Notes under the pieces: generated by a model
The model's database searches: none
Told to the model about the DNA's origin: nothing
The model's input: the letters and a program-made list of their open reading frames with translations, nothing else
Position numbers and translations under genes: made by a program
Assembly: GCF_046119375.1 (NCBI RefSeq)
Contig: NW_027366915.1
Coordinates: 1-64,000, forward strand
Reading direction: 5' to 3'
Length of the DNA stretch: 64,000 bases
Source of the DNA: Phyllobates terribilis
Lineage: Eukaryota
Shown here: piece by piece, positions 1-64,000 of the stretch
Layout of the letters: each line of letters begins with the position of its first letter
How positions within the stretch are numbered: the first letter of the stretch is position 1

Positions 1-3000
1 AAGGTACCTCACCAACTTCATATCCTACAACTGCCAACAAAAAAGGGAACATTGCCAAGACATGTAAGAACCCAAAGGTAGCTGGTAGCTCTAGCTCATC
101 TGAACCCAAGAAAGCATTCTTCACTACATGGGTGACTCAGATGAAGAGCTAGGCATGGGTGAATAAACCCAAGCCAAATATCTTGTGGCTTTAGAAGACT
201 GAGATAGAGAGAAACCCATAAAGGTATCTTCCCTTAAACTTAACATCTTGCCAAAAGAAGATCTAGTTACTACGTTACAAGGGTTAATAGAAGATAATGA
301 CATCCTTATTGCTCAAGCTAATGAATACATTGAAGAGATTTATGAACTTCGAGTTGAGATAGTTGAGCTCTTAAAAAAAATTCATGTTGAAACATCGTGA
401 TTACAAAGTTCTGTGAACAATGTAAGGCAAAGGGTCTCAAGCAAGATTTTGACTCAACTGTATCAGGCAAAATCGATTTCATTATGAGTAAGCTTGATAC
501 CCTAAATAAGTCTATCAAAGCAAAGACTGTTAACCAAACAATCTTTGTAAGAGCTAGACTTGGTTTAGGCTACACCTCACAAGAAACTCCATCATGCTCT
601 ACAGATATCTCATTTACTACTTAATTGACTGAAAAGATTAATTCACTTAGCAAAGAATTTCAATCTTGCAAAATCAAGAATGAATATCTTGAGAGAAAAA
701 TGAAGATTTTTTTGAAGAGGAACCCAAAGAAACCAATAAGTGGTTTCATGGGGGAAAATATCATAAGCCATATCTTAAGCAAGCACTGAATCCTCAATCT
801 CAACAAGTTGAAACTCGAGAGGAAAGCTTCATTTTGCTTCGGAAACGGAAAGTATGGCCATGTCAGGTACAACTTGTATTATACTTTATGTGGAAAGAAA
901 GGGCATTGAGTACAAGAGTGTGAAAGTAAAAGGGTTCTTAAAAGGAAACCTTATAAATCATACAATTCTAAGCCAAATCAAGTATTATATCTGAATGATC
1001 CATCTTACTATCAACCTTTTGCACCTTCCACAGAAGCCAAAGCAAAAAATAGTAGACTAGGAGGTGCTTGCACTAATCCACCCACGAAGTCTGAGCTTTG
1101 ATGGGTTCCGAAAACTTAATTCTTCTTAATTGTAGGTTGAAATGAGAAGTGAATGGTATATTGACAGTTGTTGTCATGTCAAATTAACGACAACTCTTGC
1201 TCTCATTTCAAAATAGAGAAGGAGGTAACATTTCTTTTGGTGATAAAAAGCAATGAATAATCAAGGCCACATGAAGCGTTCAACTAACTCATGAAATCCA
1301 TATCAGAAATGTTAGCTTGTTTGATAGTCTCAAATTCAACCTCGTAAGTGTCGCTCAGATATGCGATCAAGGTAAGAATGAGATGACCTTCACAACAACA
1401 GAGTGTGTGGTCAAGGCTCCCAATAAATAAGTCATAATGAAGGGGAAAAGAGTCGACAATACTTATCTTTTTTACTATACCTCCAAGCCAGTGCAAAAAC
1501 TTTGTCTCGCTACCATCTAGGAATAGTGCATTCTGTGGCACAAATGCCTAGACACGCCAGTCTTCATCTTATCCATAAGCTCCATAAGAAGCTAGTAAGA
1601 GGGATTCCAGAGATCAAGTCCTGGTCTATGAAGAACTTCTCCGAGTGTGCGCAATCTAAAATTGCTCGCCAGTCCTTAGCGGCATCAAAGAAGGTAGTGT
1701 CCACTAAGTTCCCCCTTGAGCTAATCCATATGGACTTGTGTGGCCCAATTCCAGTTCAAAGCACCTGAGGTAATCATTAAATTTTTATGCTAGTCGATGA
1801 CTTCTCTCACTTTACCTGGACTCTCTTTCTAAGAACCAAGGATGAGGCTTTTGAAGAGTTCTCCTCCTTAGTGCTTCTTTTGGAAAAGAGTTTAGATAGC
1901 CCTCTCCGCACCATTCGCTCAGATAATGGGATGGAATTTGCGAATGGGAAATTTTTAACATTTTACATTGAGAAGGGCATCAACCACCACTTTTCATCTC
2001 CAAGAACGCCTCAACAGAATGGAGTCGTGGAAAGGAAGAACATGATGCTCGAGGAAATGGACAGAACCATGCTCATAGTTAGTGAATTCACCAATATTAT
2101 TGGGCTCAAGTAGTGAGCACAACTTGCTACATAATCAACCATGCTATGCTTAGGCCAAACCTGGAGAAGACCTGCTCAAAGGATGAACCCCCAATCTCTC
2201 GCACCTAAGGGTCTTTCGGTGTAAGTTTTATGTCCATAACAATGATAAGGACAATATGAGTAAGTTCGATGCGAAAAATGATGAAGCATTCTTTCTAGGT
2301 TACGCTCCTTCAAGTAAGGCATACAAGGTATTCAACAGAAGGACCAAAAGGATAGAAGAAAGAATTCACGTCACCTTTGGTGAGCGACCCGTTCCTCCAT
2401 CATATGATGATACTAACATTTATCAAGGTGAAGCTTCCTCATCACTCCAAGGTTCTCTTCATCATGCTTCTTCACCTACTTCATCTAAAGTTGGAAGTGA
2501 TGATGATGATGATGTCCCAAGATCTCCCCTTCTTTGAGTGAGGGCACTCTGAATGAGGTTAGAGACACCATTGATGCAGCTTAGTAAGATGCTCCATATA
2601 CTGAGGCAGTGAAACCAGTAGAGGAGGTGACAAGCACTAAGGGTGATACTCTTGTTGAGAATGAAGCGGGACTCCCTATCACTGAAATGGGATTTCCTCT
2701 TGTTTAAGCGATACCTTCCTCATATTTAGCGAGACCCAAACAAGCCTTAGTGCGACTACAGAAGGCCTCAGCGGGGCCTGTCAAGGACTCGACGAGACCC
2801 TCACAATACTTAGCGCGACCACAAAAGGCCTCAGCGAGACCTACACCTTCCTTAGCTAGTACTTCAAGTACTCCTACTACAAAGACATCGTCTTCCTCCT
2901 TCGAAGAGTTCCTTGAAGACACTATTATGGTGACTAGAACCTATCAGTAGAAGAAGTCTAATCTTGTTGGTCAGATATTGACACCTTTCTCATGCAGAGT

Positions 3001-5465
3001 GCAAAAGAGGTCTTCACTCAATAATCTCTTTGACTTCAATGCATTTGTGTCTCTAGTCGAGCCAAAGGATATTCAGCAAGCGCTTTGTCACCATGATAGG
3101 ACTATCTCTATGCAAGAAGAGCTCATGGATTTTGAGTGCAACAAGGAATGAAGACTTGTTCCAAGACCGTCCAACAAGACCATCATTGGGACTTGATGGG
3201 TTTTAAGAAATAATTTGGACAATATTGGAAGCTTGATCAGGAATAAAGTGATATTGGTAGCTCAAGACTACAATCAACAAGAGGGGATATATTATGATGA
3301 GACTTATGCTCCAGTAGCACATCTTGAAGCTATTCAACTATTGATTGCGTTTGCAGCTCTTAAAGGTTTCAAGGTATATCAGATGAACGTGAAACCAGCC
3401 TTCCTCAATGGTACTATGAATGAGGAGGTCTATGTTAAGCAACCACCTGGTTTTGAGGACAAAGAGCATCCTGAGCACATCTATTTCTTTGATAAGTCAT
3501 TCTATAGACTCAAACCATCTCACAGGGCTTGATATGACTTCCTCTCTAACTTTCGCATGAGTAACAACTATAAGAAAGGAGCTATTGACAAGACACTCTT
3601 CGTCGACACTCTTCATCAAAGAGCATAAGGGTGATATTCTCATCGTCCAGGTATACGTTGATGATATCATCTGTAGATCTACTAAATGTCCTTAGTCAAT
3701 CATTTCAAGGAATCCATGAGTTCAAAGTTCAATATGAGTATAATCGGTGAGCTTACACTCTTCTTGGATCTACAAGTCGTCCAAAAGGAAGAAGGCACCC
3801 AGATCCACCTGCAGAAATATCTCAAGGAAGTCCTCAAGAAGTTCAAAATGGACACAAGCAAGCCGTTTGCTACTCCCATCTCCATCACCACTAAGCTAGA
3901 TATTGACTTAAGTGGGGAAAAGGTAGATGAGGCCAGCTATATAGGAAAGGTGGGATCTTTGATGTACCTTACTACTTCTCGCCGACATATAGTGTTCGAA
4001 GTTAGTTTATGTGCCAGATCTCAGAGTGACCCTCGATCTAGCCACGTCACCGATATCAAGCGAATCATGTGCTACCTTAAGGGCCTCGATCTTAGCCACG
4101 TCACCGATATCAAGCGAATCATGTGCTACTCTTAAGGGCACATAAAACCCTTTGTTTGTGGTACCCTAAAGGTGGTGATATTTCCTCATTGGCTAGACAT
4201 GTGTAGACTACGCATGATACTTAGTAGACAGGAAGAGCACATCTGGCATGGGCAATACTTAGGTCTTGCTAGTATCATGGGGCTCAAGAAAGCAGAACTC
4301 TATTGCTCTTCAACCACTGATGCCGAATACATCGCAGCAGCTACTTGTGCCTCTCAAATCATGTGGCTCAAATAACAATTAGTGGATTTTGGAGTCAAGC
4401 TTGGACATCTTGAAATCAGAGACAATACTGGTGTAATAAATGTCTCTAAGAACCTTGTTCACCATTCAAGAACCAAGCATATCTGATAAGACATCATTTT
4501 TTTGTGATCATGTGGAAAATAAGAATATCAAGCTAACTCATTGTAGAACAGAATAGCAAGTAGTGAAAATCTTCACAAACCTTTGAATAGGTTGCCTTAT
4601 GTTCATCTTCAGCTTTTACTGGGGATGACCCCCTTGACTGATGTAACTCTTTCAAGCACGATAAGCTCCCTCATAATTTGACTAGTTTATGCATATTAGT
4701 ACACGTTTGGAACTTAAGAGTGAGGATGATTCCCTAAAAAGCAATTTATTTTGTCTCTCGTATAACTTACACTATATTTTTCAAAAGGGTCAATGAAGCG
4801 TGATTATTTTATTATCTTTTTGCATGTTTTTCTTTTTACGTCATTATTTTAAACATGATGATGCTTCTTAACCTATTTGTAAGCCACCCCAGAATTATTC
4901 ATGCTTAACAGAAAGTCCCTAAGCCCGACTCCTGTGTGACGCTTCATATCCCCCTTAGTCACATATAGAAGTATTCATAGTGAGTGTCAAAAAGCCTACC
5001 TATTGTGGTATATGTTTGTTTTTCACCCATGCTGATATTCTATGACCCCCCTTATATTTTTTATCCATTTTTATCACACTTTTATGTTACTTAATTTGTA
5101 AGACATTCTGGTGGTAGGTCACGTTTTGAGAACGTTAAGCAACGAAGCACAATCATCCACCGCATGCCTTTCTTTACACACCTCAATTATGAGAAGCCAA
5201 CAATCATTATTCAGCGTGATCAGAAAGCGACTTTTGAGCGCTAGCTTTTGTGACCTTTGAAGTTCCAGTGCAATGAATAGAGCCGTTGAGGAAAAGACCT
5301 ATTTCTAGAGACCCGTCTAAAGGAGCGTCCGGGTCGTACGAGAACCTAGGTAAGCCATAGTTTCCACATGACCTTACCTTGTCTCCCTTATATTCTCTCT
5401 CTACAAACCATATCTCTCTCTCTCACTTAATCTCACTCACTCCATTCTCAATCACCTATACTCAA

Positions 5466-7050
5466 ATGTCCTCCTCTAGTTCTAACAGAACCATAGTTGA
5501 AATCTCTGCCGATGAGAGCCTGAGATGTTTAGGCGATTCAAGATTCAACCAAGCAAGCTAAAATTCACAAAAACCGAAACGCCCCAAATACAACCCTATT
5601 ACCCTTTCCGTTATAGAGACGCCTCCTCCGCTCACCCGAGGCGCCAGGTTGAGAACTCTCTCAAGAGCTTTCTGTGAAGAAAGAAGAGCCTCTTCCCCCA
5701 TCTTAGGAAGAGATGCTTGAGTCACCAAAGAAGTCCTGCCAACTTATCCCGAGAAGCGACCAGTATTCTGATTGTCACTATGTTGGAAGACTTGCCAGTA
5801 CACAAAGAAAGGTGAACAACGCAAGGCAGTTTCAGAGGTTAGGAGAGTCAAGCTCCACTAGAAACAAGAGGGAATCTAGTACTTCATGAGCCAGCACACG
5901 AGGAGGAACTTGACCCCTTCATCACGAGGTACTACATCACTGATCTTTCTCTACCTCTTCTACAAAAATGTGATCGCCATCCGCCTCCAAGAGGAAAAGA
6001 GATGAAGAGAGAGTCTCCCCTCCCATCACATCTAGTCGCATCTAGATGAGGAGAAGGATTATGAGCAAGCTGAAGAAACTGGGGAGGATGAAGTGATAGA
6101 AGAAATTCCTAAGAAGAAAAAGGCCCTTGCTATCGAGAGAAAAGGCAGCAAGGACAAACCTAATGCCATCTATCTGTCAAGAATCGCCAAGCGTGTGCTC
6201 TTAGCTCCACTAATCATCGCTCTAGAGACATGGATAAACCTCAACAAATTTTTGATCTCACGGAGGTTTAGGAACTGCTCAGCATTCATGGTTGGAACAA
6301 GCTAGAGGTAGCTCCCTCTGAAGGAAACCTAGAGAGGATCATGACCTTCTACAGTCATTTCAACCAGTTCCTCAGTCCGATTCAATGATTCACATGGATT
6401 GTGTTGTCTTGTAACAAGCAGAACGCCTACATCTCCGTCAAAGACTTTGCAACCGCACTTGGATGGAGACAAGGATAGGCTTCAATGCAACACCAAGAAA
6501 TGTAGTTGGCCTAAAGGAGTACCAGATCAAGAAGGATCTCTTTGGAGCAAACTGGAACCAGAAAGATCTTAAGTTATTTTATCTAATTTTTTCCTCTTTG
6601 CATCTTGCACTACTTTATGTTGAGGAACATCATCCAAGAAGAGAGCACAGAGAGATACTGACAATTGCATATGCGTCCTACTACACAAGTGCATGAACGC
6701 GGAGCTAATGATACTCCACACAAATCATGTACTCTCATATATATACGTGCAAAGAAGCATAATAGAAAATCTGCCTTACACTCACATATTCAAAGAAATT
6801 GATGGTGCAACACAAGCTCTATGTCGCTGAGAAGAAGAGAATTGTTAATGAAGTCTTACTCCTGATATTCTGTGAAACTTAGTGAAACTAGTGAGAGGAA
6901 AAGAAGAAGAAGCAGATTAACCCTCATTTACGCTTAAAGGGGCAGTAGGAGCTCAGACTCAAGCATAGTGCTTCAAGCCTTAGCCAAAATTGAGCAAGCT
7001 ATCAAGGAAGGTGTTAAGCTTAACACCTCTAGATTAAAAGGGTAGGTGAT
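5466..7050 (+). pseudogene. Sirevirus env-like accessory ORF (fragmented) of copia A
   Basis: Broken frames between RNaseH and the PPTs: Ser-rich start MSSSSSNRTIVEISADE, an acidic/basic linker (EEIPKKKKALAIE), then a region resembling the env-like ORFs at 41840-42660 and 50313-51924. Confidence 0.65.
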
Positions 7051-7595
7051 AGCTTGATGAGCTTATTAAGCTCCAAATGAACTTTACTGATAGAAAAAGC
7101 TTTCCTATGAAAAGCTATCTTCCTTCTTCATCTAATGTGCTTATGTCATCCTTTTGCTTCTATTTCTATCTTTTGCCTTAGGCTTATCCTATGCCTTGTA
7201 ATTCTCTATATTAGTTAAATGAAACCAAGTATGTGTATTATGTTATCATTAATATTATGCTTGATTAGCTTACTTATTGATTGTTCTTATTTGACCCTAT
7301 TAACCTTTGTGCATGATTCAGTGAGAGTAGCAGACAAGAAGTTCTAATAGTTCCCTTATGTTGTACTTTCTTGCTGTTTTCGATGATGTCAAAAGGGGGA
7401 ATTTAGAAGTGTGCATGTTGACGTGCTACAATGTTAGTCAAGGTTAAGAGGAATTAGACGTATCTGGTCTAAGGGGAATAAAAGTATACTTTCAAAGTGT
7501 AAGTTGAAATTGTAAGTGAAAGCTTCCTATGTTCAAAATTTTGAAGCTTAATATGATTCTGTTTCATATCAATTGTCATTATCAAAAGGAGAAAT

Positions 7596-8516
7596 TGTTA
7601 GTTGAGCTAGCAGTAGCTTAATTTTAGTTTCTCAAGTTTTGATGATTACAAACTTAGTATCTAACCATCTATATGAGTTTTAAGTATTACACGTCATGCT
7701 TATAGATATTATGGTCTACCTTACAAATTTTAAGTCTCAGTTATAAATATTAATAAGCTTCAAGGGTCGCGCTTAGGACTTTACAAGGTTTCTTAGCAGG
7801 GCGATAGCGCGTTGATACTCAGAAGAGAGGCTAAACAAACCAAGGCGAGGAAAAGGGAGAAGAGTGTAGGAAGGATAGAAAACCTGGTGAAATGTGTTTT
7901 TTTTTCTAATAAACACATGTTAAAGATGCAACTAAGGAGAATGTAAGTTGTGCAAGTTCAGCTAGATCAAGCTATATGGACCGTACACGTGTTATCTTAA
8001 TATGCAAGTGATGTGATGTGAATAGAGTAGATCAAGCTCACCACGTTTCATTCAGTCTAGCAGCTTGTCAAGTGGCAAAGTTGTTCCAACGGAATCAAGA
8101 AGCCATTTCTATTGACCAATGATATTTAAGCATAATTTAAAATATGTCACTTATAAAGTTGTATAGAAAGCTAGATGTTGAGTTTGTCTATATATGATAG
8201 AACTAGAACTAGTTAAGGGTATGAGTTCTATTTCTTGTGGGAGTTATTGCTTTGTTGAGAGTTAGAGAGTTTCTATTTCATTTTGAGGAAGTAAAATCAT
8301 AAAACACTAGAGAGCAAGAGTGTTTTGAAAGGAAGCGTATGTAAGCTCGACTACAAAAGTAATACTAGTCTTAGGGTGAGTTTTATTCTGGATCATTTGT
8401 GATCTATAATTTCACTTTTTAATGAAAACTTGCTACAACAAACTCGAATTTCAAGTTGTTCTTAGAATCTAATTCTTGGAAAAACTAAGATCAAAACCAG
8501 CAATTTTTCCCTTTCA
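7596..8516 (+). repeat. 3' LTR of copia A (~920 bp)
   Basis: Starts TGTTAGTTGAGC directly after PPT AAAAGGAGAAAT and ends CCCTTTCA. Its start resembles the 5' LTR start of copia B (21100 leftwards). Confidence 0.8.
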
Positions 8517-9265
8517 TTGATCAACATGTTACAATCTCAATCACATCACCCCACACAAAAAATCACTACTCTAGACACATCAAAGCTCTACCTTACCAAA
8601 TAAACAACAACGAACAAAATGATCAAGAACAGAATCCAAAGCACACCACCTTCCAACTCAGTAAGAAAATCATGTCCCTAACCGAAATATACTTCTTAAC
8701 CCAAACTGCAACATCCTAAGCACAAGCTGAGCCTGCGAGGTCTTAAGCAGAATATCAAGTGTAGCAAACTTATGAACAGAGTCCTTATACTCCAAATCGG
8801 AGCATCAACGTTCTCTCTCCTCAACGCCTCTGAGTAATGAATGGCTTGATCCCTCATCCAATCGTTCTCTGCAACGACTGTGAGTGTCGACGGCATGAGC
8901 TTTAAGGGAGGGCCCACACCGGGTAGGAGAGGGTTGGCGGCTCGGTGTTGAGGCTGAACCCGTGGTTAGGTAGGAGAAGCTTCCATGCGAGTAGAGATGT
9001 GGTTTTGTAGTAGAAGTATGAGTTGGATAGATTTGTTTTGGATTGATTTGGGATTGTGCCCATGAAGAAAGGGTATAGTAGTACTTGGAATACTACTTTT
9101 AATGGGTTTAGGTGTCTTGATTCTTCGATTGATTTATGAGCTATGTAGTAGGCGATGTTTGATCCACAGCTTATTCCAAGAAGAGCACATCTGTGAGCTT
9201 AGAGAATAACTTGATAAGTTTAGTGTTTGTTCGGTGTATTTGGTTTTTGTACACACATATATTGG
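8517..9265 (-). pseudogene. Decayed duplicate of carboxylesterase exon 2, with 3' UTR and the end of the intron
   Basis: Colinear with 22739-23472 at roughly 88% identity by eye. It keeps the acceptor CACAG|ATGTG (exon from 9190) and the stop at 8658-8660, but has 1-nt deletions (~8670, ~8795, ~8950). No exon 1. Confidence 0.92.
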
Positions 9266-9311
9266 AAAAATATTTATAAAAATATATATGAATGGAGGTT
9301 CGGATGGTGAT

Positions 9312-11130
9312 TCTGATTTCCGCCAGGACAGTGAGTATTCAAGGTTTTCCATTATACTGAGTCTATAGTTCATCTTTCTTGATTTTCTTGATGCTAAATT
9401 ATATTTTGTTTCGATACAAAGCCAACAATACCAGCCACGTCTGTTTTTCGTTATCATTTGATCCTAAACGAGTTCTTTCGAAGTTCATTACGCAGTTCAG
9501 CAATTGTTTTGACGTGACCAGTAAGTTCCACGGTCTTCGCCTTTTCTAGAGGATATACTTCATCTTTTATGTATTTTCTTGACTCTAATTTGTAGTTCAT
9601 TTGATACAAATCCAACGATACCAACCATGTCAGATTCCATTTCTGTTTGAGCCTTGAACAAGTAGGTCGAACCCAATTGTGCATCAACATATGTTCTGTT
9701 GAGTTACATTCGGTTTTTGGAGTCAAGACGGAACCTTATCCCCATTCCATCCATATCAACATCTTCTGATATAAGACAAGTGGCGGTTCGTTCTTGCTTA
9801 TCTATTGTTTTATTCCATATTTCTCTTAATTAACAATGAATTGGTTGTATATTAAGTTGGGGATAAAATATTATTCTCTTGTGTTTTGGAAACTTTAATA
9901 ACCTAAAATAAATGTTATTTAGGTTGTATGCATATAGAGGTTATACATATATATATATGTATTTGTGATTATATTATTACCTTAGGGTGATAGATGGACT
10001 TTGTTGTGGATATATTGTATAGTTAGAACGAGTATTCGTAGGAACACTATGTACCTTGCGAGGTCTAATTGTTTCTTTATAACTCGGTATTAGGAGGATG
10101 TACCATAATATCTTTTGGTCATGACCGTACCCTATATGTTGATATAAGTGGTGGTGCACTTAGCGACAATCGGGATTATTCTCTTCATTCTCATTGCGAG
10201 ACATCATTAAAGCTTCACCTTGAATGTACGTTGAGAAGTAAAGAAGATAAGTGTTATTTTGCACATAATAAATAAACCTCCGGGTGATTAATACAACTTG
10301 GAAAATCGTCTGGCCTCCTGGTTAAGTAAGTCATCTTTCCAATCTGAATTTGCACAACACGTATAAAGTGAGGTTGGTCGTTGACCCAATTATTCATGGG
10401 AGGTTATTTCATCAAACCATTTTGGTTATTATCTAAAATGTTCACATACAAATATATATACTATTCAAATATAATTCCTATAAGACTCAGTTACCTTGGA
10501 GTCTTCTCTTGTTATAAATATTTCCCATAAGACTCAATTCCTTTGGAGTCTTCTCTTGTTATAAATAATTCCCATAAGACTCAATTTATTTGGAGTCTTC
10601 TCTTGCTATATATATATAAATATATTTTCTAATTCGGTGGAAGTATCGGAGTTTCCCTCGGCTATCGGCTTTCATTCGAGAACCGATGGGTTTTTAACTA
10701 GATACGACCACAAAGAGCATCCATATAAATCCCATTTGCATAGTATTTCATTAGACTAACTGATTGTTATTTTCCTTGCATGGTTGGCTGGTGTCATTTG
10801 TCTACATACGGCACATTAGGTGGTGCTCTCGAGGTGTGAAGAAGAATATCAAAAGTTGGCAGTTAATGTTTCAAGTTCATGTTATCAAGGTTGACGATCA
10901 TGATGATGATCAAGTTATATATATACTTGTTATTTTTACAAGTCCTCCGCTGATGTAATTTGTATTACAATTCAGATTGTACTGATTTTCCGCATTATTA
11001 TGTAAGACTTTGATATTATTTATATATATGTGTGTTATGTTTTGTTCAATGAATATAATCCTGGGTGATTTTGGACGTGAGAGTCTAAAGTCATCGGTGG
11101 TAATATTCCCTGTGAATTGGGGGTGTTACA
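9312..11130 (+). repeat. 5' LTR of the Tekay element (first ~720 bp missing)
   Basis: Aligns by eye to 17270-19096 at about 90-93%; ends GGGGTGTTACA just before the PBS. Confidence 0.9.
10476..10620 (+). repeat. Three 47-bp tandem units (AAGACTC-N10-GAGTCTT hairpin followed by a TATA-like sequence) in the Tekay LTR; second copy at 18450-18595
   Basis: AAGACTC starts at 10482, 10529 and 10576. Each is followed 10 nt later by GAGTCTT, then CTCTTG(T/C)TATA(A/T)ATA. Confidence 0.9.
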
Positions 11131-14100
11131 GATTTGGTATCAGAGCTAAAGGTTTTGAAATCTATTTTTCATAATAATTTATGGATCTTTAAAAGTATTT
11201 GTTTTAAAGGTTTTTAAAAAATTATATAGACTAATTATTTATTCATTTATAAATAAATTATCTTACTCATTTTAAATCATATATATATAATTTATTTGAG
11301 TTTGATAAATGAATTTGAGTTGGAACACAAGAAAAGTGTTTATCTCTCCACTTATGTTTTTGAAAACACTGCCAAACTCTAGTGGAACTTCTACTCTCTT
11401 CTAGTTGTCATAAATTAAAGATTTATGATATTTCACATTTCAACCTATTCCTATCTCGTGGTAGACATTGATCCTTCTAGAACAATATAAGGAGTAGTAG
11501 CTCCTTTCGGATGTTGTGAACTCTTTTCTGGTCTTGGTAGGGTACAAGTATTAATAAATCGAAAATTTTACCTAGAGTAATGTTTACGTGATTTTATATA
11601 CCTGTTTCATTACCCCTAAGTTGATGAGTGTCGAAATTCCAATCTAATTCCTTTCATCCATATCCAGATGGTGAATACGAGAAATGATTCTCGTCCGTGG
11701 GGGTATTGGACCAAGCAATGCTTCTCAGATCCAATTTCAAAGCACTGCTAATCAGGATCATGAGTCGAGAGCCAATTCACAAAACCATCCATGAACGAGC
11801 ACCAAGAGTAGGATTACCTGCAAACTGGTCGAGCAGAACAGCCCACTAACCCAGCTGCTCCAGTTGACCTCAATACCGCCACCCTTGAAGCAACCAAACA
11901 TATAGTGGCTCAAGCAGTGCTGGATTGACAGCTCATATGTTCCCCCAGCATCCCTATTCCACCAGTTGCTTGCATAGACGCTGAAACAGAGGAGTCAGTA
12001 CCTCATGCTCGTGAGCGCAGAGCTGGAAGGAGCTATAGTCGGGCACTAAAGTCCATAAGACACTATGAAGCCTGATTTCTATGATGGAACCAGGGTGGTG
12101 TGAGAGTCTCTACTGGTTTGGGCAAATGAAACGTCTGTTCAGAAACATTGTGTGCACAGAAGCTCAGAAGGTGCACATAGCCTCGCTATCTTTAAAAGAT
12201 GTGGCGAGTGAATGGTGGAGTCCACTGGGTTAGCTGATCACCCTAAGCTGAGTTAGGAGATGTTCAAAACTAAGATGACTAACCGCTTCTTCTCAAAGGC
12301 TTTGAGAGAGGAGAAGCATAAAGAGTTTCTCCTATCCTAAGAACCATGGGATGAAGGTGAAAGAGCTGGTAGAAAAATTTAATCATCTGTTGCACTATTT
12401 TGATGTATCGACGGAGGAAGATAAAATCTGGCACTTCCACGAATGGATGAATTCAGAATTAAAGTCTATGATGTTGCGCCATGGTTGCTCCACTCTTGAG
12501 GAGTACATTGACGTAACAATCAAGATGGATTTAGCCATGGAGAATGCAAAGAAGGCTAGAAACAACAGCGACAGAGTGCTGGTAACCAGCACTACAATGG
12601 GTTCAAACGTCCGACACCACCGTCTAAATTTTCCAAAGCAGGCAAAGCCAGGACTAATCCATCTCAGTCAATGTCAACGCAGTGCTCTGAGTAGAGTAAG
12701 GGTCTGGTTCAATGCTACAATTGTTGGAGCTCCTGGTCATAAGAGCAATGTTTGCATGAAGCCTAGAAGGACCTGTTTTACTTGTGGGAAGGATGGACAT
12801 GTGCAAACATATTGTCCTAAAAAGAGGCAAGCTGGGGTTGAGTCTCAGCAAGGGTCAGTTAGTTACAACAACCGACCTCAACCAGGACCTGCAAGGATTG
12901 CGAATACTGCTATGCAGTCAAACGTTTAGAGCAAGGGAAAAAACTCCAATTGCATCAGGTAGCCAAGGCCAACGATTGTATGAGATGCGCGAGGCTGATG
13001 AACCAAATGCTCCAGTTTCTAAAGGTATTATATTCCTAGATTCTACCTCTGTATGCATATTATTTGATTCTGGTGCTACACATTCTTTGTTTTAAAGAGT
13101 TGTGTCAATAAGTTAGGCTTGAAGTGAAATGATACATGCAAACCATTCATAATAAATTTTCCAATTCGGAACAGTTGATAGGAACTAGTCGGTTGTCAAG
13201 ATTCCCAGTGACCCTCCAAGGTCGGGAGTTTGAACTTAATCTGTATTGCCATGGTTCCATACGACATTATTCTCGGGATGGATTGGTTGACACGTCATGA
13301 GACGGTAATTGAATTTTGTACAACGACAGTGGAAGTTTCATCTGGGGGCCATCAAGTGTGTAAGCTCAAGGGTCGGAATGACGCCGATAATGGAAACTTG
13401 ATTAATGCTATGGCAGCGTTTAAGCTACTTCGACAAGGTTGTGTCGGGTATTTGTGTTACTTGGATGTGCCCGAAAAGGATGAAGTTCTGGTTCACGATA
13501 TTCCTATTGTGCATGAACTTGAGAATGTCTTCCCGGAAGAAATCCCAGGTCTACCCCCTAATCGTGACGTGGAGTTTACTATTGAGTTGGAACCAGTAAA
13601 GGCACGGATCTCGAAGGCACCTTATCGAATGGCTCCAATAGAAATGCAAGAACTAAAGAAGCAGCTTGAAGAATTGCTCGAGAAGAGATATATTCGACCA
13701 AGTGCATCTCCTTGGGGTGCCCCCATCTTGTTCGTCAAGAAGAAAGATGGATCTTTTAGACTTTGCATCGATTATCGAGAGGTGAACAGAGTCAACATCA
13801 AGAACAAGTACCCCTTGCCTAGGATTGATGATCTTCTAGATCAATCACTAGGTGCCAAAGTCTTCTCCAAGATCGATCTGAGATCGGGTTACCATCATCT
13901 CAGGATTCATGAGGAGGATATCACAAAGGCTTCATTCCGTCCAAGACTACGAGTTTGTAGTAATGCCATTTGGACTAACGAATGCTCCAGCTGTGGTTAA
14001 TGGATTTGATGCATAGGTGCTTTAGGCAGTATCTAGACAAATTTGTTGTGGTGTTCATTGACGATATTCCGATCTACTCCCCAAACAAAGGAACACATGA

Positions 14101-16546
14101 AGAACATCTTCGGATTACCTTATCAATGCTTCCGGAAAATCAGTTGTATGCTTAGTTGTCCAAGTGCGACTTTTGGTTAAAGGAAGTGTCCTTCCTTGGG
14201 CATGTGATCAACGAGAAAGGAGTAATGGTTGATCCACAAAAGATTCAAGTTGTGGCTAATTGGAAGCAACTTTAGAATGTTAAAGAAGTGTGTAGTTTCT
14301 TGGGACTTGCAGGTTATTACAGACGGTTAGTGGAAAGATTTTCAAAGATCGCCTTGCCCATGACCGATTTACTTCACAAGGTTCATAAGAAGTTCATCTG
14401 GGATGAGAGGTGTGAGGCCAGCTTCCAGAAATTGAAAAAGTGTCTCACATCTGCGCCAGTTTTGGTGTTGCCTGGAGGAACTGAAGGGTATGTGGTCTAC
14501 AATGATGCTCCAAAGCAAGGTTTGGGGATGTGTGCTTATGCATCATGGGAAAGTCACATCATATGCATCTCGACACCTAAAGCCGTATGAGGCAAACTAC
14601 CCCTACCCATGACCTGGAGTTAGACGTAGTGGTGTTTGCTTTAAAGATCTGGAGACACTATCTCTATGGTGTGCGTTGCCAAATCTTCACTAACCATAAA
14701 GCCTAAAGTATGTGTTCACTCAAAAGGAATTGAATATGAGGCAGCGTCGATGGTTAGAGTTACTCAAGGATTACGATATCGAGTTACTCCACCATCCAGG
14801 AAAGGCCAACGTTGTAGCTGATGCATTGAGCAGGAAAACGATGCATGAGACTGCTATAGCCTTGCTCACTGCTCAGCCAAAATTACAACATGAATTGTTG
14901 AGAAGTGAGACCGAAGTATGGTGCAATCGTGAACAAGGGTATCTGAACATATTGGAGGTTCAGCCGACCTTGTTAGAGCAAATCAAAGAGAAACGGGTTG
15001 ATGATCTTGTCTTGGTAAAGCTATGCAGCAAAGTCCGAGATGGAAAGGCATCTGGGTTTGTGATACAGGATGATGGATCACTTTGGTTTCAGAATCGCAT
15101 TTGTGTGCCTGATGTTGTAGAGGTTTGCCAATTGATTTTGAAGGAAGCTCATTCCTCAACATAATCGGTGCATCCAGGCTCAAGTAAGATGTATAAAGAC
15201 TTGAAGAGGAACTTCTGGTGGCCGAACATGAAGTGGGATGTTGCAGAGTTTGTATCAAGATGTTTGACTTTCCAGAAGGTGAAGGTTGAACACCGTAGAC
15301 TAGGTCGAGAGTTGCAACCAATTCCGATACCAGTGTGGAAATGGGAAGACATTTCCATGGACTTCGTTACAGAATTGCCTAGAACTCAAGGAAAGAAAGA
15401 TGTTATCTCGGTGATTATTGATCGAATTACTAAGAGTGCTCACTTCGTCGCTATCAAGTCAACTTGGGGAACTCAAAAGTTGGATGAAGTGTTTCTGCAC
15501 GAGATAGTACGTCTTCATGGTACTCCGAAAACCATAGTCTCTGACCGAGATGGTCGTTTTATGTCAAGGTTTTGGAAAGAACTGCATAAGTCCATGGGAA
15601 CCGAGTTGAGATTCAGTACTGATTTTCACCCACAGACGGATGGTCAGTCAGAAAGGACGATTCAGACTCTTGGAAGACATGTTGAGAGCCTATGTCCTTG
15701 ATCAAACCTCGAGTTAGGAAAGCAGCTTAAGTTTGATTGAATTCACCTACAATAAAAGTTGGCATTCAACCATCAAGATGGCTCCGTTCGAATCCTTGTA
15801 TGGTCGGAAGTGCAGATCGCCTATTTGTTGGGATGAGAACGTTGAAAAGATTTTGTTGGGTCCCGAGCTTGTGGAAAGGACTGCCTCAGATGTCGCGTTA
15901 ATCAGGCAATGAATGCTCACAACCCAGAGTAGACAGAAGTCCTATGCAAACTTAAAGCGTAGAATGGTTGATTTCGAAGTTGGTGACAAGGTATTCGTGC
16001 GAGTATCCCCCTCAAAGAGAGTGTTCAGATTCGGGAAGCACGGGAAGCTTAATCCTTGCTATGTTGGACCATTCGAAATCCTTGATCGAGTTGGATCGTT
16101 GGCTTATCGTCTAGCAGTACCACCTTCTGTACACCTAGTGCTTAATGTCTTCCATGTGTCTCTACTGAGGAAGTACGTGCCAGATGACTCTCAGGTTCTC
16201 AATTATGATGACATTGAGATTCAAGAGAATGGAACATACTAGGAGAGACATGTTCATATACTGGAACGAAGGGACAAGAAATTGCGTTGCAAGATGGTTC
16301 CGCTCGTCAGAATTTTGTGGTCCAAGTCCGGATCCGAAAAGTGACTTGGGAAACCCGGGAGACCAAAGCCGATATGCGTAGTCGTTATCCTAAATTGTTT
16401 TTCAGCATAGTTTAGAGTCGAAACTTTTCTTGAAGGGAGAGTGATGTAATAACCCCTACCTTTTTCCGCATTTCCTTCCTATCTTTTGGACCTAGTCTCC
16501 TTTCGGTCGAGTTTCGGGGTCAAAATTTTTCTTAAGGGGGTAGTAT

Positions 16547-19096
16547 TGTAATACCCCTCTCTTTTATACCTTAATAATTAAGTTGATACTTAATCGAGTA
16601 TAAATTAAACTTTAATTATATTTTCAAGGAATTTTCTTACCTTTAAAAACCTTGAAAAAACCTATAATTAAAGTAAAAGTTGAAATTATCCTACAAGGGT
16701 AATTTATTTTCATATTTGACAAAGCTATGGTAAATCACTATCTTCATCATTTCCATCAACTATTTGTAGGTCTCCTCATCTCCTCATAGACCAACTATTG
16801 TAGCCTCTTCTTTGTCTTTTCCATGTGAGAGTTAATTCATTCTTATCTCTTCATCATGCACCTTCATCATCACCATTTTTCAATAAATAGGGAGCTTCTT
16901 CCTCACTTTCACTCTTAACCCGAATCTGAAATCCTCCCAGCTACTCAAGTTCGAGACTTTATTTACTTATTTTGACCACAAATTTGAATTCATCATACTC
17001 AAATTAGTGGAGTTTGACTCTTAAATCATTCAATTCCGCTTCCAAGCAATATCAATTCAACTCCGAAGATTGTATGTCCTCCTTACACTCTGATTTTTCG
17101 GTCACTTCTGTTTTTCTGTATTTATGAACTTGTCGCCCATAGTTTTCTGAGATTATTGAGTCTACATTGTAGTTCGACTCGATAAGAATCCAAATACACC
17201 AGTGTCGTCCAGTTTCGTCGTCATTTTACCCCTGAACGAGATATTCAAAGTTCATTGCGCAGCCCAGCCTCTAATTTCCGGCATGAACAGTGAGTGTTCA
17301 AGATTTTCCATTTTAATGAGTCTATAGTTCATATTTTCTTGATTTTCTTGATGCTAAGTTGTATTTTGTTTCGATACGAAGCCAACGATACCAACAACGT
17401 CTATTTTCGTTATCATTTGATCCCTAAACGAGTTCTTCGAAGTTCATTACGCAGTTCAGCAACTGTATTGGCGTGACCAGTAAGTGCTCACGGTCTTCGC
17501 CTTTTCTATAGGATACAATTCATCTTTTATGTATTTTCTTGACTCTAATTTGTATTTCATTTCGATACAAAGCCAATGATACCAACCATGTCCGATTCCG
17601 TCTTCGTTTGAGCTTTGAACGAGTAGTTCCAACCTAGTTGTGCACCAACATCTGTTCTACCGAGTTACATTCGGTTCTTGGAATCAAGCCGGAACCTTAT
17701 CCCCATTAGATCTATATCAACATCTTCTGATCTAAGGCAAGCGGCGGTTCTCTCTTGCTTATCTATTGTTTTTATTCCATATTTCTCTTAATTAGCATGA
17801 ATCGGTTTTTATATTAAGTTGGGATAAAATATTATCTCTTGTGTGGTGGGAACTTCAATAACCTAAAATAAATGTTGTTTAGGTTGTATGCATATAGAGG
17901 TTATACTATATATATATGTATGTATGTGTGATTATATTATTATCTTAGGGTGATAGATGGACTTTGTTGTGGATATATTATATAGTTAGAACGAGTATTC
18001 ATAGGAACACTATGTACCTCGCGAGGTCTAGTTGTTTCTTTATAACTCAGTATTAGGAGGATGTGTCCTAATATCTTTTGGTCATGATCGTACCCTTATA
18101 TGTAGATATAAGTGGTGGTGCACTTAGCCAGTGCCGACAATCGGGATTAGTCCCTTTGTTCTTATTGCAAGACATCATTAAAAGCTTCAACTTGAATGTA
18201 CGTTTTGAGAAGTAAAGAAGATAAGTGTTATTATGCACATAATAAATAAACCTCCGGGCGATTAGTACAACTTGGAAAATTGCCTGGCCTCCTGGTTAAG
18301 TAAGTCATCTTTCCAATCTGAATTCGCACAACACGTATGCGGTGAGGTTGGTCGTTGACCCAATTATTCATGGGAGGTTGTTTCATCAAACCATTGTTGG
18401 TTATTATCTAAAATGTTCCCATAAAAATATATATATATTCAAATATAATTCCTATAAGAATCAATTCCCTTGGAGTCTTCTCTTGTTATAAATATTTCCC
18501 ATAAGACTCAATTCCCTTGGAGTCTTCTCTTGTTATAAATAATTCCCATAAGACTCAATTTCTTTGGAGTCTTCTCTTGTTATATATATACATATCTTTT
18601 CCTAATTCGGTGGAAGTATCGAAGTTTCCTCGGCTATCGGCTTTCATTCGAGAATCGGTGAGTTTTAACTTGATACGACCACAAAGAGCATCATATAAAT
18701 CCCATTTCCATAGTCTTTCATTAGACTAACCGATCGTTATTTTCCTTGCATGGTTGGCTGGTGTCATCCGTCTACATACGACACATCAGGTGGTGCTCCC
18801 TAGGTGTGAAGAAGAAATCCCAATAGTTGGCAGTTAATGTTTCAAGTTCATGTTATCAAGGTTGAAAACCCTGATGTTGATCAAGTTATATATATAATTG
18901 TTATTTTTACAAGTCTTCCGTTGATGTAATTTGTATTACAATTTCACATTGTTCTGATTTTCCGCATTATTATGTAAGACTTTGATATTATATATATATG
19001 TGTTATGTTTCAATGATATATAAGCCTGGGTGATTTTGGACGTGAGAGTCTAAAGTCATCGCCGGTAATATTCCCATGTGAATTGGGGAAGTTACA
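16547..19096 (+). repeat. 3' LTR of the Tekay element (~2.55 kb)
   Basis: Starts TGTAATACCC after PPT AAGGGGGTAG and ends GGGGAAGTTACA. Confidence 0.88.
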
Positions 19097-21100
19097 ACTG
19101 CACCACCTTTAGGATACCACATACAAAGGTTGCCTGAGCCTTTAAGGTATCGAAGTATCCTTTTGATGTTGATGAGGTGACTGGCTCAAGGGTCGCTTTG
19201 AGCTCTGGCACACAAGCTCACTGCAAACACTATATCTGGAGTGAGTTTCACGCTTCCAATGACCTAATCCTTCCTTGTTTCTTATCTCCGAAGGAAATGA
19301 TACCTCCTTCGCTATGTTGAAACGAGAGAAAGAAATGTGGGTCGTCCATCATATGACACGAAAAACCACTATCAATGAACCATTTTCTCTTCGCTTCAAC
19401 CTGCATTTAAGAAGAATTAATGTTTGGGAACCCATCGAAGCTTAGGCTTTGTGGGAGGATTAATAGAAGCACCACCTAATATAGAGTTCCTAGGTCTAGC
19501 TTTAGTGGAAGGTGCAATAGGTTGATAGTAAGAAGGGTCATTCAAATCTAAGATTTGATTAGCCTTAGATTTGTATGCAACATGGGTTTTGTTCTTAAGC
19601 GCCCTTTTACTTTCACACTATTGCACCATATGATCATTTTTACCACAGTGAGTACAGTATAGATTGTATCTCACATAGCCGTACTTGCCCTTTCCTGGGC
19701 AAAATGGAGCTTTCTTCTCAAGCTTATCATGCTGAGATTTAGGATTCTTGGCTTGCTTTAGATGTAGCTCGTGTACTTTTTCCCCATGCAACCATCTTTT
19801 GTTTTCTTTGGGGTTCTCTTCAAGAGTCTTCATCTTTTTTTCAAGATATTCATTCTTACTTTTGCAAGATTGAAGTTCTTTAGACAATGAATTGATCTTT
19901 GCAGTCAATTCAATGGTAAGAGGAATATCTTTTGAACAAGATGGAGATTCTTCAGGAGAAGGGCCTAGCTTTAACAAAGACTGTTTGATTCACAGTCTTT
20001 TCTTCGATAGACTGGGTTAGTTTGTCGAGCTTATCCATTATTGTGTCAAGATGGCTTGAAATATTTGAATCACAAGGTTGCTTAATGCCTTTGCCTTTAC
20101 ATTGTTCACAAAACTTTGTAAGGACAACGGTTTCAGCGTGTAGCTTCTTGGATAATTCGACGGTTTCAGCTCGAAGTTCACTGATTTCCTCAATGTACTC
20201 GTTATCTTGAGACATAAGGGTGTCTTTATCTCCAAGCAACCCTTGAAGCAAGTTAATCAATTCCTCTTTAGGTAAAAGATTAAGTTTGATAGAGGATACC
20301 TTCATTGGCTTGTTATTGTCTGAGTCCTCCATCGCCATTAGACATTTGTCTTGCTTGTTCTCACCTACATCGAGCTCGTCGTCAGAGTTGCCCCATGCGG
20401 TGAAGAAGGCTTTCTTTGGCTCAGTGTTGCTTGTGCTCGCAACTACTTTTGGGTTGGTGCAGGTCTTGGCTAGGTGACCTTTTTGCTGACAATTATAGCA
20501 AACAAAGTTGCTAAGGTCCCTTTTGGCGAGTTGCTCTTTCTTGAAGTACCATTTATTCTTCACGAACTTCTTGAGCATTTTGGTCATCCTTGCAACTTCA
20601 GCGTCTTCTTCATCTTCAACGCTAGTCTCGCTATCCATTTTGGTCATCCTTGCAACTTCAGCGTCTTCTTCAACTGAATTCCAGAGCGAGCTTGACCACT
20701 TGCATGTATTACTCCACGTGTGCGGTGGATCTCGCTGTTTGCTTTGCAAGTTGCACTCTGTTGAGCTTGGCATTTAAAACGTGTGCTATATCAGAAACCT
20801 TCCAAAACGTTTTATTTGTCGTTTCCCTCTTCTGACTTAACTTCAGCTCGTTATCGCGCTTCTTCTCACACTGTATACTTCAGCGTGACTATCTCGCTGG
20901 TTCATTGTCCTTCAGAACTCTTAAGCTACACCTTAAAGCTTCATAAATACTTTAAGCGAAACTTGTACAATATTAACTAGACTCTTATATAGTCAACTAA
21001 ATCCTGTAAATACTATACATTCATTAAATCTATTAAATACTAAGATTACAATCATCGAATTTTAAAAAATTAAATTAAGCTAAGACTTAGCTGAACTACA
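19097..21100 (-). mobile_element. Internally deleted Sirevirus-type copia B (same family as copia A), interrupted by the Tekay element
   Basis: The LTR start TGTAGTTCAGC at 21100 runs into gag at ~20672. Gag CYNCQQKGHLAKTC...KAFFTAWGNSDDE...CLMA matches positions 1-220. The pol start WFIDSG is joined at ~19240 to RT (PDIVFAVSLCAR). The element is cut at 19097 by the Tekay LTR. Confidence 0.9.
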
Positions 21101-21914
21101 CTAATATTTAGATGGTATATCCTAGCTCATCGTTTGGATGTTTTCTCACCAATCAACCTCGAATACTTTAGACAGCAAATCAATTTATTTATTATGAACA
21201 ACTAGAAAGCTTATATGCTAAAAAAGTATACATCGTTTTTATGTGATGGGATTACAATTTACAGACAAGAGATACATTAACAAAAAGCCCTTTTACTTCT
21301 AAAATAAGGGAGATCCTAAATCTATTATTATCTTATTTATTAGATCAAACTTTTAAGTTTAAACTATAATTTTTTTTAGCCAAATGATTTTCAAATTTCA
21401 ACCCAAAATAGGTTTTTTGCCCTTAGAAATTCCACCCGAAAAATTAAATTTTGTCAAATTCACGAAATAACCTAAAGACTTGAATATTTTTCATGGTAAT
21501 TATAAGTGTGAGATTTATCTCGAACTATTCATCAGGCCCTCGAATATCAAAAAAAAAAATCATAAAATGTTGATATTTTATGAACTCTATATTCAAAATA
21601 TCCAGAATTTAGAAACTCAACTCATCAAATTACTGAATTTAGTAGTGTAGATACGAAGAGACTCGATAAGACTGTAATAAAAACTCTCAATTTAAACAAA
21701 TTAGAGACATCTAGATATTTATTTAAAAATACTACAAATTCAGGATTGATTACGAGAAAGATTATGTAAAATCATTGACCATTGCAGAGAATCACATGAT
21801 TATTAGGCGGATTCCCCTTTATTTTACAAACTCATTGTTCTTCCAATAATTAAAAAAATAAAATTGCATCATACTCTTCCTTTTCTCTATTAGAGCATTT
21901 CATATACTTTTAAG

Positions 21915-22251
21915 TAGGGGTGTTTATAATTTGATCCATCCGATTCGAAAATATTCGTATCCTATGAAATATTATCCGAATTTGATCCGATATATTTTAT
22001 CGAGTAGCGGATACAGGTCATGATCCGCCGAATATCCAAGGGTATGCTTTTATACTATAATCAGATATTTAGGATTTCTGAGACTGATTTCCAATCTGAA
22101 GTTTTTAAACCGGATATCCGGGATTCCCAGATACGGAAACAGATACCATTTTTGAACATTTCATTGCCTCGGCTCCTCTAGAAAGGCATTCAAGCTTCAG
22201 AAATACGAATATCGAATCTAATAAACGGATATCCGTTCATCAACTCCTCTA
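21915..22251. mobile_element. hAT-type MITE (TAGGGGTG... / ATCCG-repeat family)
   Basis: Ends TAGGGGTGTTTAT / ATCAACTCCTCTA; 8-bp TSD CTTTTAAG (21907-21914) / CTTGTAAG (22252-22259); many ATCCG/CGGAT motifs. Confidence 0.8.
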
Positions 22252-22337
22252 CTTGTAAGGAACAATCACGCACTAGCGTTTTTCTGGACTTTAACCAGTG
22301 TGAGCTTCAAGCCATATGGGTACAGTCATCTCCTTGG

Positions 22338-22620
22338 AGAGAGCGTTCGACAACCTACATTCATCTAGATGAATGTACCTAAAATTAGATGAAAAGAGGA
22401 TAATTTGTGTTTTTTTCATCTACCTCCTTGTCGAACAACTGCTTTGTCCCAAAAATTCATCTAGATGAATTTAAGAGCTCAATTTATCTAGCTTATCAAG
22501 TTTTCATGAGATGAATCTAAACAAAGTTCATCTTCATATTGGAGATTAATTGGAAAATTCATCTACGAACTTTCATCTAGATGAAAAATAAAATTCATCT
22601 AACATTGCCGAACGGAAGAG
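22338..22620. mobile_element. Tourist-like MITE with CATCTAGATG palindromic repeats
   Basis: Ends GCGTTCGACAA / TTGCCGAACGG resemble PIF/Harbinger TIRs; repeated TTCATCTAGATGAA. TSD not established. Confidence 0.5.
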
Positions 22621-22858
22621 TCTTTAATCCTCTTGTCTAACAGAAAATTTGAAACTCTGAATCATTTACTTAGCTGATGTTTGTCCAAGATCACAACAAG
22701 AGACATATACAACGCCAATTACTTCTTCAATTTCATTGACCAACATGTTACAATCTCAATCTCATCAGCCCACTCAAAAAATCACTACTACCTTACCAAA
22801 TAAACTACAACAAACAAAATGATCAAGAACATAATCCAAAAAAACACCACCTCCAATC

Positions 22859-25800
22859 TCAATAAGAAAACTCATGTCCCCTAACCGAAATATACTTCTT
22901 AACCCAAATTGCAACATCCTCAGCACAAGCCTGAGCCTGCGGGGTCTTAAGCAGAATATCAAGCGTCGCAAACTCATGAACAGAATCTTTATACTCCAAA
23001 ACCGGTGCATCAACGTTCTCCCTCCTCAACGCCTCTGAGTAATGAATAGCTCGATCCCTCATCCAATCGTGCTCTGCCACCACCGTCAGTGTCGGCGGCA
23101 TAAGCTTCAAGGGCGGGCCCGCACCGGGTAGGAGAGGGTTGGCGGCTCGGTGGTCGAGGCTGAAGTCGTGGTCGGGTAAGAGAAGCTTCCATGCGAGTAG
23201 AGATGTGGGTTTGTCGTAGAAGTATGAGTTGGATAGGGTTGTTTCGGATTGAGTCGGGATTGTGCCCATGAAGAATGGGTAGAGTAGTATTTGGGCTACT
23301 ACTTTTAATGGGCTTAAGTGTCTTGATTCTTCGATTGATTTACGAGCTATGTAGTCGGCGATGTTTGATCCACAGCTTACTCCAAGAAGAGCACATCTGT
23401 GAGCTTAGATAATAACTTGATCAGTTTAGTGTTTGGTTCGGTCTATTTGGTTTTTGTACATGCATATATTGGTACTTAGAGTGTGTTTGGCAAGGAAAAG
23501 AAAGTAAGGATTAATGGATTTTTTATTGTAAGTCTATTATCTAGAAAAATATTTTGAAACAAGATTATAATATCATTATAATAGACTTTTATTCTTAAAT
23601 TTTGACATGTGATACGAAGTTCTAAATGTACTTATTTCAATTTATACCATTATAATTGATAGTAACATTCAAACGATCCTTAGTGTTTCAGAAAGAAAAC
23701 ACGGTGCAAATGTACTATTTTTTTACAAGAGTAGTGTTTCAAACTATTTTTTTCAATGCTACTTTCATTAGTGTTTATACTGCTACCGTCTGTCAAACAC
23801 TACTGTGTCAGATAGAGTCTTAATACAAATCTAGGCTTATCATTCACTGCTTTATATCCAGACCATTTACGATGAAACCTCAGTCCATAGTTCTTGAGTA
23901 GCTAGAAACTAGAAAGAACTCTTTGATCTGCTAATCTCACCTATGCGAACTCACATGGATGAGTGATACCATACTAGAAGATTGGCTTCTTTGCACAATA
24001 TGAATTGAAGTGATCTCCAATCCTAATCCTAATACTAGCCAGAATGCCATAGCAACTAGCAATCTATTGAAGGCTTCACTCGTGAAAGAAAATGCTCCAA
24101 GTTTTAGCCAAAAAAGTGCTCTTATCAAAACTGTTCTGTTTGTACTTTATAGTTTCTACCATTGAAAATGTGAGGTTTGTCAACAAAAGCTGAAATGTTT
24201 GTATCTTACAAGATCAACCAAAACAAATACTTCGTCCGATTCATAATAAGTGCCCTTTTAAGAAACTCAATTATTTTCAACTTAATATGTTGTTTTAACT
24301 AGTAATTAATTATACTCCATTTTCTTAGAAGAAGTTTCCAATGCGGATTATATATCATGTGCGGACTCATTACAGTAACGCACTACCGGTGCACAACCAA
24401 GTACACTTGTTAGGGCACTGCCAGCCCGCACGTGATATATGGTCCGCACCTGATAAGCTCTCTCATTTTTTTATTTGCTTTTCGTTTTAATCACATATTA
24501 CTTATTTTCTTCTCTCTTACTTTCTCGTCTATCATCCAATCAAAACTTTTAATCCTCTTATATTTACACTCCTCTCTCATCTTCAAAGTAATATTATTGT
24601 GTGCTAAAAAATTATATTTTTATTTCTGTTTTTTGTTTCGTACAAAACAACACTTAGTTTATGTATTTTTTCCTTCTAAAACAACACTTCATATAAATCG
24701 GAGGGGTAGTACAAAGACAATTTCACATGTAAATATGTAATCATATGAAGCATATAATATTGCACCAAACAAATCAGTCGAAGGAACCTTCATACTGCAC
24801 CAATCTCTGATAGGTAATGAGGAAGGTTCCGGTAAAGACATTCTTAAGGTGTGAAATGAAACTAAAATTATATGTGAACATTATTATCTTATATGTAAAC
24901 TTAGAGTGCTCATCTATGAACCTAAAATATTGTACCAGGATTATTGCAACGGTTTTAAAACTAATACAATGTTTGATCGCATTGATCATTCTACGTATAT
25001 TAATGTGCACATATAAATTTTATTTCATTTCACATATTTATATTTTTATCTGATACTAATCCGATAATGCTATTGCCCGCGAATAATCTGATACTAGGAA
25101 TAAAGGGTGTGAAACATAAAAGTACGATTTTGTTGTTTGACCAAAAAAAGAATGATTATGTAATATGATCGATTAGGAACTAACCTGGAAGGATCACCAT
25201 GAGCAGCTAACCATGGCTCCACCATTGACGCCCCAAAGGTTTCCTTGACAATCTGCCTACGCGGGTCCACCTTCTTCCCCTCGCCGCCGCCCCTCGCTTT
25301 TACAACTAACGATTTGCTACACTCCGCCAGATTCGCCTGCTTGGCGAGCCAATTCAACACCTTCCATCCGTCCTCAAACGCCGCCGGATACCTACTCTCC
25401 GGTGCCAGCCTATATCCCACCGCCACTACAATCGCGTCGCACAGTTTAGCGATTCTCCGGCAGAAGAAATCGTTCGCTACCGAATCGTTGCTCCCGCTCA
25501 CGAAACCCCCTCCGTGGAATTGCACTATCACCGGCAGTTTCCGGAATTGATTCCTCTTCTTCTCTATCGACGGCAAGTACCCCCTATAAGCCCCGGAATC
25601 GCAGCCGGCGTTGGAGTTGGGGCTAATATGATTGGATGAGAGAGCGGAGTCAGGAAGGAAGATTCGAACGGTGAGGGAACTGAAGGCGTCGATGTGGATA
25701 TCCTTCGTAGCGACTCCGTCGGTGAAAACGGGGTTGGCGGAGGCGACTGTTTCCTCCGGCCGAGTGGAAATCCCGAAGGAGTCGGGTTTGCAGTTGGAAT

Positions 25801-25894
25801 TCTCATCCGACAAGCTCTGAATCCGATTGTGAAGACTGTGTTTTAGCCGTAACTTGAACAGCACACTATAAAGCTTTACGGTGACACTAGGCAT
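22859..25894 (-). CDS. CXE11: Carboxylesterase, plant HSL/alpha-beta hydrolase CXE11/CXE16 type; 2 exons, 415 aa
   Basis: Exon 1 25894-25185 (MPSVTVKLYSVLFK...QFHGGGFVSGS...AHGDPS); GT-AG intron 25184-23397; exon 2 23396-22859 (RCALLGVSCGSN...AEHDW...VHEFATLD...GHEFSY*). Total 1248 nt, in frame, with HGGG, GxSxG and catalytic D/H intact. CXE11 versus CXE16 cannot be resolved by eye. Confidence 0.93.
23479..23679. mobile_element. Tourist-like MITE in the CXE intron
   Basis: Ends GAGTGTGTTTGG / TTCAAACGATCC, flanked by TTA at 23476-23478 and 23680-23682. Confidence 0.5.
24340..24450. mobile_element. Mini fold-back element in the CXE intron (same family as 52478-52965)
   Basis: The left arm AATGCGGATTATATATCATGTGCGGACT pairs with the right arm (reverse complement GGTGCGGACCATATATCACGTGCGGGCT); an internal GTGCAC motif. 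Confidence 0.7.
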
Positions 25895-26342
25895 TGTCTC
25901 TAGATCGATCCCTGGCTGCCTGATCAACAATGGCAGTCCAATTGACTTTAAGAATCCTACGTGTTTGGTGGTTTGGTCTTCAGGTGATGGAGGTCTGATA
26001 TAGGAAGAGAGAGAAATGGCCGGCGTGACAGCCATAGATTCTTGTATATACGTGCTGTCGACGACGGCAATGCCTTCCGTTGGGCATGATTTACCTTCTT
26101 GTCTAGAAAGCATAGATTCTTGTATATACGTGTTGGATGAGAACTAGTGATTAGGGGTTCATAATTATCCTATTTAAGTGATCCGCTTCGATTCGAAAAT
26201 ATCCATATCCGATGAAATATTATCTGAATTCGATCAGATCCGGTATATTTTACCGGATAACAAATATGGATATAGATCGGAGTTTGGTATCCACCAGATA
26301 TCCGGATGAAATATGCTTTTATAATATAATATTAAAAATATG

Positions 26343-27681
26343 AGTAAGGTTTTAGTGAGAAAATATTTTACTTGTGAGAAAATGAGAATGAATACTAGTC
26401 ATTGGATATTTTCAAATTCAATGAGTATGATTGATCTCATAGTCAATGGTCAAAGATCAACGGTCAACACGGTCAAAAGTTCATGGTCAACGGTCAACCA
26501 GTTGAAAAAAAAAGCGAGCCCAATTTTTTTTTTACTGAGCGCAACATTTTTTTCCGAGAATGTGCAACATTTTTTATGCAAATGTGCTATAACATCTACG
26601 CAAATGTGCAACAAAAATCTATAGAAATGTGTATAATAATGTAAGTAGTTTAAGTTGATTTTTTGGTTAATTAATTGTGCATCAGTTTTCTATACATGTG
26701 CAAGATATTCCGCATAAATGTGTAAGATTTTATAAGTAACTGTGAGGGATCGTATGAATAAAGTGTAATATTTTAAAAGTAATTGTGCGAGATTGTATGA
26801 ATAAACGTGCATGGTATTATCAGTAAATATGCATTAGAATGTGATTAGGTTTACTTGATTTCCTATAAAAGTAAATGTGCATTGAAATATCATTATTGTG
26901 TGAGGTTCTCTTACAAAATATGCAATGTTTTTGTTAATAATGTGGAAGCCTAATGAATTTGGTTTGTTGTAGATGTGCATCAAATTTCAACCAAAAAAAG
27001 ATGTGCATCAAATATACATAACTTTTCTACACATGTGCAAGATATTCCTATCCAAATGTGCAAAGTTTCATGAGTAATCTTGCAAGATTGTTTGAGTATA
27101 TGTGCAGAGTATTATAAGTAAATGTACAATGTTGTTATGATTAAATGTGATTGAAAACTTAAATATATAACCTTCTTAGTCATATGTGCATCGGTTTCAT
27201 ATATATGTGCTAGATCTTCTTAGTAAATGTACATATAAATGCTAATAATAATGCAAAATGTTTAAAATATTATCATTTAAATATAATACAAAATACTTAT
27301 AATTTTGTTGCACTCATGTTCAAATCATTGCACAATTTAGTAAAAAATATTGCACATTTAAGAACAAGATATATTTTAGCTTTACAAATCTCATACAGTA
27401 TATTTGCAAATTTATAGCACATTCTAGTATAAATGTATCGCACATTTTGAGCAAAGATGTTGCACATTTCGTGTGAAAAAAAATCTCCCTTTAAAAAATA
27501 AATTTTTGGGCTCTAAAAAAAACTGAGATCAACGACGGTCAAAGTTGGTCAATGATGTTGACTTAGTCAACTCATGTTAAAATGAGGTCGAATCTTAGTC
27601 ATTGGATTTAATCCAATGTCTAATATTCATTTTCATTTCTCACACAAGTGAAAACTTTCTCACATGATTTTTATCCTTACT
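26343..27681. mobile_element. Fold-back non-autonomous DNA element (MULE-like MITE) with ~70-bp imperfect TIRs
   Basis: Left AGTAAGG...GTGAGAAAA...GAATGAATACTAGTCATTGGAT pairs with right ATCCAATGTCTAATATTCATTTTCATTTCTCAC...CCTTACT. The interior is built of degenerate ATGTGCA / TGCACAT repeats. No TSD found. Confidence 0.7.
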
Positions 27682-28084
27682 AGACTTTGTAAATATTTTG
27701 TTGTGTTTATTTACGTTGTTGATTTTTGTATGTTAACTACGCTATAAAAAATATTATTTTTAGATTGAGCATGTTCTTATATATACTTGAAAAGTTAAAA
27801 TTTTTATCAAAAAATCTAAACTTAATGTTTTTTTAATTCCATACATATATGAATGGTTACCTGTACAAAGTATGAAAAGTTTGACTAGATTTCACTTTCC
27901 AAAGTTGCAATTATCCATTACAAGGAATTCCCTTCTTCTAGATAAATGCTCAACTCCCAAGTAGGCTTACAAAGTTGATTGTGCTCAAATGCTTTCTGAG
28001 TCGTCTTAGACTTTGCGATTAGTGTTTTTCTCAAAAATTTGTGAGACTCTTTACATACAAAGAAAAAGGTTTACTTGTTACTAA

Positions 28085-28355
28085 CTACAAAAACAAAACG
28101 GTCCCTCCGTAACCAATCATTCATAATATCAAATAAATCATTTTCGTCTTTGCTAACTTTACCAAGAGCTATAGTCATAGTGATCCTCCTATTCAACTAT
28201 TTCAATCATTTTCGAACACTCCATATCGCGGAGTCTGAGTATTCAATCCTCTATGTCTTATTTGTCTCGTACATCGACTCTTACAATGGGGTTCGAAAAG
28301 AATTTTTAGCGATTCATAAGTTGACTTTATCTTGAAAGTAAATCCCTAACCTCAA
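28085..28355 (-). pseudogene. psbD: NUPT: plastid psbD 5' leader plus the first 31 codons (photosystem II D2)
   Basis: The minus strand reads GGAGGATCACT-ATG (28178), then [31 protein letters not shown]. This matches the D2 N-terminus ([33 protein letters not shown]) and breaks at 28085. The extent of the upstream leader (to ~28355) is estimated. Confidence 0.93.
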
Positions 28356-28573
28356 TTAAATTATTATTTAATTGTATATATATTCAGATATCCGAGACCT
28401 CCAGATACGGATATCATAAATAATAATTTTAAATACGGATATCCGTTCTGATTAACCGAATATCCGTCCATGAACCTCACATGGGATTAGGATTAGTGAT
28501 TGCAAAACAATTAAGGAAAATTTCCATATATTACTGCACTAACATAAACAAGTTTACAATAAGCAAGAACCAT

Positions 28574-30465
28574 TCACCAATAATCCCCACACGAACAAGA
28601 ACCACCAACAAAATGATGAAACCGATTACGATCCCTAACAACAATCTTCCTCCCACTAATCTTCGAAATCAACTTACTCACCTCATGACAATCACTACAA
28701 ACCCTCAAATTCTTCACAATCCTAATCGTACTCCCCGGCTCAGTACTAATCAACCCAAACGCAATCGCAAGCCTCTCACTATGAACACCAACCGACCGTT
28801 CCTTCTCCATCTCCCCAAGATCCTGCAACACAACCCCCGTCTGTGTCTTATACCCACAACCCTTCAACCACCCATTAATCTCCTCAAGCATCACATAAAT
28901 CTCTCTACTCTTCGGATGTCTCATATCTCCGGCCAAGAACTCATGAACCTTGTTCTCTACTTCAATGGAGCTACACCCCGGCTCCTTCTCTATACCCTTT
29001 TCTTTCATCATCGCCCTAACTCTCGCTACCCCATCCCAATTCCCTGTCGACGCGTATATATTCGAGAGGAGAATATAACTCCCCGAGTTCGCGAGATTGT
29101 TCTTAACCAAAAACTCTCCTATCTCCTCTCCTAAGATGAAATCTCCATGGAGTTTGCATGCACCGAGTAATGTCCCCCATAGAACCAGATCAGGGTCCAT
29201 TTTCATGTTCTTGATGAGATCGTACGCTTCTTGTAAATGTCCTGCGCGCGCGAGGATATTGACCATGCATCCATAGTGCTCGATTTTTGGAGTTAAGGAA
29301 TAGTTTTCTGTCATTGAGTTGAAGAAATTTCGTCCTTCTGAAACTAGCCCTGCATGGGCGCACGCGTTTAGGACGCCTATGAAGGTGATGTCGGTGGGTT
29401 TGAGTCCGATTTCACACATGTGGTTGAATAGGGTTAATGCCTTTTGGCTGAATCCGTGCATTGAGTAACCTACGATCATTGAGTTCCATGCGATGACGTC
29501 TTTGGAAGTGATGGAATCGAAGACTGTTTTCGCGTTTTCTAGGCTGCCGCATTTGGTGTACATGTCGATGAGGGCGGTGGCTAAGTGGATAGTTATGGGG
29601 AGATGGTTGTTTACGAGGTATGAATGAACCCATTTTCCTAACTCGAGGGCACCGAGTTGGCCGCAAGCGGATAGAACGGGGAGGAGAGTGACGTCGTTGG
29701 TGTTAGTTTGGTCTTTAACATTTGTCTGAAGAGTAATAATGATTGATTTGGATCGCCGTGTTGGGAGTAGCCGTCGATCATTACGTTCCAAGAGACTACG
29801 TCTCGTTCAGGCATTTGATCGAACAGGTCACGCGCAGACTTCAGGTAGCCGTGTTTGGCGTAGCAAGCTAACATGGCTGTGAGAGATATCACGCTCCGTT
29901 CGGGCATTGTGTTGAATAGCTTCTGGGCGGAGACTACATCACCGGTTCGCGCGTATACGTCTAGAAGGGCTGTCCGAACAAACATATCGCTGTCGAAACC
30001 GTACTTTACAGCTTGCGAATGAAGGACCCTTCCTGGATCGAGAGGGCAGCCTTTTAAAATGGAAGAGAAGGTGAAAGGGTTGGGCTCAATGCCTTCGGTC
30101 AACATCTGAACATAGAAGAGCAGTGCTTGGTCGTAGAAGCCGCGGATGATGTGAGCGTGGATGATGGAGGTGTAGAAGAAGACGTTGCGATTAGAGGTGC
30201 GGGCGAAGAGGGCGGAAGAGTGTTCAAGGTAACCGAGTGAAGAGTATGATTTCTGGAGCTTGAAGTTGAGAATTTGGTGGTTCTCGTGGCCGTGGCGGAG
30301 TATAGCGGCGTGGATTTGGAGGAGTTGGGAGACTGATTTGCAGCTGTCGATTAGAGAAGCAAGCTGCTCTGGTTGCCGGAGATTCAGACGGGGCGCGGAA
30401 GTACGGTTTATCACGCTTACAGCCGGCGCCGGCGGAGTTTGGGAGAAAGGGGAAGTAGTCGACAT
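28574..30465 (-). CDS. ELI1: PLS-DYW pentatricopeptide protein, ELI1-like chloroplast RNA-editing factor; intronless, interrupted by one 1-nt frameshift at 29697-29698
   Basis: ORFs 29638-30465 and 28574-29791 join into 630 aa if one A is restored (ACA CCA A[A]C GAC = TPND). PPR motifs (VSWNVMIDGY, IAWNSMIVGY), an E domain (KEPGCSSIEV), HSERLA...CSDCH and a terminal DYW. The N-terminus (QLASLID...LLQIHAAILRH...LNFKLQKSYSS) matches the remembered At4g37380 sequence. Confidence 0.88.
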
Positions 30466-30688
30466 GGCTTGCCTTCACCGGCGCCGGAGAGACCGGTGGA
30501 GAAATGGACAGTTGAAAGACAAAATGGATGTGCCACGTCACTCTATCCAAAAGGCCCATCAATTCAGGCCCAATAGAAAATGGGCTACGTTCTCGGCCCA
30601 GATTAGCGAATTTCTGGAGAGTGGAATCGAGTTTGCAGAGGGAGAGAGCAAAGCGAAGAAGAACAAAGGGGATTATGCTGATGTGTTT
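30466..30688. promoter_or_regulatory. Compact bidirectional promoter region shared by ELI1 and PUX1
   Basis: Only 223 bp separate the divergent ATGs. Site II-like GGCCCA/TGGGCT at 30552, 30566, 30581 and 30595; CCACGTCA at 30533. Confidence 0.65.
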
Positions 30689-32300
30689 ATGCTGATGAGC
30701 TTCAGCTCTTCACCGACTTCGAAGCGCAGTAGATTGATCAATTCTGATTCCATGGACGCCGAGACTGCTAAGGTGAAATTCTTTTCTTTCGGTCGAATCA
30801 TATCACCTTTACATGATGCAGTCGGCTGTAATGTATAACTTAGGGTTTGTTATGGTGAAGAAATAGTGTGTTTCTTTCTCGTTTCGATCGTTGAACTTCT
30901 ATGTGACTTTGTCTCTGTTAGAAGCTTTCTCTAGGGTAGATGTGATCGATTCGAATTCAATTTTAAGTCGCATTTATCAAAAAATGTACTCCTCGGATTC
31001 TGTTCTTTCTCCTCCTTCCTTGTCCCTGGATCAACTGCAGTTACTACTAGCAGTTATTATTCTCATTGATGATAAGAAAACAAGGGGTAGAGATTACCTA
31101 ATTAGCAAATGTTTATGATTTTTCTGGTGGGTTTCAAATCCCTTAAAGTCTGAAGATATCTGTAGGTTAAGCTTCTAGCTGCTAAAGAACAATATGGAAG
31201 AGAAGTCAGAGTTTTTGAGACATATGGAACTTCTCAATCTCCCACTGAAACAACAGATACTGGTAAGAGCAATTTTTTTCTGCATTGCTGGATTTCTCAT
31301 TTTTAACAAGGACCATTATATACTTTCCTTTTTTGGATGTATTATCCACATGAACTCATTGTTTACCTATCTTTTCCTCCCAGAGGAGTCTGATGACTTT
31401 TACGAGTTCAAACCAGAGGATTATTATCGTATGTTGGCAACGAAAAAGGATGGTAAGTCAATGAAAACCATGGTTTGCTACATCTCTGCTGTCATTGTAT
31501 ACAGTTTTAATCACTCTCTTTAATAATCGTATCAGCATGCTATCTATAGAAGAATTTGGCTTAATGACATACTTTTCCTGATTAGATAAATACCTAAAGA
31601 CACGCAAGATTAGAGATGCTGAAGTGGCTGCTCGACGATCTAGATATACAAAGGTAGAGTCTATAATCTTTTTTTTTTCCAGCCTTTTTTGTGTTGGACT
31701 AATTTTCCTCTTTGTTTGACTACCTCAAGGCTGTCATCAGGGTGCGATTTCCCGATAATCACACTTTAGAGGCAACATTTCACCCATCTGAAACAATTCA
31801 AAACCTTGTTGATCTTCTGAAGAAAGTGGTCGCCTCTCCAGAATTACCGTTTTATTTATGTATAACAGCTCCATTATCTACTTTACTTTGTTAAATCTTG
31901 TTTGGAGAGTAAATACATATTACCTTTTCTTACTTGTTCAGATACCACTCCTCCAAAGATGCAAATTAAGGACGTAACCCAAGATTTTTTCTCTGCTGGT
32001 TTTGTTCCTGGCGCAATCGTCTATTTTTCATATGATGTGCCTAAAGGTATGTCTAAATAGCGATATTTTTATTTATTTTTATCGAAATGGTGTATTGAAG
32101 TGAGAAATTATGTAGATGAAGAAGCTCATTCAGGTCCTTTTCTTGGAGAAGAAATCATGCTGCTGAAAGGTCTAGATTTTGTACCTGAACCTGTCAATCC
32201 TGAACCGGAATCTGAATCTATTAATCCGGTTACTCCAACTGTTGAGCATCGCAAACCAACCGAAAAGAAAGCTGTGAAGCCGAAATGGATGAAGATGTGA
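30689..32300 (+). CDS. PUX1: Plant UBX-domain protein 1 (CDC48 regulator); 7 exons, 245 aa
   Basis: Exons 30689-30772, 31166-31262, 31384-31452, 31586-31653, 31730-31859, 31942-32046 and 32116-32300. All introns are GT-AG and the total (738 nt) is in frame. Motifs GREVRVFET, ESDDFYEF, AVIRVRFPDNHTLEATFHPSE, YTTPPK, FVPGAIVYFS, KPKWMKM*. The first ATG is the least certain part. Confidence 0.93.
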
Positions 32301-32530
32301 TAAAAGGTTAGCATGAGATTTATGCTGTGAAATGATCTTACCTTCTGACTTGTAAATGGCTACCTTATGCTATATTTTTCAAGCTGACAGAAAATGTAAC
32401 TTATGGTACAACTTGCAGACATGTGAAATTTTGTAAGGATTGTTTACATACGATTTGTTACATTACCTGCATTCTGTTTATTGGTTGATCAATTATCAAG
32501 CTGGGCAATTTTCTACAACCCAGTCTAGTA

Positions 32531-32789
32531 TTCCCTTCGTGTCTTTTTATTTTTCTTATTTCTTTCTTACACGTTTTTCGAATCGTGTTTTTTATGGTAA
32601 ATATTTTTGAAATAAAGTTTATAAAAATTATAAAATGTATATCTTGTTAAAGTACTCGTCGAGACGAGTAAAATAAGACCAAACATGACTATGTTTTTTC
32701 ATATATATCGAGAGAAATCGAGAAGATTCTATCAAGATGTGAATAGTGAATAAAAATGAAATGAGAAGAATAAAAAGGGACGGAGGGAG
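32531..32789. mobile_element. Stowaway MITE
   Basis: TA|TTCCCTTCGTGTCTTTT ... AAAAAGGGACGGAGGGAG|TA, i.e. a CTCCCTCCGT-type TIR with TA duplication. Confidence 0.8.
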
Positions 32790-33270
32790 TAATTTTTTTG
32801 GGTGATTATGTTAAAATGCAGATGACCGATTTCTATGAGTTATCTTGTTAACTAAACATGGATGGGCATTTATTTTTGTTGAATAGGTGGAGTAACCCAT
32901 TTATCAGTAGATGATATTTAATGCTTTGAAATACTCCCTCTGTCCCAAATTGTTTGAACAATTTGAAGTAAAGTACACAAATTAAGGAGCATTAAATGAG
33001 GAGAGAGGTATGGAAATGTGGGGGATTAAATTAATCTCAGCCAATCAAATTGAAGCATTGAATTTTTTGTATCCAATGGGAACACAGTATAATTGTGCCT
33101 AGGATAACCAACATGGCATTAAATTGTTCTTACAAATTTACCCCTGTGTACTTATATCATCTTCAACAACCCATATTCCCTCTATCTTAACTGCCATTGT
33201 AAGTGAAAAAATAGAGAATATTCAGAGTGAAAACAGAGCATTAGGGGGGGGGGGGACTTTTTATGGAGGT

Positions 33271-34867
33271 ATGGCTTCATCATTTTTAGATTTAAATGAG
33301 CTGCCAGCATGTGATGAAGAATACAGTTTATCACAGCATACAACTGGGAGTGGGGACCAACCAACAGAAGCTGTGGCAAACTCATCTGAACAGAATAATG
33401 AAGACAACCATGAAACACAACAGTTACATCATCAGCCAAACTTCAGGCTAAACAACAAGCAACGTATGCAGGTATTGAACACTATTCTCTCAAAATCTCA
33501 GGGGGGAAGTTATCACATGGTGCAATAAAGCAAATATCAGAAGAATTAAATCTGTCAAAAAGAGTAATTGGAAGGATCTGGGCAACAGCTAAGCAACAAC
33601 AAGCAGAGGGACAGAGTTTCAATGTGAACAACAAGTTCAAAAACTGTGGGAGAAAACGAATCCAAGTTTCTCAAGAAGACATTATGAGTTTAAGCATGGG
33701 GGACAGAACATGCCTGAGGGATCTAGCAAGCAAGTTAGCAATTTCAAAGAGCACATGTCACAGAATGACCAAGGCGGGAGTCATAAAGCCACACACAAAT
33801 TCCCTACATCCAGGCCTATCACCGGAGCACAAATTAACAAGACTGAGGTGGGTGCTCAGCTTGTTGCAGGGCAACACATTACAAGAAAAGAGTCAGTACT
33901 ACCCTATATATAACGTCGTCCACTTGGATGAGAAGTGGTTCTATCTCACAAAAAAGAGCACCAGAGTCTACCTAGCACAAAATGAGAAAGGCAAGTATAG
34001 AGCAGCCAGTTCAAGCAAATTCATCCCTAAGGTAATGTTTACAGCTTGCGTTGCTAGACCTAGGTTCAATGCACAGGGGGAATGCATATTTGATGGGAAG
34101 ATTGGAATCTTTCCATTCACATACAAAGAGCCAGCCAAAAGGAGTTCAAAGAACAGAAGCAAGGGGACAGTTGTAACAAAGCTAGTGGACAGAGTCAACC
34201 AGAAAGTAACTAGAGCTATGCTAATTGAACAAATTCTACCAGCCATTAGAGCAAAATGGCCTACTGATGGGATTCACAGAACAATTTTCATCCAACAAGA
34301 CAATGCAAGGGCACATATCACTCAGTAAGACAAGGAATGGCAAAACATTTTTGTCCAAGGAGATTTCACTTTCATCCTAATTCAACAACCAGCAAACAGC
34401 CCAGACTTGAACATCTTAGACCTAGGTTTTTTTAGAAGCATTCAGTCCCTAATGCATAAAAAGATGCCTAAGGATGTCGATCACATGCTAGAATGTGTAA
34501 CTGATGCATTTTATGAGCTAACCCCTTAACACTAGGCAATGTATGGATGTCATTGCAAATGGTTATGAATGAGATACTCAAATGCAAATGGGGCAATGGG
34601 TATGACATGCCACACATCTGCAAGAAGAGGCTTGGATTAGAGGGGAACAAGCCAACAGAATTGATGGCACCTACTTGGGCTATAGTAGAAGCATGGAATG
34701 CAGTGAATGCAGATGCAAGTGCAGCGGGGACATCAAATACAAATGAGCCAATGAATGCACATGCAGCTAGTACGTCTAATGCAAATGCAAACAAGAACAT
34801 AAACAGTCAAGAAGAAGAAGAAGAGTTGCTAGATGATGAGTTCCTTGATGATGACCATGAACTATAG
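33271..34867 (+). pseudogene. Mariner DD39D transposase, apparently intronless, disabled
   Basis: HLDEKWFY, KVMF..CVARPRF, FDGKIGIFPF, IQQDNARAH and SPDLNILDLGFF, with 39 residues between the QQD and NILD aspartates. Premature TAA at 34326-34328 and frameshifts near 33505 and 34525. Confidence 0.93.
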
Positions 34868-35883
34868 ATGCTTAGCTTAAATTATGCTTATGAATGCAAT
34901 GTAATGAATGTCAACACTGAGATGAAATATCATAACCACTTGTCAAGTTATGATAATCATCTCATTGTATTTTGTTGTTCAACTTGTAATATGAACCTAT
35001 ATGAACCTATTAATGTCTAGAAAGTGCAAAAATATATTCTCAGTGTCCCCAAATGAATCATTCCTCTGGCCCTAATCATACCCTAACCACGCCCAAAATG
35101 CCGCCTGAGTCATAATGACTGGTATCATATTGGGAGGTTAGGATATAATTGTTGCTCAACAGAACCACAACTCATTCTTAAAAGGGTGTCATCATTGAAT
35201 AAAAAAAGAAAAACAATCTCATAAATCTCCTAAAGTCCATCACTGATTTAGACCTATCAGTTGCCTAACTTCCCCAATACCATCCTTAGTCGTATTGACT
35301 GGTTGCATAAGGGAAGGTAGGCAACTAAATATAAAAGAAAGAGGTCTAAATCTCAGTTCATAGAGATATCATCATTGATCATGCATGAATGCAGCTACAT
35401 GTTTCCCTAAAATTGTTCATACAGCTCGGGACACAGGCAGTAAATAGGACATGGTCATGCTAATTGACAAGGCTGTATGCAACATAACATCTCAAGGGGA
35501 CATTTAAGCTTGAATAGATAAGGAAGGCAACATGCAACTCATAAAAAGGATCATGCAAGACAACAGACAATGGGGATCAAGCACGCAAACAAGCAACTCA
35601 TACTAGGGACCACTAAGCTTCAACACATAGGCAAGCAATAGGCAACTGATACTAGGGGCCATTCAGAGCTTAGGCAACAAATAACTAGCACAAAAGTTAG
35701 CATGGGCAACTCGTTGTGCCCATGCAGAATCAGTTATAGCACAAAAAATGGTAGGAGCAACCAGCTGTGCACCTACCGCGACCAATTTATCCGATACAGA
35801 CCATTAGAGAGTAAAATTTACATGCAACAACACAGGGGGACTAATTGAAATACCCAAAATACGTTGAAGGGTTAAAGACTTAG

Positions 35884-36254
35884 CTACTGTACGCTTGAAT
35901 CATCATCATCACTAATGATGATGATCTCCTTGAAGCCTGGTGGGGGACCACTCCTCGGTAGAGTAGGCTTTGGCAAAGAGGGTGGGGGGACAACCCTCTT
36001 CTTCTTCTTTGTCGGCTACTCCACCTCCACCGAGGTCTCAGGTGAGACGTGGTTACCAATTCGGCCGTCACGATGACTGCCCGAGTAGCTGTGTTTGCCC
36101 TTGCACGTGCCAGCTAGCCAATCGCATCTCAGCTCCCCGTAGTATTGGGAGCAGACATCACTGGCGCTGGGCTTCTTATCCTTGCCCTTCTCCTGTGTGC
36201 GCCGCTCATCAGAGGTTGTCCATGAGCAGTCATACGGGCCTGAGACATGGCTTC
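35884..36254 (-). pseudogene. Putative accessory reading frame inside the mariner (CCCH-like finger, NLS, Pro-rich, SIM-like tail), with one in-frame TAG
   Basis: After the acceptor TCACAG| (36254) one frame reads ...ERRTQEKGKDKKPSASDVCSQYYGELRCDWLAGTCKGKH...VEVE*PTKKKKRVVPPPSLPKPTLPRSGPPPGFKEIIIISDDDDSSVQ*. The start codon and upstream exons are not established. Confidence 0.5.
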
Positions 36255-36316
36255 CTGTGACCAACACAAACACAAAACTCTTATAAGAACAACACAAATA
36301 ACTCAGACATGGCTTC

Positions 36317-36550
36317 CTGGGACAGAGCAATCAAGCAAGGGACAGAGCAACCAAGCCAAGTGTTAACAATCCATGTGAGAGATTGAAATTCATCCCTCAA
36401 CATGAGCAATGGGGTCTCAGAGATGAATGTCAACATCCCAACATATCACAACAAACCGTAAGCAACCATGCAAGGGACAGAGCAACCATGCAAGGGACAG
36501 AGCAACCAAGCAAGGGACAGAGCAACCAAGCATGGGACAGAGCAACCAAG
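36317..36550. repeat. 20-bp tandem repeat CAAGGGACAGAGCAACCA(A/T)G
   Basis: Four adjacent copies at 36471-36550 and two more at 36317-36356. Confidence 0.95.
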
Positions 36551-37799
36551 CCAAGTGTAACAATCCAAGATAGTGAAAGATCACAATGTATGTAGCAACA
36601 GTGTAGGGGAAAGGACAGTAATCAAGCATCAAACATACACATGCAACTCATTCAGTATTTAACAAAGCAAGGCACAGAGCGATCGACATCGATCTATCAA
36701 CAATCAAGGTAAAATTGAGTGATCACACAACATGAATAACAAATGCAACCTAGCCAGGGTGTTTAACAAAGCAAGTTGTGCAGAGATCGACACCAATCTG
36801 GGAACAATCAAGGGGAAACGACAACAATCACACAACCCAATTACACATGCAAAACAACCAGGGCTTTTGACAAATCAAGACACAGACAGATCGCCATCGA
36901 TCTAGCCAGAATGAAGGGGAAACGAACTACATCAATCACACAACAAATAATACGCATGCAACCCTGCGAGGGCAATGTAGGAAATCAAGACACATGGAGA
37001 TCGACAACAGCAATAAAGGGGATTCGACATGCAAGAACAACAAGGTAATCGATCCGATCTTGAACTCAAATTTGAACTGCAAACACTCAAGATCGGCACC
37101 CAAATCAAGCCAAAACACCGATTTCAAGATCAGTACCAATATTGGGGACGAGAAACAGAGCACCGAGAAAGAAGTTCAAAGAAATTAACATAAACAGAGC
37201 AAGATTTCTGGGGATATCATCGAATAGAATTCCCAAAGGGTAAGATCGAGATTGGATTCAACCTTCATCTCAGGATCTAGTTCAATCACCCACAAGCTCC
37301 AACAAAAAAGCACCCAAATCAACCGCAGCAAAATACAGAACTGGGGACGATTTTAAGCACCCAAATCAAGCATAAAAACCACCCAAATCAACCGCAACAA
37401 AATACAGTATTAGGGACGATTTTAATCACAAAAATCAAACATAAAAAGCAGTTTTCAAGCTCAAGATCGTGATCAAATGCGACCACCGAGAGCCAGATGA
37501 AGATCGAGGATCAAGAACAAGATCAAGATCATCGATCAAGGGGAAGATCTGGATCAGAGATCGGAGGCCCAAGAAAAAATTTCGATCAACACACATAAAA
37601 AGAGCTAATCCGGGGACGAGAAAGAGGTAGAAGAAAGGATCAGACCAAGATCCATGACAAGAGAGGCGGGGATCAAGCAACGAGAGCGGCGGTGTAGGGA
37701 GTGAATTAGGATTTCGGAGGGGGAGAGAGCAGAATAAGAGAGTTCTAGAGAGTGAGGGAGTGAAGAGTGGGAGAGATCAGAATAAGAGAGGGGTAGGGA

Positions 37800-37920
37800 T
37801 AGATTTAGGGTTTCGGTGAGGAGGGTTTTTGGGCTGGGTTTGGGTTTGGGTTGGGTTAGGGATTGGGTTTGGGTTGGGTTAGGGAATGGGTTAGGGTAGG
37901 ATTAGATTGAATGTGGGCTT
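37800..37920 (-). promoter_or_regulatory. G-rich/telomere-like array with telo-box and site II motif; probable promoter of the antisense unit in the mariner
   Basis: Twelve GGG tracts at 37831-37896 (TGGGTT/TTAGGG variants); telo-box AAACCCTA on the minus strand at ~37805-37812; TGGGCT at ~37914; followed on the minus strand by a CT-rich leader (37800-37600). Confidence 0.55.
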
Positions 37921-38639
37921 TTGGGGTAGGTTTTTGTTTTTTTTTTCAGCCCAATTAATCTATGTGTAAAAATAACTAGTGTTTCTTTACAAAAATTTTA
38001 ATTTTAAAGCTACAATTATTTTTAATTAGATTTTTTAAATGTAATTAGTGAAGTTAAGTATAGTTCATGAGTATAAATTCTGTTGAAATTTGAAGATGAA
38101 ATGGTTTTGGTGGGAGAAGTAGTTGGAATATATGGGTAGTTGGGTCCGATTTGATAGTTAGAGAGAGAAATAAATAAAGTGAAAAGTGATGATGAGTATG
38201 AATAAAATATGTAAAGAAATAGGGTTATAGGGGTATTAATGGGAGAAAGAGTATGTACAAAAGAGGAAATTGTTCAAACTCAAGCGGACAACCGAAATGG
38301 AAATTGTCCAAACAAAATGCGACGGAGGGAGTATGTTCAAATATACATGATATTTTAATATTTTCAACAATTTTTATCAATCTTACTCCTAATTTAATCT
38401 CTTTTTAAATTTGAATTTCAATAATTATTCTCTTTTTCTTATACATTCCCGTAATTTCTACTCTTTATATATTATGGAAAAAAATTGCTTAACATGTAAT
38501 ATATAATTATTATTTATGGTAGGAATCATAAGACTAAAATGGTCCAAAAAACTTCATTACCCTAATCTGGATAGAAATTATTAAAAAAATCACTTACAAT
38601 AGTAAATGCAGGGAGTCAGAGATTACATATTCTATCTTA

Positions 38640-40698
38640 TCCAATCATTCTACCTCGAAAATGACGATAGCTCGCTCCGGAGGTTTATTGAATAAATTAA
38701 AAGTACCTCGAGAATGATGACGATAGCTAGAGTTTGTAAACCAATCGGTGACATGGTTTTATCCTGCTCTATGTTGCTAATCTTCTTTGAATGAACATTT
38801 GACTTCTTAGAGGGGAAATACATGTTTAGGAAAGCCTTGGTCATATGGTCTTATGTGGTGATGCTGTCGGGCTTCAAGTATGCAAGCCAGTCCCTTGTTT
38901 GATCTTTGAGGTAAATGGAAAGGCTTGCAATTTGAGTTGATTAGTTGTGACATCTTTTGGTTTCATGGTGATGTAGTCGGTGTGAAACTCAATGGATTTT
39001 TGTTAGCCCGGTTTGCAACTCAAACTTCACATTATCTGCTTATGGTGGATTGATGATTGTCAAGGGATTCTCCACATAAGTGGAGTGGGCTTTCAATGTC
39101 AGTTCAACCATTGGTAGAAGCTTCTAGGTGTCTTAGAGTGCTCTGGCTTCAACCTTGTTTCTAGAGGAGGTCCTCTCAATCTCTAGATCAACCTCAAGAA
39201 TATAAGAGTTAGTGGAATAAGTGTTGACCATAAGATAAGTTAGTACATCAGATGATTAATAACACACAAGTATAACAAATAGTTCCCCAACAACAACTCC
39301 AAATTTGGCGGAGGCATAAAGGGTCGCAACAACTGTCCTATCAAAGTAAACTTGTTCCTAATCCTAACTGAGTAGTCACGATAAGCACATGTTGAATCCC
39401 ACATGATACTACTTTCTAACACTGGTACGTAATATGTAAACTAATTTTCTTGAGATAAAAAAAAAATCGGATTTTGGAGGTTGAAGGTTGACGAAGGTTG
39501 TAACTTTAGTTTGTAAGAAGACTAAGTTGAACTTATATCCACCATCTAATTCTAAGAGTAAGTTCATATTCGAATTCATAAATATTTCTCTATTCAATGA
39601 ATCACTCGTCCTAATCATGAAGAATTTCTAGTCACAACTTCGTTACTAGGAAATTCAAAACTTATGATAAACCTAAACCACAACATAGATAAATAACACA
39701 ACAAGCATGATTGGACCAAGATATATGAACAAATCCATCAATACTTAAACTCAATACTAATAACATACATATTAATTGTCTACCAAATATAAACTATATC
39801 AAGTAGTCCTAAAACGTACAAAGCTTGCTACTTTAGTTAAATCAAGAAACCAAATCTACTAAACCAATCAATTACATATACTGAAATCAATGTCCTATTA
39901 GGAATAAAAACCATTTCACATATTGTGAATCTAGAAGTGTTGATATCAAGAACAATAGACTAACCAGTAACCACACGATCAATTTAATCAAGAAAGTTCA
40001 TTGCTTTAATTGCGACAAAGATAAATACTACTAACCTAGGTGATCAATATATGGAAGGACAAGCATGAATCAATTGGATAGAATGAATGAAAATAATAAG
40101 AATAATTGAGAGATAAGTAAAGAACAAAACCATATAACCTATAAAAAAAAGAAAGAGGCTTCAAGCTCTTAATTTTTCACAATGATGAAAGCAATTATCA
40201 ATAACTCTATTGAAAGTTCAATATCGAATAATGAAATAGCAATAATCTTTTATAATTTATACATCGACAAATAAAACTCCTAAGACTAAATACAAAAAAT
40301 GATGAATTAATTAGAGTAAGGTACAAAATTTGGAAAATCCTAGAAGACGCGTAGTGTTTGTGGGCCCAAGGCCGCGATGGTTATTTTCACTTTGAAGGCT
40401 ATTGAGTTGAAAGCTGTCGTTGCGAACCCTTAGTCTGTGATTAGAGTGACATTGATTCCATCCTCGAAATTCCTCGAAATTTTTCTAAATTTTCTAGGCT
40501 TCTTATTAAGGCAAATGATCAGTTCCTTTCAAGCGTGAGATAAATCTGAGCATTTGAAATTGAAGGAGATTCGTTTGCTCCGTTTATGGAAAGTCTTAGG
40601 AATATTTATCCAATTGTAATAATTGTAGTTCCGATTGTTTCAATGTATTTGATGAGCATATTTTTACTTTGAGCTATTTATGAAAGTTGCTCAAATCA
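38640..40698 (-). mobile_element. Athila/Tat-clade gypsy relic: 5' LTR (39305-40698), degenerate PBS and truncated gag
   Basis: The gag remnant reads QLKLQAFPFYLKDQTRDWLAYLKPDSITT*DHMTKAFLNMYFP. The PBS-like TTTGGAGTTGTTGTTGGGGA resembles TGGCGCCGTTGCCGGGGA. LTR start TGATTTGAGC at 40698. Confidence 0.7.
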
Positions 40699-41760
40699 AA
40701 GACACAAACCCCCCCATTTGCCATTTTTCTTTTCATTCACCACCACGTTGGCTAACCATTCTCGATATTTGACTTCTCGGATTTTTTTGGTGTCTAGTAA
40801 CTTCGCGACTTCCTCGTCTATCACTTTGTTCCTTTTAAGAGCGAATTTTCTTCGTTTATGCTTGATAGGTGGAAAACTTGAATCCACATTAATTTTATGC
40901 ATCGCCATGTCGGAAGGTATTCCTACCATATCTTCATACGACCAAGCAATCCGAGTTTGCGCGCAGGAAGGTAACAACTTCCCTCTACTCTTGTTATCCA
41001 AGTCTGATCCGACCCGAATAGTACGGTTGGGAAAAGATGGGTGCATGATGATCATCAAGCTTTTTCGTCTTTGGTTCTACGTAACGTTTGACCTCGTCGG
41101 TTGTGGTCGCGAAACACTTCTTGACCGCGGATTTCATTCATGCAACGTAAAACTCTCAGGCAACTCTTTGGTCGCCCTTGATTTCGTGGATCTCCCAAAC
41201 AGTTCGGAATTTAATGGATTGGTGATAAGTGGAGGGCACAACTCTTATTACGTGTATTCATGGTCTGTCAATGATGCAGTTGTACGGGGACTCACATTCT
41301 AGCACATTGAATTTTACCTGCAAATTCACTCCACCAACATAGACAGACAAAACTATATCCCTAGGGTATATTTTACTTTTCCACTGAACCCGACTAGTGG
41401 GATCCTATTCGAGCTAATATCATTTTCGCTTAAACCCATTTCTTTTAGAGTGTTCAAATTTATCATGTTGGTGGAAATACCAGTATCGAAATCTGACGGA
41501 TCAAACAATTGCCAATAGATAAAGAAACAACTAAGCCGTCATGATGCTCTTCTTTGCATCCATCAGAGTCGTCAAAGATAATTGGCGTTGATATGCCTTT
41601 TTACCCCCGGGCTCCGATGGCGAAGGAGAGTCAAGAATTCTACCTTTAGCTTGACGCTTGGCAGTCGAGTACGAAATACCACACAGCTTCGACCCCCCAG
41701 ATATGGTATTGATGACCTTAGCAGGGACGTGTGATAGTGGTCGTTAAGAGGTTACCTTGT
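40699..41760 (-). mobile_element. Tat-lineage gypsy pol fragment (protease to RT start)
   Basis: VINTISGGSKLCG, the protease IDTGISTNMI...IPLVGFSG, and the RT start FAWSYEDMVGI...IDEEVAKLL...WLANVVV..KKNGKW; cut at 40699 by the Athila-like LTR. Confidence 0.85.
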
Positions 41761-41769
41761 CGCGACACA

Positions 41770-43928
41770 ATAATGTCGCTTTTTCCCTCTCAGAGTTGAC
41801 ATCCTGGAGATTCTCCAGAGACAAGAGCCTTGCCACCTCCTTGTGGAGGGCGACACACTCGTCTGTGTAGTTGATGTGAACCACCCAAGTGAAATGGTAG
41901 TGGTGATGTGGAACAAGAAGCCGTTGTTCATTCCAGTTTCCCAGTTTGCCGAGGTGATAGGATGCCTACTGGTCAAGGCAACTTCAACTTCATCGCGAAG
42001 AAAAATTGACCTAGGGGTGCTAGTAAGCTGAAGCAAGATTTGTTTGGTGAGTACGTGAATGAAAAGGAGCTCAAGGTAGACTATCTCTCATATCCTCTTC
42101 GAGTGGTACACTATATAATTGTCAGAAACATCATGCCAAGGAAAGACAAGCGAGACATTGTTACCATCGCAGACGGGGTGCTACTCCACAAATTCTTGAA
42201 GCGCGAGTTAATAGCGCGAGTTAATAGACACATCGCCGATTATTTACACCCACGTGTACACATCAATGGCAAACACGAAAGCTGACATTCCATTCCGTCA
42301 CATTGTTGCAAAACTGATGCAGAAGAACAAGATTTACAGTGCTGAATTTGAGGAGCAGTTTGATGAAGTCCTCACTGAGAAGGTTTTGGAAGATTTGGAG
42401 GACGTTGATGAGTCTGATGAGCCTGAGGTTAAGGCACCTCCAAAGCTCACACTACAAAGTCGTGAAGAACCATTGATCAGTACAAAATCTACCGTCACTA
42501 ACTTCACAGTTATGCAAGTTCTCGATCGAATAAAGAAGGCAATTAGAGACATCGCCAAGGAACAATCTGAGAGGTTGTCGTTGATTGCATATCAGCTCAC
42601 CTAGCTCGCTAAAGTTGCCGGTGAACTATTACAGGTTGAGAAGAACATTGTTGCGAAGAAAGATTGATCTTACAGCTCAATTCTTACCCTGTTATCTCTA
42701 GCCTTGGTCTAAGCCAGCTTATGTCTTTTGCCTATGTATTTTGCTCATCGATGTTAGTGTTGTGTGTTTTTTTTTTTAAAATGAATATGATGCGTGCTAT
42801 TTCGTTTCACTAGTCATGATTGATTGCTTAAGTGTTTATCTACGCATACTTTGATCCTACTAACATTCATGCATGCTTAGGGGATAGTATACTTAAGGAG
42901 TTTCGAAAGTTCCCTATTTGTTGTACTTTGACTGCATTTTTGATGATGTCAAAAGGGGGAATTTTGAAGTGTGCATGTAGACATGCTAATACATTCACCA
43001 AAGTCAAGAAGGATTCAAACTCATGTCTTGATCTCAGGGGGAATGAAAAACAAGCTGAAGAAAGGTAAAGTGATGTGTAAGTGTGCTTGTTTCATTGTTC
43101 TAATTTTTTAAGCGAGATATTATTCAAATCTATATGTTACCTTTGTGAATGAGTCAAATAAATTTGGAATCATCAAAAAGGGGAAAATTGTTATTTAAGC
43201 TGAGGTAGCTTGACTAATTTTCTTAGTTTTGATGATAACAAACTTAGGAAATTTATTGGGACTCAAGTGTGTATAGTGTTCAATGTATATTGAAGGTAGC
43301 TTAAGGATAGCTCAATTGATTTAAGGTTGCTTAATCAATTAACAATCAATTCAGTTCAGCGAGAGTTCAGCGAGACTAAGGACGCTGAAGATATTGAGCT
43401 GAACAGGGAACGTCTGGAAAGATAGTTTACAAGCGAACCACAAGCGTGTATAAACTAGGCAACGAATATCAGCACGTGTTAAATGCTTTCTTGGAGTTGC
43501 AAGTTGCAAAGAGCAAGGAAGATTGTGAGCCGTACGCGTGGCAGAATATTGTGCTGGTTGAGACGCGCGCTACAATTCTGTTAAGCGAACTAAGTGACGT
43601 GTCAAGATGAGATTGGACGACGCGAGACGCACTGAACGGCCAACAGACTCTCTTCTTGCGGACCAATGAGAATTTAGGCACGTTGTAAATTCCATTGTTC
43701 ATTAGCTAGCTTATTACGTTGTCTATATATAGCTTGTATAGAGGGTAATTGATAGTTGTAATTCTGAGAGATTGTTTGTAAAGCTCGATCTTTGTGAGAA
43801 GCAAAAAGAGAGAGAGCTACCTTTTGTAAACACAAAACGAGAGATTTGCAATACAAACAAGAGAGAATTACATCAAAACGTTCTTGAATCGATATACAAT
43901 CAAGCTTCTCTCTTCCGCACTTATTACA
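41770..43928 (+). mobile_element. 3' part of Sirevirus copia C: env-like ORF, multiple PPTs and LTR
   Basis: Env-like fragments (LRVVHYIIVRNIMPRKDKRDIVTIADG...DIPFRHIVAKLM); PPTs at 42951, ~43035 and 43175; LTR from TGTTATTT (43189). The right boundary (~43928) is approximate. Confidence 0.8.
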
Positions 43929-44786
43929 AGTTCTAAGTGTCAAACACTTTACTTGTGGAGAAGCTCAACCAATCCAACAGGGATAATCCAGGTGTATGCA
44001 ACCTAAGATTGCATCACCGACACAGTTTGCTGTCAAGGAGGAGCATATGTTACCTACACCCCAACCAGACTCCTAGAACTGAAAGTGTGGAGGAGTGAAC
44101 TAATCCTCCTTCAAAGTGCCTAATTCATCTATCTGCATATGCCGAATTCTTGTTTTACTATTGACTCTTGTTGCAGGTTAGATGAGTTTATGACTGATTT
44201 GATCAATATCTTTAGCTTGTCGTGAACTGATTTCACTCCCTTTTAGATTGGCTCTGAGTTTCTTCGATAGTTCTACCCTGATTATGTTTGATTCTCCAGT
44301 TATTCTTCTGTCTATCTCTATACTCGCTAATGATCACATGATTACACTTTACCACCAAAGAAAACTTGGAAAACAGCACTTGCTTACCAGTTGGATTATA
44401 GTATTTTGCCTTTCTGGCTGTCACACTACAAGCCTACATCGCTTTATGGCGGTATGTTATGCTTGTGCAATTCAGCTCTTGGTTTAATGACTTCAATCCC
44501 TTTTTTTCCATGACTTTTGCTAATATAAGTTTTTGCATCTATTCATAGACTTAAAGAATGTTTCTTTAGTTGGCATTATGTAAATGAAGGATGTACAATT
44601 GAGTCATCAGATGGATATTTATTGCATAATCCAGATCAGTTTGAAATGTTAGTTTCTAGCCGCTGGATCATTGTTTACCCTTGCTGATTGGTTAGCTAGT
44701 TTGCAATTTATGTTCTACACATTCTTGTTCTCATATATATAAGTCTTTTTTTCTTTTGGGATTTACTAGTTGGATTTCGGTCTTTA

Positions 44787-45005
44787 AGCCTAGCTCAACT
44801 GATAGAGCATGTACTCAAATACAAGATGTACGTTCGACTCCCAAATAGGCTGATATAAAGATTTAATTTCAGTAGAAGTATGACATAAGTAAGGTAATGA
44901 AGAGCTAGATCAACTAGTATAAGATTGTAGTACAGCTATGGCACGATAGATTCAAACCCACGCTCACGTTCTTAAAACACGTCGCTGTGCCATTGACCAC
45001 ATAAG
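44787..45005. mobile_element. Degenerate tRNA-derived (SINE-like) A-box/B-box modules
   Basis: TAGCTCAACTGA (44791) with GTTCGACTCC (44832); TAGATCAACTAG (44906) with GATTCAAACC (44949); a minus-strand GTGGTCAATGG (~45000) facing the same B box. Confidence 0.5.
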
Positions 45006-45081
45006 CATGAATTTTAGTATTTGAAAATTATCCAAAACGTAAAGATCAAGTTAGTCGAATATAAGTACGAACGCAAAGAAT

Positions 45082-45135
45082 GATCCACATATTCACTTAC
45101 AATGCAAAGATCCACATATTCACTTACAATGCAAA
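45082..45135. repeat. Perfect 27-bp tandem duplication GATCCACATATTCACTTACAATGCAAA x2
   Basis: Read directly from the sequence. Confidence 0.95.
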
Positions 45136-46447
45136 GATATGTCCTCGTAAATGAGGAGTCCTTATGATAACCCAACAACTTACCGTGTTCTCATGGCTTA
45201 ATCTAGCTAATTTTTGGCCTAACCGCACAAAAGCCATTGTTCAGGAATTTTTTTTTTATTATCTCTAGTTGGAAATATACCTAATAAGTAATACCTCATG
45301 ATAATCACCCCATTTTTCTTCTTTGATGCAGGCTACTATCTCGGGCTCACCCTTAACGATGTCATTGAAAATTAGTCTATTAGGGAAGATTCACTGATGT
45401 GCTAAATTTCTTAACATTCTTCAAGATATATGAATCTGTTCACATTAGTAATCAAATTATCATGCCATTGTGGAGAAGAACTTATTATGTCAACTGTGCT
45501 AAAAACTAGAAGCTTTATATGATGACAATAAGTACTTGTCACTCCCTCATTTTTTCCGTTATCATGGCTGATCACGTAATACAACTCCTGAAAAGGGAAT
45601 ACAATTTACGTTCCAGCAAAAAGTCCAGCCCCACCATGGTTCCATTGAAAGCATTAAGATTGCACTAGAATTGAGAATCCTACCCCCAACTCAACCCTAA
45701 AGTTCAATCAATCCCGAAACAAATAAATTGACCATTAAAATATCAAACATTGAAGGTGAAATCAAAATCTAACCTAAAATACCGTTTGATAGACTTCATC
45801 ATCCGTCAAATGAACACCATCTCTGCTGGAATGGAGGCATGGAGCTCGGCATCACAGAGGACCCGTCGCCAAAGGTTGGAGATGGGTTGACAGACCAGAC
45901 CGGAAGGTGAAGAAAGCCATGAGAGGCGAACCAGGAGGAAGAAGACCATGAGAGGAGGACATAGAGATACATGAAAAGCTTGAACATTGAGTGATTTTTC
46001 CTAATTTCCAAGGCTAATTTCCGAAGATGATTTTGAACTAGAACACCACGATAGCTTCAAACAGTAAAAATATAAAGTATAACAATCAAATTAATCAACC
46101 AGTATACCTTACCATAACTACAATATGTTTTCGGCGCGCAGCGGACTCATAACAACTGATATATTAATATATTGTTGGTGCACTCTTCAATACATTATAA
46201 GTATACTATTCAGTGAACTACTGGTGTACTTGTGATTGTACAAATATACTCTGCACTTCTCAGTTTTGAGTGCAGTATTGGTACACTCACAAATATACTA
46301 CTAAGTTCACTCCACACAAAAGAAAACTCAGTTCCTCAAAGTTTATAGCAAACCAAAATCAGATATCATCAATTCTGATTGTATACATGAAATATTTAGC
46401 TGTGCATTAATAATAATGTTAAAGTACTATTAAAAGAAGCATTCAAT

Positions 46448-47512
46448 TTAAACAACAGGTGTATCATCCTCTCTGCCTCCCTTATCTTCAGCTAAGTAGA
46501 GAGATTTGCTCTCTTTCGTGACAAGATCGTACCAAAAGATCACTCTGGGCCAAAATACAAATAACACCACTTTTCTTCCATCTCCCAAATCACACAACTC
46601 TGTGTGTAGTAACAAATAAAACAAGCCCATAATCATTGCATGTGGATATTTAACAGTAGCCCACCTCACCCAACGCCCGTCGTCGCCATACACCTCCATA
46701 TAAACTTCAGCCTTCGACGTGTGAAGAAAACACAGTCTCCCATTCACTTCAGTAAAAAAACAACTAGAATATTTGTTAGCTAAATAACTATCCGGCACCG
46801 GCAGATCTCCAAACCTACAAGTATGCATGTCGCAAGTAGAGATACTCACCGGGATGCACATACCAGCTGAATCCTTGTCAAGAGAAATGGAATGAAGAAC
46901 ACCGTTCAACAAGTAAGACCCGCTACGCCTGATGAATTCATAACAAGTAGGCGGAAGTCCGTCGTACTTTTTCCAGGTGCCGGAATTGAAGCTATATAGC
47001 CAAAACAGATAGCTATTGGACTTGGACACAGCCATGATCTTGTAATCGTCGTCAAAACGATCATAACCGAATCCTTGGTGGATCTGGTGTACATTTTGCG
47101 GGGCCTTTTCCACTGCATGTGAAACTCCGGTGAACAAGTTGTAGAGATGAATATAACCGTTGGATGCTTGGGCACAAACTATTCCGTTGGATAATCCTAA
47201 TAGATGTTCCTTGCGGAGTCCATATGGGTTACAATTCAACGTGATTGGTAAGCGATGCAAAGTGTGGGAAGGAAACCGGTTGTTATTGTTGGGCCTTAAT
47301 AATATGCAAAGGAGGTTTTTCTGGTCGGTGGTGACGATTAAAGATCCTCTATGGTGGTATTTTTTGTGGAAGTTGGGGTCGTTGATGATATTCTTCCATT
47401 TCTTTGAGACGCGTTTACATGCGAGGATGGATTCGAAAGGGAGTAGAAGAAGGATTTCATACAGTAATTCTGGAGGAAGAGGGAAATCAAGATGGCTCTG
47501 CCTCTGCGACAT
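46448..47512 (-). CDS. F-box protein with F-box-associated (FBA) domain, CPR1/SLF-like class; intronless, 354 aa
   Basis: F-box LPPELLYEILLLLPFESILACKRVSKKWKNII. FBA motifs LLGLSNGIVC, HLYNLFTG, GFGYDRFDDDYKIMAV, LYSFNSGTWK, LNGVLH. ATG taken at 47512. Confidence 0.88.
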   Translation of the reverse strand: MSQRQSHLDFPLPPELLYEILLLLPFESILACKRVSKKWKNIINDPNFHKKYHHRGSLIVTTDQKNLLCILLRPNNNNRFPSHTLHRLPITLNCNPYGLRKEHLLGLSNGIVCAQASNGYIHLYNLFTGVSHAVEKAPQNVHQIHQGFGYDRFDDDYKIMAVSKSNSYLFWLYSFNSGTWKKYDGLPPTCYEFIRRSGSYLLNGVLHSISLDKDSAGMCIPVSISTCDMHTCRFGDLPVPDSYLANKYSSCFFTEVNGRLCFLHTSKAEVYMEVYGDDGRWVRWATVKYPHAMIMGLFYLLLHTELCDLGDGRKVVLFVFWPRVIFWYDLVTKESKSLYLAEDKGGREDDTPVV

Positions 47513-48294
47513 GCTTCTAAGACGGAGAACTGATTGGACAAAATATATATGGTTAGATAAATGTAAAAAGTACGTAGAAAAAGAGAAAAACTTTGCAGGG
47601 AGAAGAAGCACAATACTTTACAGCTTGTAGAGATGATAAAGATCGGAGGTTGAAGACGATCGAACGGCGACTCGCTCAACTAGGAGCACAAGTTGCCGAT
47701 AAACCCTAAAATATGGATTTTTTCAAAGGACCCTAGAATATGGATAGTGAAGAGTGACGCATAACTTATTAGTTATTATACTCTAATATCTTCCGGAAAG
47801 AATCCAAATATTTAGTAATATTATATTTATAAATGTATATTAAGAAAATTTATATAAATTCTAGAACTGAATTATAGACCAAGTAACTCTTATATAATAT
47901 TTTCATTAAACATCCTAATAACAAAGATTACTTTAACTTTTCTCTTCTCTCTTTTCTACTATTTTTCCTATTTTCTTGATTCATAACATATTATTAGCAA
48001 GGAACTAATTGTTCGATCATCACGATCATGATCATCACAAAGTTTTTTTTTCTCCCTAACTTTTCTGATTTTTTTTTTTGTTTGAATCATCACCATACAC
48101 TGTCTCTCTTAATTTAACATGCATACACATCTACGATACAACCTATATGATTTATTTAAGTATATATTTTATTTATATCATATACCACCAATCGTTATTT
48201 GATGTTAATCAATATATAATCATTATTTTTGAAGTGACACATCTATAAAGTGATTTTAAATGATTATTGAAGTGATATTAATTAAGATTCTAAA

Positions 48295-48600
48295 AGTATA
48301 CATATATCGTTTTCTAAAGTGATGTCAATAGATTCCTGAAACGATATTAATTAAGGTATTAAATGTATACATATATCAATTCTTGAAGTGATATAATAGA
48401 ATCCTGAAATGATACAAAATAAGGTTTTAACAATATAAATATATCAATCCCTGAAGTTATATAATAGAACCCTGAAGCTATACAAATTAAGGCTTTATAA
48501 TATACATATATCAATCCCTAAAGTGATGCTAATGGATCCTTAATCGATACAAAATCAGTTTTAAGAATATACATATATCATTGTGTGAAGTGATGCTAAT
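48295..48600. repeat. Degenerate ~67-bp tandem repeat (about 5 units) upstream of the F-box gene
   Basis: Unit approximately TATACATATATCAATCCCTGAAGTGATATAATAGAATCCTGAAATGATACAAAATAAGGTTTTAA; GAAGTGAT motifs continue to ~48830. Confidence 0.8.
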
Positions 48601-50312
48601 TGATCTCTGAAGCAACAAATAAATAATTTGTGTATCAAAGAATCTCGGAAATGATGTCAATTAATTAATGATATAAACATATATATTAATCATTCAAGTG
48701 AACATATCAATGAGTCACAGAAGTGATGCAGTTAATTATATATCAATGGTTTCCGGGAGTGATTTCAGTTAAGTTCACATATATTAATCACTGAAGTGAA
48801 AATATATCCCCGGAGTGATAAATATTAGCTTAGATTTATATTATTTACTTTACTATTTGTTAGTTCGTATATCTTCCAATTAGCGCTTTAAGCTATAGAG
48901 AGCTTACAAGCTTAAGTGCCAAAAGTAAGATTAAACAATGGAAGCTTAGTTGTCTTTCAAAGATTTTCCAAAAGTGAGAACCCTAGACTTCTAGTAAGTC
49001 CGGGATAAAATTCACTACTACTTCTTTATTGACTGACAAGATTACACTTATAAAATGAAGAACAACACTCTCTAGCTCTCTCTAGCTCTCTAGTATTTTT
49101 TCTTACTTTCTCTCTAAAGCGCAACTCTCAAACAACAAAAAAACTCTCTCAGCACTAAAAGTGAAATACTCTCAAGCTTAGTGAATTATATGCAATGTGG
49201 GACGTCTCTAACATTCACTATTCATAAGCTATTTATAGAAGCTCTAACTAACTTTGTTTTAGCATGACTTCTCTAGCTTATCCTCCAAGAAACACTACAA
49301 GTCAGCAATTCTCAAGAATGTGCTTGTTTGCATCAGTAATTCGTGCGCTTTATGTTTCTTTGCTTGATGATCTCGCGATCCACGTCAAAAATCTGTGTGC
49401 TTTGCATTTCTCTATGTCAACGATCCCCGGGGTTGTGCCTTCTTGTAGTTGGCAACTCTAATAACCTTTCAGCTGTCATTTTCCAACTACATTTAAAGCT
49501 TGTTGCCCTTCCTTCTATGTATAAACACTTATCATGCTTCATGCAAGCCACTGGAAACCTTCCACATGTTTGACGTTGATTTCGGGATTGATTTCTCTTG
49601 CTTTACTTCTTTCGCTAAACAGCGTGATCCTCTCGCTGCTTATTATAGTATTGGCGAGACTCTGCTTTTCCCGCTAAATTCTACCTCGGTCTATAAATGG
49701 TTAAGCTGGATCTTTTGCTTTTAAGCTAGACCTAAAACTCCTCGAGCATGACTTGTCAAGCTTAAAACACACATAGATTTGTCATTATCAAAACAAGAGA
49801 AGCCGTTAAGCTAGCTTAGCATTAACCAACAATTTCCCGCTTTTTGATGATGACAAACCTATACATGACTGCATACTTACTCAGTTAAGCTCAATTTCCA
49901 TCGAGATCGATCAATATACACAGTCATGCATACGAGCCGTATAGTTAAACTTAAAAACACTTACCAAGTTACCTTTGTTACCCCTTAGACCAAGACGGTC
50001 TAAGTCACATCTCAATACGACAAAACCTTATGCACCTGTTCACTTCCCCCTTTTGACATCATCGAAAAACATCAAGCTTAACTCTACAGAGAAAACTATA
50101 TAAAGATGTGCATTCAAGCTCAACTCAACAAACATGCATAAAAGTCAGTAGAACCAGTCAAGCTATATCGCAACCATGAATCAAGCGCAAGACTCTAATC
50201 ATCAAAAGCATACTGTATTATATAAGCCTTACATCTTTTCCAGCAGAAAACCTAGGGAGCTAGCAACTTGACAGCAAAAAAAACATAAAGCACAAGCATA
50301 CATCAACCCCAA

Positions 50313-51924
50313 TCACCTACTTCCCATAACTTTCACTAGCAAATCCAAAAGTTCTGTCACCTTCTCTAACTGAGAATCAAGACCATTGATCTTGCTCTCC
50401 ATGAAATCACAATGGACCAGAATATCCTTCTCTATTATGTAGAGGGTCTGGGGAGTAGTCTCTGGCTCATGGCCATAAGTAATACCCAAGGGCTGGCTCT
50501 TCTCCTCTAGGACTGGTGCCTTGCTCTTAGCTGTAGCGAGTAACTCAGAGACAACCTCACAAGATAGACGAGTCAAACACCTTCTCTTTAGCGGGCTCAT
50601 AGATCTTCTTCATGGAAATCAAATTCTTAATGATGTGGGGAAAAGGGAGATGGTGGGAGGTGGATGCTCTGCAAGTGACCATGTGAGAAAACATAATCTG
50701 AGCAATTTTGATTATCTCACCAGCAAGAACGTGTTCCATGAGACAGCCATCAGCTATAGTGACAGTGTCGAGATTCTGAGAGTGAGGCATGATATTGTGG
50801 GTGATGAAGAAATGAAGGAGCTTCTTGTAGAAGGGGAGTGAGTCGGTATTCAAAAAAGAAGGTACATTTTTACCAAATATAGCTTGCTTGATATACTTGG
50901 CGTCTTTTGGCCAATTCTTCATGAAGACTTTGTTGTAGCCAGTCAAGCTGTCTTGCCAATAACTCAAGCAAAGTCCTTCATAGAAAAAATAATCATTCTT
51001 CCCCATCCAGACAATATACACCATATTAGTTGGTCTATCGCCTTGAGTAGGTACAACAGTGAGGGTTGCGTAGAATCAGCGCACCACATCTAGGTCCACC
51101 TCAGAGGGAGTGGTCTCAAGCACGCGCCAACCTTGAATCTCGAGCAACTGCCGGAAGCGCTTAGTGCCATATTCCTTCTCAATTGTCGACAATGTATCAT
51201 GGGCGACAATGACAGGCTCTAGGATTTCGCGCTTGGAAATCACATAAGGAATAGGAGGGAGAGAGGAAAGATCAGAAGACTTACTTGAGGCGCGCTTACT
51301 TTTCTTTCTCTTCTCCTCCTATACAACAGCCAAAGCACGAGCCATATCATCATCATCGACACTCACCTCATCGACATCAACCTCACAAGAACGCTTGACA
51401 CATTCCTTCGCCCTGCGAGAATCAATGTGATGCTCATGGGGAAGAGTGGTAAACTCCTTATCCTCTTCTTCATCCTCAACCTCCATAGAGAAAATATGGG
51501 TAGATATCCTTGAGGGAGGAAGAAGATTCTCTCCGGAACCGGAAATGGTTTTCTTGGACTTAGGGGAGGGACAATCATCATGAGCTGTGAGATCGACCTT
51601 TTTAGGTGGAGACTTGAGCACCTTTGTTCGAGTCTTGTCACGCAACATCAACGACTATGGTTTTGACCACCTCAGTTATAGGGTCGAGTGGTTCTTGAGT
51701 CGCTTTCGGAGCGCTTGTCTCCTCTGTTACATTCTCAACATCAGGAGTTTCAGGGGTAAGAGTGGTAGTTTTGGTCTATGGAGTTGGTGGAGGTGTAGTG
51801 TGGGTAAAGGAAGGGCCAACTGAAAAGGTGGTGGAACTTATTTTACTATTCTTGAAAAGCAAGAAACTGCTTCAAAGATTTCCTCATCAAGAGTCATTTA
51901 GATGGGCTTGGAAGAGGTAGACAT
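50313..51924 (-). pseudogene. Sirevirus env-like accessory ORF of copia D (fragmented)
   Basis: MSTSSKPI... acidic linker ...KKLLHFFITHNIMPHSQNLDTVTIADGCLMEH...HLPFPHII...; C-terminal coiled-coil-like MESKINGLDSQLEKVTELL. Confidence 0.75.
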
Positions 51925-52477
51925 TTTGGGAAGGTAGAGGCTTGTGAATGAGGAGCGAGATGTAGGTAATGGTATGAGAGGACTAGCAAGAAATGGTGAG
52001 AGAGAGTAGGGAGAGGGATGGGATTTGAGAGAGAGATAAATGAAAGGTAGAGGGAAAAGTCGCACTGTACCTAGAAATATATAGGAAAGCTCGCTCAATC
52101 CAAGCGCAACCCAACGGATCAATCAAACAGCTAAAATCCAACGGCTAGATCTCAAACGGCTATACCCCGATGCATTGTCAAAAGTTGTCGCAGTCATGCT
52201 ATAATTAAAGCGACACCTTTACCAACGGCTACAAAGCCAACTGACTCTGCTTGAAACCTGGAACCCATGTGCCTTTTCTTTTAACAACACAACACACGCT
52301 ATCCAACAGCTCAACTAAATCAACTCAGTTACTAGTAATGGGTAAGTAGTTTGATCATGCTTGAGTTGTGATGTAATAAAAAGTGCTAACATGAATTTTA
52401 AAGCGCAAGTATGTAGAAAATGCACATTTCTTATAAGGACAGTACACTCACACTCAATACATATAGAAGACATTTCT

Positions 52478-52965
52478 GGTGCGGCCTAATTTTCAGTGCG
52501 GACTATCACAACTGGTGCACTTTTCGCATATTATTGGTGAACTCTCAGTACAATACCAAATGTAATATTGGTGCACTCTTTCAGTGCACTACTGTGCACT
52601 CTTCAATAGGGTACTGATGCACTACTTGGTGTACTAAGGTGCACTTCCCAGTAGTGCACTGGTGCACTCCTAAGTGTACTAAGGTGCACTTCCCAGTAGT
52701 GCACTGGTGCACTCCTCGGTGTACTAAGGTGCCCTTCCTAGTAGTGCACTGGTGCACTCCTCGGTACATTATTGGTGCACTCCTCAGTAGTGTACTGGTG
52801 CACTCCTCGGTACACTACCAGTGCACTCTACAGTAGTTCACTACCAGGTGCACTCTACAGTAGTGCACTGGTGCACTTTCTAGTAGTGCACTGGTGCACT
52901 ATCTTGTAATATACTGGTTCAGTAACATAGTCCTCACAGTCCGCACGGAAAAGTTAGTCCGCACC
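52478..52965. mobile_element. Fold-back MITE with internal 45-bp palindromic tandem repeats, inserted in copia D
   Basis: TIRs GGTGCGGCCTAATTTTCAGTGCGGACT / AGTCCGCACGGAAAAGTTAGTCCGCACC. Unit GTGTACTAAGGTGCACTTCCCAGTAGTGCACTGGTGCACTCCT(AA/CG), 3-4 copies from ~52631. Confidence 0.8.
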
Positions 52966-55900
52966 CGATTAACCCTATATATATATATAACAAGCACGTC
53001 AATATAAGGGGGATATTAGGCTTTTTGACACCAAAATAAATACTTCCAGGGTAGATCTATAGGGTCTAGGAAGTGTTACATTAAGGTAAGGCTTAGGACA
53101 CCAATAAAAGTGGATCATTTCTAAGGGCTTGTAATATGGCTAGAATGCAATCACCACACTCTATTTTGGGTCGAAATAAGAGGTTGCTATTGATGTTGAC
53201 CAGAGTAATGAGCTTAAAAGCAATATACAAGTATAGCTAAGCCAGCCTTTTGGAGTAGATAATGCATGAAAGCAGGATAAGCAAGAAGCACAACCAAGAT
53301 AAAGTTCCCAAAGTAGATAAAGCAGGCTAGTTCATAGTCAATGTAGGGAAAAACTTACAGTGCATACAAAGATGGTCTAATTGAGAGGAATAAGACCGAG
53401 CTGAAGCCTAGGGTGCAAGAAGGGTAACCTGTTGAGTGCCTTAGTGAAATATCAGATGTTTGCTCTTATGTAGGCACATGGACTAGCTCAATGTGTGTGC
53501 GCTCGACATGATCAAGTGATGGCATACACCAATGTGTTTGCTTCGTGAGTGATGCACTAGATTCTTCGAGACACTAATAGCGCTAGTGTTATCACATTTG
53601 ATTTGAAGTGTACCCAGCGAATAGGGAGGCCTAGGCTTTTTCTCCAAAAGAAGTGCTAAGGTATGAAGAGCACTAAATGCATCACCTTTAGACTTGAGGA
53701 AAAGAGTCTAGGTGAATCTAGAATAGTTATCTACTAAGACATAAATTTAACAATTACCTCCCTTACTGTGGATTCATAGTGGTCCGCATAGATCCATGTG
53801 AATTATCTCTAGAGGAGCTTTAGTGGACACTATCTTTTTGGGAGCGAATGAGCTTTTGCTCGCTTTTGATCTTGAGAACTCGGAGCACAATGTCATGGAT
53901 TCAGACTTGATGCGAGGGAGACCATGAACAAGATTTTTAGACTGTAGCTTGTGTAACAAATGCAAACTAGCGTGTCCCATACACTGGTGTCACAGATTGG
54001 ACTGCTCTTTAAGTATAGTGAGACAGATGCGTCACGCTGGAGAGAAATTGTAATCGAAAAGATAAGTATTATCCTCTCGCTTACCTTTCATCAAATTTCT
54101 TGATTTGGATCTCTCACAACATAGGACTTCATGTTGAAGGTGGCATTATTTCCTCCTTGATCGCACAATTGAGCTACACTTAGTAGATTGAACCTGAGAC
54201 TATCGACTAGATTGACATCTCTGACTTCGATGGAGTTGGTGAGATGGACACTTCCGCTTGCTTTTACCTTACCTTGCTTCTTGTCACCAAAAGTGATGTT
54301 TCCCCCTTCCTTAGCTCGAAATGGGAGTAGTAAAGATGGATAGCCCGTCATATGGCACGAGCAACCGCTATCAATGTACCACCTACTTTTCATTCCAACA
54401 TGCAAAAAGAAAGATCAAGCTTTGGGTACCCAATGAAGCTTTGGCTTTGTGGGTTCATTGGCCATAGCAGCTCCTGAGCTGAAAGGTAGAACTTTCAGCT
54501 TAATAGCTCACAGGTTTAAAATAGCTAGGATCATTTATATTAAGCACTTGATGAGGTTTGGCCTTGAGAGGATTATCTTTTTGTGATTTGGTTTGTGTTT
54601 CTTGGATTTTGAGGACCTAGAATATACAAAATTGGTCTTAGAAGACCCGCTCTGGTCAAGCTTGCCATCAGCGAGACTAGTTTGATCGAGGTTGCCCTTA
54701 CCAGAGTTAGCCTTAATAGGCTTGCAGGGCTTGTTCTTGAGTGTAATTAAGAGTTCACACTCATGCCTGGAGTGACCGTTCCTTCCATAGAAAGTACAAT
54801 AGTGATTATATCTGACATAACCATGTTAGGAATACAAATCGAACTACTTACCTTCCTAAATAACCACATCCATCTCTTACAGTAAACTCTGCTCCATCAG
54901 TTGTAATTCCATAGGACAATGTTTACATTCCACATATCAACACACAACCGCCAATCCGCCCGTTATGCCACTGGAGCAACAACAGGTACATACATTCCAA
55001 AAATATTTGAAAACAAATCCTGATAGACAGCGGATACCCTTCCTCATCATTAAAACAATCAACCTGAAGAAGAGATCCAAGAATAGCATGAACATTTAGT
55101 GATTTTGAGCTAGATTTTTTGAAGGAAATTTCAAGGTTGTTTGAAGGACGTTCACCCTAGCATCTGATGCAAGCATGCCCTGTATTTAAATGATCCGAGG
55201 CAAATGTGAGACTACCACTGACTATGGTGTCCTCCTTAGGTAACATTTTGTTAACTTATTACATTACTTATTATTTATATTATTGAATTTAACATTTCTA
55301 GTAAGTTATTTCTATTTCAAGACATGTGTCTCCCGTTTGCATGATGGACCGATCCGCTAGAATAAGGCCAAAACCCTAGTTTCCTTCCTAAGGTTATACA
55401 TAGCCTCCATTGTTGCACATCTGGATTACGTTGAATTTAGCTAAGCTTTGTCTTAAGTAATCTCCACCCTTACCCCAATATCAAACCCGGTTTGGGCTCG
55501 CACCTCAATAAGCTGTTATCGTCGCTCATCTTGTTTCCCAAACACAATCAAACACGAAAAAACAATTCGACAACCCGATAAATGTGCTTGATCTATATCC
55601 GCGCACAAGACGAATCCCTCGTTGTTTTCGTATCAACATCCATGTGAACATCTAAGACATAAAAATTACATTAGCAAACTGTTCAACCGATTCGATATGA
55701 ATAAGATCAGGTTCTAACAAAGAGATAGATGCAAACAAAAAAGTATAAATTTACAATAAATTGAAATAACCTCTGCTGGAGTAGTCATAAACTACTCTAC
55801 CAAGAATAGTAGGAGTACATTCATAAGGACTAAGCAGTGGTATGTTAGCAGGTGATTGAGGAAGTTCCGTCATATAATTCAAAAACAACCTATAATTCTG

Positions 55901-56153
55901 GTTGTTGAAGAAAACCAAGGATTGTTTCACTTCGAATAATGGATACCAATTTCCATTTCCATCTTCCACGATGTTGCCAGAAAGAACAATAGTGCAAGTG
56001 CCAGTTGTCTCTACGTTCAAGAGGTTAATAAATTGTTATACTATTTTTTGAAAACATACTTTTTTAAATTATACATCTAAAGAAGATACCTTTGTCGCAT
56101 AATTTAAACATGTAAATTACAAGTTTGATACACTTGGTGACACTCTTGGCTAC

Positions 56154-56655
56154 TGTTGGAGCTCAGGAACCTTCGCGTAGTCAACACTCTACACGAGGGC
56201 TTTCGTTCTCTTCGAGGATGTGGGAGTTATTCTTCGCGTTGCTGAGGATGATCTTCGTGGTGAGAAGGACTTCGTGTTTGGATGGGCTTCGTGTACCTGC
56301 GTATCAAACCTAGAGGAGGGAGGCCTCTGGATTTGACTCTCCGACGCTCAAGTTAGAATTCATTCGCGCAAGTGTGTTATACGAAATGAAATAATGTAAT
56401 TGGGTGAGGCAGGGTAGAGAGAAAGAGAGAGAGTTCGCGAAGCGATAACGTTGGGAGAGTTAAGTAATGATAACACGAAGCAAAAAGAGAGAGCTCTCGA
56501 TTTTACTATAAATGGCAGGAATGAACAGTTATCAGTCGCTTTCAACTCTTCAGACCCCTATTTATAGGCTGGAACTCTAAATGGACCTTGGGTCATTTCT
56601 AGATGGGCCGCGCCCTCCTCTCTCATTTGGGCCTGAGAGAGAATGGGGTCCAACA
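56154..56655 (-). repeat. 3' LTR of the Tat element (502 bp)
   Basis: TGTTGG/CCAACA terminal inverted repeat, adjacent to the PPT. Confidence 0.85.
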
Positions 56656-56759
56656 TCCACCCCCTAGGGTTTACGTGCCTTCTTCACGAAACCCTTGTCT
56701 ATTCGTTGGGGACCCTTCACATTTCACTTCTACGCGCGAGGTTTCAGACTTCTTCCATC

Positions 56760-56820
56760 CACCACGTGTCAGTCATTGATTAGATGACCTTTGCCATTCT
56801 TCCCTGACTTATAAAAAGGG
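56760..56820 (+). promoter_or_regulatory. Candidate promoter of the antisense gene in the Tat element
   Basis: CCACGTGTC (G-box/ABRE) at 56762 and TATAAAAA at 56810, followed by a CT-rich leader. Confidence 0.5.
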
Positions 56821-57014
56821 GGCCGACTCTCCCTGTTTCTCATTCTCGCCTCCTACTCTCCCATTATCTTCTCCAAAACTCTCTCCTTCTTACTGTTCAT
56901 CTTCTCCGACGATTTTCATGCTTCCCGGCATTCAACCTGGTTGCGCTGGCTCGTTGCAGACTCCGTGGTGGCTCCGCCGAACCGCCCACTCCCCTGCTCG
57001 CTGCTCTGGCCACC

Positions 57015-57758
57015 ATGTCTGGTTAGTATTCTCCTACCATCTCCGGCTTCTTTTTTGCTCTTATTATTTTATCGTCGCTCTTGCTCTCTTTCCGGCAAGG
57101 GATTCCGGCGACGAAGGACCTTGGTGCGCTGTGGTAGGGTGCCGTGAAGGGGGAAAACCTCTTCCTTTTCCCTTCCGTCTGCCTGAAAGGGGGCTTTCCC
57201 TCTACCCCTGGCCTCCGTCCGTCCTCTGTTACCCTCGCCGGATTCTTCTTTCGCTGTCTCGGAGCTGTCATTTCAAAAAGGAGCTTCATCCCATCACATC
57301 ACCTGCTCCGTCGTTTCAACTCCTTCCACGTTTTTCGAGGCACGAAATGAGGAAAAACCCTTTTTACCCTTGTCTTTTGAACTTCCTCTTTCTTCGGGTT
57401 GGGCGCCCGAGTTTTTTCTTGGGAGGGATAAATATTGTTTTCCGCAAAAAACCTGGCTTTTGCTAAATCCTCCTTCGCGAGATACCACTATATTTATCAT
57501 ACTCCTGAGAACTAACTCGTGCCTTTTTTAGGTTCTAGTTCTTCGACCGATTCGCGTTCGACATCCTCGTCTAGTGCCTCTTCGTCTAAAACCCACCACG
57601 AGGCTGCTCCACTACGGGTTGTCTTCGCGCAAGGTGATGAGGCTTTAGCAGTATTGAGACCATGAGGTTCTACCCTCGCGCAGCCGCGTATAATGATTCC
57701 AGATAGATACCAAGTGAAATGCCCTCCTGTAAAGATTTACACGGGCCGCATCCCAGGC

Positions 57759-57789
<31 letters not shown>

Positions 57790-59595
57790 TAGAAAATGAA
57801 TTTGCTGGGGGTCGTACTATCCTTACTCTCGAGGAATTAAAGAAGATCGCCAACCTCTACCCTTTCCCTAAAGGCACCATCTTGGCACTTCCCGAGGAGC
57901 GGTGCAAAATGGTGTACAACTATAACGGATGGTTCGCGATTAGTAAGCAAGCGCTGGAAGGTGGCTTTCATCTTCCTCTTCTTCCGTGGGTGGAAATTTA
58001 TCTTAGGGCTACCCGATTTAGTCCCTCTCAGCTTCACCCAATGTTCTGGCGGGCTATCGCGATCTACACTATGCGAGCACAAGATATTGGCTCAAAACCC
58101 GTGTCTACGCGTTTCAACTACATCTACTCGCCTAGGAAGATTTCCGGCCGCACTGGTCTGTTCTCCGTGCGTACGTCGGTCGCATTAGCCTGGAAAATGC
58201 CCACCAATGAGACGATATGGAAGACGCAATGGTTTCTGATCCGTCCTCCTCCCGAGGACACTTTCGCGTATAGCATTCAGACGGGCGTATATCTCTCAAA
58301 CTTCCCAATTGATAAGGACTTCAAGAATAATTTTATCGCTAGATACACAGATTATCATTCTTCCTCCGTGCGTGTGTTCTTACGCGAAGTTACTCGGAAG
58401 CTTCGTGAAGAGAGGGGGCTCAGTCCCCCTCATCCTCCTGTTGGTTGTGTTTTTGTCGATACTTTATGAGAAAAATTTTTGTTTCCATCGTCTAATGTTT
58501 TTTGCGTTATGCAGGCTCAGACTACTTCGATCTTCTCGACTCTTTGCCCCATTTAGACGCAAAGCGAGACAAAGGGGTGGTGAGTGCGGCAAAATCTTCT
58601 TGCCGAGGGGAATCCGAAGGCGTCGACAACGTTCCTCATAAGGGAAAGCTTCTTATTGACCCTCCGTCACATCCCAAACCTCCGTCTGGCGGCGGGGTAG
58701 GGGGATCGCGAAAAAGGAAGAAGTCTGAAGCATCTCCCAAGAAGGGGCCTTCTCGCGTTAAGAAGGTACGCGAGACGGGTTCTAGCTCTAAGCGGGAGGG
58801 CTCTCCTGAAGATATCTTTCCTCCTTTGGAGGCGTCCCTCTGTACTCATGGCTCCTGAGCTGCTTCCTCCCTTGCCCACGCCGGTTCAAGAGGAGCTGGA
58901 TGCTGTGGTTGTTTCTCGTGAACAGCTTATGCTTCTGGTGAGTCATGGATTTCGCGTACAAGACTTGCCCACTTTTAATGTTCTTAATTAATGAGTGTTT
59001 TTCTTTTATAGGCTATGCAACTTATTTACACGGCGGCTTCACATGATGCAGATGAGGAGGGTCAAGGTGAGGCGTTCGACTCTCTTCGCGAAGACTTGAA
59101 GAAATCCGCGGCTAAGGCTGAGGAGGAAAAAGAGAAAAGAGTTCGTGCTGAAAGGGAGCTGGATGTCACGCGGATCCAGCACGCTAAGGAGGTTGTTGAC
59201 ATGAAGGAGAAGCATGCGAAGGAGGTGCGGGATGCTCGCTTCAAGTTTGTTAGTGATTACGTTGGTGGCTATCGCGGAGCTTGCCACACTTCTTATGAAG
59301 GTAGTTACCGTCTTGCCCTTTACCACCTTATGACCAAGGCACAACTGAAGAGTAAGGGGATTAAGGACTTTGTTCTAGACGAGAACGATCGTTGGGTTTT
59401 GAGTCAGCTCCACAACCCTACACCCCTCCTCCCGTGGATACTTTTGTCGATGATGGTGAAGATCCATTGGAGGCCTGGGATGCTCACTCCTTTAGTCTTG
59501 ATAATGGGGTGGTCCCTGGAAAAAATCATTGCCTTCCTAATCCTGCTGCTGCTTTCTTCGTGAAACCGTCTCCTTCCCCTAATCATTCTGAATGA
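57015..59595 (+). pseudogene. Spliced antisense accessory gene (aORF) of the Tat element, Transposase_28-like domain plus coiled coil; 4 exons, mildly disabled
   Basis: Exons 57015-57021 (CACC-ATG TCT G), 57532-58443, 58515-58937 and 59012-59595. GT-AG introns, with CTAAC (57512) and CTAAT (58492) branch sites; phases match. The motif GFHLPL...SPSQLHPMFWRAI...WKTQWFLIR is typical of the Transposase_28 family. TGA at 57663 and frameshifts near 58830 and 59400. Confidence 0.8.
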
Positions 59596-60227
59596 CTTGT
59601 GAATTGTAATGCTGCTTTTGTTTGTGTTGTTGAATAATTTGTATTTTGTTGTGGAACACTTGTTATTTTCTACATCTACTACCCCCCCCCCCGCTTTTTC
59701 GTGTATCTTATACGAAATAGCAAGATCAGACGTTTCTCTTAATGCATTATATTACTTTCTGAAATAGACCATTCATTTTCTTACATACGACTTGTGCATC
59801 GTTCGAAAAATAAACGTGCAATAGCTAACAATACGATCTATCATTTCTTCATGCTTCTTGCTTTCTTCTCCGCAAGTTCTCTACGATGTCGTGGTCTACT
59901 TTTGGGGCTGCGCCGCCGGGGTCCTTCGCGTTGTGGTTTTCTCTTTTGTCGTTGGTGTTCTGCGTGATAGAAGGGTAAGTATGTGCTTACTGGTTTGACT
60001 CTTGGGATTATGGATTTTTACCTTTTTGCTCGAGCTTTCCTGGCCTATGAGCGTTTGTTTCTGTAGGCGGTAACTTCTTTTTTCATGTATACGTTGTTTG
60101 AGTTGATAAGGTATTTGGGTAGATCGCTTTATCCTTCGCGAGGAGAAAATGATAAATAATGTGTATTACCTTGTTGTTTTTCATCGGGTAGCTTTGCTCT
60201 TGTTCGAGGCTTTGTTTCCAACTCCTT

Positions 60228-60430
60228 GGAGGCTTATTCGATCAATGCTCCAAATAGGGGCTTACTTGGCGTTGCTCCCACTCGCCGGAGGCTTATACGA
60301 ATTTAATAGTGCTTTGCACAGCGGAGGCTTACCTAATCAATGCTCCTGGGTCAGGGAGGCTTACTTGGCGTAGCTCCTTCTCAATGGAGGCTTACACGAC
60401 TTTAGAATGCCTCGCGCAGCGAAGGCTTAT
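60228..60430. repeat. Short-motif array GGAGGCTTA(C/T) x7 in the Tat 3' region, with a higher-order ~96-bp period
   Basis: The motif starts at 60228, 60257, 60287, 60323, 60355, 60386 and 60420; spacers 1-3 resemble spacers 4-6. Confidence 0.88.
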
Positions 60431-63400
60431 TATTCTGAGAACAAAATTTCACCGTGTCAGATTCTAGTGATATTCTATATAGATAAATTTTTGATGGAGG
60501 TGCGATATACCTCGGTGTTATGTGCTGAATTATGCTAGAGCTAGCTTATTCCTCCGTCAAGACAGGGTTTTATTCAAGTTCTGATAATGATCGTATGGTT
60601 AGTATTGTTTTCCTTCGTGATAGTTAAGATTTGAACACAAAAAATGAGGGCTTATACCTGACGAGTATGGCTTCAAGGATAATACCTTCGTAACCTCATC
60701 ACGTTCCATGAATTCGCAATGCGGTTACCGGTAAATTCCTTTAGCATGTATGCGCCTGGGGCAACTTCTTCGTCTACGATGTACGGTCCTTCCCAGTTTG
60801 GGTCTGGTTTCCACCCTCGGTTTTTCGTAGAACGAGATCACCCTTCGCGAAACCTCTTATCTTGATGGACTTGTTGTAGTATTTTGCAACTCCGACTTTG
60901 TAGTTAGCGACTCGGATGGAAGCCACTGCCCTGATTTCTTCGTGAAGTTGGAGCTCCATCTGCATCTTCTCCTCATTCGCAATGTTGTCGAAGTGTAGCA
61001 TTCTGTCGTTGGGGAAAAGGTGTTCTACCGGGACAACTGCTTCTATCCCATAGGCCAACGCAAAAGGAGTTTCGCCTGTTGCCTTCTTGCTGGTGGTGCG
61101 GTTTGCCCATAGGACTAGCGGAAGTACCTCTGCCTATTTCCCTCGCGCGCCGTCTAAACGTTTTTCAAGTCATTGACAATGCTCTTGTTCGTAGCTTCTA
61201 CCTGACCGTTGCAGTGTGGGTGTGCCACTGACGCGAACTTTAGACGACTGCCCAGATCGTCACACCACTGTACTAGCTTCGGGGTATTGAACTGTGGTCC
61301 TCGGTCTGTGACAATTTACTGGGGTAGTCCATAGCGGCAAATGACATTCTGCCATAAAAACTTCTTCACATTAGCCAAAGTTGTGCTTGCAAGCGGTATA
61401 GCTTCGATCCACTTCGTGAAGTAATCTATCACCACAATGATGAACTCAAGCTGCCCGGGTGCTTTTGGTGAGAACGGTTCTAACAAATCCAAACCCCACA
61501 TCGCGAATGGGCAGGGACTTGCCATGATTTGCATCTCTACTCCCGACTGATGGGATGCCGGGGCGTGGCGCTGGCATGCCTGACACTCACGTGCATACTT
61601 CAGAGCGTCTTTCCTCATTGTTATCCAGTTAATGACCCTGACGCAATGCTTTGTACACCAAAGCCCTCCAACCGGCGTGCGTTCCGCATAGCCCGACATG
61701 AATTCTACAATCATATTTCTCCCATCCTCCTTAGAGAGGCATCGCAACTCTCGGCTCATGAACCCCCGCTTGTACAACTCTCCCTGGTTGATGTAGAATC
61801 GCGCAGCTTGTACTTTTAACTTCCTTTTCTTGCGAGGGCTCTCTAGGACCACACCGTCAGCCAAGTATTTCATGATCAGGCTTCTCCAATCATCAACAGC
61901 CATGTCTATAGCCATCATTTTGAACAGCTATCTTATCGCCCTCTGATCGCTTCGTCTAGTCCAGATGGGTTTACAATCCTTACTCTCTTCTCTTATTCTC
62001 AGTCTGGACGCTATCTTCGCGAGGTTGTCTGCCTCTTCATTCTTTTCACGAGGGATGATTGTGAGCAGGAACTGTTTAAAAAGAGAACACAGAGTCCCTG
62101 CTCTCGTGAGATATTTTGGTAGGTTACCGGTTTTGGCTTCGTATATTCCTTGCATCTGCTATACCACTACCTCGGAGTTGCAAAAACATTCCACCTTCTC
62201 GACTGAGTTTGCCAACGCAATCTCCATACCGGCTATTAATGCTTCGTACTCCGACTCATTATTGGTTGCCGCAAAATTCAGGTTGATTGCGTGTTTGTGG
62301 ATTATCCCCTCTGGCAAAATGAGAGCTACACCCGCCCCACATCCTTCTGCATTTACATCCCCATCCACATATAACTGCCATGTCTTTTCATCGGTTGTAC
62401 ATAGAGCTTCGCGGAAACTTGTTTTGGCTATAAAGTCTGCTAGTGCTTGTGCTTTGATGGATGGCCTTGGTCTGTACTCGATGTCGAACTCGGACAGTTC
62501 AATCACCCATTTCGTGAGTCGACCAGAAGTCGTAGGCATGTGAAGGAGAGAGTGAAAAGGTAAATTAGTCAATACCTGAACCGTGTGAGCATGGAAGTAT
62601 GGTCTTAACCTTCACGCAGCTACAACTAACGCGAAGACAGCTTTCTCGACTGGCGTGTAGTGTTCCTCGGTCGTGAGTAATGCCTTACTTACAAAATAAA
62701 CAGGTTTTTGAGCTTCACGAGTCAGCACCGCGCTTACTGCTCTCTCGCTTGCTGAGATGTACAGCTGCAGGCTCTCTCCTTCTATAGGGGAAGATAGCGT
62801 TGGCAGTTGGGTGAGATGTTCTTTAAGCCTGGCGAAAGCTTCTGTACATTCACTTGTCCACTGGAAATTCTTATGTCTTCTTAGCACGTCAAAAAATGGT
62901 AAGTTCCGTTCGGCCAGCTTCGCGCAGAACCTACCCAGATAATTCACCGACTCGACAAACTTGTACACCTCATTAATGCTTCTTGATGGTGCCATATCCA
63001 AGACTGCCTTGACTTTCGCGGGGTTCACCTCAATCCCACGGTAACTGATCTGAAAATCCAGAAATTTCCCTTCCGTCACCCAAAACCGCATTTCTCGGGG
63101 TTCAAGCTCATTCCATACTTTCGTAAAGTGTCAAATACTTTTGCCATGTCGCGTGCGTGATCTTCTTGCTTTTTACTCTTTACCACAATGTCATCTACGT
63201 ATGCCTTGACCGTTTTTCCCATCACCCCCTGAAGATTTTGTCTACCAGGCGCTGGAAAGTCACCCCCACATTCTTTAGACCAAACGGCATTACCTTATAA
63301 CAAAATATGCCCTTATCCGTGATGAACGCGGTGTGCTCAACATCTATGGGATTCATTGGCACCTGCTTGTATCCCTAGTACGCGTCAAGGAAGCTTAGCG

Positions 63401-64000
63401 CTTCGTGTCTCGCCATGGAGTCAACAAGTTGGTATACGGGCAGCGGGTAACTGTCTTTTGGGCATGCCTTGTTCAGGTCAGTGAAGTCTACGCACATTCG
63501 CCATTTACCAGTGTCCTTCTTTGGCACCATAACCACGTTCGCGAGCCACTTTGGGTACTGAACAGGCTCTACAAACCTTGCCTTTGCTAGCTCCACCCCC
63601 ATGGCCTCGTTCTTGGGCCCTGCTTGCTTTCTCTTTCGTTGCCTTCTCGGTACCGAATCTGGCTGAATGGCTAGGGAGTGGCTCATTACTTCTGGTGGTA
63701 TGCCTTTTAAGTCACGAGGGGTCCAGACGAAGACATCTCGTGAACCAAATAATAGCTTCACGATCCCCTCCGTGATTGACGGGTGTAGACCTTTTCCAAC
63801 GGATAACTTCTCATGCTCGGATTCAAACGAGGCGATGGTATCTCTCTGGATGGATTCAGGGCTTTTGCGTAGGTAGTCTGAACAGACTGGTGTCCGCGGA
63901 TCTAGTTCTGCTTCTTCGCCCTCCTCTAAGGAACTCATGAACACTTGGCTGGTATGAACTTCCTTTTGTTTACCCTTCTCTGCCGAATGATAACAAGTCT

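What the first reader, a model, noticed from the sequence alone, without database searches (positions are those of the whole stretch)
35884..36254. Mariner transposon carries a second, convergent gene: CCCH-like zinc finger + NLS + Pro-rich + SIM-like tail
Seen: between the transposase stop and the right TIR, one minus-strand frame after a CACAG acceptor gives about 122 codons broken only by one TAG (36016-36018, plausibly from CAG). It contains C-x8-C-x6-C-x3-H (CSQYYGELRCDWLAGTCKGKH, 36153-36091), an SV40-like PTKKKKRV (36015-35992), a proline-rich linker and a terminal EIIIISDDDD (35928-35899). Known: CCCH fingers follow C-x(4-15)-C-x(4-6)-C-x3-H and usually bind RNA; SIMs are a hydrophobic core plus an acidic run. 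Plant DD39D mariners are normally described as single-gene elements, while accessory anti-silencing proteins (VANC) are known from VANDAL/Mutator elements. Inference: four coherent nuclear-protein motifs in one short frame are unlikely to be chance. This may be an undescribed mariner accessory or anti-silencing factor, or a captured host fragment. The start codon is unresolved: the GCCATGT at 36248 is in a different frame.
Basis: partly seen in the sequence, partly recalled or inferred. Interest (0 to 1): 0.85.

Follow-up and report, generated by a model that had tools for sequence, protein, structure and literature searches.

The report
Gene-like cargo inside a plant mariner
A multi-copy 5.4-kb plant mariner transposon carries, beyond its original right end, a 2.9-kb stretch built like a small plant gene pointing back at the transposase, but nothing found here shows that its short reading frame makes a working protein.

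Summary
Contigs from two DNA runs show that the whole 5.4-kb unit between the outer inverted repeats, this segment included, is repeated many times, and one low-depth contig joins the two flanks without it. So the segment belongs to the mariner, not to a host gene at this locus.

The protein reading is not supported:
- A frame this long is common by chance.
- No start codon lies in frame in the exon.
- There was no Pfam CCCH match, no hit among 1.84 billion proteins, and no RNA.
- The "SIM" tail is the translation of a perfect 11-bp DNA hairpin, and the "NLS" is an (AAG)4 microsatellite.

Two complete relatives (Rhodiola, celery) are 2.8–3.0 kb and hold one gene. The window element has a decayed right-end copy 2.5 kb in. 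ORF2 therefore sits in a 2.9-kb add-on.

On the minus strand that add-on looks like a small plant gene: site II motifs, a telo-box, a CT-rich leader, a T-rich 1.4-kb intron-like stretch, an AG acceptor and a GC-balanced exon.

Best reading (0.5): cargo acquired Pack-Mariner-style and spread with a defective transposase. A true accessory protein stays possible (~0.2). First readers noted the same kind of second ORF on two other pieces of this genome.

The parts
32932..32964 (+). TA target-site duplication (32932-32933) and left Stowaway-type TIR (CTCCCTCTGTCCC..., with a TTTGAACAATTT motif)
33271..34867 (+). DD39D mariner transposase pseudogene: frameshift near 33500, in-frame stop at 34326-34328, frameshift near 34520
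   Evidence: Most family contigs appear to share the 33500 frameshift (only 42 of 584 in X1 and 91 of 466 in X2 of summed contig depth carry the extra G), about half share the 34520 frameshift, and no alternative letter is listed at the 34326-34328 stop
35402..35442 (-). Internal, decayed right-TIR copy (CTGCCTGTGTCCC...TGAACAATTT) followed by TA. It marks the right end of a 2.5-kb ancestral-type unit
   Evidence: (I2, 78% over 41 nt). No partner left TIR nearby
35443..38300 (-). 2.9-kb add-on module with no counterpart in six relatives' loci, two of which are complete 2.8-3.0 kb elements
   Evidence: Multi-copy, at about the same summed depth as the element's two ends
35884..36254 (-). The reported frame (ORF2): an exon-like, GC-balanced island, with internal TAG at 36016-36018 and terminal TAG at 35884-35886
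36091..36153 (-). Cys/His cluster C-x8-C-x6-C-x3-H
   Evidence: No Pfam match. Shuffle p = 0.0016
35995..36009 (-). (AAG)4AGG microsatellite read as KKKKR. A 3-nt length variant occurs in a sub-family about 15% diverged
35899..35925 (.). Perfect 11-bp inverted repeat (ATC/GAT trinucleotide runs) read as IIIISDDDD
36255..37645 (-). Intron-like stretch: 42% T, GATCT motifs 14 against 1.6 expected, internal 20-, 69- and 104-nt tandem repeats, ending in CACAG. It includes a 62-bp duplication of the acceptor/GCCATGTCT junction (36302-36323)
37646..37820 (-). CT-rich leader. This splice is speculative
   Evidence: reading of the sequence only, no RNA
37806..37958 (-). Promoter-like block: telo-box AAACCCTA (37813), site II motifs (37953, 37919, 37835), degenerate telomere-like repeats, no TATA
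38301..38333 (-). Outer right TIR (85% match to the left TIR, with two TTTGRACAATTT motifs) and TA duplication (38332-38333)
   Evidence: An empty-site-like joint 32930->38334 is

Best explanation
ORF2 is the terminal exon-like part of a 2.9-kb gene-like cargo module that a compact (~2.5 kb) DD39D mariner acquired. It is not shown to be a working accessory gene.

Proposed mechanism:
1. The ancestral element lay with its right end about 0.45 kb downstream of the 3' end of a small two-exon transcription unit pointing towards it.
2. Its own right TIR decayed (CTCCCTC to CTGCCTG).
3. Transposase supplied in trans paired the left TIR with the next compatible right TIR, 2.9 kb further on.
4. The intervening DNA became part of a 5.4-kb composite. 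That composite spread as a largely defective, trans-mobilised unit.

In this copy the frame is a relic: it has an internal TAG, no in-frame ATG in the exon, and two 'motifs' that come from simple DNA.

Shown: three TIR copies, TA duplications, multi-copy status of the whole unit, an empty-site-like contig, compact relatives, and gene-like anatomy.
Inferred: a host origin for the module, the order of events, and that the peptide has no current function.
For: -: summed contig depth is 118-570 (X1, X2) across 35476-37683, about the same as at the element's two ends (257-462). A contig at depth 2.5-3.7 joins 32930 to 38334 and skips 5403 nt.
- long contigs cover ORF2 at 98% identity (250 nt) and at about 85% (247-295 nt). 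A third organism label holds part of it at 96%.
- the internal TIR copy at 35402-35442 pairs with the left TIR and shares its TGAACAATTT motif.
- Rhodiola (2782 bp) and celery (2998 bp) relatives have both TIRs and one gene. Six loci align only over the transposase (~70% nt) and show no ORF2 by tblastn.
- site II motifs, a telo-box and no TATA. GATCT is 14 against 1.6 expected. T is 42% in the intron-like part against 18% in the exon-like part.
- PMC8903248 describes Pack-Mariner elements and acquisition 'by mobilisation of neighbouring insertions'.
- no family, homologue or confident fold for the peptide.
- no listed RNA run holds it, and the one RNA run laid covers only the telomere-like repeats.
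Against: - No parent host gene was found, so a host origin is inferred from anatomy only.
- Pack-TYPE elements are defined as non-autonomous, whereas this one still carries a (broken) transposase.
- The outer right end carries the family-specific TTTGRACAATTT motif twice. It could therefore be the family's native end rather than a neighbour's.
- In a sub-family about 15% diverged, ORF2 keeps its frame over 295 nt, with only one 3-nt indel. Most other diverged contigs listed elsewhere in the element show indels that are not multiples of three. This hints weakly at past coding constraint.
- The Cys/His spacing is improbable in shuffles.
- The empty-site-like contig has TTT where ATA is expected and only 23 nt on its shorter side.
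Confidence: 0.5

Rival explanations
1. The family founder encoded a real second protein: a small nuclear Cys/His protein with a basic patch and a SUMO-interacting tail. It would be expressed from its own housekeeping-type promoter, convergent to the transposase, and would help the element, for example against silencing. This copy would be a decayed one.
For: - The unit has a gene-like promoter, leader, intron and exon anatomy.
- The frame is kept in a sub-family about 15% diverged.
- The Cys/His spacing has p = 0.0016 in shuffles, and the motif triple is unique in 172 kb.
- One lesion in 122 codons is no worse than the decay of the transposase in the same copy.
- First readers saw the same kind of ORF on two other pieces of this genome.
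Against: - There is no in-frame ATG in the exon, and the proposed splice donor is weak and untested.
- ORF length is not above chance.
- No CCCH profile match and 0 hits in 1.84 billion representative proteins.
- The structure model is poor (pLDDT 55.6).
- The NLS and SIM come from a microsatellite and a hairpin.
- ORF2 is not better kept than its neighbours: about 15% divergence against 8-18% elsewhere, and the lowest summed depth in the element.
- The module is absent from relatives.
- No RNA was found.
Confidence: 0.2
2. There was never a gene. The 2.9 kb is ordinary non-coding internal mariner sequence, full of tandem repeats and telomere-like repeats. The frame, the motifs and the promoter-like words are coincidences picked out after the fact.
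For: - Shuffles reach the observed open length 65% of the time.
- Several other frames on both strands are also open here.
- The codon-usage score equals that of random windows.
- The module is packed with 20-, 69- and 104-nt tandem repeats and a telomere-like array.
- The protein language-model 'recognition' value is low for both pieces.
Against: - A sharp compositional switch falls exactly at an AG acceptor (T 42% to 18%; GC 0.42-0.46 to 0.51).
- Site II motifs, a telo-box, a CT-rich leader and GATCT enrichment occur in the right order and on the right strand.
- The Cys/His cluster is improbable in shuffles.
Confidence: 0.25

Closest known systems
Plant mariner-like elements (DD39D; Osmar/Soymar type, partners of Stowaway MITEs)
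   Same: CTCCCTC-type TIRs, TA duplication and a DD39D transposase with an N-terminal HTH. The closest proteins are 'Transposase, Tc1-like'/DUF7769 proteins of Rhodiola, Beta, Apium and Spinacia.
   Different: Described as encoding a single transposase (PMC4423477). This family carries an extra 2.9-kb convergent gene-like unit beyond a decayed internal right TIR.
Pack-TYPE transposons, specifically Pack-Mariner (Gisby & Catoni 2022, PMC8903248)
   Same: A TIR/TA-bounded mariner-superfamily element carrying non-transposase, gene-like DNA. The published acquisition route, joint mobilisation of neighbouring ends, fits the three-TIR layout here.
   Different: Pack elements are non-autonomous, mostly low-copy, and defined by identity to a host gene. 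Here a (broken) transposase is retained, depth suggests many copies, and no parent gene was found.
VANC anti-silencing proteins of VANDAL (Mutator) elements
   Same: The idea of a transposon-borne accessory protein besides the transposase (from my own knowledge, not tested here).
   Different: Different superfamily. The ORF2 pieces matched no protein family or protein at all, and no function is shown.
CCCH (C3H1) zinc fingers
   Same: The residues fit the broad C-x4-15-C-x4-6-C-x3-H pattern.
   Different: No Pfam CCCH model matches at E<=1, the canonical x7-8/x5/x3 spacing is absent, and no confident fold was obtained.

Membership tests
Plant DD39D mariner-like element | Stowaway-type TIRs beginning CTCCCTC | tested here: met
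   Left TIR starts at 32934 and the outer right TIR ends at 38331; 85% match over 34 nt
Plant DD39D mariner-like element | TA target-site duplication | tested here: met
   TA at 32932-32933 and 38332-38333
Plant DD39D mariner-like element | Transposase with a DDD triad and 39 residues between the 2nd and 3rd D | tested here: met
   QQDNARAH ... NSPDLNILDLGFF, with 39 positions between the two D when the in-frame stop is counted as one. The gene is broken in this copy
Pack-TYPE (Pack-Mariner) transposon | TIRs and TSD of the superfamily enclosing non-transposase DNA | tested here: met
Pack-TYPE (Pack-Mariner) transposon | Internal DNA with clear identity to a host gene | tested here: inconclusive
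   Gene-like anatomy is present, but no parent or homologue was found. The rest of the genome was not searchable
Pack-TYPE (Pack-Mariner) transposon | Non-autonomous, no transposase gene | tested here: not met
   A transposase gene, though broken, is present
CCCH zinc finger | Match to a CCCH profile (Pfam zf-CCCH families) | tested here: not met
   No such family at E<=1
CCCH zinc finger | Canonical C-x7-8-C-x5-C-x3-H spacing | tested here: not met
   The spacing is x8/x6/x3 and fits only the broad pattern
SUMO-interacting motif | Hydrophobic core of 3-4 I/V/L next to an acidic run | tested here: met
   IIIISDDDD, but it is dictated by an 11-bp DNA palindrome
SUMO-interacting motif | Binding to SUMO | not testable with these tools
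   Needs a binding assay
Transposon accessory / anti-silencing protein (VANC-like) | Frame kept open under purifying selection across copies, and expressed | tested here: inconclusive
   Only aggregate contig data were available. The frame is kept in one diverged sub-family, but there is no excess conservation and no RNA

The most novel reading that the evidence does not exclude
A lineage of plant mariners has gained a second, self-promoted, spliced gene. It would encode an orphan nuclear Cys/His protein with a SUMO-interacting tail that acts for the element (for example against silencing), which would make it the first two-gene plant mariner.
Probability: 0.17. Interest if true: 0.75.

Novelty: new variant of a known kind. 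Interest (0 to 1): 0.4.

Why it matters
Plant mariners are textbook single-gene elements, and published Pack-Mariners are small, low-copy and lack a transposase. This is a many-copy 5.4-kb mariner that retains a transposase gene and carries what looks like a complete promoter–intron–exon unit.

If that reading holds, the three-TIR layout would be a clear example of how a cut-and-paste element picks up neighbouring DNA by skipping a decayed end.

Such an element would also spread a housekeeping-type promoter, aimed antisense at its own transposase, across the genome. If the frame proved to be selected, it would be a new class of mariner accessory gene. As it stands, the protein claim is unproven.

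Tried and rejected
- **Host gene at this locus:** rejected. The whole 32931-38334 unit is multi-copy and has an empty-site-like contig.
- **Other copy in the window:** none.
- **Homology for the ORF2 pieces, all blank:** Pfam, the 5.8-billion-protein word search (which only admits candidates of 45-143 aa), phmmer against 1.84 billion representatives, JGI metagenome contigs, ESM Atlas for both pieces.
- **Structure:** AlphaFold2 on piece 1 alone gave pLDDT 55.6, too poor to search with.
- **RNA:** no listed RNA run holds the ORF. The one RNA run laid covers only the telomere-like repeats.
- **Relatives:** six loci around the closest transposases align only over the transposase. No ORF2 by tblastn or by motif scan.
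- **Codon-usage log-odds** trained on the window's long ORFs: uninformative. Random windows score as high 53% of the time.
- **Rfam on the element** (idea: a snoRNA host intron): nothing.
- **A MITE nested at 35442:** no partner left TIR.
- **Depth step after 35475 as evidence for short family members:** dropped. The transposase region probably also collects contigs from other mariner families, and the module's depth equals that of the element's ends.
- **Is the TAG private to this copy?** It could not be read. Only 40 of 496 variant sites were shown.

Full report
**1. The observation**

The minus strand of 35884-36264 reads as 82 codons, TAG (36018-36016), 43 codons, TAG. Every motif is at the stated place:
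- C-x8-C-x6-C-x3-H at 36153-36091.
- PTKKKKRV at 36015-35992.
- A proline-rich linker, then EIIIISDDDD at 35928-35899.
- The frame follows a CACAG acceptor ending at 36255.
- The well-placed GCCATGT at 36248 is in another frame, which closes after 39 codons.

**2. Is it more than chance?**

- Length alone is not. Dinucleotide shuffles of 35443-38331 reach a stretch of at least 147 codons with at most one stop in 65% of trials. The transposase frame (304 codons) is never reached.
- Other frames on both strands are also open over the same island.
Random windows do as well 53% of the time.
- With only four Cys and four His, the broad CCCH pattern appears in 0.16% of peptide shuffles.
- The triple of SIM-like tail, K/R run and Cys/His cluster occurs once in 172 kb of six-frame translation. 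Both of these tests were chosen after seeing the motifs.
- Two motifs are not independent protein features. The I-run and D-run are the two arms of a perfect 11-bp DNA hairpin, (ATC)n/(GAT)n, with z = -4.7.
- KKKKR is (AAG)4AGG, which varies by one repeat among copies.
- No Pfam family matches either piece at E<=1, and the canonical CCCH spacing is absent.

**3. Where it sits**

- The left TIR (from 32934, TA at 32932-32933) pairs with two right-end copies.
  - The outer one ends at 38331 (TA at 38332-38333) and matches 85%.
  - The internal one at 35402-35440 (then TA) matches 78% over 41 nt. It shares the left end's TGAACAATTT motif but has CTGCCTG in place of CTCCCTC.
- The transposase (33271-34867) is a DD39D mariner gene. 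It is broken by two frameshifts and one in-frame stop.
- ORF2 therefore lies outside a 2.5-kb ancestral-type unit and inside a 2.9-kb add-on.

**4. Is the add-on part of the mobile element?**

Contigs of two DNA runs were laid at 80% likeness or more.
- They cover the whole 5.4 kb at summed depths in the hundreds.
- The module (35476-37683) is about as deep as the two ends.
- One contig at depth 2.5-3.7 joins 32930 to 38334 and skips 5403 nt. It has TTT where ATA is expected and only 23 nt on its shorter side, so it is an empty-site-like sequence, not a clean empty allele.
- ORF2 itself is covered by a 250-nt contig with 4 differences. Contigs of 244 and 388 nt cover it at about 15% divergence, and their only indel is a 3-nt loss in the AAG run.
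- A third organism label holds 35744-35982 at 96%.
- This copy differs from nearly all contigs at 35892 (V to I), 35976 (synonymous) and 36198 (T to A).
- ORF2 has the lowest summed depth in the element. Its divergence is no lower than that of neighbouring non-coding parts (8-18%).
- The transposase frameshifts are shared by many contigs, so the family spread largely as a defective unit moved in trans.

These are assembler contigs, not reads. Depths are not copy numbers, and most variant sites were not listed. Whether the TAG is private to this copy could not be read.

**5. Relatives**

- The closest transposases are 72% (Rhodiola), 66% (Beta) and 61-64% (Apium) identical.
- Six loci with up to 10-kb flanks (a 3.1-kb contig in one case) align to the window only over the transposase, at about 70% nt. 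None shows ORF2 by tblastn or by motif scan.
- Two of them have both TIRs and are 2782 bp and 2998 bp with one gene.
- The module is therefore a lineage-specific acquisition.

**6. Anatomy of the add-on, minus strand**

- Site II motifs at 37953, 37919 and 37835.
- A telo-box at 37813 within a degenerate telomere-like array, and no TATA.
- A CT-rich leader.
- A 1.4-kb stretch with 42% T, GATCT 14 times against 1.6 expected, and internal tandem repeats.
- The AG acceptor, then an island with 18% T and GC 0.51.

That is the layout of a TATA-less plant housekeeping-type gene with a leader intron. This comparison rests on established knowledge of site II/telo-box promoters and was not tested here.

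An ATG at 37655-37653 with G at -3 and +4 is followed after 10 nt by G|GT. The donor is weak, one phase in three fits by chance, and there is no RNA.

No listed RNA run holds the ORF. The one RNA run laid covers only the telomere-like repeats. Rfam finds nothing in the element.

**7. Homology of the peptide**

Both pieces are orphans:
- No candidate in the 5.8-billion-protein word search.
- 0 hits at E<=0.001 among 1.84 billion representatives.
- Nothing in metagenome contigs.
- Nothing useful in the ESM Atlas, with low recognition values.
- pLDDT 55.6 for a single-sequence model.

Close relatives of this genome seem absent from those libraries, because the transposase also finds nothing above 80% identity. 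A lineage-restricted parent gene is therefore not excluded.

**8. Interpretation**

Best reading (0.5): a Pack-type acquisition.
- Pack-Mariner elements, and acquisition "by mobilisation of neighbouring insertions", are published (PMC8903248).
- Here the decayed internal TIR, the outer TIR and the compact relatives fit an end-skipping event that made 2.9 kb of adjoining gene-like DNA into cargo.
- It differs from published Pack-Mariners in keeping a transposase gene and in its apparent abundance. A membership test therefore fails on the 'non-autonomous' feature and is inconclusive on 'host-gene identity'.

Rivals:
- A real accessory protein (0.2). In favour: the gene-like anatomy, the frame kept in the diverged sub-family, and the Cys/His spacing. 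Against: everything in sections 2 and 7.
- Pure coincidence in non-coding repeat-rich DNA (0.25). Against: the sharp compositional switch at the acceptor and the ordered promoter-like motifs.

**9. Earlier notes of this scan**

First readers on two other pieces of the same genome reported the same kind of second ORF:
- A mariner with a second convergent unit encoding a Cys/His + NLS + SIM-like protein (s1-193834).
- A decayed antisense ORF with SIM-like motifs in a long mariner (s1-234873).

This agrees with the multi-copy result but is not independent evidence of function. I could not read those sequences.

**10. Verdict**

- Its placement inside the mariner is confirmed and strengthened.
- The claim of a CCCH/NLS/SIM nuclear protein is not supported.
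- This is a new variant of a known kind: a mariner carrying acquired gene-like DNA.
- The decisive copy-by-copy comparison could not be run with these tools.

Noticed in passing
window 32529-32791: A separate Stowaway MITE of about 260 bp (TIR arms 32529-32587 and 32733-32791) lies 140 bp upstream of the mariner's left end. This clustering of insertions is what neighbour-mobilisation models require.
   Followed up: partly
window 37824-37905: A degenerate telomere-like array (TTGGGTTAGGG-type units). It collects very high depth in three runs, including the RNA run. Loose ends read TTAGGG-like repeats.
   Followed up: no
window 36240-36323: A 62-bp tandem duplication repeats the acceptor plus GAAGCCATGTCT junction (91% match). 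One sub-family contig skips 36306-36406.
   Followed up: no
window 36319-36972 and 37301-37447: The intron-like stretch is built from 20-nt (about 6 copies), 104-nt (4 copies) and 69-nt (2 copies) tandem repeats. Several contig joints show these vary in copy number within the family.
   Followed up: partly
window 33240-33256 and 33500-33506: Long G runs inside or before the transposase gene. The frameshift near 33500 sits in one of them. By summed contig depth, only a minority of the family carries the extra G.
   Followed up: partly
L002 15839-16557 (Beta vulgaris locus): A ~700-bp foldback with AACCCTAA-like repeats and a very C-rich core lies about 4.7 kb downstream of the related Beta transposase. 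No right TIR was found for that element within 10 kb.
   Followed up: no
It could be checked as a possible source of the SIM-like tail. I could not read it.
   Followed up: no
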